A stretch of DNA of 43,579 bases from a virus (IMGVR_UViG_3300044262_000014:1-43579); one strand, 5' to 3'. Counted from the first letter of the stretch, positions 1 through 43,579 are shown. A program made the numbers and translations. The notes: generated by a model from the letters alone, not told the origin.

Positions 1-71
1 ACGGCCAACTCATCGGCTAGCCCGAAGGCTGGAAGAATGGCAAGTATTGCGGCGATGATTGCGGTTTTCAT
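1..71 (-). CDS. 5' part (signal peptide) of a junction-spanning putative outer-membrane beta-barrel protein; continues at 43579..43255
   Basis: ATG at 71-69 overlaps the stop of the upstream ORF (ATGA). MKTAIIAAILAILPAFGLA-DE resembles a Sec signal peptide. The frame continues GT|C CGC AGC CAA into the window end. Confidence 0.7.
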   Translation of the reverse strand, partial: MKTAIIAAILAILPAFGLADELA

Positions 72-391
72 TTGTTGTCTCCCTTGGCTTTGGCGATGGC
101 GGAATTCATTTTCACAAGTAGCGGGTAGTTGCCTTGTTCTTCGGGTATTGCAATGCCATGCTTGTCTATGTAATCACGGCGCGCAGATTCCATCGCCTCA
201 AGCAACTCAGGCGCGGCGGCGATGAGGTGAGCATTTGCATCGCACTCTGCGCGGTATTTTTCTCTGTAGTTGTCTCCACAGCCAAGCCCCCAAGTAAGAG
301 CGACTTTTCTGCCATTCTCTGCGCGGACATCACATTTAAGTCCGCTTGCTCTGTCTCTTTGCCAAGGCCCTGGTGTATGTTCTGCGTTCAT
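68..391 (-). CDS. Hypothetical phage protein (HTPGPW...ANAHLIAAAPELLEA type)
   Basis: Motif pattern common in small phage early proteins; RBS AAGGAG precedes the ATG at 391. Confidence 0.75.
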   Translation of the reverse strand: MNAEHTPGPWQRDRASGLKCDVRAENGRKVALTWGLGCGDNYREKYRAECDANAHLIAAAPELLEAMESARRDYIDKHGIAIPEEQGNYPLLVKMNSAIAKAKGDNK

Positions 392-440
392 GGTTTTCTC
401 CTTTGTTGTTTTTTTTGGTATGCCGCGGTAATGCTGTGAC

Positions 441-722
441 TTATTCCTCGTCAACCAGCCAGCCGATTTTGCGGGCGCAGGCATCAACCTTGTCGCCCAT
501 GCCTTCGCAGTATCCAAGCTCATGAATTACTTCGGTGCGTTGTGCGTGCTTCTCGTCAAGATATTCGATAGCTTGCTGAACTGTTCCAATTTCGCCGGCT
601 GATTCGCTCCGGTCTTGATATGCCTGCGCGTTGATGCGGTTGATAAAGTCCGCTTCGTCGTTGCAGATGAAGGCGCTGTAAGGGTATGCGCTGCCGTTTT
701 TTGTTTCGCTGATGATAAGCAT
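441..722 (-). CDS. Hypothetical protein, first gene of the leftward accessory operon
   Basis: 93 aa ORF with RBS GGAG, directly downstream of a promoter-like sequence. Confidence 0.7.
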   Translation of the reverse strand: MLIISETKNGSAYPYSAFICNDEADFINRINAQAYQDRSESAGEIGTVQQAIEYLDEKHAQRTEVIHELGYCEGMGDKVDACARKIGWLVDEE

Positions 723-774
723 GTTCGTCTCCCGGGTTGTTGTTTGGTTATGCTGTTGTCATGCTACGGCGCGA

Positions 775-803
775 ACTTTAGCAAAACTGCAAACGAAGTG
801 CAA
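775..803 (-). promoter_or_regulatory. Sigma70-like promoter for the leftward accessory operon
   Basis: Minus strand TTGCAC-N17-TAAAGT; the spacer overlaps the operator-like motif GCAAAACTGCAAACGA. Confidence 0.6.
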
Positions 804-823
804 GCGAAATATTGCAAAAGTGT

Positions 824-855
824 AAAAACCCCGCAAACGCCCGGACGGGCGGGGG
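824..855 (-). terminator. Intrinsic terminator after the integrase
   Basis: Minus strand CCCCGC...GCGGGG stem followed by TTTTT, about 30 nt after the int stop. Confidence 0.65.
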
Positions 856-884
856 AGATCGCCGGATGGTCGACTACTGGATGG

Positions 885-1865
885 TCAGGCTAGCTTGTCG
901 GCCAGCTCTTCAATATCAGGCTGGTAATAGACAGCCTGCAGAATGCGCAGGTCGCGGTGGCCGGACACTTTTGCCAGCTCCATCACGGTGAAGCGCTTTG
1001 ATAGCCTGGTAAGGGCGGTGCGGCGGGTGTCGTGGAACGTGAAGCCTGCCAGCATTGCGCGGGCCTTGGCTTTACGGAACAGCGCGTCAATCTGCGCCGG
1101 GGTGATGGCAAATATCAGGTCGCCAGCGGCGGGCGCGTGATCGCCGCGTAGCCTGGCAACGATTTCCATGGCCTTGCTGGATAACGGGACGCGGCGCTCG
1201 CTGCCGTTTTTCGTCAGCGGCAGGTGGGCCACCCTGCCGGCAATATCCTGCCAGCGCAGGCCGCAGATTTCGCCGGCGCGCATCGCCGTCTCGATGGCAA
1301 ACAGGAAAGCAGCGCCGACGCGGCCGGTAACCGTGCTGTAATCCTGCCCAAGCGCGTACAGGATGGCATCTATCTCACTGTCGGAAATAACCCGGCTGCG
1401 CGGCTTTGGCGGGGGCGGGCGGCTGACATCCTCCATCGGGTGCAATTTCAGCCAGTGCCATTCCTTTTTGGCAATCGAGCAGGCGTGCGAAAGCAGCGTC
1501 CATTCCCGGCGCACAGTGCCTGCTGTGACCGCGCGCAAGCGCCTGTCGCGCCATTCAGCGAAGTGAGGCGGGGATAGATCGGAAAGGCGGACAGCGGCGA
1601 TGCTGTCGCGGCACAGAAGGCCAATTTTGACGCGCTCCCAGCGAGAGCCGCGCTTTTTGGGTGATACCGTGTCGGCGTAGCGCTTAAGGAGATCCCCGAA
1701 CGTTTTGTCGGGGACTTGGCCGAGCTTCCCGGCTAGAATCTCCGCCTCGATTTTTGCAGCCCAAACCTGCGCGGCTGCCTTCGTGGGGAATGTAGCGGAC
1801 TGCCGGCCTCCGCCTTTGGCAACTTCTACCCGCCAAGTGTTCCCGCGCTTTCTGAAGCTTGCCAT
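885..1865 (-). CDS. int: Tyrosine recombinase / phage integrase
   Basis: Catalytic set R (TAMRAGE), K (TKNG), HxxR (HDTRR), H (GHRD), Y (VYYQP); N-terminal arm-binding-like MASFRKRGNTWRVEV; adjacent to attP. Confidence 0.95.
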   Translation of the reverse strand: MASFRKRGNTWRVEVAKGGGRQSATFPTKAAAQVWAAKIEAEILAGKLGQVPDKTFGDLLKRYADTVSPKKRGSRWERVKIGLLCRDSIAAVRLSDLSPPHFAEWRDRRLRAVTAGTVRREWTLLSHACSIAKKEWHWLKLHPMEDVSRPPPPKPRSRVISDSEIDAILYALGQDYSTVTGRVGAAFLFAIETAMRAGEICGLRWQDIAGRVAHLPLTKNGSERRVPLSSKAMEIVARLRGDHAPAAGDLIFAITPAQIDALFRKAKARAMLAGFTFHDTRRTALTRLSKRFTVMELAKVSGHRDLRILQAVYYQPDIEELADKLA

Positions 1866-2049
1866 TGGCGGAATTTGTGGCGGGCTGGTGGCGTAGTGGG
1901 GGCGGGGGTTCCCGGTGATTATAGGGTGAATCTGGTGTTGATTCTACGGGGATTTACTGGGGCGCGGAGCGCTGCTGGTGCCGAGAAGAGGCAGCAGATT
2001 TTCAATGCAATCAGGCGCTTGTGCGCGATTGGCGTAATTTTGGCGGGGC
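1865..2049. repeat. Integrase arm-type direct repeats flanking the attP core
   Basis: TTGGCGGAATTTGTGGCGGG (~1865-1884) and TTGGCGTAATTTTGGCGGGG (~2029-2048), plus TGGCGTAG at ~1889. Confidence 0.6.
1976..1991 (-). other. attP core matching a tRNA 3' end (probably tRNA-Leu)
   Basis: Minus strand reads CCTCTTCTCGGCACCA, i.e. T-stem 3' half, acceptor stem and CCA as I recall them in betaproteobacterial tRNA-Leu. It lies in the intergenic gap next to int. Confidence 0.75.
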
Positions 2050-2061
2050 CGCATGCCAATC

Positions 2062-2280
2062 TCATGCGCGGCCCGTCTGATCCATCATCACGGCGCGGGC
2101 CAGCGCTTCGCATGTCGGGCATGGGCTTGCATTGCCTTCAGCTGCCACTTTTGCGTGTTTCATCGCGGCCTTCCATGCCACCTTCCAGTTGTCCCATGCG
2201 ACGGATGTCTGGATGTCCATATCGTCGCACACCTCAAAGCCGTGCCATTTTTCAAATTCTCTTCGCATCAGCGACTTCAT
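2062..2280 (-). CDS. Hypothetical protein
   Basis: 72 aa ORF with ATGA coupling to the upstream gene; C-terminal CPTC. Confidence 0.65.
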   Translation of the reverse strand: MKSLMRREFEKWHGFEVCDDMDIQTSVAWDNWKVAWKAAMKHAKVAAEGNASPCPTCEALARAVMMDQTGRA

Positions 2281-2579
2281 AGCTCATCCTTTCTCGGCGC
2301 AAGGCCGGTTGTTTCTGTGTCGGTCACTTTCTTCATCACTGAAAATTTCAACGTTGTAATGTCGTACCCTCTTGCCTCGAGTTCCTGCCGCAAAGTCCGT
2401 CCGTCTTCGGGGAACAACACGGTGCGCTCGAAAGCAATTGCAAGCATCCTGCTGTCGCGCTTCATCCCGCATTCGTTGTCCGGGTAGCAGTAAAACAAGT
2501 CCTCGTCGCCGTACTCTTTCCCGTACTTGACGAGCAGTTCCCCGTCTTTCGCTTTTGGTGTTCTGAGCCTCTTTCGCAT
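2277..2579 (-). CDS. Hypothetical protein
   Basis: 100 aa ORF with RBS GGAGG. Confidence 0.75.
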   Translation of the reverse strand: MRKRLRTPKAKDGELLVKYGKEYGDEDLFYCYPDNECGMKRDSRMLAIAFERTVLFPEDGRTLRQELEARGYDITTLKFSVMKKVTDTETTGLAPRKDEL

Positions 2580-2599
2580 AGTTCCTCCAGTTTAAAACC

Positions 2600-2624
2600 G
2601 CCTAGCCCGGCGGTGAAGCCGGAC
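2600..2624 (+). repeat. attC-like element A (left half only)
   Basis: GCCTAGC-CCGGC-GGTGAAGC-CGGAC resembles R''-spacer-L'' of integron attC sites, with AAC changed to AGC. Confidence 0.45.
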
Positions 2625-2633
2625 TATGTGTTG

Positions 2634-2909
2634 TCATCTTGCCGTCGCGTGTCGAATTCTGTCGAATACCTCGCCAGCCCAAACCCGCTCATCGCCAACT
2701 GGACACTCTACGAAGAACTCGTGCCATGCCTTCTCAGCCTCACGCAGCTTCTCGTGCGCTATTCGTCGAGCAGATTCCAATTGCTGTTCAGGGGTCGCAC
2801 GAGGCGGATGATCGGCCATCGGCTTACGCACGTCGTGATTGCAATAGTTGTTGCAGTGCGCATCACCTGGTATGCAATCCACGCCGCAAATCATCACTTT
2901 CTTAGTCAT
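2634..2909 (-). CDS. Hypothetical Cys-containing protein
   Basis: RBS AGGAG before the ATG at 2909; lies between attC-like elements A and B. Confidence 0.7.
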   Translation of the reverse strand: MTKKVMICGVDCIPGDAHCNNYCNHDVRKPMADHPPRATPEQQLESARRIAHEKLREAEKAWHEFFVECPVGDERVWAGEVFDRIRHATAR

Positions 2910-2940
2910 CGTTTTTCTCCTGCGGCTGTCTAGGGTCGCC

Positions 2941-2997
2941 GCCAAACCCTACATTTCGGCGGGACCGCTGCGCGGTACCTGAATTACATCGCCGGGC
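2941..2997 (+). repeat. attC-like element B (full length, 57 bp, degenerate)
   Basis: GCCAAAC-N5-ATTTCGG-C-GGGACCGC-TGC-GCGGTAC-CTGAAT-N6-GCCGGGC: imperfect palindrome with R''/L''/L'/R' spacing and an extra base in L''. Confidence 0.6.
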
Positions 2998-3176
2998 GTC
3001 GCGGTGCTATCAGTTTTTATGGCGCGCGGATCGCTTGGGAATAAGTTAGAACGCACCCATTGTTTGTATCGCGCATCGTATCTTCCGCACTCCACGCATG
3101 GGCCAAGCGGAACCATCGTATAAACCTCGTGCCTCTGGTATTCTGGGAAACATTCCTCACAAAGAGTGATCGCCAT
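2949..3176 (-). CDS. Hypothetical zinc-binding protein (two CxxC)
   Basis: CEEC and CVEC motifs; TGATG coupling; the C-terminus is read through attC-like B. Confidence 0.6.
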   Translation of the reverse strand: MAITLCEECFPEYQRHEVYTMVPLGPCVECGRYDARYKQWVRSNLFPSDPRAIKTDSTATPGDVIQVPRSGPAEM

Positions 3177-3469
3177 CACACCGCTTGACCGCATTTATTG
3201 CAGATTGACCCGCATGGTGCTAAGTAGTTGCACCCATGATGCTCAACCCCGCGACACGGCTTATTAAGTACCCCTCGCGCTTTCCAGGACTCAAGAGCAG
3301 TCTCTTTTTTAGAGGTGAATGGATTGTCGCAAAACGTGCCTTCCATTCGCCACCACTTTTCAAACGCCTCCCGCTCCATTTTTTCAAGCATGACGGCGAG
3401 CTCATCATTCAAGCGGGACTGCCAATCTGCGTGTTCTTTGTAGTTCGGTTGTTCTACATCCGGCCCCAT
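3176..3469 (-). CDS. Hypothetical protein with Cys-rich C-terminus
   Basis: 97 aa ORF ending CNYLAPCGSICNKCG. Confidence 0.65.
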   Translation of the reverse strand: MGPDVEQPNYKEHADWQSRLNDELAVMLEKMEREAFEKWWRMEGTFCDNPFTSKKETALESWKARGVLNKPCRGVEHHGCNYLAPCGSICNKCGQAV

Positions 3470-3491
3470 TTCATCCTACCTTTCTGCGGAA

Positions 3492-3518
3492 GCGCCGCCG
3501 TTTACTTTTGCGTTGGGT
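3492..3518 (+). repeat. attC-like element C (right half only)
   Basis: GCCGTTTAC-TTTTGC-GTTGGGT: L'-spacer-R' with a perfect GTTRRRY at 3512-3518; intergenic. Confidence 0.5.
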
Positions 3519-3522
3519 GTCA

Positions 3523-3909
3523 CTAGCGACGCACCTTTCCGCTTCGGTATTTCTGCTGCGGCCCATGTGCCTGGCGTTTATCATCAACACATCCAAGCGG
3601 AGTAAGCTCATCGAGCCACGCTCGGGTTATCTCCGGTTTTCGGGTAATCGGGAGCTCGTTCGCTTGCACAACGTCGGCGCCGGCCGCAATCAGCGCAGCG
3701 GCAATCGCTACACTCCGCTTCCCCGCGCCAACTACCAAGATTCGTTTCTTATCCAGACGCGCATCACGAAGGCATCCTTGCTTTCCTTCCGATGGGTATA
3801 GACAAGGAGCGCTTCCATCGTTTCCGTTGCAAGCCGGGCATAGCCCTGCGGCCGAGCCGGGCTCCTCACTACGCTGCGCTTCGTTCGCTCCGGCTTCGTA
3901 TGTGCTCAT
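3523..3909 (-). CDS. Hypothetical protein
   Basis: ATGA-coupled to xis; the N-terminus (GANEAQRSEEPGSAAGLCP) is translated from attC-like D. Confidence 0.65.
   Translation of the reverse strand: MSTYEAGANEAQRSEEPGSAAGLCPACNGNDGSAPCLYPSEGKQGCLRDARLDKKRILVVGAGKRSVAIAAALIAAGADVVQANELPITRKPEITRAWLDELTPLGCVDDKRQAHGPQQKYRSGKVRR
3838..3897 (+). repeat. attC-like element D (R''-L''-central region-L', R' eroded)
   Basis: GCATAGC-CCTGC-GGCCGAGCCGG...CACTACGCTGCGCTTCGTTCG...CCGGCTTC; GAGCCGG pairs with CCGGCT(T)C. Confidence 0.5.
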
Positions 3910-4124
3910 GTTGCTCCCTCCCTGCATGATTCAAGATGCTCAGCAACATCGCGGAAATCCGCATACCGCTTGCCGCCATCGAGATATGTTTTAACCGGGA
4001 ACGTTCCCGCCCCCACCTGGTTGTAAATTGTGTTTTTCGCAATGCCGAGCGCTTTGGCCAGCTGATCCATATTCAGCCGCGCCCCGTATTTGTCGAACAC
4101 GAAGGCTTCGAGCACTAAACTCAT
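3906..4124 (-). CDS. Excisionase / AlpA-like winged-helix DNA-binding protein
   Basis: LNMDQLAKALGIAKNTIYNQVGAGTFP HTH pattern; 72 aa; near int/attP. Confidence 0.75.
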   Translation of the reverse strand: MSLVLEAFVFDKYGARLNMDQLAKALGIAKNTIYNQVGAGTFPVKTYLDGGKRYADFRDVAEHLESCREGAT

Positions 4125-4390
4125 TTCAGTAGTTCCTTTCGTTTTTTCGCACTCTTTGCTGCATTCTTGGCTCTGTGGCAATCCGTGCACAATGTGCCTT
4201 GCACGTTCCCGTTTTTCGTCGTGTGACGCTTGGGATGCCCGCATTTCGAACAAGGCTTGGACGCGTTGCGTGCATAGCTTTCATTCACCGTTACCGTTTT
4301 TTTCTGCAGGATTCTCTGATGCGCCACGACTTGCGGCTTGGGCCAGTGCGCTGGTATTGGCGGGATGAAGATGTCAGCGAGGGTGGGCAT
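4121..4390 (-). CDS. Hypothetical protein with two CxxC motifs
   Basis: CSKC and CTDC; coupled to both ssb and xis. Confidence 0.6.
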   Translation of the reverse strand: MPTLADIFIPPIPAHWPKPQVVAHQRILQKKTVTVNESYARNASKPCSKCGHPKRHTTKNGNVQGTLCTDCHRAKNAAKSAKKRKELLK

Positions 4391-4881
4391 TACACGACCC
4401 GCCATGAGAATTTATACGGGTCTTGGAACGGGATATCATCGTCAAAGTTGTCGAAGTTGCCCGTGCGTGCCGGAGCTGGCTTCCCTGCTGTCGCGGGTTT
4501 GCGAGCCTGCGGTGCGCTAGAGTCAGAGCCTTGATCTTGATGATCGCCGCCGGACTTGCTGCCCAGCATCTGCATCTCGTTGACGATGATCTCGGTGGTG
4601 TAGCGATCCTGGCCTTCCTTGGTCTGCCATTTGCGCGTTTGCAGCTTGCCTTCGATGTAGACCTGCGAGCCTTTTTTCAGGTACTCGCCAGCAACCTCGG
4701 CCAGGCGGCGGTAGAACACTAGGTTATGCCACTCGGTTTTCTCTTGCTTCTCGCCGGATTTGTCTTTCCAGTTTTCCGATGTTGCAAGCGTAGCGTTGGT
4801 AACCGCCTCGCCATTGGTCATGTACCTGGTTTCCGGGTCTTTGCCCAGCCTCCCGACGAGGATTACTTTATTCACTGACAT
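4390..4881 (-). CDS. ssb: Single-stranded DNA-binding protein
   Basis: [21 protein letters not shown] and acidic DNFDDDIPF motifs, with a short extension after DIPF. Confidence 0.97.
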
Positions 4882-5270
4882 ACTGTTTCCCTTCCATTAA
4901 TTGCCGCAATTACGGCGTGGCACCCGTCCACGTCCAGCATCCCGATGTGCATATTCGCGACCGATACCCCGAGCGCATCCGCCAGCCATGCATAGGCCTC
5001 TGTTCTGGTCATATCGCCTGACTTCCACAGCGGATCAAACGCTGCATGTGCTGCTTGCTTCCACTTGCGCAGCTCGGCATTTGCCAGGCGGCCAAGCGGC
5101 TCCGTGCCGTCCTGATTGTGCTTTCTGCTGCGGGGGTGGCATCCGACCCATGCATTGCAGTTCGCGCAGTGCCAGAACTTTTTGCCAACGAGGTCATGGC
5201 GATGCGGATACAGCACAGACCCGTTGACCAGCTTTGCCGGGCGATGGCAATAGTCGCAGGTAATTGTCAT
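4872..5270 (-). CDS. Zinc-finger protein (DUF3268-like)
   Basis: CDYC...[30 protein letters not shown] and HIG motifs. Confidence 0.8.
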
Positions 5271-6202
5271 GGCATTACCTCTGGATAGCCGTCGTGCCGC
5301 ACGCCATCGAGCAGGCGGCCGGCGGCTTTCTTGCTGAATCGGCGCGAAACTTCGCCGTCACGCCAACCATCAGCCGTTCCTCCGGGCCACGCGAACCATT
5401 CCCCGTTCTGTCCTGGCATGGTAATGGCGCCACTGTCGCGCTCCGCGGGCGCCCACTCGCCCCATTGCTTGAACAGGAACGGCACGCCGGCCGCCGCACA
5501 CTGATCGCGCAGGCTTCTCGCCCAATCTGGATGCATCGGGCGAGCGTTGTGGCCGCTCTCGCCTCCGACAACAACCCAGTCGAGCATGTCGTGCAAGTGC
5601 CCGATGTTGCGGCGCATCCATTCGGCACCATCCTCGTACTGGATGATGTCAAGCCACCGGCTCAGATCAACCGGCCCAAGCAGCGGCTCCATTGACAGCC
5701 AGCGAACGCGCGCCTTCACACGCAGCAACTTCTGAATGTCGCGGTCAGCTTCCTCCTGATTGACGACGCTGATCCCAAGCCAAACATTGGACGGCAGCGA
5801 CACCGACCAGCGATCGGGAATCATCCGACCTACATTGCTGATGCGTTTGGTAAGAATCAACCATGTCAGGTGCGGCGTGTCGTCGATTAACTTCCACAGG
5901 CGTTCGCGGTGTTCCTGCTGCACCTCGTTGTCGAAAACATCCGCCATGCTGGCGCAGAACACGCGCCACTGGGCTGCCGGGTCTTTCGCTTGCTCTTCGG
6001 CGGCCTTACGGTTCCAGCGAAGCGGCTCGTTCCAGTGCTTGTCGCCAAAGTAGCGACGAGACTCTGCGATGCCCCACTGCGTCCCGAACCTGTTACCAGT
6101 CGCTTCGGCATAGCAGTTGTCGCAGGCCGGGCTGACCTTCGTGCAACCCCACCACGGGTTGAATGTGGAGCGCGTCCATTCGATGTTCGATTTCTCTCCC
6201 AT
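5267..6202 (-). CDS. Phage Gp37/Gp68 (DUF5131) family protein
   Basis: SNIEWT..TFNPWWGCTKVSPACDNCYAE, VFCASMADVF, LTKR, SMEPLLGPV, WVVVGGESG and FKQWG motifs; likely start at 6202. Confidence 0.9.
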   Translation of the reverse strand: MGEKSNIEWTRSTFNPWWGCTKVSPACDNCYAEATGNRFGTQWGIAESRRYFGDKHWNEPLRWNRKAAEEQAKDPAAQWRVFCASMADVFDNEVQQEHRERLWKLIDDTPHLTWLILTKRISNVGRMIPDRWSVSLPSNVWLGISVVNQEEADRDIQKLLRVKARVRWLSMEPLLGPVDLSRWLDIIQYEDGAEWMRRNIGHLHDMLDWVVVGGESGHNARPMHPDWARSLRDQCAAAGVPFLFKQWGEWAPAERDSGAITMPGQNGEWFAWPGGTADGWRDGEVSRRFSKKAAGRLLDGVRHDGYPEVMP

Positions 6203-6203
6203 G

Positions 6204-6623
6204 TCAGTACGCCTTCCCGCCTTCGGCCCTGCGATTCTCCGGCTTATGGTCGGCGCGCTGTGCGTTGAATGCCAGCTTGTCGGCAATCGCCCCTGCCACG
6301 TCGTAGCCCATGCCTCCGGCCAAGTCGAAGATGCGGATGACGGCATCAGCCAGCTCGACCTCAACCATCCGGCGATACGGCAGCTTGTCGTCCATCAGCC
6401 CTTTGCGGTGGCCTTCCATCGCCTCGCTGATCTCGCTATGGATCAGGCACAGCAGCTCAGGGACATTGCGCTTGCCGCGCATATCCTCGCCTGTTTGCAG
6501 GTCGTTCCACCAGCCAGCGCGAAGTGATGCTCCATGACAGGCGATTGTCAGAATCTGTGCGGCTTCGGCCGTGAAGACATCCCTGTCGCGCGCCATGTCG
6601 CGCTCTATGATTTCGCAGGTCAT
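6204..6623 (-). CDS. MazG-like nucleotide pyrophosphohydrolase
   Basis: LIHSEISEAMEG...EVELADAVIRIFDLAG acidic metal-binding pattern of all-alpha NTP-PPases. Confidence 0.8.
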   Translation of the reverse strand: MTCEIIERDMARDRDVFTAEAAQILTIACHGASLRAGWWNDLQTGEDMRGKRNVPELLCLIHSEISEAMEGHRKGLMDDKLPYRRMVEVELADAVIRIFDLAGGMGYDVAGAIADKLAFNAQRADHKPENRRAEGGKAY

Positions 6624-6817
6624 GCCGCCCCCTTTCTGCAGCGACGGCCAGATCGGATATAGCCTATGCGCAGCAATTGTCGGTTCGCGTGCGCGAGTGT
6701 AACGCCGGGAATGAGGTGCTTGTCATAAAACGCCGAATCGATTGATGCCTTGCACTGGGTTACTTTGACCATTGTCTGTTCGCCCGTTTTTTGGTTTGTA
6801 TATTTGACTTTGTTCAT
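6620..6817 (-). CDS. Hypothetical protein
   Basis: 65 aa, ATGA-coupled to the next gene. Confidence 0.5.
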   Translation of the reverse strand: MNKVKYTNQKTGEQTMVKVTQCKASIDSAFYDKHLIPGVTLAHANRQLLRIGYIRSGRRCRKGAA

Positions 6818-6846
6818 AACTTTGTCTGCCTTTCTTTCTTGTTGTC

Positions 6847-7317
6847 TTAAACGTCCAGCTCTTTCTGGCGGGCGCGGATCGTGATTTTTGTCTGCTCGCC
6901 CAGCAGCTCGGCGATAGTCGCAATCTCGCCGCCGTGCGGCTTGAATGACGCGCTTAAAGTCAGGCGAACCCGCTGGATGTCTGTGTAGTCATCGCGGTCA
7001 GTGCCTCTCGGCTCGATGTACGGTTCAATCTCAAATTTCGACAAGCGGACATCGATGAACGAGAAGCCGCACAATTCAATTTCCATATTCACCTGCTCGC
7101 CTTGCCACTTCACCTTGTCCATCTGCGGGAAACGAACGGTGTCGCCATTGAAGATGAATCCGCGAAGGGAAGCCTCAAACTGAGGCAGCACAGCGACGGC
7201 TGCCTCGTCAATTTCCAGTTTCAGATCGACGGCCAGTTCTTTGTCGTCCTCGTTGCCTTCTTTTCTGGCGTTGATGTGTTTGATCGTTGCCAGGCTGTCT
7301 TCTAGTTCCAGTGCCAT
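6847..7317 (-). CDS. Hypothetical protein
   Basis: 156 aa with RBS AAGGAG. Confidence 0.75.
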   Translation of the reverse strand: MALELEDSLATIKHINARKEGNEDDKELAVDLKLEIDEAAVAVLPQFEASLRGFIFNGDTVRFPQMDKVKWQGEQVNMEIELCGFSFIDVRLSKFEIEPYIEPRGTDRDDYTDIQRVRLTLSASFKPHGGEIATIAELLGEQTKITIRARQKELDV

Positions 7318-7378
7318 GTTGTTCTCCTTGTTGGCTGATGTACTCGCTGGCCGCCCTATGCAGGCCAGCGCACTGCTA

Positions 7379-7657
7379 TTACTCCGCCTCGCGCACCGCG
7401 TCCTTAACCTTCACGAACGGGTAGCGATCAGCACATGGTTTAATGTGCTTTCCGAAGTGCGAGCCGATGGATTCAGCGGCCTTGAAAGCCACGAAGTCGT
7501 CCGCGGTGAAGTTGCTGTAGTGGTACACGCTGCCGGCTCCGGATTTCGCGGCGAACTGGATGGCGAGGGTGTTGGTCGCTGGGTCATGGCCGATTGCGGC
7601 GATCTGGCTGCTTTCAACTGGCTGCATGGGGATTTCTTTGAAGATTACTGGGTTCAT
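7379..7657 (-). CDS. KTSC domain protein
   Basis: MQPVESSQIAAIGHDP..TLAIQF..GSVYHY..F.AAESIGSHF pattern; RBS AGGAG. Confidence 0.85.
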   Translation of the reverse strand: MNPVIFKEIPMQPVESSQIAAIGHDPATNTLAIQFAAKSGAGSVYHYSNFTADDFVAFKAAESIGSHFGKHIKPCADRYPFVKVKDAVREAE

Positions 7658-7688
7658 TACTTCGTTCTCCTGTGTGGTTGTGGATTGA

Positions 7689-9371
7689 TTAGGCTGCGAC
7701 TTCGGCGAATGCTTCGCGGAGCCACATTTCTGCGGTGCTTGGCTGGACGCCGAAAGCATTGGCGATCACGGCAGCCATTCCCTCGCGCGTTGGGCGGAAG
7801 TTTGAAGAGGCTTGCACATTGACTGCCGTAATCGACGCTGAGGCTGGCTGCGCCGCTGGCTTTTCCTGCGCTTGCAAGGCCGCTTCTGCCTTAGCCTTGG
7901 CTTCGGCTTCTGCTGCTGCCCGCGCTGCAGCCTCTTCCTCAGCCTTGGCGCGCTCTTCCGCCCGGATGCGCTGCTCCTCGGCTGCCATCTTTTCCGCAGC
8001 TTCGCGATCGGCCTTGGCTTTGGCTTCGGCTTCCATGCGGGCGAGTTGGGCGGCCATCTTCTCGGCCTCGGCTTCCTTGTGCACCTGGATGCGATTTGCG
8101 ATAACCGCCTCAAATGCCATGCGATCCATGCCGATGATCTGCTGCAGGTCAGGGAATAATGCGCTATAACCTGCTGCACGCTCCTTGCACCATGCCAGCT
8201 TGGCGCGCACGTCCTGGGCAATGGCATCCGCCTGGCTCTTGCACTGCGCCAGCAACGTCTGGATGGCGTCGTGCATGCTGGTGTAGTTGCGCTTGCCTTT
8301 AATGGCCTCGGCGAAGTTCGGGCGATTAAGATTCAACAGGATTGGGCGCGTCTCGGCCTCCAGCGCCTGCACATGCGCAGCGAAAGCTACATCTGCCTCG
8401 GCTGTCATGGTGCGTTTTTTCGCCAAATCCTCGCGCTCAACATCCTTCTCCAGCTGCAGGGCGGTCTTGTTCAGATCCTCAGACCATGCGTCGATCATGC
8501 GCGATGCCTCGCCGATGGTGACCGTCTGCGCCAGCATGGCTTCCTTGGCGAGTTTCAGCTTCTTCGCTTGGTCGCGGAACAGCTTGGCCGATTCCTTGGC
8601 GTTGCTAAAGTCCTGATCTGTCTCCAGCTTGATGGCGCGCACCTCGGCCAGCTTCGCGGTGAGCGCGCGGCCAAACTCTTCCATGTTGCTGTCGGTGATT
8701 GCGCCCTGGGCATGCACAAACAGCGTGGGCAGTTCGATGGATACCTGCGCCTGCGGGCGCTCGGTGATGACTTTGGGCTGGTGCGTTTCGAGGTCGATAG
8801 CGAACTGCGTCCAGCCTTGCATTAAGCGCTGGCGCATGTCGTAGTTTCGCTCGACCCAGCAGTGGCGCTCTTCAATGAGGTCGCCCGCCTCATCCCACTT
8901 GCTCGCCATGAACAAGGTGCGCTCGCAGTCGGCGATCATGCCTTGCTGCTCGATCTGCGCCAGATACATATCCGGCGGCACGCCGGTTTCATAGTCGCCG
9001 AGGCTGTCGAAGAATGCGCGCAGTTCGTTGTTTAGCGTCTTGTGTTCAAAGTTGATCTTGTCGTCGCTGGTCAGGCCGTCAAACGAGGCGGACAGCTTGC
9101 CTTCGCTGCAGACGACCGGGTAGAGCGCGCGCCCGATGATCTTCTCGGCCAGCGGACGAGCCAGCGCCTCGAAGCGGTGGCCGTCGTCGAAGCGGCGCTG
9201 GAGGGCCTCGTCCACTTCTGGCGCGATGCCGGTTTTCAGTTCGTCCAGCAGCTGCGTGCGCGTCTTGTGCGGGCTGATGCCCAGCATGGCAGGCGCATCG
9301 CTGGCGTTAAAGTGCGTGGCACGGTGCTGGTGCCATTCAGGTGTTCCTGGAATAAGATCGAGCTGTTTCAT
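7689..9371 (-). CDS. YqaJ-like (lambda Exo family) exonuclease with long coiled-coil C-terminus
   Basis: GTPEWHQHR, ASDAPAMLG, GHRFE, SASFDG and FEHK motifs; adjacent to RecT. Confidence 0.9.
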   Translation of the reverse strand: MKQLDLIPGTPEWHQHRATHFNASDAPAMLGISPHKTRTQLLDELKTGIAPEVDEALQRRFDDGHRFEALARPLAEKIIGRALYPVVCSEGKLSASFDGLTSDDKINFEHKTLNNELRAFFDSLGDYETGVPPDMYLAQIEQQGMIADCERTLFMASKWDEAGDLIEERHCWVERNYDMRQRLMQGWTQFAIDLETHQPKVITERPQAQVSIELPTLFVHAQGAITDSNMEEFGRALTAKLAEVRAIKLETDQDFSNAKESAKLFRDQAKKLKLAKEAMLAQTVTIGEASRMIDAWSEDLNKTALQLEKDVEREDLAKKRTMTAEADVAFAAHVQALEAETRPILLNLNRPNFAEAIKGKRNYTSMHDAIQTLLAQCKSQADAIAQDVRAKLAWCKERAAGYSALFPDLQQIIGMDRMAFEAVIANRIQVHKEAEAEKMAAQLARMEAEAKAKADREAAEKMAAEEQRIRAEERAKAEEEAAARAAAEAEAKAKAEAALQAQEKPAAQPASASITAVNVQASSNFRPTREGMAAVIANAFGVQPSTAEMWLREAFAEVAA

Positions 9372-9372
9372 G

Positions 9373-10305
9373 TTAATTTCCCTCCTGTGCCCACGCATCG
9401 ACTTGGAATTCTTGCTCCTGTGTCAGCGTGAATTTTGTTTTCATTGCGCCCAGTGCGGCGGCTGGCTTTTTCTTGCCTGACCGGACTATTGGCTCCCATT
9501 CTTTGGTCAGTTCAGCAAACTGTTCCGGCGTGCAGGCTGGCAGTTCCTTTTTCCCGGCATCGTCTGGCAGTTTCTCGCCCGTTTCCAATATGATCCCGTT
9601 CTCGATTGTCACGCCGCGCCCTTCTTCTGCGGCATGGCTGGCCGTTATGGCGTTCGACAGCTCAATGCTCGACGGCATGTATTTCAGCACCTGCAGCAGC
9701 GCGATTTTGCGGGCGTACATTTCCAAGTTGTTTTCGTCCTTCAGGGCGTAGTGCCGGTCGCCGACCTTGTTGTACTTCTTGAGGTGCTTCAGCACCTTCG
9801 CGCGGCTCCATACCTCAATCACCGGCATCGCTGCATCGCGCACGCGGCCAATGGCATAGACGTAGGCGAACGGCGCATCGTCGTCCTCGTCGCCCGGCTT
9901 GTGTTTGCAGAAAGGCGTATCGCCAAGCTGGTACTCGAACTCGTCACCCATGCGCACGGCACCGGTCCAGACGGTTGCGCGACCGCTGCGGGCTACCAGA
10001 TCGACAAGCCCCTTCCAGCCCGGTACGAATGTGCAGGTGTCCTTGTAAGGGATCAGGTAGCCCTGCCCGTTAATTCCCGGCTCTAAGCCGAGCTGCGCGG
10101 CGGTCATAATCGCGCCAGCAATGCTCTTCGGGTCGCACTGCTGCAGTGCTGGGGTTGTGCTGAATTGGGTAAGCGCCAAGCGCGTCATGCGGTCTGCGTT
10201 CATGTGCGACGGCAGGGCGCGCGCGAGCTGCGGCTTGAGCCGATCCATGAAGCTGCTGAATTGAGCGACCGGGCTTTGATCTTTCGGTTGTACTTGTGTG
10301 CTCAT
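9373..10305 (-). CDS. recT: RecT family single-strand annealing recombinase
   Basis: AAQLGLEPG..GQGYLIPY..GWKGLVDLVARSG and MYARKIAL motifs. Confidence 0.9.
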   Translation of the reverse strand: MSTQVQPKDQSPVAQFSSFMDRLKPQLARALPSHMNADRMTRLALTQFSTTPALQQCDPKSIAGAIMTAAQLGLEPGINGQGYLIPYKDTCTFVPGWKGLVDLVARSGRATVWTGAVRMGDEFEYQLGDTPFCKHKPGDEDDDAPFAYVYAIGRVRDAAMPVIEVWSRAKVLKHLKKYNKVGDRHYALKDENNLEMYARKIALLQVLKYMPSSIELSNAITASHAAEEGRGVTIENGIILETGEKLPDDAGKKELPACTPEQFAELTKEWEPIVRSGKKKPAAALGAMKTKFTLTQEQEFQVDAWAQEGN

Positions 10306-10314
10306 GGCCGCCCC

Positions 10315-10557
10315 TTACTCAGTGATTGAAGCAATGCCGGCGATCAGGCGACGCAGCTGGCCAACGCTGACGGTGATCTGCACCGGCACGTAGCCCTCAA
10401 GGTCGCCCATTGCGGCGAGGTCGTACTGCTGGGCGAATGGCAGGGCTGCATCAAGCAACTCTTCCGCGTCTATTGCCTGCTTCGTGGTAGCCAGGGCGGC
10501 GCTTACGTCCTCCCGCATGCCACGCAGCTCCGTGATGATTGTGTTCAGTTGATCCAT
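10315..10557 (-). CDS. Hypothetical protein, first gene of the PL-like operon
   Basis: RBS AAGGAGA, ATG at 10557, just downstream of a promoter. Confidence 0.7.
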   Translation of the reverse strand: MDQLNTIITELRGMREDVSAALATTKQAIDAEELLDAALPFAQQYDLAAMGDLEGYVPVQITVSVGQLRRLIAGIASITE

Positions 10558-10603
10558 GTTTCTCTCCTTGTAGTTTGCGGCGCTTGCATCTGCCGTATGC
10601 AGG

Positions 10604-10631
10604 ATTATATACAAATCTAAACGCCTTGCAA
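10604..10631 (-). promoter_or_regulatory. PL-like sigma70 promoter
   Basis: Minus strand TTGCAA-N16-TATAAT. Confidence 0.65.
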
Positions 10632-10664
10632 CCACTATTTGCACATTTCTAAACATTCAGGACG

Positions 10665-10689
10665 AAAAAAAGCCGCCAGAAGGCGGCTT
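10665..10689 (-). terminator. Intrinsic terminator of the cI operon
   Basis: AAGCCGCC-TTCT-GGCGGCTT followed by a T-run on the minus strand. Confidence 0.8.
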
Positions 10690-10707
10690 GTCTTGGGCGG
10701 CTTGGCG

Positions 10708-10863
10708 TCACCGCATGATTGCGTGGGCTATCAATTCAGCGATTTGCAGGGCAAAGGTCAATATCGCGATAAAAGCCACAGGCTTGTTGATTGGGCAGTA
10801 CGGCGGGCAGACTTCGCCGGCTTGAATCATCTGCCGCGCCCGTTGGCGCACCAGGTCGTACAT
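10708..10863 (-). CDS. 51 aa membrane-type protein co-transcribed with cI (not in ORF track)
   Basis: RBS AAGGAG; MYDLVRQRARQMIQAGEVCPPYCPINKPVAFIAILTFALQIAELIAHAIMR; lies between cI and the terminator. Confidence 0.6.
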   Translation of the reverse strand: MYDLVRQRARQMIQAGEVCPPYCPINKPVAFIAILTFALQIAELIAHAIMR

Positions 10864-10872
10864 CGCTTCTCC

Positions 10873-11274
10873 TTAGGCAATTTTGATGATCCGCTGGGCA
10901 AACTCAACCGACTTGCCCGGCGGCGCGTACTCATAGACAAGCGCAACAATTTCCGCGAACTTCGCCGGATCGATGTTCTTGCCGGCGTCCTGTAGTGCTG
11001 CGCCGACCGCCTGAATGGCTTGCGTGACTTGATTCTGGTCAACGCCATCCGTGACGCGGTGCGGCGCATCCATCCAGCCAGCGGGCAGGTCTAAGTCCTT
11101 CTCGACCTTCCGCGCCATCTTTTCGGTGATCGGGCGGTTCGGGTTCCGGCCGGCCATTTGCGCAAGCGTCGAGGCGTTGGTGTAGCCCAGCTTACGCGCG
11201 AGGTTGCCAGTCCCTTCCCACTGCTCGATCAGCGCCCGCAGGTTCGCGAGGCGAATTTTGAGCACGTCTGCCAT
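10873..11274 (-). CDS. CI-like repressor (HTH, no obvious S24 peptidase domain)
   Basis: RLANLRALI...LARKLG..ITEKMARKVEKDLDLPAGWMD pattern; divergent from the cro-like gene. Confidence 0.8.
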   Translation of the reverse strand: MADVLKIRLANLRALIEQWEGTGNLARKLGYTNASTLAQMAGRNPNRPITEKMARKVEKDLDLPAGWMDAPHRVTDGVDQNQVTQAIQAVGAALQDAGKNIDPAKFAEIVALVYEYAPPGKSVEFAQRIIKIA

Positions 11275-11352
11275 TACACGAAACCTATGTCAACAGGTTG
11301 TCAATTTGCCCGGCATCCATTCTAAACGAAAACGCAAACGCAAAGGAGGCGC

Positions 11353-11380
11353 TTGCATAATTTGCAATTGTGCTTATAAT
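11353..11380 (+). promoter_or_regulatory. PR-like sigma70 promoter
   Basis: TTGCAT-N16-TATAAT upstream of the cro-like gene. Confidence 0.65.
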
Positions 11381-11408
11381 AGCGCAAAACTATAAACGAG
11401 GTTACGAT

Positions 11409-11693
11409 ATGGCAAATTTGAAGGCATGGATGAAGGCAGCGACCCGCGAAGAGCAGGAGCAGCTTGCAAAGGCCACGGAATCGCACCGGCTGTCGCTGCA
11501 CCAGCGCCAGGCAGAGGGTAAGAAATACTTCCGCCCGATCAAGGCTGAGTTTGCCGCGAAGCTGGAAGTCGCGGCTGGCGTGATGAACAAAACATCGGAT
11601 GGCCGGCTGCCGTTGATGCCGCGCGAGGACAACGCAGAGGTTTGCCGCGACTGCCCGTATGCGCGCCGGTTCAGAGAGGCCAAGGCCGGTTAA
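11409..11693 (+). CDS. Cro-like regulator
   Basis: Position opposite cI; LKAWMK..EQEQLAK helix pattern; RBS GAGGT. Confidence 0.6.
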   Translation: MANLKAWMKAATREEQEQLAKATESHRLSLHQRQAEGKKYFRPIKAEFAAKLEVAAGVMNKTSDGRLPLMPREDNAEVCRDCPYARRFREAKAG

Positions 11694-11703
11694 CAGTTTT
11701 TTA

Positions 11704-11791
11704 AGCCCAGCACGCCTTTGCAAGGGCGGATGACTTTCTCCGTGGGTTGTCATGCTGGGTTCCTACAACGACACGGAGAGACACGGAGAAA
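11704..11791 (+). promoter_or_regulatory. Structured leader with a tandem 10-bp repeat and an anti-SD segment
   Basis: Stem 11704-11712/11753-11761 encloses two hairpins. TTTCTCCGTG (11735-11744) is complementary to CACGGAGAAA (11782-11791). GACACGGAGA occurs twice at 11770-11789. Confidence 0.5.
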
Positions 11792-11797
11792 AAATAA

Positions 11798-11839
11798 ATG
11801 GGCACTCACAACCCGACTCCAGAAAGCTGGTGGACATGA
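11798..11839 (+). CDS. 13 aa leader ORF (MGTHNPTPESWWT) coupled to the replication initiator
   Basis: GGAG RBS; its TGA overlaps the ATGATG start of the next gene. Confidence 0.4.
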   Translation: MGTHNPTPESWWT

Positions 11840-12684
11840 TGCCAAACCGCCTGCTTAAAGAGGGAATCGTTGACTCTGAGAAGATCAACGCACTATCACC
11901 ACAAGCCGAGGTGTTCTTTTACCGACTACTGGTTGTCTCTGACGACTTTGGAAGGATGGACGCGCGGCCTGCAATTCTCCGCGCCCGATGCTTCCCACTC
12001 AAGGAAGTGACCGGCGACCAGATATCCGCTTGGCTTCACGAACTCGAAACAGCAACAGGCAGAGACGATTTCGGTCTTGTCATTTGCTACGAGAGCGGCG
12101 GGCAGCCGTACCTGCAAATCCTCAATTGGGATCAGCGCCAGCGCTCGCATGCAAAGTACCCGGAGCCGCCAAAAACCAACATGTCAGCGACCTGCGCGCA
12201 ACCCGCTGACATATGCCCGCCATCCGCCGCAGATGGCGGCGTGGGTTTGGGTTTGGGTTTGGGTTTGGGTTTGGGATCGGGATCGGGTAAGGGATTGGGT
12301 AAGGGATTGGGAGAAACAGGGCGCGACAAGCGCGCCAGCTTCGACCCGGCTGCACTTGATTTACCTGACGGACTTTCTGGCCCCAGGTGGGCGGAATGGA
12401 TTGAATACCGTCGCAAGCGCAAGTTGACCGTCACCGAAATCACTATGCGCAAGCAGCTGGTCATGCTGTCCAAGTGGATTGCCCGAGGCCATGACGTTAA
12501 CGCCGTCATTGAGGCGAGCATCACAAACGGCTGGCAAGGCCTGTTTGAGCCGAAAAACAATAGCGCGCAATCGTCGCGTGCCGGGAAGTTCGACCCTGTT
12601 CGCTACGTCAACGACAAGCAGTACGCGGCAGAGTGGGATGCGCAGAAAGGGGGCGGGCATGGGCGCGTTATCGACATCAGCTAA
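11836..12684 (+). CDS. Phage replication initiator (replisome organizer type)
   Basis: MPNRLLKEGI..SEKINALS..F.RLLVVSDDFGR N-domain, low-complexity linker, C-domain ASITNGWQGLF. Confidence 0.85.
   Translation: MMPNRLLKEGIVDSEKINALSPQAEVFFYRLLVVSDDFGRMDARPAILRARCFPLKEVTGDQISAWLHELETATGRDDFGLVICYESGGQPYLQILNWDQRQRSHAKYPEPPKTNMSATCAQPADICPPSAADGGVGLGLGLGLGLGSGSGKGLGKGLGETGRDKRASFDPAALDLPDGLSGPRWAEWIEYRRKRKLTVTEITMRKQLVMLSKWIARGHDVNAVIEASITNGWQGLFEPKNNSAQSSRAGKFDPVRYVNDKQYAAEWDAQKGGGHGRVIDIS
12244..12315 (+). repeat. Tandem hexamer array GG(T/A)NNG inside the initiator gene, near the candidate ori
   Basis: (GGTTTG)x5, (GGATCG)x2, then GGTAAG/GGATTG alternating; encodes GLGLGL..GSGKG. Confidence 0.7.
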
Positions 12685-13348
12685 CACATGGCTGGAGCCG
12701 CGCCGGATTCCTGGCTACAGCAAAGAGCTGTCGCTAATGGATCACCTCTTCAACCGCCTCGACGGCTACTACCCGAACCGCTGGCGCGCAGCCTTTGCAG
12801 ATGACAATGCAATCCAGAACTGGCGCGAGGCATGGGCAGATGCATTTGCCGAGGAAGGGCTGACACCGGACGAAATCAGGGTTGGAATCGCACAGTGCCG
12901 CCGAATGTTCGATTGGCCGCCTAGCTTTCCCGAGTTCATCAAGGCGTGCCGGCCGGCGATGGACTACGAGCGCGCCTTCATCGAGGCCGTCGAGCAGCAG
13001 CGCCTGCGGCAGACTGGGAAGGACAAATGGAGCAGCCCGGCGATCTATTGGGCATCCACCACGCTGGGAAACGATATCCAGAGCCACATGTACAGCGCCA
13101 TCAGCAAACGCTGGGCCGCCGCCGTTGATATGGCGCGAGAGAAGATCAAGCGCGGCGATTTGCCGAACGAAGTGCCGCAGCGGATGGATGCACTGCCAGC
13201 TCCGGGCAAGACAACGATCAGCAAGGAACAGGCGGACGTAAACATCGCGCGCATGAAGGCGATGCTCGAGAAGCCAGGAAAGCCGTTCTTCGCTGTTGCC
13301 GTGGAGGATGTGATCGCGGCTCAAGAGGCCAGGGATGGCGATGCATGA
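12659..13348 (+). CDS. Replication protein P-like / helicase loader
   Basis: Follows the initiator; W..AF..EGLT..I..G..CR..DWPPSFPEFIKACRP pattern. Confidence 0.65.
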   Translation: MGALSTSANTWLEPRRIPGYSKELSLMDHLFNRLDGYYPNRWRAAFADDNAIQNWREAWADAFAEEGLTPDEIRVGIAQCRRMFDWPPSFPEFIKACRPAMDYERAFIEAVEQQRLRQTGKDKWSSPAIYWASTTLGNDIQSHMYSAISKRWAAAVDMAREKIKRGDLPNEVPQRMDALPAPGKTTISKEQADVNIARMKAMLEKPGKPFFAVAVEDVIAAQEARDGDA

Positions 13349-13560
13349 CCTGCGCCCTATGCGAATCCGACTCCGGCCTGTACGAAATGAACCGGACATG
13401 CTGCAAAGTCAGGTTCCTGATGAATGAGCCGCGGCTGGATGTTAGACGCGCATGGCTGGATCGATGGAGCAAGAGGTATGGGAGTAAAGAAGTCGCTGCG
13501 GTCAAGGAAGAATTTGCGCGGCAGTGGGAACAAAAACAAAAACAGAAAGGCGGTGAGTAA
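13345..13560 (+). CDS. Hypothetical protein
   Basis: 71 aa Cys-containing ORF coupled on both sides. Confidence 0.65.
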   Translation: MTCALCESDSGLYEMNRTCCKVRFLMNEPRLDVRRAWLDRWSKRYGSKEVAAVKEEFARQWEQKQKQKGGE

Positions 13561-13781
13561 TGGCAACACAAACGGAAAGACTAATTGAGTACCTGCGGCA
13601 GCACGGCAGCATTGACCCAATGACTGCGTGGGCGGAGCTGGGCATATACCGGCTAGGCGCTCGCATTTGGGACTTGAAGGTGGCGGGCCACAAGATCGTC
13701 AGCGGCACGAAGAAGGTCAAGAACCGCTACGACGAAGAGTGCCGGGTGGCGCTGTACACGCTGGAAGGCGGTGCGGCATGA
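13560..13781 (+). CDS. Winged helix-turn-helix protein
   Basis: TQTERLIEYL..GSIDPMTAW.ELGIYRLGARIWDLK pattern. Confidence 0.8.
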   Translation: MATQTERLIEYLRQHGSIDPMTAWAELGIYRLGARIWDLKVAGHKIVSGTKKVKNRYDEECRVALYTLEGGAA

Positions 13782-14296
13782 GCGAGGTGATTACTGGTAA
13801 GCGGGTGATCGATCCCTGCTGCGGAAGCCGAATGATGTGGTTTAACCGCCAGCACCCTGACGTTGTTTTCGGAGATCAGCGCTCCGAGACGCTGACGGTA
13901 ACGGACAACTCGCGCGGCAATGCCTCTGGACTGCGCACCATCCGCATTGAGCCGGACACGACGCTGGACTTTCGGGCACTGCCGTACCCGGATGGATCTT
14001 TCAAGCTGGTGGCGTTCGACCCCCCGCATTTGGTGCAGGCTGGGCCGCGCTCCTGGCTGGCGGCGAAGTACGGGAAGCTCTCTGAGAACTGGCGCGACGA
14101 TCTACACCAAGGATTCTCGGAATGCTTCCGCGTGCTGGACAGCGATGGCGTTTTGGTTTTCAAGTGGAACGAGACACAAGTGAAGCTTTCGGAAGTGCTG
14201 GCGCTGACGCCGCACGCGCCGCTGTTCGGCAACACAAGTGGCAAGAAGGCGGGCACGCACTGGCTGGTGTTCATGAAGCCAAGGGAGGCGGCATGA
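13778..14296 (+). CDS. SAM-dependent DNA methyltransferase (amino-MTase)
   Basis: Motif I IDPCCGSRMMWF and motif IV FDPPH; FKWNE. Confidence 0.88.
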   Translation: MSEVITGKRVIDPCCGSRMMWFNRQHPDVVFGDQRSETLTVTDNSRGNASGLRTIRIEPDTTLDFRALPYPDGSFKLVAFDPPHLVQAGPRSWLAAKYGKLSENWRDDLHQGFSECFRVLDSDGVLVFKWNETQVKLSEVLALTPHAPLFGNTSGKKAGTHWLVFMKPREAA

Positions 14297-14706
14297 TTAC
14301 CATCATCATCCCTGGCGCGCCACACGGCAAAGGAAGACCACGCTTCCGCCGCACCAAGCATTTCGTCCAGACGTACACGGATGACAAGACCGCCAGCTAC
14401 GAGAACCTCGTGAAGCTGGCCGCCGCGCAGGCAATGGGTGAGCGTCTGCCCCTTGATGGCGCTGTGGCCATCGAGCTGTACCTGTTCGTCACGCCGCCAG
14501 CATCGTGGAGCAACAAAAAGCAGCTCGCTGCCATGTCGGGCGAGATCAGGCCGATCAGCAAGCCGGACGTCGATAACGTGCTGAAAGGCATTGCCGATGC
14601 CTGCAACGGCGTTGTGTGGCTGGACGACAAGCAGATTGTCGAGTGCCTAGTGCGGAAGAGCTACGGCGCGAAGGCTGAGGCGGTGATGAAAGTGAGGGCG
14701 GCATGA
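14293..14706 (+). CDS. rusA: RusA family Holliday junction resolvase
   Basis: GKGRPRF and KPDVDNVLKGIADACNGVVWLDDKQIV motifs. Confidence 0.92.
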   Translation: MITIIIPGAPHGKGRPRFRRTKHFVQTYTDDKTASYENLVKLAAAQAMGERLPLDGAVAIELYLFVTPPASWSNKKQLAAMSGEIRPISKPDVDNVLKGIADACNGVVWLDDKQIVECLVRKSYGAKAEAVMKVRAA

Positions 14707-15383
14707 GCGCGCGCAAAGAAATGGTCGGAAGCGCCACGCTCCTGAACATCGACTGCATTGAGTACATGCGCAGCCTCCCGGATGGTGCGTTTGATTTGGC
14801 TATTGTTGATCCGCCTTATGGACTCGGTACCAAACTAACTAGAGGAGGCGGACAGCATCTTAAATTCAAAAATCATAAAGAGATTGAGAATTGGGATGTT
14901 GCGCCATCTTTAGAGTATTTTGACGAGTTACGCAGAGTCAGCAAAAACCAAATTATATGGGGCGGGAATTATTTTGATTTGCCGCCGTGCCGTGGCTTCA
15001 TTATTTGGGATAAGCAGCAGTCGGTGCCAAACTTTTCAGCGTGCGAATTTGCATGGAATTCTATTGATGGTGTGTCGAAAATTTTCCGGTACCGGCAGGC
15101 TGGATGTTTTGGTGAAACAAAGATTCATCCAACGCAGAAGCCTGTTGATTTATACGAGTGGCTGTTGTCCAACTATTCGAAGGCCGGGCATCGCATTCTC
15201 GACACTCATGGCGGAAGCATGAGCAGCGTCATTGCCGCGCTGAAACTTGGTATCGAGATCGTCTGCTGCGAACTGGATGAAACGTACTTCGATGCGGCTG
15301 TTGCAAGGGTTCGGGAATCGCAGTGGCAGGTTGATATGTTCGCAGAGATGGTGCGGCAGCCTGAACAGGTGGCAATAATATGA
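14703..15383 (+). CDS. DNA N6/N4 methyltransferase (beta class)
   Basis: IVDPPYG, IWGGNYF, HPTQKP and LDTHGGS motifs; central part visibly AT-richer. Confidence 0.92.
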   Translation: MSARKEMVGSATLLNIDCIEYMRSLPDGAFDLAIVDPPYGLGTKLTRGGGQHLKFKNHKEIENWDVAPSLEYFDELRRVSKNQIIWGGNYFDLPPCRGFIIWDKQQSVPNFSACEFAWNSIDGVSKIFRYRQAGCFGETKIHPTQKPVDLYEWLLSNYSKAGHRILDTHGGSMSSVIAALKLGIEIVCCELDETYFDAAVARVRESQWQVDMFAEMVRQPEQVAII

Positions 15384-15559
15384 GCAAAAGCACAATCACC
15401 TCGACAGAATACTGCATTCAAGGCCAGCACTTCGTGCCAAAAGAAAAAATCACCATGTACTACACCGGCAAGGTCAAGCGCCGCATGTGCGTGGATTGCA
15501 AGCACGCCCAGATCGACCGCCAAAGGGAAGCAAAGGAAAGGGCGCGGAATGGTGCTTGA
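15380..15559 (+). CDS. Hypothetical 59 aa protein (not in ORF track)
   Basis: ATGA-coupled; MSKSTITSTEYCIQGQHF...CVDC. Confidence 0.55.
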   Translation: MSKSTITSTEYCIQGQHFVPKEKITMYYTGKVKRRMCVDCKHAQIDRQREAKERARNGA

Positions 15560-15719
15560 GGCGTGGATGTACGCGAACCCCGAGGAAATCGGCGACAGAA
15601 TACGCAAGAAGTCAGAGGCCGATCAAAAGCGGGAAAAACAGCAGCAGGAGCAGCACAGAAAGCATAAGTCCCGGCGCATCCGGGCATTGGTCAAGCAGGC
15701 AATGAAAGGGAGGCGATGA
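15549..15719 (+). CDS. Hypothetical 56 aa charged protein (not in ORF track)
   Basis: MVLEAWMYANPEE...; overlaps both neighbours in operon fashion. Confidence 0.5.
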   Translation: MVLEAWMYANPEEIGDRIRKKSEADQKREKQQQEQHRKHKSRRIRALVKQAMKGRR

Positions 15720-15895
15720 TGTGTTGGATAGCGTTTATTGGCGGGGTATGGGTTGGGTGCATGGCTGGCGTGATGATTGTAGCGCTGGCCACGGCTGCAA
15801 AACGAGCTGATGAAGAGGCAGAGCGGGCCGAAATCATCAGCTTTGGAAGCTGCGCCAAGCGGGATCTGCAAGGCGAAGAGGAAACGCGAGTATGA
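15716..15895 (+). CDS. Hypothetical 59 aa single-TM protein (not in ORF track)
   Basis: MMCWIAFIGGVWVGCMAGVMIVALATAAKRADE; RBS GGAGG; ATGA-coupled. Confidence 0.6.
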   Translation: MMCWIAFIGGVWVGCMAGVMIVALATAAKRADEEAERAEIISFGSCAKRDLQGEEETRV

Positions 15896-16497
15896 GCCGC
15901 GCGATATTCCAAAGTACCGGGCAGGCGCTGCACTTCGCTTACCTGATCCAGTCATTCGAGGCGGCGCCTGAAAGCGTGATGGCTAAGGAGATGCGCAAGC
16001 ACCTGGCTATGCTGGGCGAGACGGAGCGGCGCAGCACGGTTGACTTCGGCGGACTGAACCCGCTGGAAATCCGCGGGCAGATGGCAATGGTGCGGTCGGC
16101 AGTCAATTCAAGGCTGCCGAAGCCGGAAGCTGACGCAATAAAGGCCAGGTATGGACTGGTCATGACATCAAAGCTGCCAGACGGCACCGGAAGCGCGGAA
16201 ATTAGCGAGGAGCGCCGCCTAGCCATCATCGAGCTGGCCGAGTACCTGCACCCCCAGTTCGACAATGTTCCGCGGCTGGCGCTGGTGTGGCTGATCAGCC
16301 GGGCGGTTGGGAATGTTGCCTCGATGCGTCCGGCATTCAAGACAATTGCCACAATGTTTGGCGGCTCGGCTGCAACTATGTGCCGGGTCAACCCAAAGCT
16401 GCTGGTTCGGCTGGCCCAGCTCGAGCGCGCCGGAATTGACCGCCTGACACCCGTATTCGAGCGCGAAGGGCTGGTGGCGGAGGCTTGCTATGGCTGA
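15892..16497 (+). CDS. Hypothetical DNA-binding protein, candidate late regulator / antiterminator
   Basis: 201 aa; C-terminal HTH-like FKTIATMFGGSAATMCR; upstream of the late promoter. Confidence 0.5.
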   Translation: MSRAIFQSTGQALHFAYLIQSFEAAPESVMAKEMRKHLAMLGETERRSTVDFGGLNPLEIRGQMAMVRSAVNSRLPKPEADAIKARYGLVMTSKLPDGTGSAEISEERRLAIIELAEYLHPQFDNVPRLALVWLISRAVGNVASMRPAFKTIATMFGGSAATMCRVNPKLLVRLAQLERAGIDRLTPVFEREGLVAEACYG

Positions 16498-16972
16498 TAA
16501 GCGCACACGCAGCAAGCCCGAGGTCTTTTTCATGCGGGTGGGCAAAGGATGCTTTGAACCGGCAGATGGTTATGCACGGGATAGGCTGCGCGCCCGAGGT
16601 TACCGGATGGGCGATGTGGTCGGCTGCACGTTCAAAAAGCTGAACAACCCCGGCTTTCACCGCCTGATCCACCGCATCGGCCAGCTCTGCGCGGCCAACA
16701 TCGAGGCGTTCCGCGGAATGGATGCCCATGCAGTCCTCAAGCGCCTGCAGTGGGAGGCGAATATCGCCTGCGAAGAGATCGGCGTGGTTGTGCCCGGCGT
16801 TGGCATGGCAATGATGCGGTTCCCGAAGTCGCTGTCATTCGACAGCATGGATGACGGCGAGAGGCACGAAGCCGCCCGCGCGATGTGCAGGCATATCGCC
16901 CAGAAGTATTGGCCGACGATGGATGCCGAGGCCATCGAGGAAATGGCCGAATCGTTTGTGGAGGAAGGATGA
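16490..16972 (+). CDS. DUF1367/NinB-like protein
   Basis: NPGFHR and PKSLSFDSMDD motifs. Confidence 0.65.
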   Translation: MADKRTRSKPEVFFMRVGKGCFEPADGYARDRLRARGYRMGDVVGCTFKKLNNPGFHRLIHRIGQLCAANIEAFRGMDAHAVLKRLQWEANIACEEIGVVVPGVGMAMMRFPKSLSFDSMDDGERHEAARAMCRHIAQKYWPTMDAEAIEEMAESFVEEG

Positions 16973-17259
16973 CGCCGGCCGAACGCGATCGCCGGTTCGA
17001 CTTCCTGTCGCGCTCCTGCATCGTGTGCCGGCTGTACCACGGCGTGGTTACGCCAGCCAGCGTGCACCACTTGACCGGGATCAAGTACCGGGCACTGGGG
17101 AAGAAAGCCGACGACGAGCACACCATCGGGTTATGCCACTGCCACCATCAGGGTGAGTTCGGGATACACCGCATAGGCATGCGCGCGTGGGAGACGATGT
17201 TCTGGACGCAGGTATACCTGTTGGAGGTAACTGACCGCATGTTTGCAAGATTGCACTGA
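16969..17259 (+). CDS. Ref-family (HNH-like) nuclease
   Basis: CIVC...VHH...TIGLCHCHH...GIH pattern. Confidence 0.75.
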   Translation: MTPAERDRRFDFLSRSCIVCRLYHGVVTPASVHHLTGIKYRALGKKADDEHTIGLCHCHHQGEFGIHRIGMRAWETMFWTQVYLLEVTDRMFARLH

Positions 17260-17272
17260 ATGCAAAAAACAC

Positions 17273-17301
17273 TTGCGCTTTTGGAACGTTTGCTGTAAAA
17301 A
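17273..17301 (+). promoter_or_regulatory. Putative late (PR'-like) promoter
   Basis: TTGCGC-N17-TAAAAA, followed about 85 nt later by a terminator. Confidence 0.45.
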
Positions 17302-17384
17302 ATCACTACGATCTGGAAGTTAGTGTCTCTAAAGCAATGACGACCTGGTTGATCTGTGTTTCATACTCTCCCTGAGAAATATTT

Positions 17385-17410
17385 TCCCCGCCTCGCGCGG
17401 GGATTTTTTT
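17385..17410 (+). terminator. Intrinsic terminator (tR'-like)
   Basis: TCCCCGC-CTCGC-GCGGGGA followed by T7. Confidence 0.8.
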
Positions 17411-17450
17411 GACTGACGTTTGCCCGCCAGACTCCAGCCAAAAGAACAAC

Positions 17451-17523
17451 TGCGGGGTAGTGGAAAAGTGCCACGCTGGGCTCATAACCCAGAGAACTGG
17501 AGCGTTACCAGCGACCGCAACCA
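17451..17523 (+). tRNA. Degenerate tRNA-Met(CAT), initiator-like
   Basis: Cloverleaf: TGCGG/CCGCA acceptor with ACCA end, GTGG/CCAC D stem, CTGGG-CTCATAA-CCCAG anticodon arm, CTGG/CCAG T stem. D and T loops are non-canonical. Confidence 0.65.
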
Positions 17524-17528
17524 TACAC

Positions 17529-17551
17529 GCCCGCTTGATGCGGGCTTTTTT
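17529..17551 (+). terminator. Hairpin/terminator after the tRNA-like gene
   Basis: GCCCGC-TTGAT-GCGGGC followed by T6. Confidence 0.7.
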
Positions 17552-17573
17552 GTGTGCATTGACAGAGGATTGA

Positions 17574-18824
17574 ATGGCTTTGCAGATTGAATACATAGCA
17601 GTCGCCGATCTGCTGCCATATGCCCGCAACGCGCGCACGCACAGCGATGAGCAGGTTGCGCAGATCGCCGCCAGCATCAAGGAGTTTGGCTTTGTGAACC
17701 CTTGCTTGATTGGCGACGACGGCGTGCTTATCGCCGGACATGGCCGCTTGTCCGCAGCGCGTAAGCTGGGCATGGACAAAGTGCCGTGCATCAGGCTGGA
17801 AGGCTTGAGCGATGCGCAGCGCCGGGCCTTAGTGCTGGCTGATAACAGAATTGCGCTGAATGCAGGCTGGGATGACGAAATGCTGGCCGTCGAGCTGTCC
17901 GACTTGAAACTGGACGGCTTTGATCTGGACCTTCTCGGCTTCGATGATACTGAGCTTGCCGACCTTCTTGCCGAGAAGGAGGAGCCTGCCGCCGGTTTGA
18001 CCGATGATGATGCCACGCCGGAGCCGCCTGCAAATCCGGTGACGGTTGCGGGCGACGTGTGGCTTATGGGCAAGCACCGGCTGATGTGCGGCGATAGCAC
18101 CAGCATTGAGGCGCTGGAAACTTTGTGCCAAGGGCAGCACGTTGACATGTGGCTGACTGATCCGCCATACAACGTCGCCTACGAAGGCAAGACAAAGGAT
18201 GCGCTGAAAATCAAAAACGACGCCATGGGCGACGGTGATTTCAGGCAGTTCCTGCGCGACGCCTATGTTGCAGCAGACGCGGTGATGAAGGCTGGCGCTG
18301 TGTTCTATATCTGGCACGCCGATTCGGAAGGTTATAACTTCCGTGGCGCAGCAAAGGACGCTGGATGGACGGTTCGCCAGTGCTTGGTGTGGAAGAAGCA
18401 AGCGTAGGTTATGGGGCGGCAGGACTACCACTGGAAGCATGAGCCATGCTTGTACGGCTGGAAGGACGGCGCCGGTCATCTATGGGCGAGCGATCGTAAG
18501 CAGACCACAGTGCTGGAGTTCGATAGGCCTGTTCGCAACGGCGAGCACCCAACAATGAAGCCGGTTGCGCTGTTCGAGTACCAGATGCTCAACAATACCA
18601 AGGGTGGCGATCTTGTGCTGGACAGCTTTGGCGGCAGCGGTACAACGGCGATTGCTTGTCAAAAGCACGGCCGCCATGCTCGCCTGATGGAACTAGACCC
18701 AAAATATTGCGACGTGATCGTAAAGCGCTGGCAAGACTTCACCGGGCAGCAGGCCACGCTTGAAGCGGATGGACGCTCCTTTGATGAGGTTGAAGACGAA
18801 AGATTAACAGTAGCGCAAACATGA
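17574..18824 (+). pseudogene. ParB-like domain + DNA amino-methyltransferase interrupted by one in-frame TAG (18405-18407)
   Basis: PYARNARTHS..IAGHGRL ParB domain and TDPPYN motif IV precede the stop. The same frame resumes VMGRQDYHWKHEP..HPTMKP..DSFGGSGTT (motif I). Confidence 0.85.
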
Positions 18825-18879
18825 CAATTAAGCTCAGGACGGGCTAAATACGAAACAACCACCCCATGAAGGAGGCCAG

Positions 18880-19413
18880 ATGCCGAATTTATGCGGGGCG
18901 AAAACGCGAGCAGGAACGCCGTGCCAAAAAGCCCCTATTAAAGGCTCGACACGTTGTAGGAATCACGGCGGCAAAACACCGAAAGGCCAGAACCCAGGCA
19001 ACAAGCACGCAGCAAAGCCGGGCAACCTGTACAGCAAGTTCCTGACCGAGGAAGAGCGGGAGCAGTTCGATTCTATCGAGCTGGGGAAAATTGACGACGA
19101 GCTGCGCTTGATGCGCATACGCCTGGCCCGCGCCCTTTCACATGAGCAAGCGCGGGGCGATAAGCCGGAGCTGGATACTGTAACCACGCGACAAGGTGGC
19201 GGTCCGAACACCGTAGCGAAGGAGGCGACGCTCAAGAAGCGCGATTACGTCGGCATCATTGACCGGATAGCCGCGCGGATTGAATCGCTGGAGCGCACAC
19301 GGGTAGAGCTATTGAAGGCCGGTGAAGGCGGCGGCGATACTCCGCCCGATCCGCGGTCGTTCACCTACAACGTGGTGGACGGCAGAAAGGCAGCAGATGG
19401 CGACGCTCACTAG
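18880..19413 (+). CDS. Terminase small subunit (HGGxSTG-like N-terminal domain)
   Basis: CGAKTRAGTPC..RCRNHGG motif; directly upstream of terL. Confidence 0.8.
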   Translation: MPNLCGAKTRAGTPCQKAPIKGSTRCRNHGGKTPKGQNPGNKHAAKPGNLYSKFLTEEEREQFDSIELGKIDDELRLMRIRLARALSHEQARGDKPELDTVTTRQGGGPNTVAKEATLKKRDYVGIIDRIAARIESLERTRVELLKAGEGGGDTPPDPRSFTYNVVDGRKAADGDAH

Positions 19414-20680
19414 GCCGCAAGCCAACTTCCTGCAGCTGCCGCACAAGTTCAGGGCATATGTCGGGGGCTTTGGCTCCGGGAAGACGTGGGTCGGCAGCAC
19501 CGCGATATGCGAAGGCATGTGGACGCACCCGCGCGTGAATCAGGGGTACTTTGCCCCGACATACCCGCAAATCCGGGACATTTTTTACCCGACCATTGAT
19601 GAAGTCGCCTTTGAAATGGGGCTGCGCATCAAGGTCAATCAGGCAAACAAGGAAGTCCACTTCTACGAAGGCCAGAAGTACCGCGGCACGACAATCTGCC
19701 GCTCGATGGATCATCCTGAGCAGATCGTCGGCTTCAAGATCGGGAATGCGCTGATCGACGAGCTGGACGTGATGAAGCCCGAGAAGGCCAAGCTGGCCTG
19801 GCGCAAGATCATCGCCCGTATGCGCTACAAAGTGCCGGGCCTGCGAAATGGCATTGACGTAACGACCACGCCGGAAGGCTTCAAGTTCGTCTATGAGCAG
19901 TTCTACAAACTGCCCAGCGAAAAGCCAGATCTGCGCGCAATGTACGGCCTGATTCAGGCCACAACATACGACAATGAGCGGTTCCTGCCGGATGACTACA
20001 TCCCGTCGTTGCTGGCTTCGTACCCGCCGCAGCTGGTTGAAGCGTACCTGCTGGGCCAGTTTGTCAACCTGACGAGCGGCAGCGTTTACTCTGATTTCAG
20101 CAGGACGCTGAACCATACGGATGCCACGCTGGAGCCGAATGAGCCGCTGCACGTTGGCATGGACTTCAACGTCCACAACATGACGGCCATCTTGGGAGTA
20201 GATCGAGGCAACAACCCGATTGTGGTCGGCGAACTAACGGGCGTGCGCGACACCCCGGCGATGGCGCAGCTGCTGGTTGAGCGGTACAAGCAAAAAGGCC
20301 ATCACGTAACCGTGTACCCAGACGCAAGCGGACAGAACACGTCGTCAAAGAACGCCGCTGTTTCTGACCTGCAGCTGCTGCAAAACGCAGGATTGACGAT
20401 CCGCGCGCCGTCGGCGAATCCGGCTGTTCGGGACCGCGTGAACTCGGTAAACGCGCTGATACATGCCGGCGGCAAGCGCAGGCTGCTGATTAATACCCGG
20501 CTGGCGCCTGAGCTTACCGAATGCCTCGAGCAGCAGGTTTACGACAAGAACGGCGAGCCGGACAAAGAGGCCGGCAAAGACCATGCGCCGGATGCGCTGG
20601 GGTACTGGCTGCACTACAGATGGCCGATTGTGCGGCCTATTGCTGCGCACGGCTCGAATATCATTCACATGACAAGGTAG
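19397..20680 (+). CDS. terL: Terminase large subunit
   Basis: Walker A GGFGSGKT, Walker B LIDE, TTTPEG, nuclease GMDFN and DHAPDA. Confidence 0.95.
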   Translation: MATLTRPQANFLQLPHKFRAYVGGFGSGKTWVGSTAICEGMWTHPRVNQGYFAPTYPQIRDIFYPTIDEVAFEMGLRIKVNQANKEVHFYEGQKYRGTTICRSMDHPEQIVGFKIGNALIDELDVMKPEKAKLAWRKIIARMRYKVPGLRNGIDVTTTPEGFKFVYEQFYKLPSEKPDLRAMYGLIQATTYDNERFLPDDYIPSLLASYPPQLVEAYLLGQFVNLTSGSVYSDFSRTLNHTDATLEPNEPLHVGMDFNVHNMTAILGVDRGNNPIVVGELTGVRDTPAMAQLLVERYKQKGHHVTVYPDASGQNTSSKNAAVSDLQLLQNAGLTIRAPSANPAVRDRVNSVNALIHAGGKRRLLINTRLAPELTECLEQQVYDKNGEPDKEAGKDHAPDALGYWLHYRWPIVRPIAAHGSNIIHMTR

Positions 20681-20682
20681 CG

Positions 20683-22137
20683 ATGTTTAAAACCCTACAA
20701 GCCACCATCCCGCGGGACGATGATTACCCGGAGCGGCAATACCGCACCACAATCTTGTCCAAGGTGCTGAACGGGGAGATTTACGACAACCTGCCGCACG
20801 CCTTCCATGAGGAAAAGAATCCGGCTGGCGAATACATCCCGCTTCGCACCCGCCGGCCGTCTGTGCGCTATGGCCTGTGCAAGCTGGTCGTGGATGACAG
20901 CGTTTCGCTGCTGTTCAGCGAGGGGCATTTCCCTGACGTTGATTGCAAGCCGGACACCGCGCGCGCAGGATTGGCGAGAATCATCAAAGAGACGCGCCTG
21001 AACGAGCGCATGATTGATGCCGCCACGCGCGGCAGCGTCGGCAGCGTGGCTATCTTGATGCGCGTGCTTGCTGGCCGCGTGTTCTTCGACGTAATGGATA
21101 CGCACTACCTGACACCAATATGGAAGGCCACGGCGCCGGACGTGCTGGAAAAGGTAGTGCAGCGCTACAAGGTCAAAGGCAAGGCGCTCAAAGCGCTGGG
21201 CTACTTGGCGGAAAAGGACGAGGAAGACTACTGGTTCCAGCGGGATTGGAACGAAACGCAGGAGGTGGTTTATATCCCGCTGTCTGTAGCAGATGCCAAA
21301 ACCGGTAAGCAGCCGGAGGTGGATAAAGCCCGCACGGTGACGCATAGCCTTGGATTCTTGCCAATGGTGTGGGTTAAGAACCTGCCAGGCGGCGACGAAA
21401 TTGACGGCGCGCAAACCTTCCCCGACGAAGCCATCGAAACCAGCATCGAGATCGATTACCAGCTTTCGCAGGCTGGCCGCGGCCTGAAATATAGCTCAGA
21501 CCCGACGCTGTTGATTAAAGAGCCAGCATTTAGCGACGGCACACTGGTGCGCAGCGCCTCGAATGCCATCACGGTAAGTGCCCAGGGCGATGCCAAGCTG
21601 CTGGAGATCAACGGTACCGCAGTCGAAGCGGTGATGGAATACGTCAAAGGCCTGCGCGAGCTTGCGCTGGAGACCATGCACGGCAACCGCAGCAACGCCG
21701 ACAAGGTAAGCGCCGCGCAGTCTGGCCGTGCGATGGAGTTGATGCACGCCGCACTGATCAATCTGGCCGATCGCCTGCGCATCAGCTACGGTGAGGGCGC
21801 GCTGCAGGAACTGCTGACCATGGTCTGCAAGGCCAGCGAGAAGATCGCGCTGGTGTACAAAGACGGCAGCAAGGTCGGCGAATTGAAACTGGAAGCGCCG
21901 CTGGCATTGCGCTGGCCAGCATGGTTTGCGCCAACGTCAACAGACCGCATGGATGAGGCAACTACACTCAAGACGCTGGTCGAGGCCGGCATAATCAGTA
22001 GGCAGACAGCGACCCGCATTATTGCTGCCGACTACGACATTGAGGACGTTGAGGCCGAGCGCCTGCTGGTGGATGGCGAGCGTGATGCGGAAGCGCCGGA
22101 AGAGCCTGACAAGCCTGCTGCAAAAGCCGAAGAATAG
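20683..22137 (+). CDS. Portal protein
   Basis: ~484 aa directly after terL; SGRAMEL and GIISRQTA motifs typical of SPP1-like portals. Confidence 0.85.
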   Translation: MFKTLQATIPRDDDYPERQYRTTILSKVLNGEIYDNLPHAFHEEKNPAGEYIPLRTRRPSVRYGLCKLVVDDSVSLLFSEGHFPDVDCKPDTARAGLARIIKETRLNERMIDAATRGSVGSVAILMRVLAGRVFFDVMDTHYLTPIWKATAPDVLEKVVQRYKVKGKALKALGYLAEKDEEDYWFQRDWNETQEVVYIPLSVADAKTGKQPEVDKARTVTHSLGFLPMVWVKNLPGGDEIDGAQTFPDEAIETSIEIDYQLSQAGRGLKYSSDPTLLIKEPAFSDGTLVRSASNAITVSAQGDAKLLEINGTAVEAVMEYVKGLRELALETMHGNRSNADKVSAAQSGRAMELMHAALINLADRLRISYGEGALQELLTMVCKASEKIALVYKDGSKVGELKLEAPLALRWPAWFAPTSTDRMDEATTLKTLVEAGIISRQTATRIIAADYDIEDVEAERLLVDGERDAEAPEEPDKPAAKAEE

Positions 22138-22179
22138 TAATAACCGCCCCGCTTGAAGCGTGGGTGATTTTGTAACCAC

Positions 22180-22202
22180 AGCCGCTTGATGCGGCTTTTT
22201 TT
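22180..22202 (+). terminator. Hairpin with T-run upstream of the scaffold gene
   Basis: AGCCGC-TTGAT-GCGGCT followed by T-run; same core as 17529-17545. Confidence 0.6.
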
Positions 22203-22215
22203 CATGGAGGGCTAG

Positions 22216-22740
22216 ATGCCTGACGACCAAACGCAACAACAGACCCAGCAAGTTCAGCAGCAAGTAAAAGAACCGGAAACATTCTCCCGCGAGTATGTGA
22301 CTGAGCTGCGCGGCGAGAACGCAACCTATCGCACCAAGGCGAAAGAGGCCGCAGCCAAGGCAGAGGCCGCAGAGGCCGCAGCCAAAAAAGCGGCGGAAGA
22401 AGCCGAGGCCAAGATTAAGGAAGCCGGTACCGCAGCAGAACAGCGAATCATCCGAGCCGAGTTGAAAGCCGCAGCCCTGAAGGCTGGCATGGTTGATCTC
22501 GACGGGCTGAAACTGGCCGACCTGTCCACGGTCAAGCTGAACGATAAAGGCGAGGTCGAAGGGGCGGAAGCCCTCATGGAAACAATGAAGAAAGCAAAGC
22601 CGTATCTGTTCCAGAGCGGCAGCAGCACAAGCAGCACTGATCCGAAGCCGAAGCCTGGCGATACGAAGCCGGCGAACGCAAAGGAAATGACCAAAGAGCA
22701 GTATGAAGCCGAGAAGAAGAAACTGACCGGCAGCAAGTAA
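22216..22740 (+). CDS. Capsid scaffolding protein
   Basis: FSREYVTELRGENA, coiled coil, KPYLF; lies between portal and MCP. Confidence 0.8.
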   Translation: MPDDQTQQQTQQVQQQVKEPETFSREYVTELRGENATYRTKAKEAAAKAEAAEAAAKKAAEEAEAKIKEAGTAAEQRIIRAELKAAALKAGMVDLDGLKLADLSTVKLNDKGEVEGAEALMETMKKAKPYLFQSGSSTSSTDPKPKPGDTKPANAKEMTKEQYEAEKKKLTGSK

Positions 22741-22817
22741 AAGCAGCACAGTAACACCTGATCGGGAACTGGCTTCCATGCAGGGGAAAACCACTTAACT
22801 CAAGAAAGGAACCCCAA

Positions 22818-24131
22818 ATGGGCATCCAGAATTTCCCGGCCGCACTGCAGCCAATCATCCAGCAGAACTTCCTCGAGCGCGAGTTCCAGGAAGGCATCCA
22901 ATCCCGCCTTGGCTTCCGCGCCATCGCTGACCGCGAAGAGTTCCCCGCGGCCATCGGTGAAACGCTGACCAAGACCCGCCGCGGATTGAAAGCCCCGGTA
23001 ACTACCCCGCTGAACCCGGCCAACAACACCAACCTGGACAACGGCCTGACTTCGGCTGGCTGGACTGTCGAGCAGTATGTGCTGTCGGTCAACATGTACG
23101 GCGACACCATCGACCTGAACATGGTCACCAGCCGCGTGGGCATTGCTTCGCAATTCCTGCAAAACGCCAAGGTGAACGGTATTCAGGCTGCTCAGTCTGT
23201 TGACCGCCTGGCCCGCAATGCGCTGTACGGCTCGTATCTGGGCGGCAACACCCGCGTCACTGCGACGCTGGGCGCTCCGGCGACTACCGTGGCAGTGGAT
23301 GACATCCGCGGCTTCCAGTACGTCATGTCCAACGGCGTGATGGTTCCTGTTGCAGTGGCAACGCCAATGACCGTGACCATCGGCGCCGGCAGCTACACGC
23401 TGACCGGTGCAACCGCTGACGGCGTGAACGTATCCACCGCCCCGAACGGCATCAGCGGCACGCTGACCCTGTCGGCCAACGTATCCGTGGCAAACGGTAC
23501 CGCTGGCAACGCCGTGAAGTCTGCCGTGGCTCCGTATGTGATCTATGCGGGCACCAGCAACTACACAACCGAGGATATCGCGGTTGGCGACACACTGAAA
23601 ATGCAGAACGTTCTGGATGCTGTGGCTACCCTGCGCGGCAACAACGTTCCTGACGTGGACGGCGCGTACAACGTGTATCTGGACGACAAGCAGCTGCTGG
23701 GCTTGTTCAAGGATGACGACTTCAAGTTGCTGTACCGTGGTGCATACGGCAGCGAAGAGTACCGCAAGGGCCAGGTGTTCGAGCTGCTGGGTGCGCGCTT
23801 CATCACCACCAACGAAGCGCCTCAGCAGACCAACAGCACCGGCGTTGCAGTACACCGTGCGGTTGTTTGCGGCAAGGGCGCGATCATCGAGGGTAACTAC
23901 TCCGAGACCGGCTATCAGGATGTCGATAATCCCGACAGCCTGAAGGTGATGGTTGACGATATCTGCATGGTGACCCGCGAACCGCTGGACCGCCTGCAGC
24001 AGATCATCGCGCAGTCGTGGTACTGGATCGGCGGTTATGCAGTTCCGACCGACGTGACCGCGAACACCACCATCATCCCGACCGCCACGAATAGCTACTT
24101 CAAGCGCGGCATCGTGATCGAATCGGCGTAA
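22818..24131 (+). CDS. Major capsid protein
   Basis: 437 aa after the scaffold, strong RBS and codon bias; HK97-like segments with an inserted beta-rich domain. Confidence 0.85.
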   Translation: MGIQNFPAALQPIIQQNFLEREFQEGIQSRLGFRAIADREEFPAAIGETLTKTRRGLKAPVTTPLNPANNTNLDNGLTSAGWTVEQYVLSVNMYGDTIDLNMVTSRVGIASQFLQNAKVNGIQAAQSVDRLARNALYGSYLGGNTRVTATLGAPATTVAVDDIRGFQYVMSNGVMVPVAVATPMTVTIGAGSYTLTGATADGVNVSTAPNGISGTLTLSANVSVANGTAGNAVKSAVAPYVIYAGTSNYTTEDIAVGDTLKMQNVLDAVATLRGNNVPDVDGAYNVYLDDKQLLGLFKDDDFKLLYRGAYGSEEYRKGQVFELLGARFITTNEAPQQTNSTGVAVHRAVVCGKGAIIEGNYSETGYQDVDNPDSLKVMVDDICMVTREPLDRLQQIIAQSWYWIGGYAVPTDVTANTTIIPTATNSYFKRGIVIESA

Positions 24132-24222
24132 AGCATCAGTAAGGCAACGCGGGGGCGACCCCGCTTGCTTTGCAAAGCGGCCTTTTGGCTGTTTCGTAAA
24201 GCAACGAAGAGGAGAAAGCAAA

Positions 24223-24540
24223 ATGGCAAAAGCAAACCAAAAGCAGACACCAGTTCCGCAGGAAGCTGAACAGGTAGTCAACAATGCGGCGCAGGAATCC
24301 AGTGAGGCACCAGTTCCGCAGGAAGCTGATCCAGTTGAGCAGGAGCAGGAGCAGGAACCGGAGCAGGACGCGCCCAAGGCTGGCCCGGCCCCTACCAAAG
24401 TAACCCTGCTCAAGCCTTACGGCTTCATTGATGACGAAGGCCAGAACCGCCACTGGCACCAAGGCGCAGAGGTTACGGATGAAAAAGACATCGCCGTGCT
24501 GATTGAGCGTGGTGCTGCAATCGAAGAAGTTTCGGAGTAA
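24223..24540 (+). CDS. Hypothetical head-module protein with acidic low-complexity N-terminus
   Basis: RBS GAGGAG; position after MCP. Confidence 0.7.
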   Translation: MAKANQKQTPVPQEAEQVVNNAAQESSEAPVPQEADPVEQEQEQEPEQDAPKAGPAPTKVTLLKPYGFIDDEGQNRHWHQGAEVTDEKDIAVLIERGAAIEEVSE

Positions 24541-24545
24541 CTGAC

Positions 24546-25136
24546 ATGATCAAGCGCATGCTGTTTGTCCTGCTTACGCTCTGCGCGCCATTCTTGGCAA
24601 TGCAGGCGCAGGCTGTTATTCAGGTCAATACCGAAGGGCAGAAGCCGACATACAGCTACCAGGGCGCAGACCTTGTGCCGGCTGCTACGGCGACAGATTT
24701 GGTGCGGATTTCCGGGGCTGCCGGAAAGATTATCCGCATAAACCGGATTCAAATAACCGCTGACGCGACGGACAACTCGCACGTCGACTTGTATGTCTTC
24801 AAGCGCTCGGCGGCGAACACTGGCGGTACATCTTCGCTTGGCGCTATCGCCAAACTGGATTCAGCCAACCCTACAGCATCGGCGGTGGTGACGGTCTATT
24901 CCGCAAACCCGACGGCGCTTGGTGCTGGGGTGTTGCTGGCGGGGGATCATTACCAAATACCGGCAAAAGGAACCGGCCAGTTTCACGCGCCACCTTGGAT
25001 TGAGGACTTTGGCGACAGGAACGGCCAGCAGATCGTGTTGCGCGGCGCAAGCGAGAGTATTTGCGTAGGCCTGAACGGGCAAACGCTGCCAGCGGGCTTG
25101 ACGCTGTATATACGCATTGAATGGACTGAGGAGTAA
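24546..25136 (+). CDS. Beta-rich protein with N-terminal Sec signal peptide, in the head module
   Basis: MIKRMLFVLLTLCAPFLAMQAQA-V shows n/h/c regions with an AQA cleavage motif. Confidence 0.7.
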   Translation: MIKRMLFVLLTLCAPFLAMQAQAVIQVNTEGQKPTYSYQGADLVPAATATDLVRISGAAGKIIRINRIQITADATDNSHVDLYVFKRSAANTGGTSSLGAIAKLDSANPTASAVVTVYSANPTALGAGVLLAGDHYQIPAKGTGQFHAPPWIEDFGDRNGQQIVLRGASESICVGLNGQTLPAGLTLYIRIEWTEE

Positions 25137-25139
25137 CGA

Positions 25140-25520
25140 ATGGCACTGACCGACACTGAAAAGGTGAACGTGCGCAGATATTGCGGCTTCAAGATGTTCG
25201 GTGGGCGGCCAGTGCAAGCATTTGAGCACCGCTTTTATACCCACTACGGCACGCTCGAATTCCGCATGAACAACATGCTGGACGAGGAAGAAACGCAGAC
25301 GCGCGCATTCCTGACCACGCTGGCTACGCTCGAGGCGGCTATCCCAACGGCAACCGATAACCTGGATACCGACGAGGCAGCCGTCTGGAAGCACAACAAA
25401 GACGAAGTGCGCGACCGGATGAATTTATACCGGACGTGGCGCATGGAGCTGTGCAACTTTATGGGCGTATCGCCCGGCCCCGGACTGCAAGGGCAGGGCG
25501 GCATCCAGCTGGTGGTGTGA
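25140..25520 (+). CDS. Head-tail adaptor-like protein
   Basis: Helical 126 aa protein in the expected position. Confidence 0.6.
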   Translation: MALTDTEKVNVRRYCGFKMFGGRPVQAFEHRFYTHYGTLEFRMNNMLDEEETQTRAFLTTLATLEAAIPTATDNLDTDEAAVWKHNKDEVRDRMNLYRTWRMELCNFMGVSPGPGLQGQGGIQLVV

Positions 25521-25804
25521 TGGGTGACGTGATCAACCTGCAGCGGTACAAGGAAGAGCAAGCCCCGCACATGGCCGGCCCTGCGCACTGCATGTGCTGC
25601 AAGCATGAGTGGGCGGCCGTGGCTCCTGTCGGTACGGTTTTCCTTGAGTGCCCAGAATGCTTGACGGAAAAGGGTGTGTTCTTGATGCCGGTGCTGCGCG
25701 GCAACTCTGAATGGACGTGCAATTGCGGGAACACGCTGTTCAAAATCTCGCCGGATAACGGCGCGTACTGTCCGAACTGCGGACAAACTCAGCAGGGGTG
25801 GTGA
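25520..25804 (+). CDS. Small double zinc-ribbon protein
   Basis: CMCC, CPEC, CNC and CPNC; TGATG coupling on both sides. Confidence 0.7.
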   Translation: MGDVINLQRYKEEQAPHMAGPAHCMCCKHEWAAVAPVGTVFLECPECLTEKGVFLMPVLRGNSEWTCNCGNTLFKISPDNGAYCPNCGQTQQGW

Positions 25805-26448
25805 TGGACGGCACGAAACTTCAAACAAAGGTCTATGCGGGCTATGCGAAAGCCGCGCTGCGCATTGGCCTAGATGCCGACCAGCACCGCCCGACAAGCG
25901 CGAGCAACCCTATTGCCGCCGGCACAAAGCTGCGCACGCTGAAAGCCTCGTTTAACGCGGAGGACATGCAGTACAGCAAACCGAATAAGTACGGCAAGGC
26001 CACATGGTGGGGGTTGTTTGACGGCCGCGTCACCGATGTCGGCGATTACCTGGTATGCGCTGGCGTGACCTATTTCATCGCCGCCCAGCAGCCAATCCTG
26101 CCGATCCTGTGCGTCGCCTGCACCAATACCGTGACCATCAAGCGACCGCAGCAGCAATCAGGGGTTGGTGCCATTGGTTACGGCGGCAATACAGCCGCGA
26201 CGGAAACGGCGCTGATGACAGCCTGGCCGTGCTCCATTCTGCAAGCTGGCGCTGGCGAAAAAGCCGACGCAATCTTGCCGGGCGACGTAAAAACGCCGTC
26301 TTGGCAGGTTTTGCTGCCGCATTACACCGGTGTCACGCTGCGCAGTGGCGACATCATCACAGACGACATATCGCGGCGCTTTGTACTCCGCAGCGCGGAG
26401 CTGACGGACTTGGGCTGGCGCTTGGGTGCGCAGCAGGCGCAGACATAA
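25804..26448 (+). CDS. Head closure / neck protein
   Basis: Beta-rich ~214 aa protein; synteny. Confidence 0.6.
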   Translation: MDGTKLQTKVYAGYAKAALRIGLDADQHRPTSASNPIAAGTKLRTLKASFNAEDMQYSKPNKYGKATWWGLFDGRVTDVGDYLVCAGVTYFIAAQQPILPILCVACTNTVTIKRPQQQSGVGAIGYGGNTAATETALMTAWPCSILQAGAGEKADAILPGDVKTPSWQVLLPHYTGVTLRSGDIITDDISRRFVLRSAELTDLGWRLGAQQAQT

Positions 26449-26457
26449 GGGGTTTCA

Positions 26458-27300
26458 ATGGCAGACATCATCGACGTACAGCAAGGGCTTGCTGCGCTTG
26501 CTGCGCAGGCCGTGTACCCGAACGGGACAGGGCAGCCGTCAGTCGCTGGCGTGGATATTCTCATTTACCCCGGATGGCCACAGCAAGCGAACCTTGATGC
26601 TGATCTGCTGGCAGGCAAGGTGCATGTGTCGATATTCCCGACCGCGATGGAGCGCAATACCACCCGCTACCCGCGCGACGACTGGCAGGAGCTGGCGGTA
26701 AATGCTGCAACGCTGACGCTCACCATCGCCGGGCAGACTGTCACGGTTGGCGGGGCTATGCCTTCGCCTTTCCATGCGCAGAACGTCATGGTGATGGTGA
26801 ACGGCCTGCCTTACGTGTACGCAACGCAGGCAAATGACACACTGACCAGCATCGCCACGGCTTTGGCTGCGCTGATTCCAGGTGCCTCGAACGTTGGTGC
26901 CGTCATTACTGTGGTCGGCATAATCAGCGAGGCGCGCGTCGGCACTTCCGGCACGCTGATCCGCGAAACGCGGCGGCAAGAGCGGGTGTTCATGCTGACA
27001 GTCTGGGCTGATACCCCGGTAAAGCGCGATGCCGTGGCGAAAGCCATAGACGAATTGATGGCAACCACGCAATTCCTGACGATGCCAGACGAATACGCGG
27101 CGCGGCTCATTTATCGCGGCAGCCCGGTTACGGATGGGCATCAGAAGGCAAATCTGTACCGCCGGGATCTGAATTACTCGGTGGAATACGCCACCACGCA
27201 GCAAGCCGCAGCCGTACAGGCAACCCAGATGCAGGCAACGCTTGAAGCAAAGCCAGACGGTGCAACGGCTCCAATTTCCACGATCACCGTCAATTCTTAA
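26458..27300 (+). CDS. Tail terminator / completion protein
   Basis: 280 aa upstream of the sheath; LYRRDLNYSVEY-type C-terminus. Confidence 0.6.
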   Translation: MADIIDVQQGLAALAAQAVYPNGTGQPSVAGVDILIYPGWPQQANLDADLLAGKVHVSIFPTAMERNTTRYPRDDWQELAVNAATLTLTIAGQTVTVGGAMPSPFHAQNVMVMVNGLPYVYATQANDTLTSIATALAALIPGASNVGAVITVVGIISEARVGTSGTLIRETRRQERVFMLTVWADTPVKRDAVAKAIDELMATTQFLTMPDEYAARLIYRGSPVTDGHQKANLYRRDLNYSVEYATTQQAAAVQATQMQATLEAKPDGATAPISTITVNS

Positions 27301-27309
27301 GGAGGCAGC

Positions 27310-27474
27310 ATGGCAATCAAACTTATCGTGACAGAACCGTTCGGCGGCTACCACAAGGGCCAAGAAATTACCGATCAAAAGACTGTGCAAGCAATCCTTG
27401 AGGGATCAAATGCCGCGCATGTCGTTCAAGTGCAAGCGCCTGAAGCGCCTGCTTCCACTAAAACCACCAAGTAA
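27310..27474 (+). CDS. 54 aa protein upstream of the sheath (not in ORF track)
   Basis: RBS AAGGAGG; MAIKLIVTEPFGGYHKGQEITD... Confidence 0.7.
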   Translation: MAIKLIVTEPFGGYHKGQEITDQKTVQAILEGSNAAHVVQVQAPEAPASTKTTK

Positions 27475-27483
27475 GGAGGCGCT

Positions 27484-29007
27484 ATGCCAGTAACTCAACA
27501 GGGGCAGATCAACACGACTGCCCTGATCGTCCCGGATTTGTACGTTCAAATCGTTCCGCCCAGCGTTTCGCTGCTGAACGGTGTCGCAACCAATATTCTC
27601 GGCATTGTCGGTACCGCACAGTGGGGGCCAAAGAATGCGCCGGTGATTGTCGGCTCGATGGCTGACTATTCCCGCCAGTTCGGTGCGATCCAAAACCGGA
27701 AATATGATGCCGGTACCCAAGTGGCCGCCGCCGTCCTGCAGGGCGCAAACAACATGCGCGTTGTGCGTGTAACCGACGGCACTGACGTAGCCGCCTCGAT
27801 TGCCGTGCTGACAAACTGCATCACATTCACATCCAAGTACACCGGCTCGCTGGCCAACGCCGACAAAGTGACTATTGCTGCAGGCTCCAAGCAGAGCACT
27901 TTCAAAGCGATTGTTGCCCGCGCCGGGTACGTCCCTGAGGTGTTCGATAACATCGAGGGCAGCGGCAATGCGCTGTGGGTCAACATGGCGGCAGCGATCA
28001 ACAGCGGTCAATCCGGCTTGCGTGGCCCGTCTGACCTGATTGTTGCGACTGCAGGTGCCGGTACCACTGCGCCGACACTGACCGACTACACGCTGACAGG
28101 CGGCACAGACGGCGTGACAACCATCACAGGGAGCGTACTGGTTGGCGTGGATACAGTGCCGCGCACCGGTATGTATGCGCTGCGCAACAGCGGCGTATCC
28201 GTGGCCTTCCTGGCTGATTGTGATGACACCACCACATTCACCACACAGGTGAGCTTCGGCCTGTCCGAGGGCGCGTACATGGTGGGCGTTGTGCCCGCAG
28301 GCACCAGCATTGCCGACGCAGTATCCGGCAAAGCATCCGCGGGCATTGACAGCTACGCCTTCAAGTACATGCACGGCGACTGGATTTACTTCAACGACAC
28401 CGTGAACAATGTCACCCGCCTGATCTCCCCGCAGGGCTTTGCGGCTGGCCTGATGGTCAACCAATCGCCTGAGCAAAGCACGCTGAATAAGCAGCTGTAC
28501 GGCATTGTTGGCACGCAGAAGAGCTACCAGAGCCTGAAATACAGCAGCGCAGAGCTGGCAACGCTGGGGCAGGCTGGCATTGACGTAATCTGTAACCCGG
28601 TACCGGGCGGCAATTACTTCGGCTGCCGCTTCGGGCACAACAGCTCGAGCAACCCGGTGATCCATGGCGACAACTACACCCGAATGACCAATTATCAGGC
28701 ATACAGCCTGAACGCTGGCATGGGCAAGTTTGTCGGCCGCCTGCAATCGACAAAGCCGAACGACCGCACCCGCCGCGAGGCAGCTGCGACCATTTCCGCC
28801 TTCGAGGAAGCAATGAAGCAGCAGGAAATGATCGACGATTTCAGCGTGGTGTGCGACCTGTCGAACAACCCGCCAAACCGCCAGGCGCTTGGCTACATGC
28901 AAGCGGACGTGAAGGTTCGCTACCTGTCGGTGGTGGAATACTTCATCGTCAACTTGGAGGCTGGGCAGTCCGTCGAGGTATCCAAGCAAAACACTCAACC
29001 AGCATAA
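27484..29007 (+). CDS. Contractile tail sheath protein
   Basis: PDLYVQI, GIVGTAQWGP, LTGGTDG and VVCDLSNNP motifs. Confidence 0.92.
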   Translation: MPVTQQGQINTTALIVPDLYVQIVPPSVSLLNGVATNILGIVGTAQWGPKNAPVIVGSMADYSRQFGAIQNRKYDAGTQVAAAVLQGANNMRVVRVTDGTDVAASIAVLTNCITFTSKYTGSLANADKVTIAAGSKQSTFKAIVARAGYVPEVFDNIEGSGNALWVNMAAAINSGQSGLRGPSDLIVATAGAGTTAPTLTDYTLTGGTDGVTTITGSVLVGVDTVPRTGMYALRNSGVSVAFLADCDDTTTFTTQVSFGLSEGAYMVGVVPAGTSIADAVSGKASAGIDSYAFKYMHGDWIYFNDTVNNVTRLISPQGFAAGLMVNQSPEQSTLNKQLYGIVGTQKSYQSLKYSSAELATLGQAGIDVICNPVPGGNYFGCRFGHNSSSNPVIHGDNYTRMTNYQAYSLNAGMGKFVGRLQSTKPNDRTRREAAATISAFEEAMKQQEMIDDFSVVCDLSNNPPNRQALGYMQADVKVRYLSVVEYFIVNLEAGQSVEVSKQNTQPA

Positions 29008-29017
29008 GGGGTAAGAC

Positions 29018-29452
29018 ATGCCAATTAACGACTTTAGCGTAGGCCGCGACCTATCGCTTGACATCATCGATCAGAGTGGCAACCCGCTGCGCTTCTCGTT
29101 GATCACCGACTTCAAGGCGAAGCCGGACATCACTGACCAGAAGATCAAAGGGCTGGATGGCGTAACCCGCCATGTGCGCTTCCCTAACGGCTGGACCGGC
29201 AATTTCAGCGTGGAGCGCCAGGACAACACGATCGACAACTATTTTGCCGATCTTGAGTCTGCCTACTATGCCGGTATCAATGAGACTTCGGCGACCATCA
29301 CCGAAACGATATCCGAGGTGGACGGCAGCGTGTCGCAGTACAAGTATGTGGGCGTGCTGCTCAAGCTGGACGACGCTGGCGAATACTCCGGCGACAAAAC
29401 AGTGAAGCAGATGGTCAGCTTCGTTGCATCGCGCCGCGAGAAGGTGGCATAA
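29018..29452 (+). CDS. Tail tube protein
   Basis: 144 aa beta-rich protein immediately after the sheath. Confidence 0.85.
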   Translation: MPINDFSVGRDLSLDIIDQSGNPLRFSLITDFKAKPDITDQKIKGLDGVTRHVRFPNGWTGNFSVERQDNTIDNYFADLESAYYAGINETSATITETISEVDGSVSQYKYVGVLLKLDDAGEYSGDKTVKQMVSFVASRREKVA

Positions 29453-29453
29453 C

Positions 29454-29828
29454 ATGAATGCAAAGGTTGAACTTAAAACTCCAACCCCCGCCGAGCAGGC
29501 GGTGGCGAAAGCTGCCGCCGAGCACGTCATCACTGACGGCAAAGGGCGCAGCATCAAGCTGAAACGGCCCGGCGTTCTGGCGCAGTTCCGCTTGATCGAG
29601 GCGCTGGGCGATACCTCGAAAAACGAGGTTTACATGAACATGGTGCTGCCGCTGATCTTCGTTGTGGAGATCGACGGCGATGCAGTATTCCAGCCAAACA
29701 CCAAGCGCGAAGTCGAGGCATTGATCCAGCGCTTGGACGAGGAGGGCGTTGCCGCTGTGGTGTCCGGCGTGCAGGAGCATTTCGGAGCATCTAACCCAGA
29801 GGCGGACAAGCAAACCTTAAAAAACTAG
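29454..29828 (+). CDS. Tail assembly chaperone (G)
   Basis: Follows the tube gene; ends TTA AAA AAC TAG at a slippery site. Confidence 0.8.
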   Translation: MNAKVELKTPTPAEQAVAKAAAEHVITDGKGRSIKLKRPGVLAQFRLIEALGDTSKNEVYMNMVLPLIFVVEIDGDAVFQPNTKREVEALIQRLDEEGVAAVVSGVQEHFGASNPEADKQTLKN

Positions 29829-29995
29829 CGCGGGCCGCGCCGATCAGGGAATGCCTGTGGTTGATCAAAAACGGCATCCCGTTCGACGTGGCCTTTAGCC
29901 TTGATGACGTGACGCGGGCCGCGTGGTCTATCGTGTTCTCCGAAATGGAGGGTGCAAAATTCGATTGGCACGCCATGAAATTCAAGGAGGACTGA
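29819..29995 (+). CDS. Tail assembly chaperone frameshift extension (T), -1 frame
   Basis: Heptamer A AAA AAC at 29819-29825. The -1 frame is open as KKLARAAPIRECLWLIKNGIPFDVAF...KFKED to a TGA that overlaps the next ATG. Confidence 0.8.
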   Translation, partial: KKLARAAPIRECLWLIKNGIPFDVAFSLDDVTRAAWSIVFSEMEGAKFDWHAMKFKED

Positions 29996-30489
29996 TGCGC
30001 GAGTTCGACGATCTGACCAAGTTCGTGACGCACCTTGCCGCGCTGAACGTGGCAGTAGCGAAAGCCGAGGACAGGGCGCTGGAAAAGGCGGCCAAGATCA
30101 TCGAGCGCGACGCAAAAGGGCAGATCGGCCACTACCAGGATGCGGTCGGCCCGTTTCAGGATTGGGAGCCGCTTGCTGATAGCACCGAGGAACAAAAGGC
30201 GCGGCTGGGCTATCCCGCTGATGCGCCGCTGCTGCGCGAGGGAGACTTGCGCAACAGCATCACGCACGAGGTCGGACGGGGTGAGGCGGTAGTCGGCAGT
30301 AAATCAGAGATTGCCGAGTATCAGGAGTTCGGTACCGAGACGATCCCGCCGCGGCCATTTATTGGCCCGGCGGCATTCAGGAACCAAGACAAGATACAGC
30401 GGATTTTAGGGGCTGCGATTGTTGAGGGATTGACCGGCGGCCAACTGATCCATGAATCGCTCGGCTACGACATGGACGTCAAGCCGTAA
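29995..30489 (+). CDS. HK97 gp10-like / virion morphogenesis (neck) protein
   Basis: WEPLADST, PLLREGDLRNSI and YQEFGTETIPPRPFIGPA motifs. Confidence 0.8.
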   Translation: MREFDDLTKFVTHLAALNVAVAKAEDRALEKAAKIIERDAKGQIGHYQDAVGPFQDWEPLADSTEEQKARLGYPADAPLLREGDLRNSITHEVGRGEAVVGSKSEIAEYQEFGTETIPPRPFIGPAAFRNQDKIQRILGAAIVEGLTGGQLIHESLGYDMDVKP

Positions 30490-30700
30490 GCGCTGCCCAG
30501 GCGAACAGCCCAAGGAAGAACAGCGCTAGCCCGCAGAGTGGCAGTGCAAGCGACCCAAGCAGCGTCAGCAAGGCGCGAGTGCTCCACGGCATCGCGTTCC
30601 TGAACAGCGGGCGCGTTCTGGTGCTGATGTTCGGGTACTGAACCCACTTTACATTGTCCGCAAGCCATTCGTGCACGCGGTAGAGAAAGGATTTTTTCAT
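30479..30700 (-). CDS. Small antisense membrane protein (moron-like)
   Basis: Fills the 210-nt gap before the TMP; C-terminal hydrophobic segment. Confidence 0.55.
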   Translation of the reverse strand: MKKSFLYRVHEWLADNVKWVQYPNISTRTRPLFRNAMPWSTRALLTLLGSLALPLCGLALFFLGLFAWAALTA

Positions 30701-32519
30701 GTTTGAAGCCTATCGTGTCGCGGTGCGCCTTTCGCTGGTGAGCAACGTTGGCGCTGGGCTTGCCATGCTGTCCGGGCAGTTTGCGAAACTAAACAAGGAT
30801 GCAACCGGCTTCCAGAATAGCATAAACGGCCTGCAAAAGTCCCTTTTAGAGATCAAGCGCTTAGGTATGGTCGGCGGCGCAATGGCTGCCGGCGGCGCTT
30901 TCGGGCTGTCCCTGTTCCGCGCCCCGCTTGAGGCTGCCAAAGAGTTCGACATGGCCGCCGCCAGATTCAAGACGCTGAACCTTGGCGAAGAGGTAAACAA
31001 CCAGGCTTTGCAGTTTGCAAAAGGCACGCAGGCATTCGGCGCGTCCTCCACCCAGCTGATGGATACCGTGCGCGAATCTGTCGGCATGTTCGGCGACATG
31101 AAGAGCGCCATGTCTATTGCGCCAATGCTTGCCGAGCTGAATGCCGCGAACTCTGCAATGTTCGGCGGCAAGGCCGGGCAAATTGACGAAGGCGCAGTGC
31201 GCGCCATCATGCGCTTCAATGACATGCGCGGCAGAACCAACAGCCCGGAGGAATTCCGAAGCGGCCTGGACTTGGCGCAGCGCCTCGTCACCGGCTCCGG
31301 CGGCGCGATCAAATTCGGGGATCTGGAAACGCTGGCAAAACGCGGCGGCGCGGCCTTCAAGGGCTTGTCGAACGAAGGCGTGATGATGCTGGCCACCGTC
31401 ATGCAGGAGCAGGGCGGCAATGCCACGGGCACGGCCTTGATGAGCTTGTACCAGAACCTGATTGCTGGCCGCACAACCAAGAAGGCGATGGCAAAGCTGC
31501 AGGAAGCTGGGCTGGTTGAGCTGGGCGCAGTGACGCACGGTGCCGTTGGCGGCAAGGACTACAAGACGGTCCAGGTAACAAAGGTCAAGGACGAAGAGCT
31601 GCTGCGCACCAATCCGGGCGCATGGCTGATGAGGTACGGTGTTGAGGCCGCAAAGAAGTCCGGTGCGAAAACCGACTCCGAGGTGATTGGCTTCATCAAC
31701 AACCTCATATCGAACCGCACCGGCTCGAACATGGCGGCCACGTTCACCACGCAAGGGCTGCAGGCGCTACGCGACTTCAAGCTGGTGCAGGGAGCCATGG
31801 GTGCACAGCAGACCGTGGACACATTCAAGAAAACGCAGGGCGGCAACCTGGTCGAGCTGCAAGCGCAGTGGAACCGGGCAATGACCGAGCTGGGAACCAC
31901 GATCCTGCCGATTGCCATCAAGGCAGTCCAAGGCCTGACCAGTGTCGTAAAGGGCATAACTGCCTTCGCGCAGGAATTCCCTGTGCTGACCAATGGCTTG
32001 ACGGTTGCATTCGGCGTGCTTGCCGGGATCGTGGCTGCTGGCGGCGTTGTCATGCTGGCCACTGCTGCATTCAAGGCGCTGGGCCTTGCCTTGGCGTTCA
32101 GCTCGGTTGGTGGCTTGGGTGCAGTAGCGGTCGGGTTCAAGGCGATCGGTGCCGTGCTGTTCACCATCCTTAAGCACCCTGTCGTGCTGGCGGCGCTGGC
32201 CGGCGCTGGCGTTGGTACCGCGATCTCTGAAAACATGTCGCAAGAAAGCAAGGACACGCTTGGCAGAGGCATTGCCAAAACGCTAGCTTTCTTCGGCAAT
32301 GACGAGGCGCAGGCGGCGGTTGATGCTGAAAGCAAATACATCCGCAGCCAGAAACAAGGCGCGTCCGGCAAGCAAGGCGATATTTACATGGATGGCCGCA
32401 AGGTTGGCGAGGTTGTCAGTGGCCACATGGCGCGCGATGCCGCAAGGCCGACCCGAGGCGCTACGACATTCGACGGCAGCATGGCCCCGCGGCCTGTTGC
32501 TGCACAAGGAACCTGGTAA
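30699..32519 (+). CDS. Tail tape measure protein
   Basis: 606 aa Ala/Gly-rich helical protein with hydrophobic segments; ends DIYMDGRKVGEVV. Confidence 0.85.
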   Translation: MFEAYRVAVRLSLVSNVGAGLAMLSGQFAKLNKDATGFQNSINGLQKSLLEIKRLGMVGGAMAAGGAFGLSLFRAPLEAAKEFDMAAARFKTLNLGEEVNNQALQFAKGTQAFGASSTQLMDTVRESVGMFGDMKSAMSIAPMLAELNAANSAMFGGKAGQIDEGAVRAIMRFNDMRGRTNSPEEFRSGLDLAQRLVTGSGGAIKFGDLETLAKRGGAAFKGLSNEGVMMLATVMQEQGGNATGTALMSLYQNLIAGRTTKKAMAKLQEAGLVELGAVTHGAVGGKDYKTVQVTKVKDEELLRTNPGAWLMRYGVEAAKKSGAKTDSEVIGFINNLISNRTGSNMAATFTTQGLQALRDFKLVQGAMGAQQTVDTFKKTQGGNLVELQAQWNRAMTELGTTILPIAIKAVQGLTSVVKGITAFAQEFPVLTNGLTVAFGVLAGIVAAGGVVMLATAAFKALGLALAFSSVGGLGAVAVGFKAIGAVLFTILKHPVVLAALAGAGVGTAISENMSQESKDTLGRGIAKTLAFFGNDEAQAAVDAESKYIRSQKQGASGKQGDIYMDGRKVGEVVSGHMARDAARPTRGATTFDGSMAPRPVAAQGTW

Positions 32520-33298
32520 TGAAGGCAGATACAGTCCTGCAATTAACCGTTGACGGCGGACAGCCGTTCAAGTTTTCGCGCTTTGAGGTGCCGGAAGCTA
32601 TCCAATTCGGCGGCCGGCAGAAGCTGGCCGTGCATGAGCTGATCGGCGGCGCGCGCGTGGTTGATGCTATGGGACGCTCGGACATGCCGTTGCAGTGGTC
32701 TGGCCTGTTTCAAGGCAAGACAGCGCTGGAGCGCGCCCGCTATCTGGATTACCTGCGGATATCAGGCAAACCGTGCAAGCTAACCTGGTCTGAGCTGTCC
32801 TTTACCGTTGTGGTGGAGGAATTTACCGCTGATTTCCAGCGGGCTTACCAAATCCCGTACCGCATTATCTGTCTGGTGGTGAAGGATGAAGCGCAGCCGG
32901 TTACGGTAATTGCCAACCCTGGCATTGACGAGCTGATCGCCGCCGATATCAGCGCCGCCGATGCGGCATCGGGCAACTACTCAAACATCAAGGCATCGAT
33001 GCAGAAAGTTAAGGCCGCGTACAAATCCATCAAGAAGATGGCAAAGGCGACAACAGACCAGATTAAGACGCTCAAAACCACGATCAAGGAAACACAGGAG
33101 GTTGTGAAGCGCGAGATCGCATCGGTAGCCAATACCGCGAAGCAGATCACAACGCTTGGCGGTCTGGTACCAAACAATAACGTGGCGAAATTCGCATCAA
33201 AAGCCACCAGTCAGGCCACCGCAATGACGCAGCAGGCCGAGCTGCATAACATCCAGTCCACCCTTGGGCGGCTGGGAAAGAACGTCGGTAAGGCTTAA
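32519..33298 (+). CDS. Tail tube initiator / baseplate protein
   Basis: FGGRQKLAVHELIGGARVVDAMG motif; follows the TMP. Confidence 0.7.
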   Translation: MKADTVLQLTVDGGQPFKFSRFEVPEAIQFGGRQKLAVHELIGGARVVDAMGRSDMPLQWSGLFQGKTALERARYLDYLRISGKPCKLTWSELSFTVVVEEFTADFQRAYQIPYRIICLVVKDEAQPVTVIANPGIDELIAADISAADAASGNYSNIKASMQKVKAAYKSIKKMAKATTDQIKTLKTTIKETQEVVKREIASVANTAKQITTLGGLVPNNNVAKFASKATSQATAMTQQAELHNIQSTLGRLGKNVGKA

Positions 33299-33300
33299 GC

Positions 33301-34377
33301 ATGGCTGTTAATACAATCGCGCCTGAATCCGCAGCACGTCGCCCACGCGGGGCCGTCATGGTTAACGACGAACTGATGCCGTTCATCGAGTTCGATATCG
33401 ACAACAACACGTTCTATCAGGCCGATGCATTCCGCGTGAGCTTTGCAGTCAGTGCGCTGCCCGCGGAACGCGGGATGGATTGGTTCTCTGATCAACAGGA
33501 AATCTTTGTAGAGATTTTCGCAGGCTTCCCCGCCGACCCTGATAAGTACACGCCAGCAGATTTGCAGAGCTGGGTTTATGGCCGCGCGGATGAGATCGAG
33601 TTCGACCCCGTGGCGCGCGTCGTGCATCTATCCGGGCGCGACCTCACCGCGCAGATGATCGACACAAAGACCACAAAGAAGTGGCCGAACAAAACCGCGT
33701 CGGAAATAGCAACGGAAATCGCGGGCAAGTACGAGCTGAACCCAGTCGTAACCGCCACAAGCTACAAAGTGGGGCGTTACTACGAGATCGATCATGCGCA
33801 CATGACCAACCAGCGCAGCGAGTGGGATTTGCTGTGCTACCTGGCGCAGCTTGAGCAGTTCAATGTGTTCGTGGCCGGTCGCGACCTGCATTTTGAGCCG
33901 CAGCAGGACGCAAACGCCGAGCCGTATGTGCTGCAATGGCAGGCCGAGCCGTTCGCGTTCAACGGGATGCGGATGCGCTTTTTCCGCAACCTGACGCTGG
34001 CGCATGGCGCGCAGGTAACGGTGCGCTCATGGCAGCAGAAAACCAGCACATTGATCGAGATGAAATACCCGGAGAAGGAGCAGCCCAAGGCGCAGCAGTA
34101 TTTCTTCAATATCGCCAACCTGTCGCCCGAGGAGGCATTGAAAAAGGCCACCGCGCTCCACAAGGAGATAACAGCGCACGAGGTCAATCTGGCGGCAGAA
34201 TTGCCAGCGGACAACATGCTTGATGTGCGCAGTGTCATCCGGGTTGAAGGTACGGGCACGGCATACGACCAGCTTTATTACCCGGCATCAATCACGCGCC
34301 GCATGAGCATCGATCACGGCTACACAATGACAGTGCGCGCGAAGAACCATTCGCCGCAGACAGAGGTGCAGTTATGA
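33301..34377 (+). CDS. Baseplate hub (P2 gpD / Mu gp44-like)
   Basis: SGRDLTA, SEWDLLCYLA and LHFEP motifs; size and synteny. Confidence 0.8.
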   Translation: MAVNTIAPESAARRPRGAVMVNDELMPFIEFDIDNNTFYQADAFRVSFAVSALPAERGMDWFSDQQEIFVEIFAGFPADPDKYTPADLQSWVYGRADEIEFDPVARVVHLSGRDLTAQMIDTKTTKKWPNKTASEIATEIAGKYELNPVVTATSYKVGRYYEIDHAHMTNQRSEWDLLCYLAQLEQFNVFVAGRDLHFEPQQDANAEPYVLQWQAEPFAFNGMRMRFFRNLTLAHGAQVTVRSWQQKTSTLIEMKYPEKEQPKAQQYFFNIANLSPEEALKKATALHKEITAHEVNLAAELPADNMLDVRSVIRVEGTGTAYDQLYYPASITRRMSIDHGYTMTVRAKNHSPQTEVQL

Positions 34378-35006
34378 TGGATGGGATGCTCAACGCGATG
34401 CGCTTGCAGGCTATGCTGGCCGGCGAATCACGCGCCAGCACACGGCTCGCCACGGTCAAAAGCTACGATCACGCGAACTACTGCGCCAAGGTCATGCTAC
34501 AGCCGGACGACATCGAATCCGGCTGGCTTCCGGTTGCCTCGCCTTGGGTTGGCAACGGCTGGGGCATGTTCGCGCCGCCTTCGCCGGGCGATGTTGTGGT
34601 GGTTGTGTACCAGGAAGGCGACTTTAACGCCGGCATCATCAGCATGCGCCTGTTCAGCGACAAGGCGCGTCCGCTGGATGTCCCGAGTGGCGAATTCTGG
34701 CTGGTGCATCAATCAGGCTCGGCGCTCAAATTCAAGGCCGACGGCAGCGTGGAGATCATTACCGATGCCGACCTGAATGCCACCGTAGGCGGCAAGCTGA
34801 ACGCGAACGTAACAGGCGACATGGCGGCAACTGTCGGCGGCAAGATGGACGCGACCGTAACAGGTAAAGCGACGATCACCGCCAGTGAGGTGGATTTGGT
34901 GGCAACCGGCGGCTCAGCAAAGGGCGTTGTGCAAGGCGATTGCGTATGCGCATTCACCGGTGCGCCGCACGGGATGATTAGCCCGCGAGTGAAAGGGAGT
35001 ATGTAA
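34374..35006 (+). CDS. Baseplate spike (gpV / Gp5 OB-fold)
   Basis: ESGWLPV..WVGNGWG..PPSPGD OB-fold and beta-helix repeats (ATVGGK); C-terminal C/H residues. Confidence 0.88.
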   Translation: MMDGMLNAMRLQAMLAGESRASTRLATVKSYDHANYCAKVMLQPDDIESGWLPVASPWVGNGWGMFAPPSPGDVVVVVYQEGDFNAGIISMRLFSDKARPLDVPSGEFWLVHQSGSALKFKADGSVEIITDADLNATVGGKLNANVTGDMAATVGGKMDATVTGKATITASEVDLVATGGSAKGVVQGDCVCAFTGAPHGMISPRVKGSM

Positions 35007-35227
35007 TGGCAATGACAGCAGCGGGTATGGTGGCAAAGATCAAGGCGGCGCAGCCCGCGCCGTCGCAAACGAACGACCCGGCTGCAGCAGCGGCCGCAGC
35101 GGATGCCTACCTTCTTGCTTTATGCCAGGGCGTAATCGATGAGATCAAGGCCAATATGATTGTGACTAGCTCCGGCGCAGACCCGCAGGGCGGGTCGGTT
35201 ACATCAACATCGACAGGTATCGTATGA
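35006..35227 (+). CDS. Hypothetical baseplate-module protein
   Basis: 73 aa, coupled on both sides. Confidence 0.6.
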   Translation: MAMTAAGMVAKIKAAQPAPSQTNDPAAAAAAADAYLLALCQGVIDEIKANMIVTSSGADPQGGSVTSTSTGIV

Positions 35228-35589
35228 GCGCAATAAGCCAGTTTTACGGCAACGACATTGATGCATCGAGCAACGGCAGCCTGATGCTGGTTGACGGCAC
35301 GGACATGACCAAGCAGCGGATTTTGCGCAGGCTGATGACCAACCCCGGCGACTATGTGCATCACACAGAATACGGCGCCGGCTTGCCGCGCTGGATCGGA
35401 ATGACGCTGGACGTGCCAAAGATCACGGCGAACATCCGCGGCCAAATGCTGCTCGAGGATGGCGTGGCGAAAACGCCTGAACCGGCCATCAGTGTGGAAG
35501 AGATACCGGACGGGATCAGCTGTTCTATCTCCTACACGGACGCTGATACAGGAACAACCGAATTGCTTTACTTCAATGTGAAAGCCTAA
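35224..35589 (+). CDS. Baseplate wedge protein (gp25/gpW-like)
   Basis: QRILRRLMTNPGDYVHHTEYGAGL motif. Confidence 0.8.
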   Translation: MSAISQFYGNDIDASSNGSLMLVDGTDMTKQRILRRLMTNPGDYVHHTEYGAGLPRWIGMTLDVPKITANIRGQMLLEDGVAKTPEPAISVEEIPDGISCSISYTDADTGTTELLYFNVKA

Positions 35590-35592
35590 TAA

Positions 35593-36723
35593 ATGCCGAA
35601 CCCAACAATCAAGACATTCGAGCAAATCGTAAGCGATACCGTCACGGCCATCCAGGCATCGGCGAACCAGCTTATTGACTTTGCCATAGGCTCGATAATG
35701 CGCGCCATGGCGGAATCCAACACCGTGCTGGTGCTATGGATACAAGGCATCCTGCTCGAGCTGCTGGCGGCAATCCGCGCGGCCACATGCGTCGGCGCCG
35801 ATCTTGATAGCTGGTGCGAAGATTATGGCTTCTATCGATTCCCGGCCGAGGCCGCCAGCGGGCTAGTCACATTCGCGCGCTTCACCTCAACTCAAGCCGC
35901 ATTCATCCCTGTAGGCACGCAAGTGCAGACATATGACGCAACCTCCCAGTTATTTGAGGTCGTGGCCGATACCGGGAATGCTGCATACGATGCAACGCTT
36001 GGCGGGTACACGATCAACGCAGGCGTAGGCTCCCTGCAAGTTCCAGTTTCAGCATTGGCCGCCGGGGCGGCTGGCAATATACTGGCCGGGCAGCTCAATA
36101 TCCTCAAGGATTCCGTGCCTGGCGTTGATACTGTCACAAACGCCAACGCATTCACAAACGGGGCCGACGCAGAGGATGATGATTCATTCCGCGCGCGCTT
36201 CGTGCTCTACATCACCACACTGTCGAAGGCTACAAAAAGCGCCATTGGCAGCGCCATCCTCGCAGTGCAGCAGGGCATCACCTACACGCTGACCGAAAAC
36301 GAGAGTTATGCCGGTACCGCCCAGCTGGGCTATTTCTACGTTGTCGTGGATGACGGCACTGGCACGCCGACTGGTGGGTTTTTGGCAGCTATCAACAACG
36401 CGGTTGATGCGGTGCGGCCCTTTACCTCAACCTTCGGGGTTTATGCGCCCGTCGTCGTGTCTGCAAATATAGCCATGACCATCACCACCGACCCGAATTA
36501 TGTGCACGGCGATGTTGTGGCCGAGGTTGAGACGGCGCTGAATGCCTATATCAGCGGGTTGGCGCTGGGCGCTGATTTGCCTTACTCGCGGCTGGCGCAG
36601 ATTGCCTACGACAGCTCGGACGGCGTGACTAATGTCACTGGCGTAACGCTGAACGCAGGCACCGCAGACCTTGCGGCAACCAATAAGCAGGTAATCAAAC
36701 CCGGCACTATTTCGGTGACTTAA
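35593..36723 (+). CDS. Baseplate J/gp47 family protein
   Basis: GADLD, GAAGNI and NGADAEDDDSFRAR motifs. Confidence 0.92.
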   Translation: MPNPTIKTFEQIVSDTVTAIQASANQLIDFAIGSIMRAMAESNTVLVLWIQGILLELLAAIRAATCVGADLDSWCEDYGFYRFPAEAASGLVTFARFTSTQAAFIPVGTQVQTYDATSQLFEVVADTGNAAYDATLGGYTINAGVGSLQVPVSALAAGAAGNILAGQLNILKDSVPGVDTVTNANAFTNGADAEDDDSFRARFVLYITTLSKATKSAIGSAILAVQQGITYTLTENESYAGTAQLGYFYVVVDDGTGTPTGGFLAAINNAVDAVRPFTSTFGVYAPVVVSANIAMTITTDPNYVHGDVVAEVETALNAYISGLALGADLPYSRLAQIAYDSSDGVTNVTGVTLNAGTADLAATNKQVIKPGTISVT

Positions 36724-36725
36724 CT

Positions 36726-37394
36726 ATGGCGACAGGCGATATTGAAGATATCAAGCGGCGGATCAAGGCCGATCTACCGCCGTGGTTTGGCAGTGGCGAC
36801 ACGCCGATACTGGATGCGCTGATTGCCGGGCTGGCTACAGTATGGGCAGACGCTTATGGTCTATACGAGTACGTTGCCATGCATGCGCGCATTCGCACAT
36901 CGACAGGCGGCTACCTTGATATCATCAGCGCCGACTTCTTTGGCACTTCACTGCCGCGCAATAGCGATGAATCAGACTCAGCATTCCGGACGCGCATCCT
37001 CGCCGCGCTGTTCCGTGAGAAAGCGACGCGAGCGGCGATATACCGCACGCTGCTGGACTTGACGGGCCGCGGCCCGCGCATTGTTGAGCACATGCGCCCG
37101 GCGGATACGGGTGGTTACGGCATCGGAGGGGTCGGCTACGGTGTAGGAGGTGGCTGGGGGTCTGTGGTTGTCGGCCCGTATCAGGCTTTTGTCACCGCAT
37201 ACCGCCCGGCTGGCAGCGGCATCCCGCTGGTTTCTGGCTATGGCGTGCCGGCAGGCGCGTACAGCACCCCGTCGCGGGCTGCTTATGCGTCAATCGATGA
37301 CATGCAACAGAACGTTGCTGATGCGCAGATTTACAAGGCGATTGACGAGGCAAAGCCGGCGGGTACAATCGTGTGGACGCAAATAAGCAATTAG
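36726..37394 (+). CDS. Baseplate wedge protein (gpI-like)
   Basis: GYLDIISADFFG..R..ESDSAFRTRI and KPAGT motifs. Confidence 0.75.
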   Translation: MATGDIEDIKRRIKADLPPWFGSGDTPILDALIAGLATVWADAYGLYEYVAMHARIRTSTGGYLDIISADFFGTSLPRNSDESDSAFRTRILAALFREKATRAAIYRTLLDLTGRGPRIVEHMRPADTGGYGIGGVGYGVGGGWGSVVVGPYQAFVTAYRPAGSGIPLVSGYGVPAGAYSTPSRAAYASIDDMQQNVADAQIYKAIDEAKPAGTIVWTQISN

Positions 37395-37413
37395 CATATT
37401 TTCATTCGGCAAC

Positions 37414-37438
37414 AAGGCCGCCGCGTGCGGCCTTTTTT
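37414..37438 (+). terminator. Hairpin with T-run before the tail fibre gene
   Basis: AAGGCCGC-CGCGT-GCGGCCTT followed by T-run, then RBS GGAGG. Confidence 0.55.
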
Positions 37439-37451
37439 ATTGGAGGCGAGC

Positions 37452-39230
37452 TTGAACAGACAGAAGGTATATCCCGGCCAGATTCCGCTTGAAACGGACA
37501 TTCTAAACACCAACAAGAACACAATGATCGGGCTTGCCAAGCTCGCCGCCGCTGTTCTCGGCACCACTTCGTTTGCAAACGGACTAGCCTGCACGCCCAA
37601 TATCCCGGCAGATTTGACCGTACTGGTTGCGCCCGGCGAGGTTTACAGCCTGCAGAACATCGACGACACCGATTATTCATCGCTGGCTGCCGATACAGCG
37701 CATCAAATCCTCAAGCAGGGTGTGCTGCTGGACCAGGTGCAATTGTCTTGCCCCGCGCCAGGCACCGCAGGCTTCTCCATCAACTACCTCGTGCAGGCCG
37801 CATTTGCTGAGACAGACGGCAGCAACGTAGTGCTGCCATATTACAACGCCAGCAATCCGTCTCAGGCATGGTCCGGGATGAACAACGACGGCGTTCCGCA
37901 ATCCACTGTTCGGCAAGACCTGTGCAACGTCACCGTGAAGGCTGGCACTGCTGCCGCTACCGGCACACAGACAACCCCTTCCCCGGATGCCGGTAATGTC
38001 GGCCTAATGGTCGTCACCGTAGCAAACGGCCAGACCACCATCACCGCTGGCAATATCAGCCAGTACGCGGGCGCGCCGTTCATCCCTAAAGGTGGCGCGA
38101 TAAGTAACGCGCGAAACGCGAAGCTAACCAAGAGCGTGGCGGGGAACAGCGACGTCACTCTGGACGCTTCAGAGGCTGCATACCCGATGATCTTATTGAC
38201 TGGCGCGCTGACAGGGAATATTAACCTGATCGTGCCGGCAGAGCATCGGCGCTGGCAGATCATTAATAACACAAGCGGAAACTACACTGTCACCGTCAAG
38301 ACCCCTAGCGGCACGGGAGTGGTGCTCTCCGGGAGTGGCGCGTCAAGTGAAATTTACTGCGGCGGCGCGAACGTGGTCTTTACTGGTGTGGCCGGCGCAA
38401 CCGGTGCGCAGTTCGATAACGGCTTGCGATTCGCAACAACTGCTTTTGTTAAGCAGGCGCAGGGCAATCTGAGCGGGGTCTCTTCCAGTAACGCAAGCAC
38501 CACGCTGACGCTTGCGCAAATCGGCAACTTGTTTGCGTTTTACGGATCGACCGCCGCGCAAATTATAACGCTGCCTGACGCTGCTACTGTTCCTGCCGGC
38601 TACGGCTACGACATCGTTAACCAAGCATCCGTGTCTGTGACGATCAAAGGCAACGGTGCGCAAAACATTAACGCGAACACGCTTGCCGGAGTATCTGCGG
38701 CAAATACGCTTGTTCTTGGCCCTGGCGATTCGATTTATGTGACCAGCAACGGGGTGAGCGTGTGGAACTCGTTTGGCATAACCGCGTCTTCTCTTGCAGC
38801 GGGAGGGGTGCGCCCGTTTAGTGTTTATTTGGGAACTGCAAACCAATCAGCGCCAACGGGTACGCAGACAAAGGTTGCATTCAATGCGGAAGAGTTTGAT
38901 CCCAATTCTAATTTTGATTCAACTACGAACAGGCGATTCACCCCTACTGTTGCCGGGTATTATCAAATCAATTGGGCGGTAAACATAAATGCCTCTAGTA
39001 CACTCACAACAGCGACGTCCTCACTTTATAAAAATGGGACGTCATACAAACAAGGTGCTGCTTATGTTGGTCCAGCGATCTCAACTTTCGCAAGTGCAGG
39101 GTCCGCTGTTGTTTATATGAATGGCTCAACTGATTATCTTGAAATATTTGGATATACTGTAGGCACTAGTCCTGTATTTACCTTTGGGGCTAATGCTACT
39201 TACATGACCGGTTGCTTATTAGGATCATAA
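37452..39230 (+). CDS. Tail fibre / receptor-binding protein with C1q-like C-terminal domain
   Basis: TTG start after GGAGG; N-terminal YPGQIPLETD anchor; ATTAFV; C-terminal FD..SNFD....RFTPTVAGYYQIN..NGSTDYLE. Confidence 0.85.
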   Translation: MNRQKVYPGQIPLETDILNTNKNTMIGLAKLAAAVLGTTSFANGLACTPNIPADLTVLVAPGEVYSLQNIDDTDYSSLAADTAHQILKQGVLLDQVQLSCPAPGTAGFSINYLVQAAFAETDGSNVVLPYYNASNPSQAWSGMNNDGVPQSTVRQDLCNVTVKAGTAAATGTQTTPSPDAGNVGLMVVTVANGQTTITAGNISQYAGAPFIPKGGAISNARNAKLTKSVAGNSDVTLDASEAAYPMILLTGALTGNINLIVPAEHRRWQIINNTSGNYTVTVKTPSGTGVVLSGSGASSEIYCGGANVVFTGVAGATGAQFDNGLRFATTAFVKQAQGNLSGVSSSNASTTLTLAQIGNLFAFYGSTAAQIITLPDAATVPAGYGYDIVNQASVSVTIKGNGAQNINANTLAGVSAANTLVLGPGDSIYVTSNGVSVWNSFGITASSLAAGGVRPFSVYLGTANQSAPTGTQTKVAFNAEEFDPNSNFDSTTNRRFTPTVAGYYQINWAVNINASSTLTTATSSLYKNGTSYKQGAAYVGPAISTFASAGSAVVYMNGSTDYLEIFGYTVGTSPVFTFGANATYMTGCLLGS

Positions 39231-39265
39231 CCCTTCAAATAACACAGCCAGATAGGCAGAAAGGC

Positions 39266-39640
39266 ATGGACGTGCAAATCGAGTTAACTTTTATGGAGGC
39301 AATTTCCCTCGTTGTCCTGCTGATCGGTGCGGCCTGGGCGCTGCTCAAGATGAACGCCGTACAGTTCAATAAAGGACTAGATGCGCGCTTTCACACGCAG
39401 GACGAGAAGCTGAAGCACATCGACTTGCTGATGATGGACATGAAGCGCATCGAGCTGGATACAGCGCGGCGAGAGGTCGAGTACATCGGGAAATTCTGCA
39501 CGAAGGACGAGCTACGGGAATTGGGCGGCCGTTCTGAGCGTGTGTCAAACGAAATATTCTCGCTGCTCCGCCGGATCGAGGACAAACTCGACAACAAGGT
39601 GAGCAAGGACGAGTGCTCGACATGCAGGGGCGGGCAATGA
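39266..39640 (+). CDS. Single-TM lysis-module protein (holin/antiholin-like)
   Basis: N-terminal TM plus coiled coil ending RIEDKLD; precedes the endolysin. Confidence 0.55.
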   Translation: MDVQIELTFMEAISLVVLLIGAAWALLKMNAVQFNKGLDARFHTQDEKLKHIDLLMMDMKRIELDTARREVEYIGKFCTKDELRELGGRSERVSNEIFSLLRRIEDKLDNKVSKDECSTCRGGQ

Positions 39641-40122
39641 GCGGGCCAGCATGGCTGGAGGAAGCCAGCAAGCATATCGGCACGCGCGAAATCCCTGGCC
39701 CTAAGCACGAATCAAAAATAATCGGGTGGTTCAAGGCTATTCATGCCGCGTGGTTCGTGGCAGATGAAGTGCCGTGGTGTGCCGCCTTCGTCGGTGGCTG
39801 CCTTGAGGCTGTTGGCATCCGCAGCTCGCGCAGTGCTGCTGCAAAGTCCTATCTGACATGGGGCGTGCCGCTTTCCGCGCCAGTAGTCGGCTGCATCGTC
39901 GTGTTTCTGCGCGAGGGCGGCGGGCATGTCGGCTTCGTTGTCGGCAAGGATGCAAAGGGCAGGCTCATGGTGCTGGGCGGCAACCAAGGAGATGCCGTAA
40001 CGATCGCGCCGTTTGAACGCGCCCGCGCGGTTGGCTTCCGCTGGCCTGCGGCGGTTCCGCTGGGGATTGATTCGCTGCCGACCGTTATCAGCGAAGCTGC
40101 CAGCTCAACAAACGAGGCGTAA
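39637..40122 (+). CDS. Endolysin, TIGR02594 (NlpC/P60-CHAP-like) family
   Basis: DEVPWCAAFV, GGGHVGFV and VLGGNQGD motifs. Confidence 0.88.
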   Translation: MSGPAWLEEASKHIGTREIPGPKHESKIIGWFKAIHAAWFVADEVPWCAAFVGGCLEAVGIRSSRSAAAKSYLTWGVPLSAPVVGCIVVFLREGGGHVGFVVGKDAKGRLMVLGGNQGDAVTIAPFERARAVGFRWPAAVPLGIDSLPTVISEAASSTNEA

Positions 40123-40124
40123 TC

Positions 40125-40370
40125 ATGGGCAACTTATCGAAACAATTCTGGGACTGGATAGACGGCCGGGCGATCATTCGCCGCGCCGTGCTGTTCGTCG
40201 TTCTGTGGATGACATGGCGCGTCACAGTCTGGTCGTTTGAGTTCGCGCAGGCGGCTATGGTCGCCGGGCGCGGCATGGAGGTCGCTGCGATGCTGGCCGC
40301 TGTAACCATGCCATTCGCGGCCCTGCAGGCATTCGTGTTTAAGTGGTACTCCGACTCGAGGATTGAATAA
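40125..40370 (+). CDS. Putative holin (2 TM)
   Basis: 81 aa with two hydrophobic segments, between endolysin and spanin. Confidence 0.65.
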   Translation: MGNLSKQFWDWIDGRAIIRRAVLFVVLWMTWRVTVWSFEFAQAAMVAGRGMEVAAMLAAVTMPFAALQAFVFKWYSDSRIE

Positions 40371-40873
40371 TGAACCCTTACGCCATCATCGCCGCGCTGC
40401 TGGTGTGGTTCGCCTCGCTGGCTGGCATCGGCTACTGGCAAAACACCGCCGGGCGCACTGCCGAGCGCGTAGCCTGGCAGGAGCGCGAGAACACGCAGCT
40501 TGCCGAGGCAAACGCCAAGATCATTGAGCTGAACCTGAAAGCCCGCACAGAAGAGCGCGAGCACGCGGACAGGCTGGCAGCCGTTTCAATCAAGTACCAG
40601 GAGGACATTCGCAATGAGAAACGCAAAGCCGCTGTTGTTATTGCTGATCTGCGCGCTGGCATTATCCGGCTGCGTGACCCGGCCGCCGTGCAAGCCCGTG
40701 GAAGTGGAACCGGCGAAACTTCCGCCACCTCAGGTCGACGTGATGGTCACGCGGGAGGCGAACTTTCTCCAGAACTTGCTGAATTTCTTGTCGCGGAAGC
40801 CAGCCGAGCCGACGAAGTAGCGCGCCAGCTTGACGCCTGCCAGGCCGTAGTAAGGGCTGATCGCGGGGAGTAA
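40370..40873 (+). CDS. i-spanin (Rz-like)
   Basis: N-terminal TM, coiled coil, ADLRAG..RLR and QLDACQ motifs. Confidence 0.88.
   Translation: MNPYAIIAALLVWFASLAGIGYWQNTAGRTAERVAWQERENTQLAEANAKIIELNLKARTEEREHADRLAAVSIKYQEDIRNEKRKAAVVIADLRAGIIRLRDPAAVQARGSGTGETSATSGRRDGHAGGELSPELAEFLVAEASRADEVARQLDACQAVVRADRGE
40614..40820 (+). CDS. o-spanin (Rz1-like lipoprotein) embedded in Rz
   Basis: Lipobox LSGC after a hydrophobic stretch; Pro-rich; +1 frame inside Rz. Confidence 0.85.
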   Translation: MRNAKPLLLLLICALALSGCVTRPPCKPVEVEPAKLPPPQVDVMVTREANFLQNLLNFLSRKPAEPTK

Positions 40874-41147
40874 CCTGCTTCTTCCCGCCGACGATCTGCT
40901 TAACCCAGCACCCCATCAGGGAATCATCCCCGACAGCCACCATCCCGCCGTTCGCCATGTGCGCGACCGCCGCAGCCAAACTTTCCCGCTCTTCCCGCAT
41001 CTGGTAATCACCCCGCAGCGTGGCGACGATCACCACAGCCGCCGCTACATACACCAGCCAGACCAGTGGCAGCGCACGGCGTTCCATTTCTTCCATGCGT
41101 GCGTTCTCTACCTGTTTTTGGGTGATGCGTTTTGCGTGGCAAATCAT
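40662..41147 (-). CDS. Hypothetical single-TM protein, last gene of the leftward operon
   Basis: RBS GGAG; TM LPLVWLVYVAAAVVIVATL; 3' ~210 nt overlap the spanins antisense. Confidence 0.45.
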   Translation of the reverse strand: MICHAKRITQKQVENARMEEMERRALPLVWLVYVAAAVVIVATLRGDYQMREERESLAAAVAHMANGGMVAVGDDSLMGCWVKQIVGGKKQVTPRDQPLLRPGRRQAGALLRRLGWLPRQEIQQVLEKVRLPRDHHVDLRWRKFRRFHFHGLARRPGHAAG

Positions 41148-41152
41148 TCCTG

Positions 41153-42964
41153 CTACTCCCCCTCTTTATTGTTGATCACCAAAACTGCAACATTCACCAT
41201 CGTGCCGCTGGCGGCAAACGAGCCGGGCGGCAAATCCTCCCAATAGTCCACAAGCGGCTTGATGGCGGCTTGCTGGCGCGGGCCGTTTGCGCACAAGGCA
41301 ACCAGCTTCCCGCCGGGCTTGAGCATCGTCATGGCATGCTGGATGTGCTTTATATCCGCGCCATTCTCGAAAGGCGGATTCATCACGATGCGGTCAACCG
41401 GCCAATTCCCCCGGCTGTACTCGAGGAAATCCATGCAGTGCACAACAGTCAGCGGGTATTCTGCGCTCAAGCGCTGCGCCAGCTGCTGGTTGATCTCCAC
41501 AGCGGTTACGCCTGCGGCCTTGTCGTCGGCCATGATGGACTGCAGTAAGTTGCCAGTGCCAGCGCTGGGCTCAAGCACCAGCATGCCGCGCTCGATCTCT
41601 GCCAGCTCAACCATGTACTCGGCAATCGCCGCGGGCGTTGGGAAAAGCTGCGGGGCGCTCACAACCTGCACGCCAGCCTTCAGCTGCTGGCGCATGGCGG
41701 AGAATTCCTGCTCATCTGCTGACTTCACCGGCGGCACATATTCCATGCGCGGTCCAGGTGCTGGCATCGGCTCGCGCTCTACCGCTGCGGGCGGTTCGTG
41801 CGTCTTGCTGTCCGACAGGAACACCGTATACAGCTTGGCGTGGCGATCGCCGTCGCGGCGGATCATCGCCACCTTGACGCGGTGCGAATTGCCGACCACC
41901 CGGGTGCCGCGATAGTCGCTGTGCAGGGCTGAGTATTCGGCCTTGGTCATCACGACCATGGGGTAGCGGTTAAACTCACCGCGCCGCCATGGGTTTTCGA
42001 TCTCCAGCCCGTCCGCCGCCATGTAGTTGCAGATCGGCAGTTGCTTGGGGCGCTCCTTCTTCGCCAGCAGGTGGCTCGCGCCTTGCTCATCCAGCATGGC
42101 CTGCTCGTATGCCAGCCGGTTGTTGTAGTGCTCAATCCAGCGGTCTTGCCATGCAATCGTGCGCGGGTAAACCTTGATGGCATGTGCGACAACCTCGTCA
42201 GCGGTTCGCGGTGCGTATAGGGACGGGTAAGCGTTTGTGAGTACGCTGTGCGCTGTTGGCCGCTGGTCAAAGTCTGGGCGATCACCTTCCTTGCGCGGCA
42301 TGTGCAGCCAGCAGAATCCAGCAATCTCGACGGCGCGCTGGTGCTGTTGGTCACCCGCAAGCTGGCCGCATTCAGTCCACAGCTTGAGCCATTTCGCGGC
42401 CTCGTCCTTATCCCGCTGCGCTTTACGTTTGTCGGCCTCGATGGTCTTGATGCGCCTGGCACGGACGGTTGGCAGCTCCTTGTATTTGGCATGCGCCAGC
42501 GCACCGGCTGCCCGGCTTGTCCAGTATTCGGATGTCTCCCACAGCTTGAGCGCCTTGCGCATGCCGTTCTCGATCTTCTCGGCATCCTTCTCTGCTTTGC
42601 GCTGGCTGTGGTGGCCGATCAGAATAGGCTGCCCCAGCTCGATGCCGCCGGAAATCTCAGCCACGGCCTCGCGGGCGCTGCGGGCTTCGCTGGCCCGCTT
42701 GTCGCTGTATTCGTCAAACCGCTCGGCGCGTTCCTCGGCGCGCTCGACAAGGCTGGTGTCCTCGTCCTCCAGGTCGCCGCACAGCTCCTCGGCGAGATCG
42801 GCGCGCTGGGGTGTCCACATGGGCGCAACGAACAGCTTTTGTTTCGGCGCCCATTTGAACCCGGCGGCATTCACTCGCGCGTAGATGTCCGCGGGCAGCC
42901 GATCGGTCGGGTAGATGCGGATTTTGTTGTCGTCAGGCGAATAGGTGGCGCGTCCGATGCTCAT
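41153..42964 (-). CDS. DUF3560 domain protein fused to a C-terminal DNA amino-methyltransferase
   Basis: ATYSPDDNKIRIY and GQPILIGHHSQR (DUF3560-like); QLFPTP, VLEPSAGTG and VMNPPF MTase motifs. Confidence 0.88.
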   Translation of the reverse strand: MSIGRATYSPDDNKIRIYPTDRLPADIYARVNAAGFKWAPKQKLFVAPMWTPQRADLAEELCGDLEDEDTSLVERAEERAERFDEYSDKRASEARSAREAVAEISGGIELGQPILIGHHSQRKAEKDAEKIENGMRKALKLWETSEYWTSRAAGALAHAKYKELPTVRARRIKTIEADKRKAQRDKDEAAKWLKLWTECGQLAGDQQHQRAVEIAGFCWLHMPRKEGDRPDFDQRPTAHSVLTNAYPSLYAPRTADEVVAHAIKVYPRTIAWQDRWIEHYNNRLAYEQAMLDEQGASHLLAKKERPKQLPICNYMAADGLEIENPWRRGEFNRYPMVVMTKAEYSALHSDYRGTRVVGNSHRVKVAMIRRDGDRHAKLYTVFLSDSKTHEPPAAVEREPMPAPGPRMEYVPPVKSADEQEFSAMRQQLKAGVQVVSAPQLFPTPAAIAEYMVELAEIERGMLVLEPSAGTGNLLQSIMADDKAAGVTAVEINQQLAQRLSAEYPLTVVHCMDFLEYSRGNWPVDRIVMNPPFENGADIKHIQHAMTMLKPGGKLVALCANGPRQQAAIKPLVDYWEDLPPGSFAASGTMVNVAVLVINNKEGE

Positions 42965-43188
42965 GCTGCACTGCCTTTCTTGTTTGTGTTTTCCATATAC
43001 GGCGCTGGAGTCAGCGCGTCCGCCTCGAATTCTTCCTCATCCTTAAATTCTTTCTTGTCCTCAAATTCCTCTTCATCGCAGGTGCGTATCACGCATTCCC
43101 CACGCAGTAGCCGGTAAATCATCCAGACCAACGCGCAGATCACGGCAATTGCGAAGATCAACTTAAAGTGCAGCCACAAGCTCGTCAT
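42961..43188 (-). CDS. Hypothetical single-TM protein with acidic tail
   Basis: RBS GGAG; ATGA-coupled; TM then EEEFED repeats. Confidence 0.65.
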   Translation of the reverse strand: MTSLWLHFKLIFAIAVICALVWMIYRLLRGECVIRTCDEEEFEDKKEFKDEEEFEADALTPAPYMENTNKKGSAA

Positions 43189-43254
43189 ATCAATTCTCTC
43201 CCTTTTCGTTGTAAACCATCAAATCTAGGCCATGGCTCAGCTTGGCCTGGTTGT

Positions 43255-43579
43255 TCATGCACCGCTCCCTTGGCTAATCAGCAGCTGAAACCCGATAAAG
43301 CCATAGTTCACGCCACTGATCGTTGGCGTAGCAAACACGTTCAGGCTGACCTGCTTGAATTCAACAACAGCCTGTAGCCCGGCGGCAGGCAATACGTCTG
43401 CAAGTGGATATCCTGTTACCAATCCAACGAAGTAGCCATATTTCAATTTGTCGCCATTCAGGTAGCTTTTAAGTGCATAAGCAGAATTGCGGCCAATGCT
43501 GTTGTTATAGTACCCGACGCTCCAGTCTCCATATCGAATTCCAAGCCCATGGTTGCGCTCGTTGAAGTTTTGGCTGCGG
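43255..43579 (-). CDS. 3' part of the junction-spanning putative outer-membrane beta-barrel protein
   Basis: Open frame RSQNFNERNHGLGIRYGDWSVGYYNNSIGRNSAY...GYFVGLVTGY...FIGFQL with alternating amphipathic strands. Confidence 0.7.
   Translation of the reverse strand, partial: RSQNFNERNHGLGIRYGDWSVGYYNNSIGRNSAYALKSYLNGDKLKYGYFVGLVTGYPLADVLPAAGLQAVVEFKQVSLNVFATPTISGVNYGFIGFQLLISQGSGA

What the first reader, a model, noticed from the sequence alone, without database searches (positions are those of the whole stretch)
2600..3897. Integron attC-like elements punctuate the phage accessory gene array next to attP
Seen: four co-oriented degenerate elements at or near gene boundaries. A (2600-2624) is a left half, B (2941-2997) a complete 57-bp imperfect palindrome with R''-N5-L''-hairpin-L'-N6-R' geometry and an extra base in L'', C (3492-3518) a right half ending in GTTRRRY, and D (3838-3897) R''-L''-centre-L'. 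They bracket 1-2 small unknown ORFs each. Known: this geometry defines integron attC sites, recombined as folded ssDNA by IntI. Unusual: the ORFs run antisense to the normal cassette orientation, two ORFs translate through the elements, the conserved AAC/GTT triplets are altered in A, B and D, and the phage has no IntI. Inference: a cassette-like gene acquisition/shuffling zone that uses host IntI, or uses the repeats as RecT/YqaJ recombination handles, with sites eroding after capture.
Basis: partly seen in the sequence, partly recalled or inferred. Interest (0 to 1): 0.82.

Follow-up and report, generated by a model that had tools for sequence, protein, structure and literature searches.

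The report
Eroded backward integron cassettes in phage
Between this phage's small accessory genes lie worn-down remains of integron-type DNA hairpins; related phages keep the intact version, with their own integron integrase and the genes facing backwards, and likely use it to swap genes such as DNA methylases that would help them evade host defences.

Summary
The four elements are at the stated coordinates and derive from attC sites; I found two more half-sites (3395-3420, 2288-2325). None is an intact attC: two covariance models give no significant hit, and every site has lost an arm or a core triplet. The phage has no IntI and no attI. Their origin shows in relatives. The gene at 2277-2579 (93% identical in L042) sits there in an array of 13 intact attC sites ending in attI and a co-oriented IntI. 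Such phage integrons form an IntI clade of 45 sequences with its own attI motif. Their genes lie on the attC bottom strand (PHROG hits 45 of 138 against 2 of 140), and near-identical arrays differ by whole cassettes ending at AA|C. The window is most likely the fossil end state of this system, not an active zone run by host IntI or RecT. Phage attC clusters are published (PMC9892861); the inverted, self-sufficient form was not found in nine searches. This scan has noted it before on other DNA. IntI activity is inferred, not assayed.

The parts
885..1865 (-). Phage tyrosine integrase, not an IntI
   Evidence: phrog_1 E 3.9e-58; no TIGR02249 hit
1972..1997 (.). Putative attP core (looks like a tRNA 3' end on the - strand; recalled resemblance, not tested)
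   Evidence: sequence; ARAGORN finds no tRNA
2062..2280 (-). ORF, 72 aa, last gene of the array; starts just after site E; no attI follows it
   Evidence: no PHROG or Pfam family; no attI motif
2288..2325 (+). Site E (new): eroded L'/R' arm of a long attC type with an internal ribosome-binding site; R' triplet reads GAC on the bottom strand; partner arm missing
   Evidence: 23 of 24 nt match the intact L042 4676-4769 site, 0 of 150 controls as high; homologues of the ORF above keep AAC at this junction
2277..2579 (-). Cassette ORF, 100 aa; its C-terminal tail is read from site E
   Evidence: 223 homologues; 93% identical copy between intact attC sites in L042
2600..2624 (+). Site A: R''/L'' arm only; bottom-strand GTT reads GCT, extrahelical G reads C
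2634..2909 (-). ORF, 91 aa, Cys/His-rich, between A and B
   Evidence: 17 homologues at 58-71%, none with an attC-type tail; no DNA context found
2941..2997 (+). Site B: the only full-length site; bottom-strand R' AAC reads GGC, extrahelical G reads A, stem mismatched
   Evidence: central stem nearly identical to intact L126 8099-8155; no covariance-model hit
2949..3176 (-). ORF, 75 aa; C-terminus reads through B
   Evidence: no homologue found
3176..3469 (-). ORF, 97 aa; starts inside the long site C and reads through its R''/L'' arm
3395..3518 (+). Site C, long form: R''/L'' arm at 3395-3420 (new; GTT reads GCT) and L'/R' arm at 3492-3518 (AAC intact); the arms do not pair
   Evidence: matrix scores 11.7 and 15.9 bits; best covariance-model hit, 10.3 bits; folding z +1.1
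3523..3909 (-). ORF, 128 aa; N-terminus reads through D, stop codon just before the R' of C
   Evidence: only sub-threshold Pfam hits
3838..3897 (+). Site D: R''-L''-centre-L', R' lost; GTT reads GCT
   Evidence: another contig in the source run matches 3844-3887 and is flanked by intact-looking R'' and R' boxes
3906..4124 (-). Excisionase-like HTH gene heading the array
   Evidence: HTH_17 above cut-off; a 58% identical gene heads the inverted cassettes and IntI of L132

Best explanation
The elements are likely decayed remnants of a phage-encoded integron array with inverted cassettes, now fixed in place in a phage that has no IntI and no attI. In intact relatives the early operon runs through small genes separated by attC sites into attI and intI (shown). 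The recombinogenic bottom strand is the coding strand, so each cassette is an upstream attC arm plus ribosome-binding site plus gene, ending at RYYYAA|C, and protein tails are read from the next cassette (shown). The phage IntI would excise and insert cassettes at AA|C (inferred from cassette-precise indels; not assayed). This orientation would keep genes under the phage early promoter while putting the bottom strand on the lagging-strand template, the high-turnover setting (inferred). In this lineage intI and attI were likely lost, and the sites then decayed by arm deletion and point change while the genes were kept (inferred).
For: Homologue context: L042 has 13 covariance-model sites, attI and an IntI at 473 bits against a cut-off of 265. 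All 8 best homologues of ORF 2277-2579, and at least 12 of the top 26, continue with an R'-type junction and differing tails; P0002's tail equals the translation of L042's attI. The gene family abuts attI in L072 and L136 and is internal in L042, L046, L058. Orientation: 179 of 180 model hits in 69 viral IntI loci have the bottom strand on the intI strand; ribosome-binding-site starts lie on the bottom strand 67 to 5 in viral loci and 5 to 31 in bacterial loci; PHROG hits 45 of 138 bottom against 2 of 140 top. Hairpin covariation in 68 phage sites: 214 two-sided changes, 0 of 500 shuffles (alignment chosen with an attC model). IntI clade of 45, support 0.99, holding none of 22 canonical-array IntIs. 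attI motif in 37 of 45 clade loci, 0 of 79 other genome loci; motif-first scan: 31 of 46 loci have intI just downstream. Shuffling: L128 and L129 share five cassettes at 99.5-100% and differ by three whole cassettes; one recurs in L166 at 92.5%. Decay series: truncated intI, and attI with attC but no intI in 5 loci. Window lesions. Fourfold sites of the shared gene differ at 13 of 27 from L042, enough time for unconstrained decay.
Against: No close relative of this phage was found, so loss of intI in this lineage is inferred, not seen. Only 1 of 6 array ORFs is tied to intact cassettes elsewhere; the 17 homologues of ORF 2634-2909 show no attC tail and the others have no homologue in my loci. 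In that one family only 8 of 71 loci have an adjacent site. Longest-ORF length alone does not separate the strands in viral loci (29 bottom, 25 top, 61 ties). 13 of 30 block ends are not at the crossover, several at the R'' end of the upstream site. IntI-less arrays with intact sites exist (L058), so lack of intI does not by itself cause decay. IntI sampling was seeded by one query and the genome scan read 4 of 64 parts. The replication origin and fork direction are not shown; only the GC-skew minimum near 10 kb and the O-like gene at 11.8-12.7 kb are.
Confidence: 0.8

Rival explanations
1. The lineage never had its own IntI: inverted cassettes from the phage pool were inserted one at a time at secondary sites by an IntI acting in trans (host or co-infecting phage), or arrived as a block by homologous recombination, and then decayed.
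For: IntI-less intact arrays (L058, L046, MW202573); IntI inserts cassettes at GWT sites outside integrons (10.1101/2022.09.11.507474, passages); a host integron holds two inverted cassettes (L194); IntI-like contigs occur in the source run; no attI or intI trace in the window.
Against: The array sits directly behind the same excisionase family that heads the complete inverted integron of L132; loci with attI but truncated or missing intI show the loss route exists. This rival shares the cassette origin and differs only in history.
Confidence: 0.3
2. The sites are still used at low rate by a host IntI, B in particular, so the zone remains active.
For: B keeps full geometry and its altered R box can pair by G-T wobble; the AAC triplet is described as not important per se but as shared micro-homology (PMC5027507, passages); extrahelical base identity is partly tolerated (PMC3053210, passages).
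Against: Excision needs two working sites and A, C, D, E lack a pairing arm; B lacks the AA|C micro-homology, does not fold better than shuffles and has no model hit; 185 of 191 model-called phage sites keep both triplets (biased to intact sites).
Confidence: 0.08
3. The elements serve mainly as short homology handles for the phage RecT/YqaJ system.
For: RecT and a RecE-like exonuclease are encoded upstream; several shared blocks in relatives begin 37-92 nt after the crossover, at the R'' end, so genes do get re-joined to other attC arms.
Against: No direct-repeat family among the elements; 17 of 30 block ends lie within 10 nt of AA|C against about 5% expected by hand estimate; compensatory changes preserve the hairpin, not the sequence.
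Confidence: 0.07
4. Chance resemblance of GC-rich gene boundaries to a loose attC pattern.
For: No folding or model signal; single halves score no higher than hits elsewhere in the window.
Against: Clustering and common strand; five of five elements in the top 2% of controls; site E lies exactly where homologues have an intact attC or attI.
Confidence: 0.03

Closest known systems
Phage-borne integrons and CALINs (Qi et al. 2023, PMC9892861; read: results and discussion, find passages, supplement part 1 of 2)
   Same: attC clusters in phage genomes, with or without intI; DNA methyltransferase cargo; five of six assayed phage sites recombined with attI1.
   Different: Their complete integrons are described as captured chromosomal or class 1 pieces. 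The assayed TJE1 array is canonical when I test it. One of their CALINs (MW202573) is inverted in my test, but the text does not remark on it; figures and the Dryad file were not seen. No phage IntI clade or phage attI is described in what I read.
Canonical sedentary and class 1 integrons (PMC5027507 passages; PMC5371416 abstract and section 6)
   Same: In the relatives: IntI (TIGR02249), attI next to intI, attC with R and L boxes, extrahelical G, crossover at AA|C, same intI-attI-attC topology.
   Different: Cassette genes are on the bottom strand and read toward intI, within the phage operon; start codons and tails often lie inside attC. In 25 of 30 sedentary integrons the bottom strand is on the leading-strand template; here it is predicted on the lagging one.
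Inverted-integrase ('reverse') integrons of Treponema (PMC4889954, PMC4909258, passages)
   Same: intI points the same way as the cassette genes.
   Different: There intI is flipped relative to the attC sites; here intI and attC keep the usual relation and every gene is flipped.
Degenerate CALINs and SALINs as a step to domestication (PMC4889954; 10.1101/2022.09.11.507474; passages)
   Same: Loss of intI, degenerate or deleted attC, genes retained: the state proposed for the window.
   Different: Described for bacterial chromosomes and canonical orientation; the window's sites are below model detection.

Membership tests
attC site (window elements) | Complementary RYYYAAC and GTTRRRY boxes | tested here: not met
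   No site has both triplets: A, C, D GCT; B GGC; E GAC
attC site (window elements) | Paired L''/L' arms with an extrahelical base | tested here: inconclusive
   Present with mismatches in B and D; absent in A, E; arms of C do not pair
attC site (window elements) | Stable bottom-strand hairpin | tested here: not met
   z -1.2 for B, others weaker; 80 intact phage sites median z -2.95
attC site (window elements) | Significant covariance-model score | tested here: not met
   Own models R1 and R2, not the IntegronFinder model
attC site (window elements) | Descent from attC | tested here: met
attC site (window elements) | Recombined by IntI | not testable with these tools
   needs an assay
CALIN (window) | No integron integrase nearby | tested here: met
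CALIN (window) | Two or more detectable attC sites | tested here: not met
   a degenerate remnant only
Complete integron (relatives, e.g. L042) | IntI-family integrase | tested here: met
   TIGR02249 473 bits, cut-off 265, for L042; others by tblastn and tree
Complete integron (relatives, e.g. L042) | attI site beside intI | tested here: met
   conserved motif starting at AAC, variable sequence before it; function not assayed
Complete integron (relatives, e.g. L042) | Co-oriented attC array with cassette-precise gain and loss | tested here: met
Complete integron (relatives, e.g. L042) | Cassette genes on the attC top strand, read away from intI | tested here: not met
Complete integron (relatives, e.g. 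L042) | Pc promoter driving the array | not tested
   no scan of relatives; none found in window 1860-4400
Inverted-integrase (Treponema-type) integron | [quoted passage not shown] | tested here: not met
   bottom strand lies on the intI strand as in bacterial loci
Recombineering-type homology handles (RecT/Red) | Shared direct repeats between exchange points | tested here: not met
   block ends at AA|C in relatives

The most novel reading that the evidence does not exclude
Temperate phages of Betaproteobacteria run their own class of integron: a dedicated IntI clade, its own attI, and mirror-image cassettes set for high turnover, which sample counter-defence genes (DNA methylases, Mom, Lar) as a mirror of host anti-phage integrons. 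It turns ordinary phage genes into cassettes, leaks them into host integrons, and lets them settle as fixed genes. This window is the settled end state, and many short attC-like protein ends in phage early operons are its fossils.
Probability: 0.55. Interest if true: 0.88.

Novelty: new variant of a known kind. Interest (0 to 1): 0.72.

Why it matters
Integrons are viewed as bacterial devices whose strand choice exists to keep cassette genes in one orientation (PMC5027507). A phage clade that keeps the same recombination parts but flips every gene would give phages a site-specific way to rebuild their accessory region, with cargo that looks like counter-defence (10 DNA methylases, 3 Mom-like, 2 Lar-like, 2 PAPS-reductase-like among 45 PHROG hits). 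It also makes two open questions testable: how genes become cassettes (one gene family is found with and without sites across its tree) and how cassettes are domesticated. The window itself is only the fossil: it shows that such arrays can decay below the reach of attC models, so current counts of phage integrons are likely too low.

Tried and rejected
Rfam scan of 1800-4500: three chance snoRNA hits. No similar DNA in annotated phages. Viral scan with ORF 2634-2909: no relative. Excisionase relatives L001-L003 have no array. Integrase relatives reach only 49%; I did not analyse those five loci further. ORF 2949: no homologue (query lacked its first codon). In one search ORF 3523 was translated in a wrong frame; redone, no hit. 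Longest-ORF test of coding strand was uninformative for viral loci, so I used ribosome-binding-site starts and PHROG hits. Idea that GTT to GCT in three of four arms shows selection to lock cassettes: not supported; 7 of 32 conserved positions are hit, a hand count gives about 0.2 for three in one column, the change is a Leu-to-Leu codon change in D, and the shared gene also leans AT to GC against L042 (13 against 6 of 22 listed differences). Five heuristic attC calls elsewhere in the window are weak and inside genes; rejected. No sigma-70 promoter and no terminator excess in the array. Atlas searches gave only leads under 0.9. Sequencing runs: one DNA run, possibly the source, with no differences over the array; no RNA holder listed. 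Tree run 54 returned nothing and was redone. IntegronFinder's own model was not available.

Full report
Setting. The window is a whole 43,579-base genome of a temperate, contractile-tailed phage: integrase, SSB, RecE-like and RecT genes and a repressor on the - strand, then replication, packaging, tail and lysis genes on +. Six small ORFs without PHROG or above-threshold Pfam family lie between an excisionase-like gene (3906-4124) and the integrase.

Checking the observation. As folded DNA none stands out. I built a covariance model from 51 attC sites of bacterial integrons (51 of 81 short candidate sites, thinning near-identical Xanthomonadales sites and dropping doubtful calls). It finds 45 sites at E below 0.01 in six related phage loci but nothing significant in the window. 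A second model from 68 phage sites does no better. So these are not intact attC sites. As half-sites they are real: 4 of 13 window-wide R''/L'' hits fall in the 1.9-kb region on one strand, shuffles rarely match them, and each of five elements beats 98% or more of 150 control windows against a library of 137 phage sites. Two halves are new: 3395-3420 and 2288-2325. Every site has a lesion in a core triplet or lacks a pairing arm. The source contig shows the same letters (possibly the same data, so not independent).

What the relatives show. ORF 2277-2579 has 223 homologues. The closest end in different tails that all begin where window site E begins. DNA context explains this. Locus L042 is a row of phage-type ORFs separated by 13 intact attC sites, followed by an attI-like site and a co-oriented IntI. 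Using that IntI as query gave 71 viral and 80 bacterial-genome loci. In both sets the attC bottom strand is on the intI strand, the usual topology. The genes differ: ribosome-binding-site starts are on the bottom strand in viral loci (67 to 5 over 115 intervals) and on the top strand in bacterial loci (5 to 31 over 95 intervals). Longest-ORF length was ambiguous for viral loci, so I scanned the longest ORF of each strand in 145 inter-site intervals against PHROGs: 45 of 138 bottom-strand and 2 of 140 top-strand ORFs hit. Before this count I dropped L148 (a canonical array), one opposite-strand hit, two partial hits and four redundant loci. Annotated cargo is 10 DNA methylases, 3 Mom-like, 3 DHH phosphoesterases, 2 Lar-like, 2 PAPS-reductase-like, an exonuclease and a protease-like hit; the rest are unknown families.

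A dedicated integrase and attI. Of 136 distinct IntI sequences, 45 form one clade (FastTree support 0.99) made of viral contigs plus L042, L072 and one Sulfuricella MAG contig; none of 22 IntIs with canonical arrays is inside, and two with inverted cassettes (L158, L194) are outside. Labels were set by me, and the sample is biased toward the query. A motif beginning at AAC lies just upstream of intI in 37 of 45 clade loci and 0 of 79 other genome loci, with unrelated gene ends before the AAC; the motif was drawn from those loci, so I also searched motif-first: 31 of 46 viral loci have intI, whole or truncated, right behind it, and 5 of the other 15 still have upstream attC (many of the 46 are contigs already found). 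The window has neither motif nor IntI.

Evidence of shuffling. Among 22 shared blocks between arrays, 15 remain after removing duplicate loci; 17 of their 30 ends lie within 10 nt of an AA|C crossover, against roughly 5% expected from cassette length (hand estimate, pairs not independent). L128 and L129 share five cassettes at 99.5-100% and differ by three whole cassettes; one cassette recurs in L166 at 92.5%. The window's own gene family is the first cassette at attI in L072 and L136 and internal in L042, L046 and L058. Against a simple picture: 13 ends are elsewhere, and only 8 of 71 loci of that family have an adjacent site, scattered over its tree (7 changes, shuffled mean 8.7).

Mechanism. 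Shown: anatomy, orientation, IntI family, attI motif, cassette-precise indels, lesions in the window. From established knowledge: IntI cuts the folded bottom strand between A and C of AAC in R' (PMC5027507), and a bottom strand on the lagging template folds and recombines more (PMC5371416). Inferred: the phage IntI does the shuffling; the genes are read from the phage early promoter toward intI; with an origin near the O-like gene and a leftward fork, the coding strand is the lagging template, so inversion joins co-directional expression with high turnover. Inferred for the window: the array, which follows the same excisionase family as the complete integron in L132, lost attI and intI, and its sites decayed while genes stayed. 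Fourfold sites of the shared gene differ at 13 of 27 from L042, so there was time. Whether this lineage ever had its own intI cannot be settled without close relatives.

Comparison with what is known. Qi et al. 2023 (PMC9892861) report phage integrons and CALINs and show that phage attC sites recombine. Their assayed TJE1 array is canonical in my test; their MW202573 array is inverted, without comment in the text. I did not see their figures, part 2 of the supplement or the Dryad annotation file, which could show the orientation. Treponema-type integrons flip intI, not the genes. Degenerate CALINs as a step to fixation were proposed in PMC4889954 and 10.1101/2022.09.11.507474 (passages; preprint supplements closed). 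PMC13366799 only mentions screening for phage integrons (passages). Nine literature searches showed no paper on inverted-cassette phage integrons; the library lacks most subscription papers. Earlier notes of this scan describe the same system on other genomes (seen after my reading was set); none covers this genome or the eroded state.

Verdict. The window holds a fossil, not a working site cluster: it is not a CALIN by test, but it descends from one. The system it points to is a new variant of the integron with good comparative support and no experiment yet. Interest 0.72.

Noticed in passing
L194:355-4444 (Halothiobacillus MAG): A host chromosomal integron with canonical cassettes (AAA domain, GFA, BrnT-like toxin-antitoxin) also holds two bottom-strand cassettes at 3048-3359 and 3390-3776, one in phrog_1273, the family of window ORF 68-523: possible flow from the phage pool to a host array.
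   Followed up: partly
L275:2069-3738 (MW202573): A published phage CALIN is of the inverted type; TJE1 (L274:244-1519) is canonical.
   Followed up: yes
L123:11610-13345: A second inverted array lies downstream of intI and appears to end in another attI-like junction before the phage integrase.
   Followed up: no
L302:1500-2420 and L285: Two attI motifs 902 nt apart around a truncated intI (residues 1-126), suggesting attI by attI events.
   Followed up: no
L146:7302-7419, L129:5814-5907, L042:4676-4769: Long attC types carry a ribosome-binding site and start codon inside the hairpin loop, so the site supplies the translation start of its gene.
   Followed up: partly
L042:5000-5091 and other clade loci: The phage attI holds repeated GACA...TGTC inverted and direct repeats between the crossover and the intI start; possible integrase or regulator sites.
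   Followed up: no
L158, L174, L188: Inverted arrays next to an IntI outside the phage clade (L158) or a partial IntI (L174, L188); L174 has three methylase cassettes.
   Followed up: no
L273 (Virus Rctr41k, KX853513) 4680-5678: IntI-like gene (46.7% to L042 IntI) co-oriented with small ORFs, but no attC hit with my model.
   Followed up: partly
window:12679-12701: Highest R''/L'' matrix score in the window (14.1 bits, + strand) at the end of the O-like gene, with an opposite-strand L'/R' hit at 12701; no model hit; unexplained.
   Followed up: no
window:17574-18824: ParB-plus-methylase gene (phrog_498) is split into two ORFs, 17574-18407 and 18411-18824.
   Followed up: no
window:1861-1885 and 2025-2049: Imperfect 25-nt direct repeat on both sides of the putative attP core; possible integrase arm sites.
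   Followed up: no
window:13628-15383, 41153-42964: Three further DNA-methylase-like genes outside the array; the 13628 and 14703 families occur as cassettes in relatives L160, L125 and L174.
   Followed up: partly
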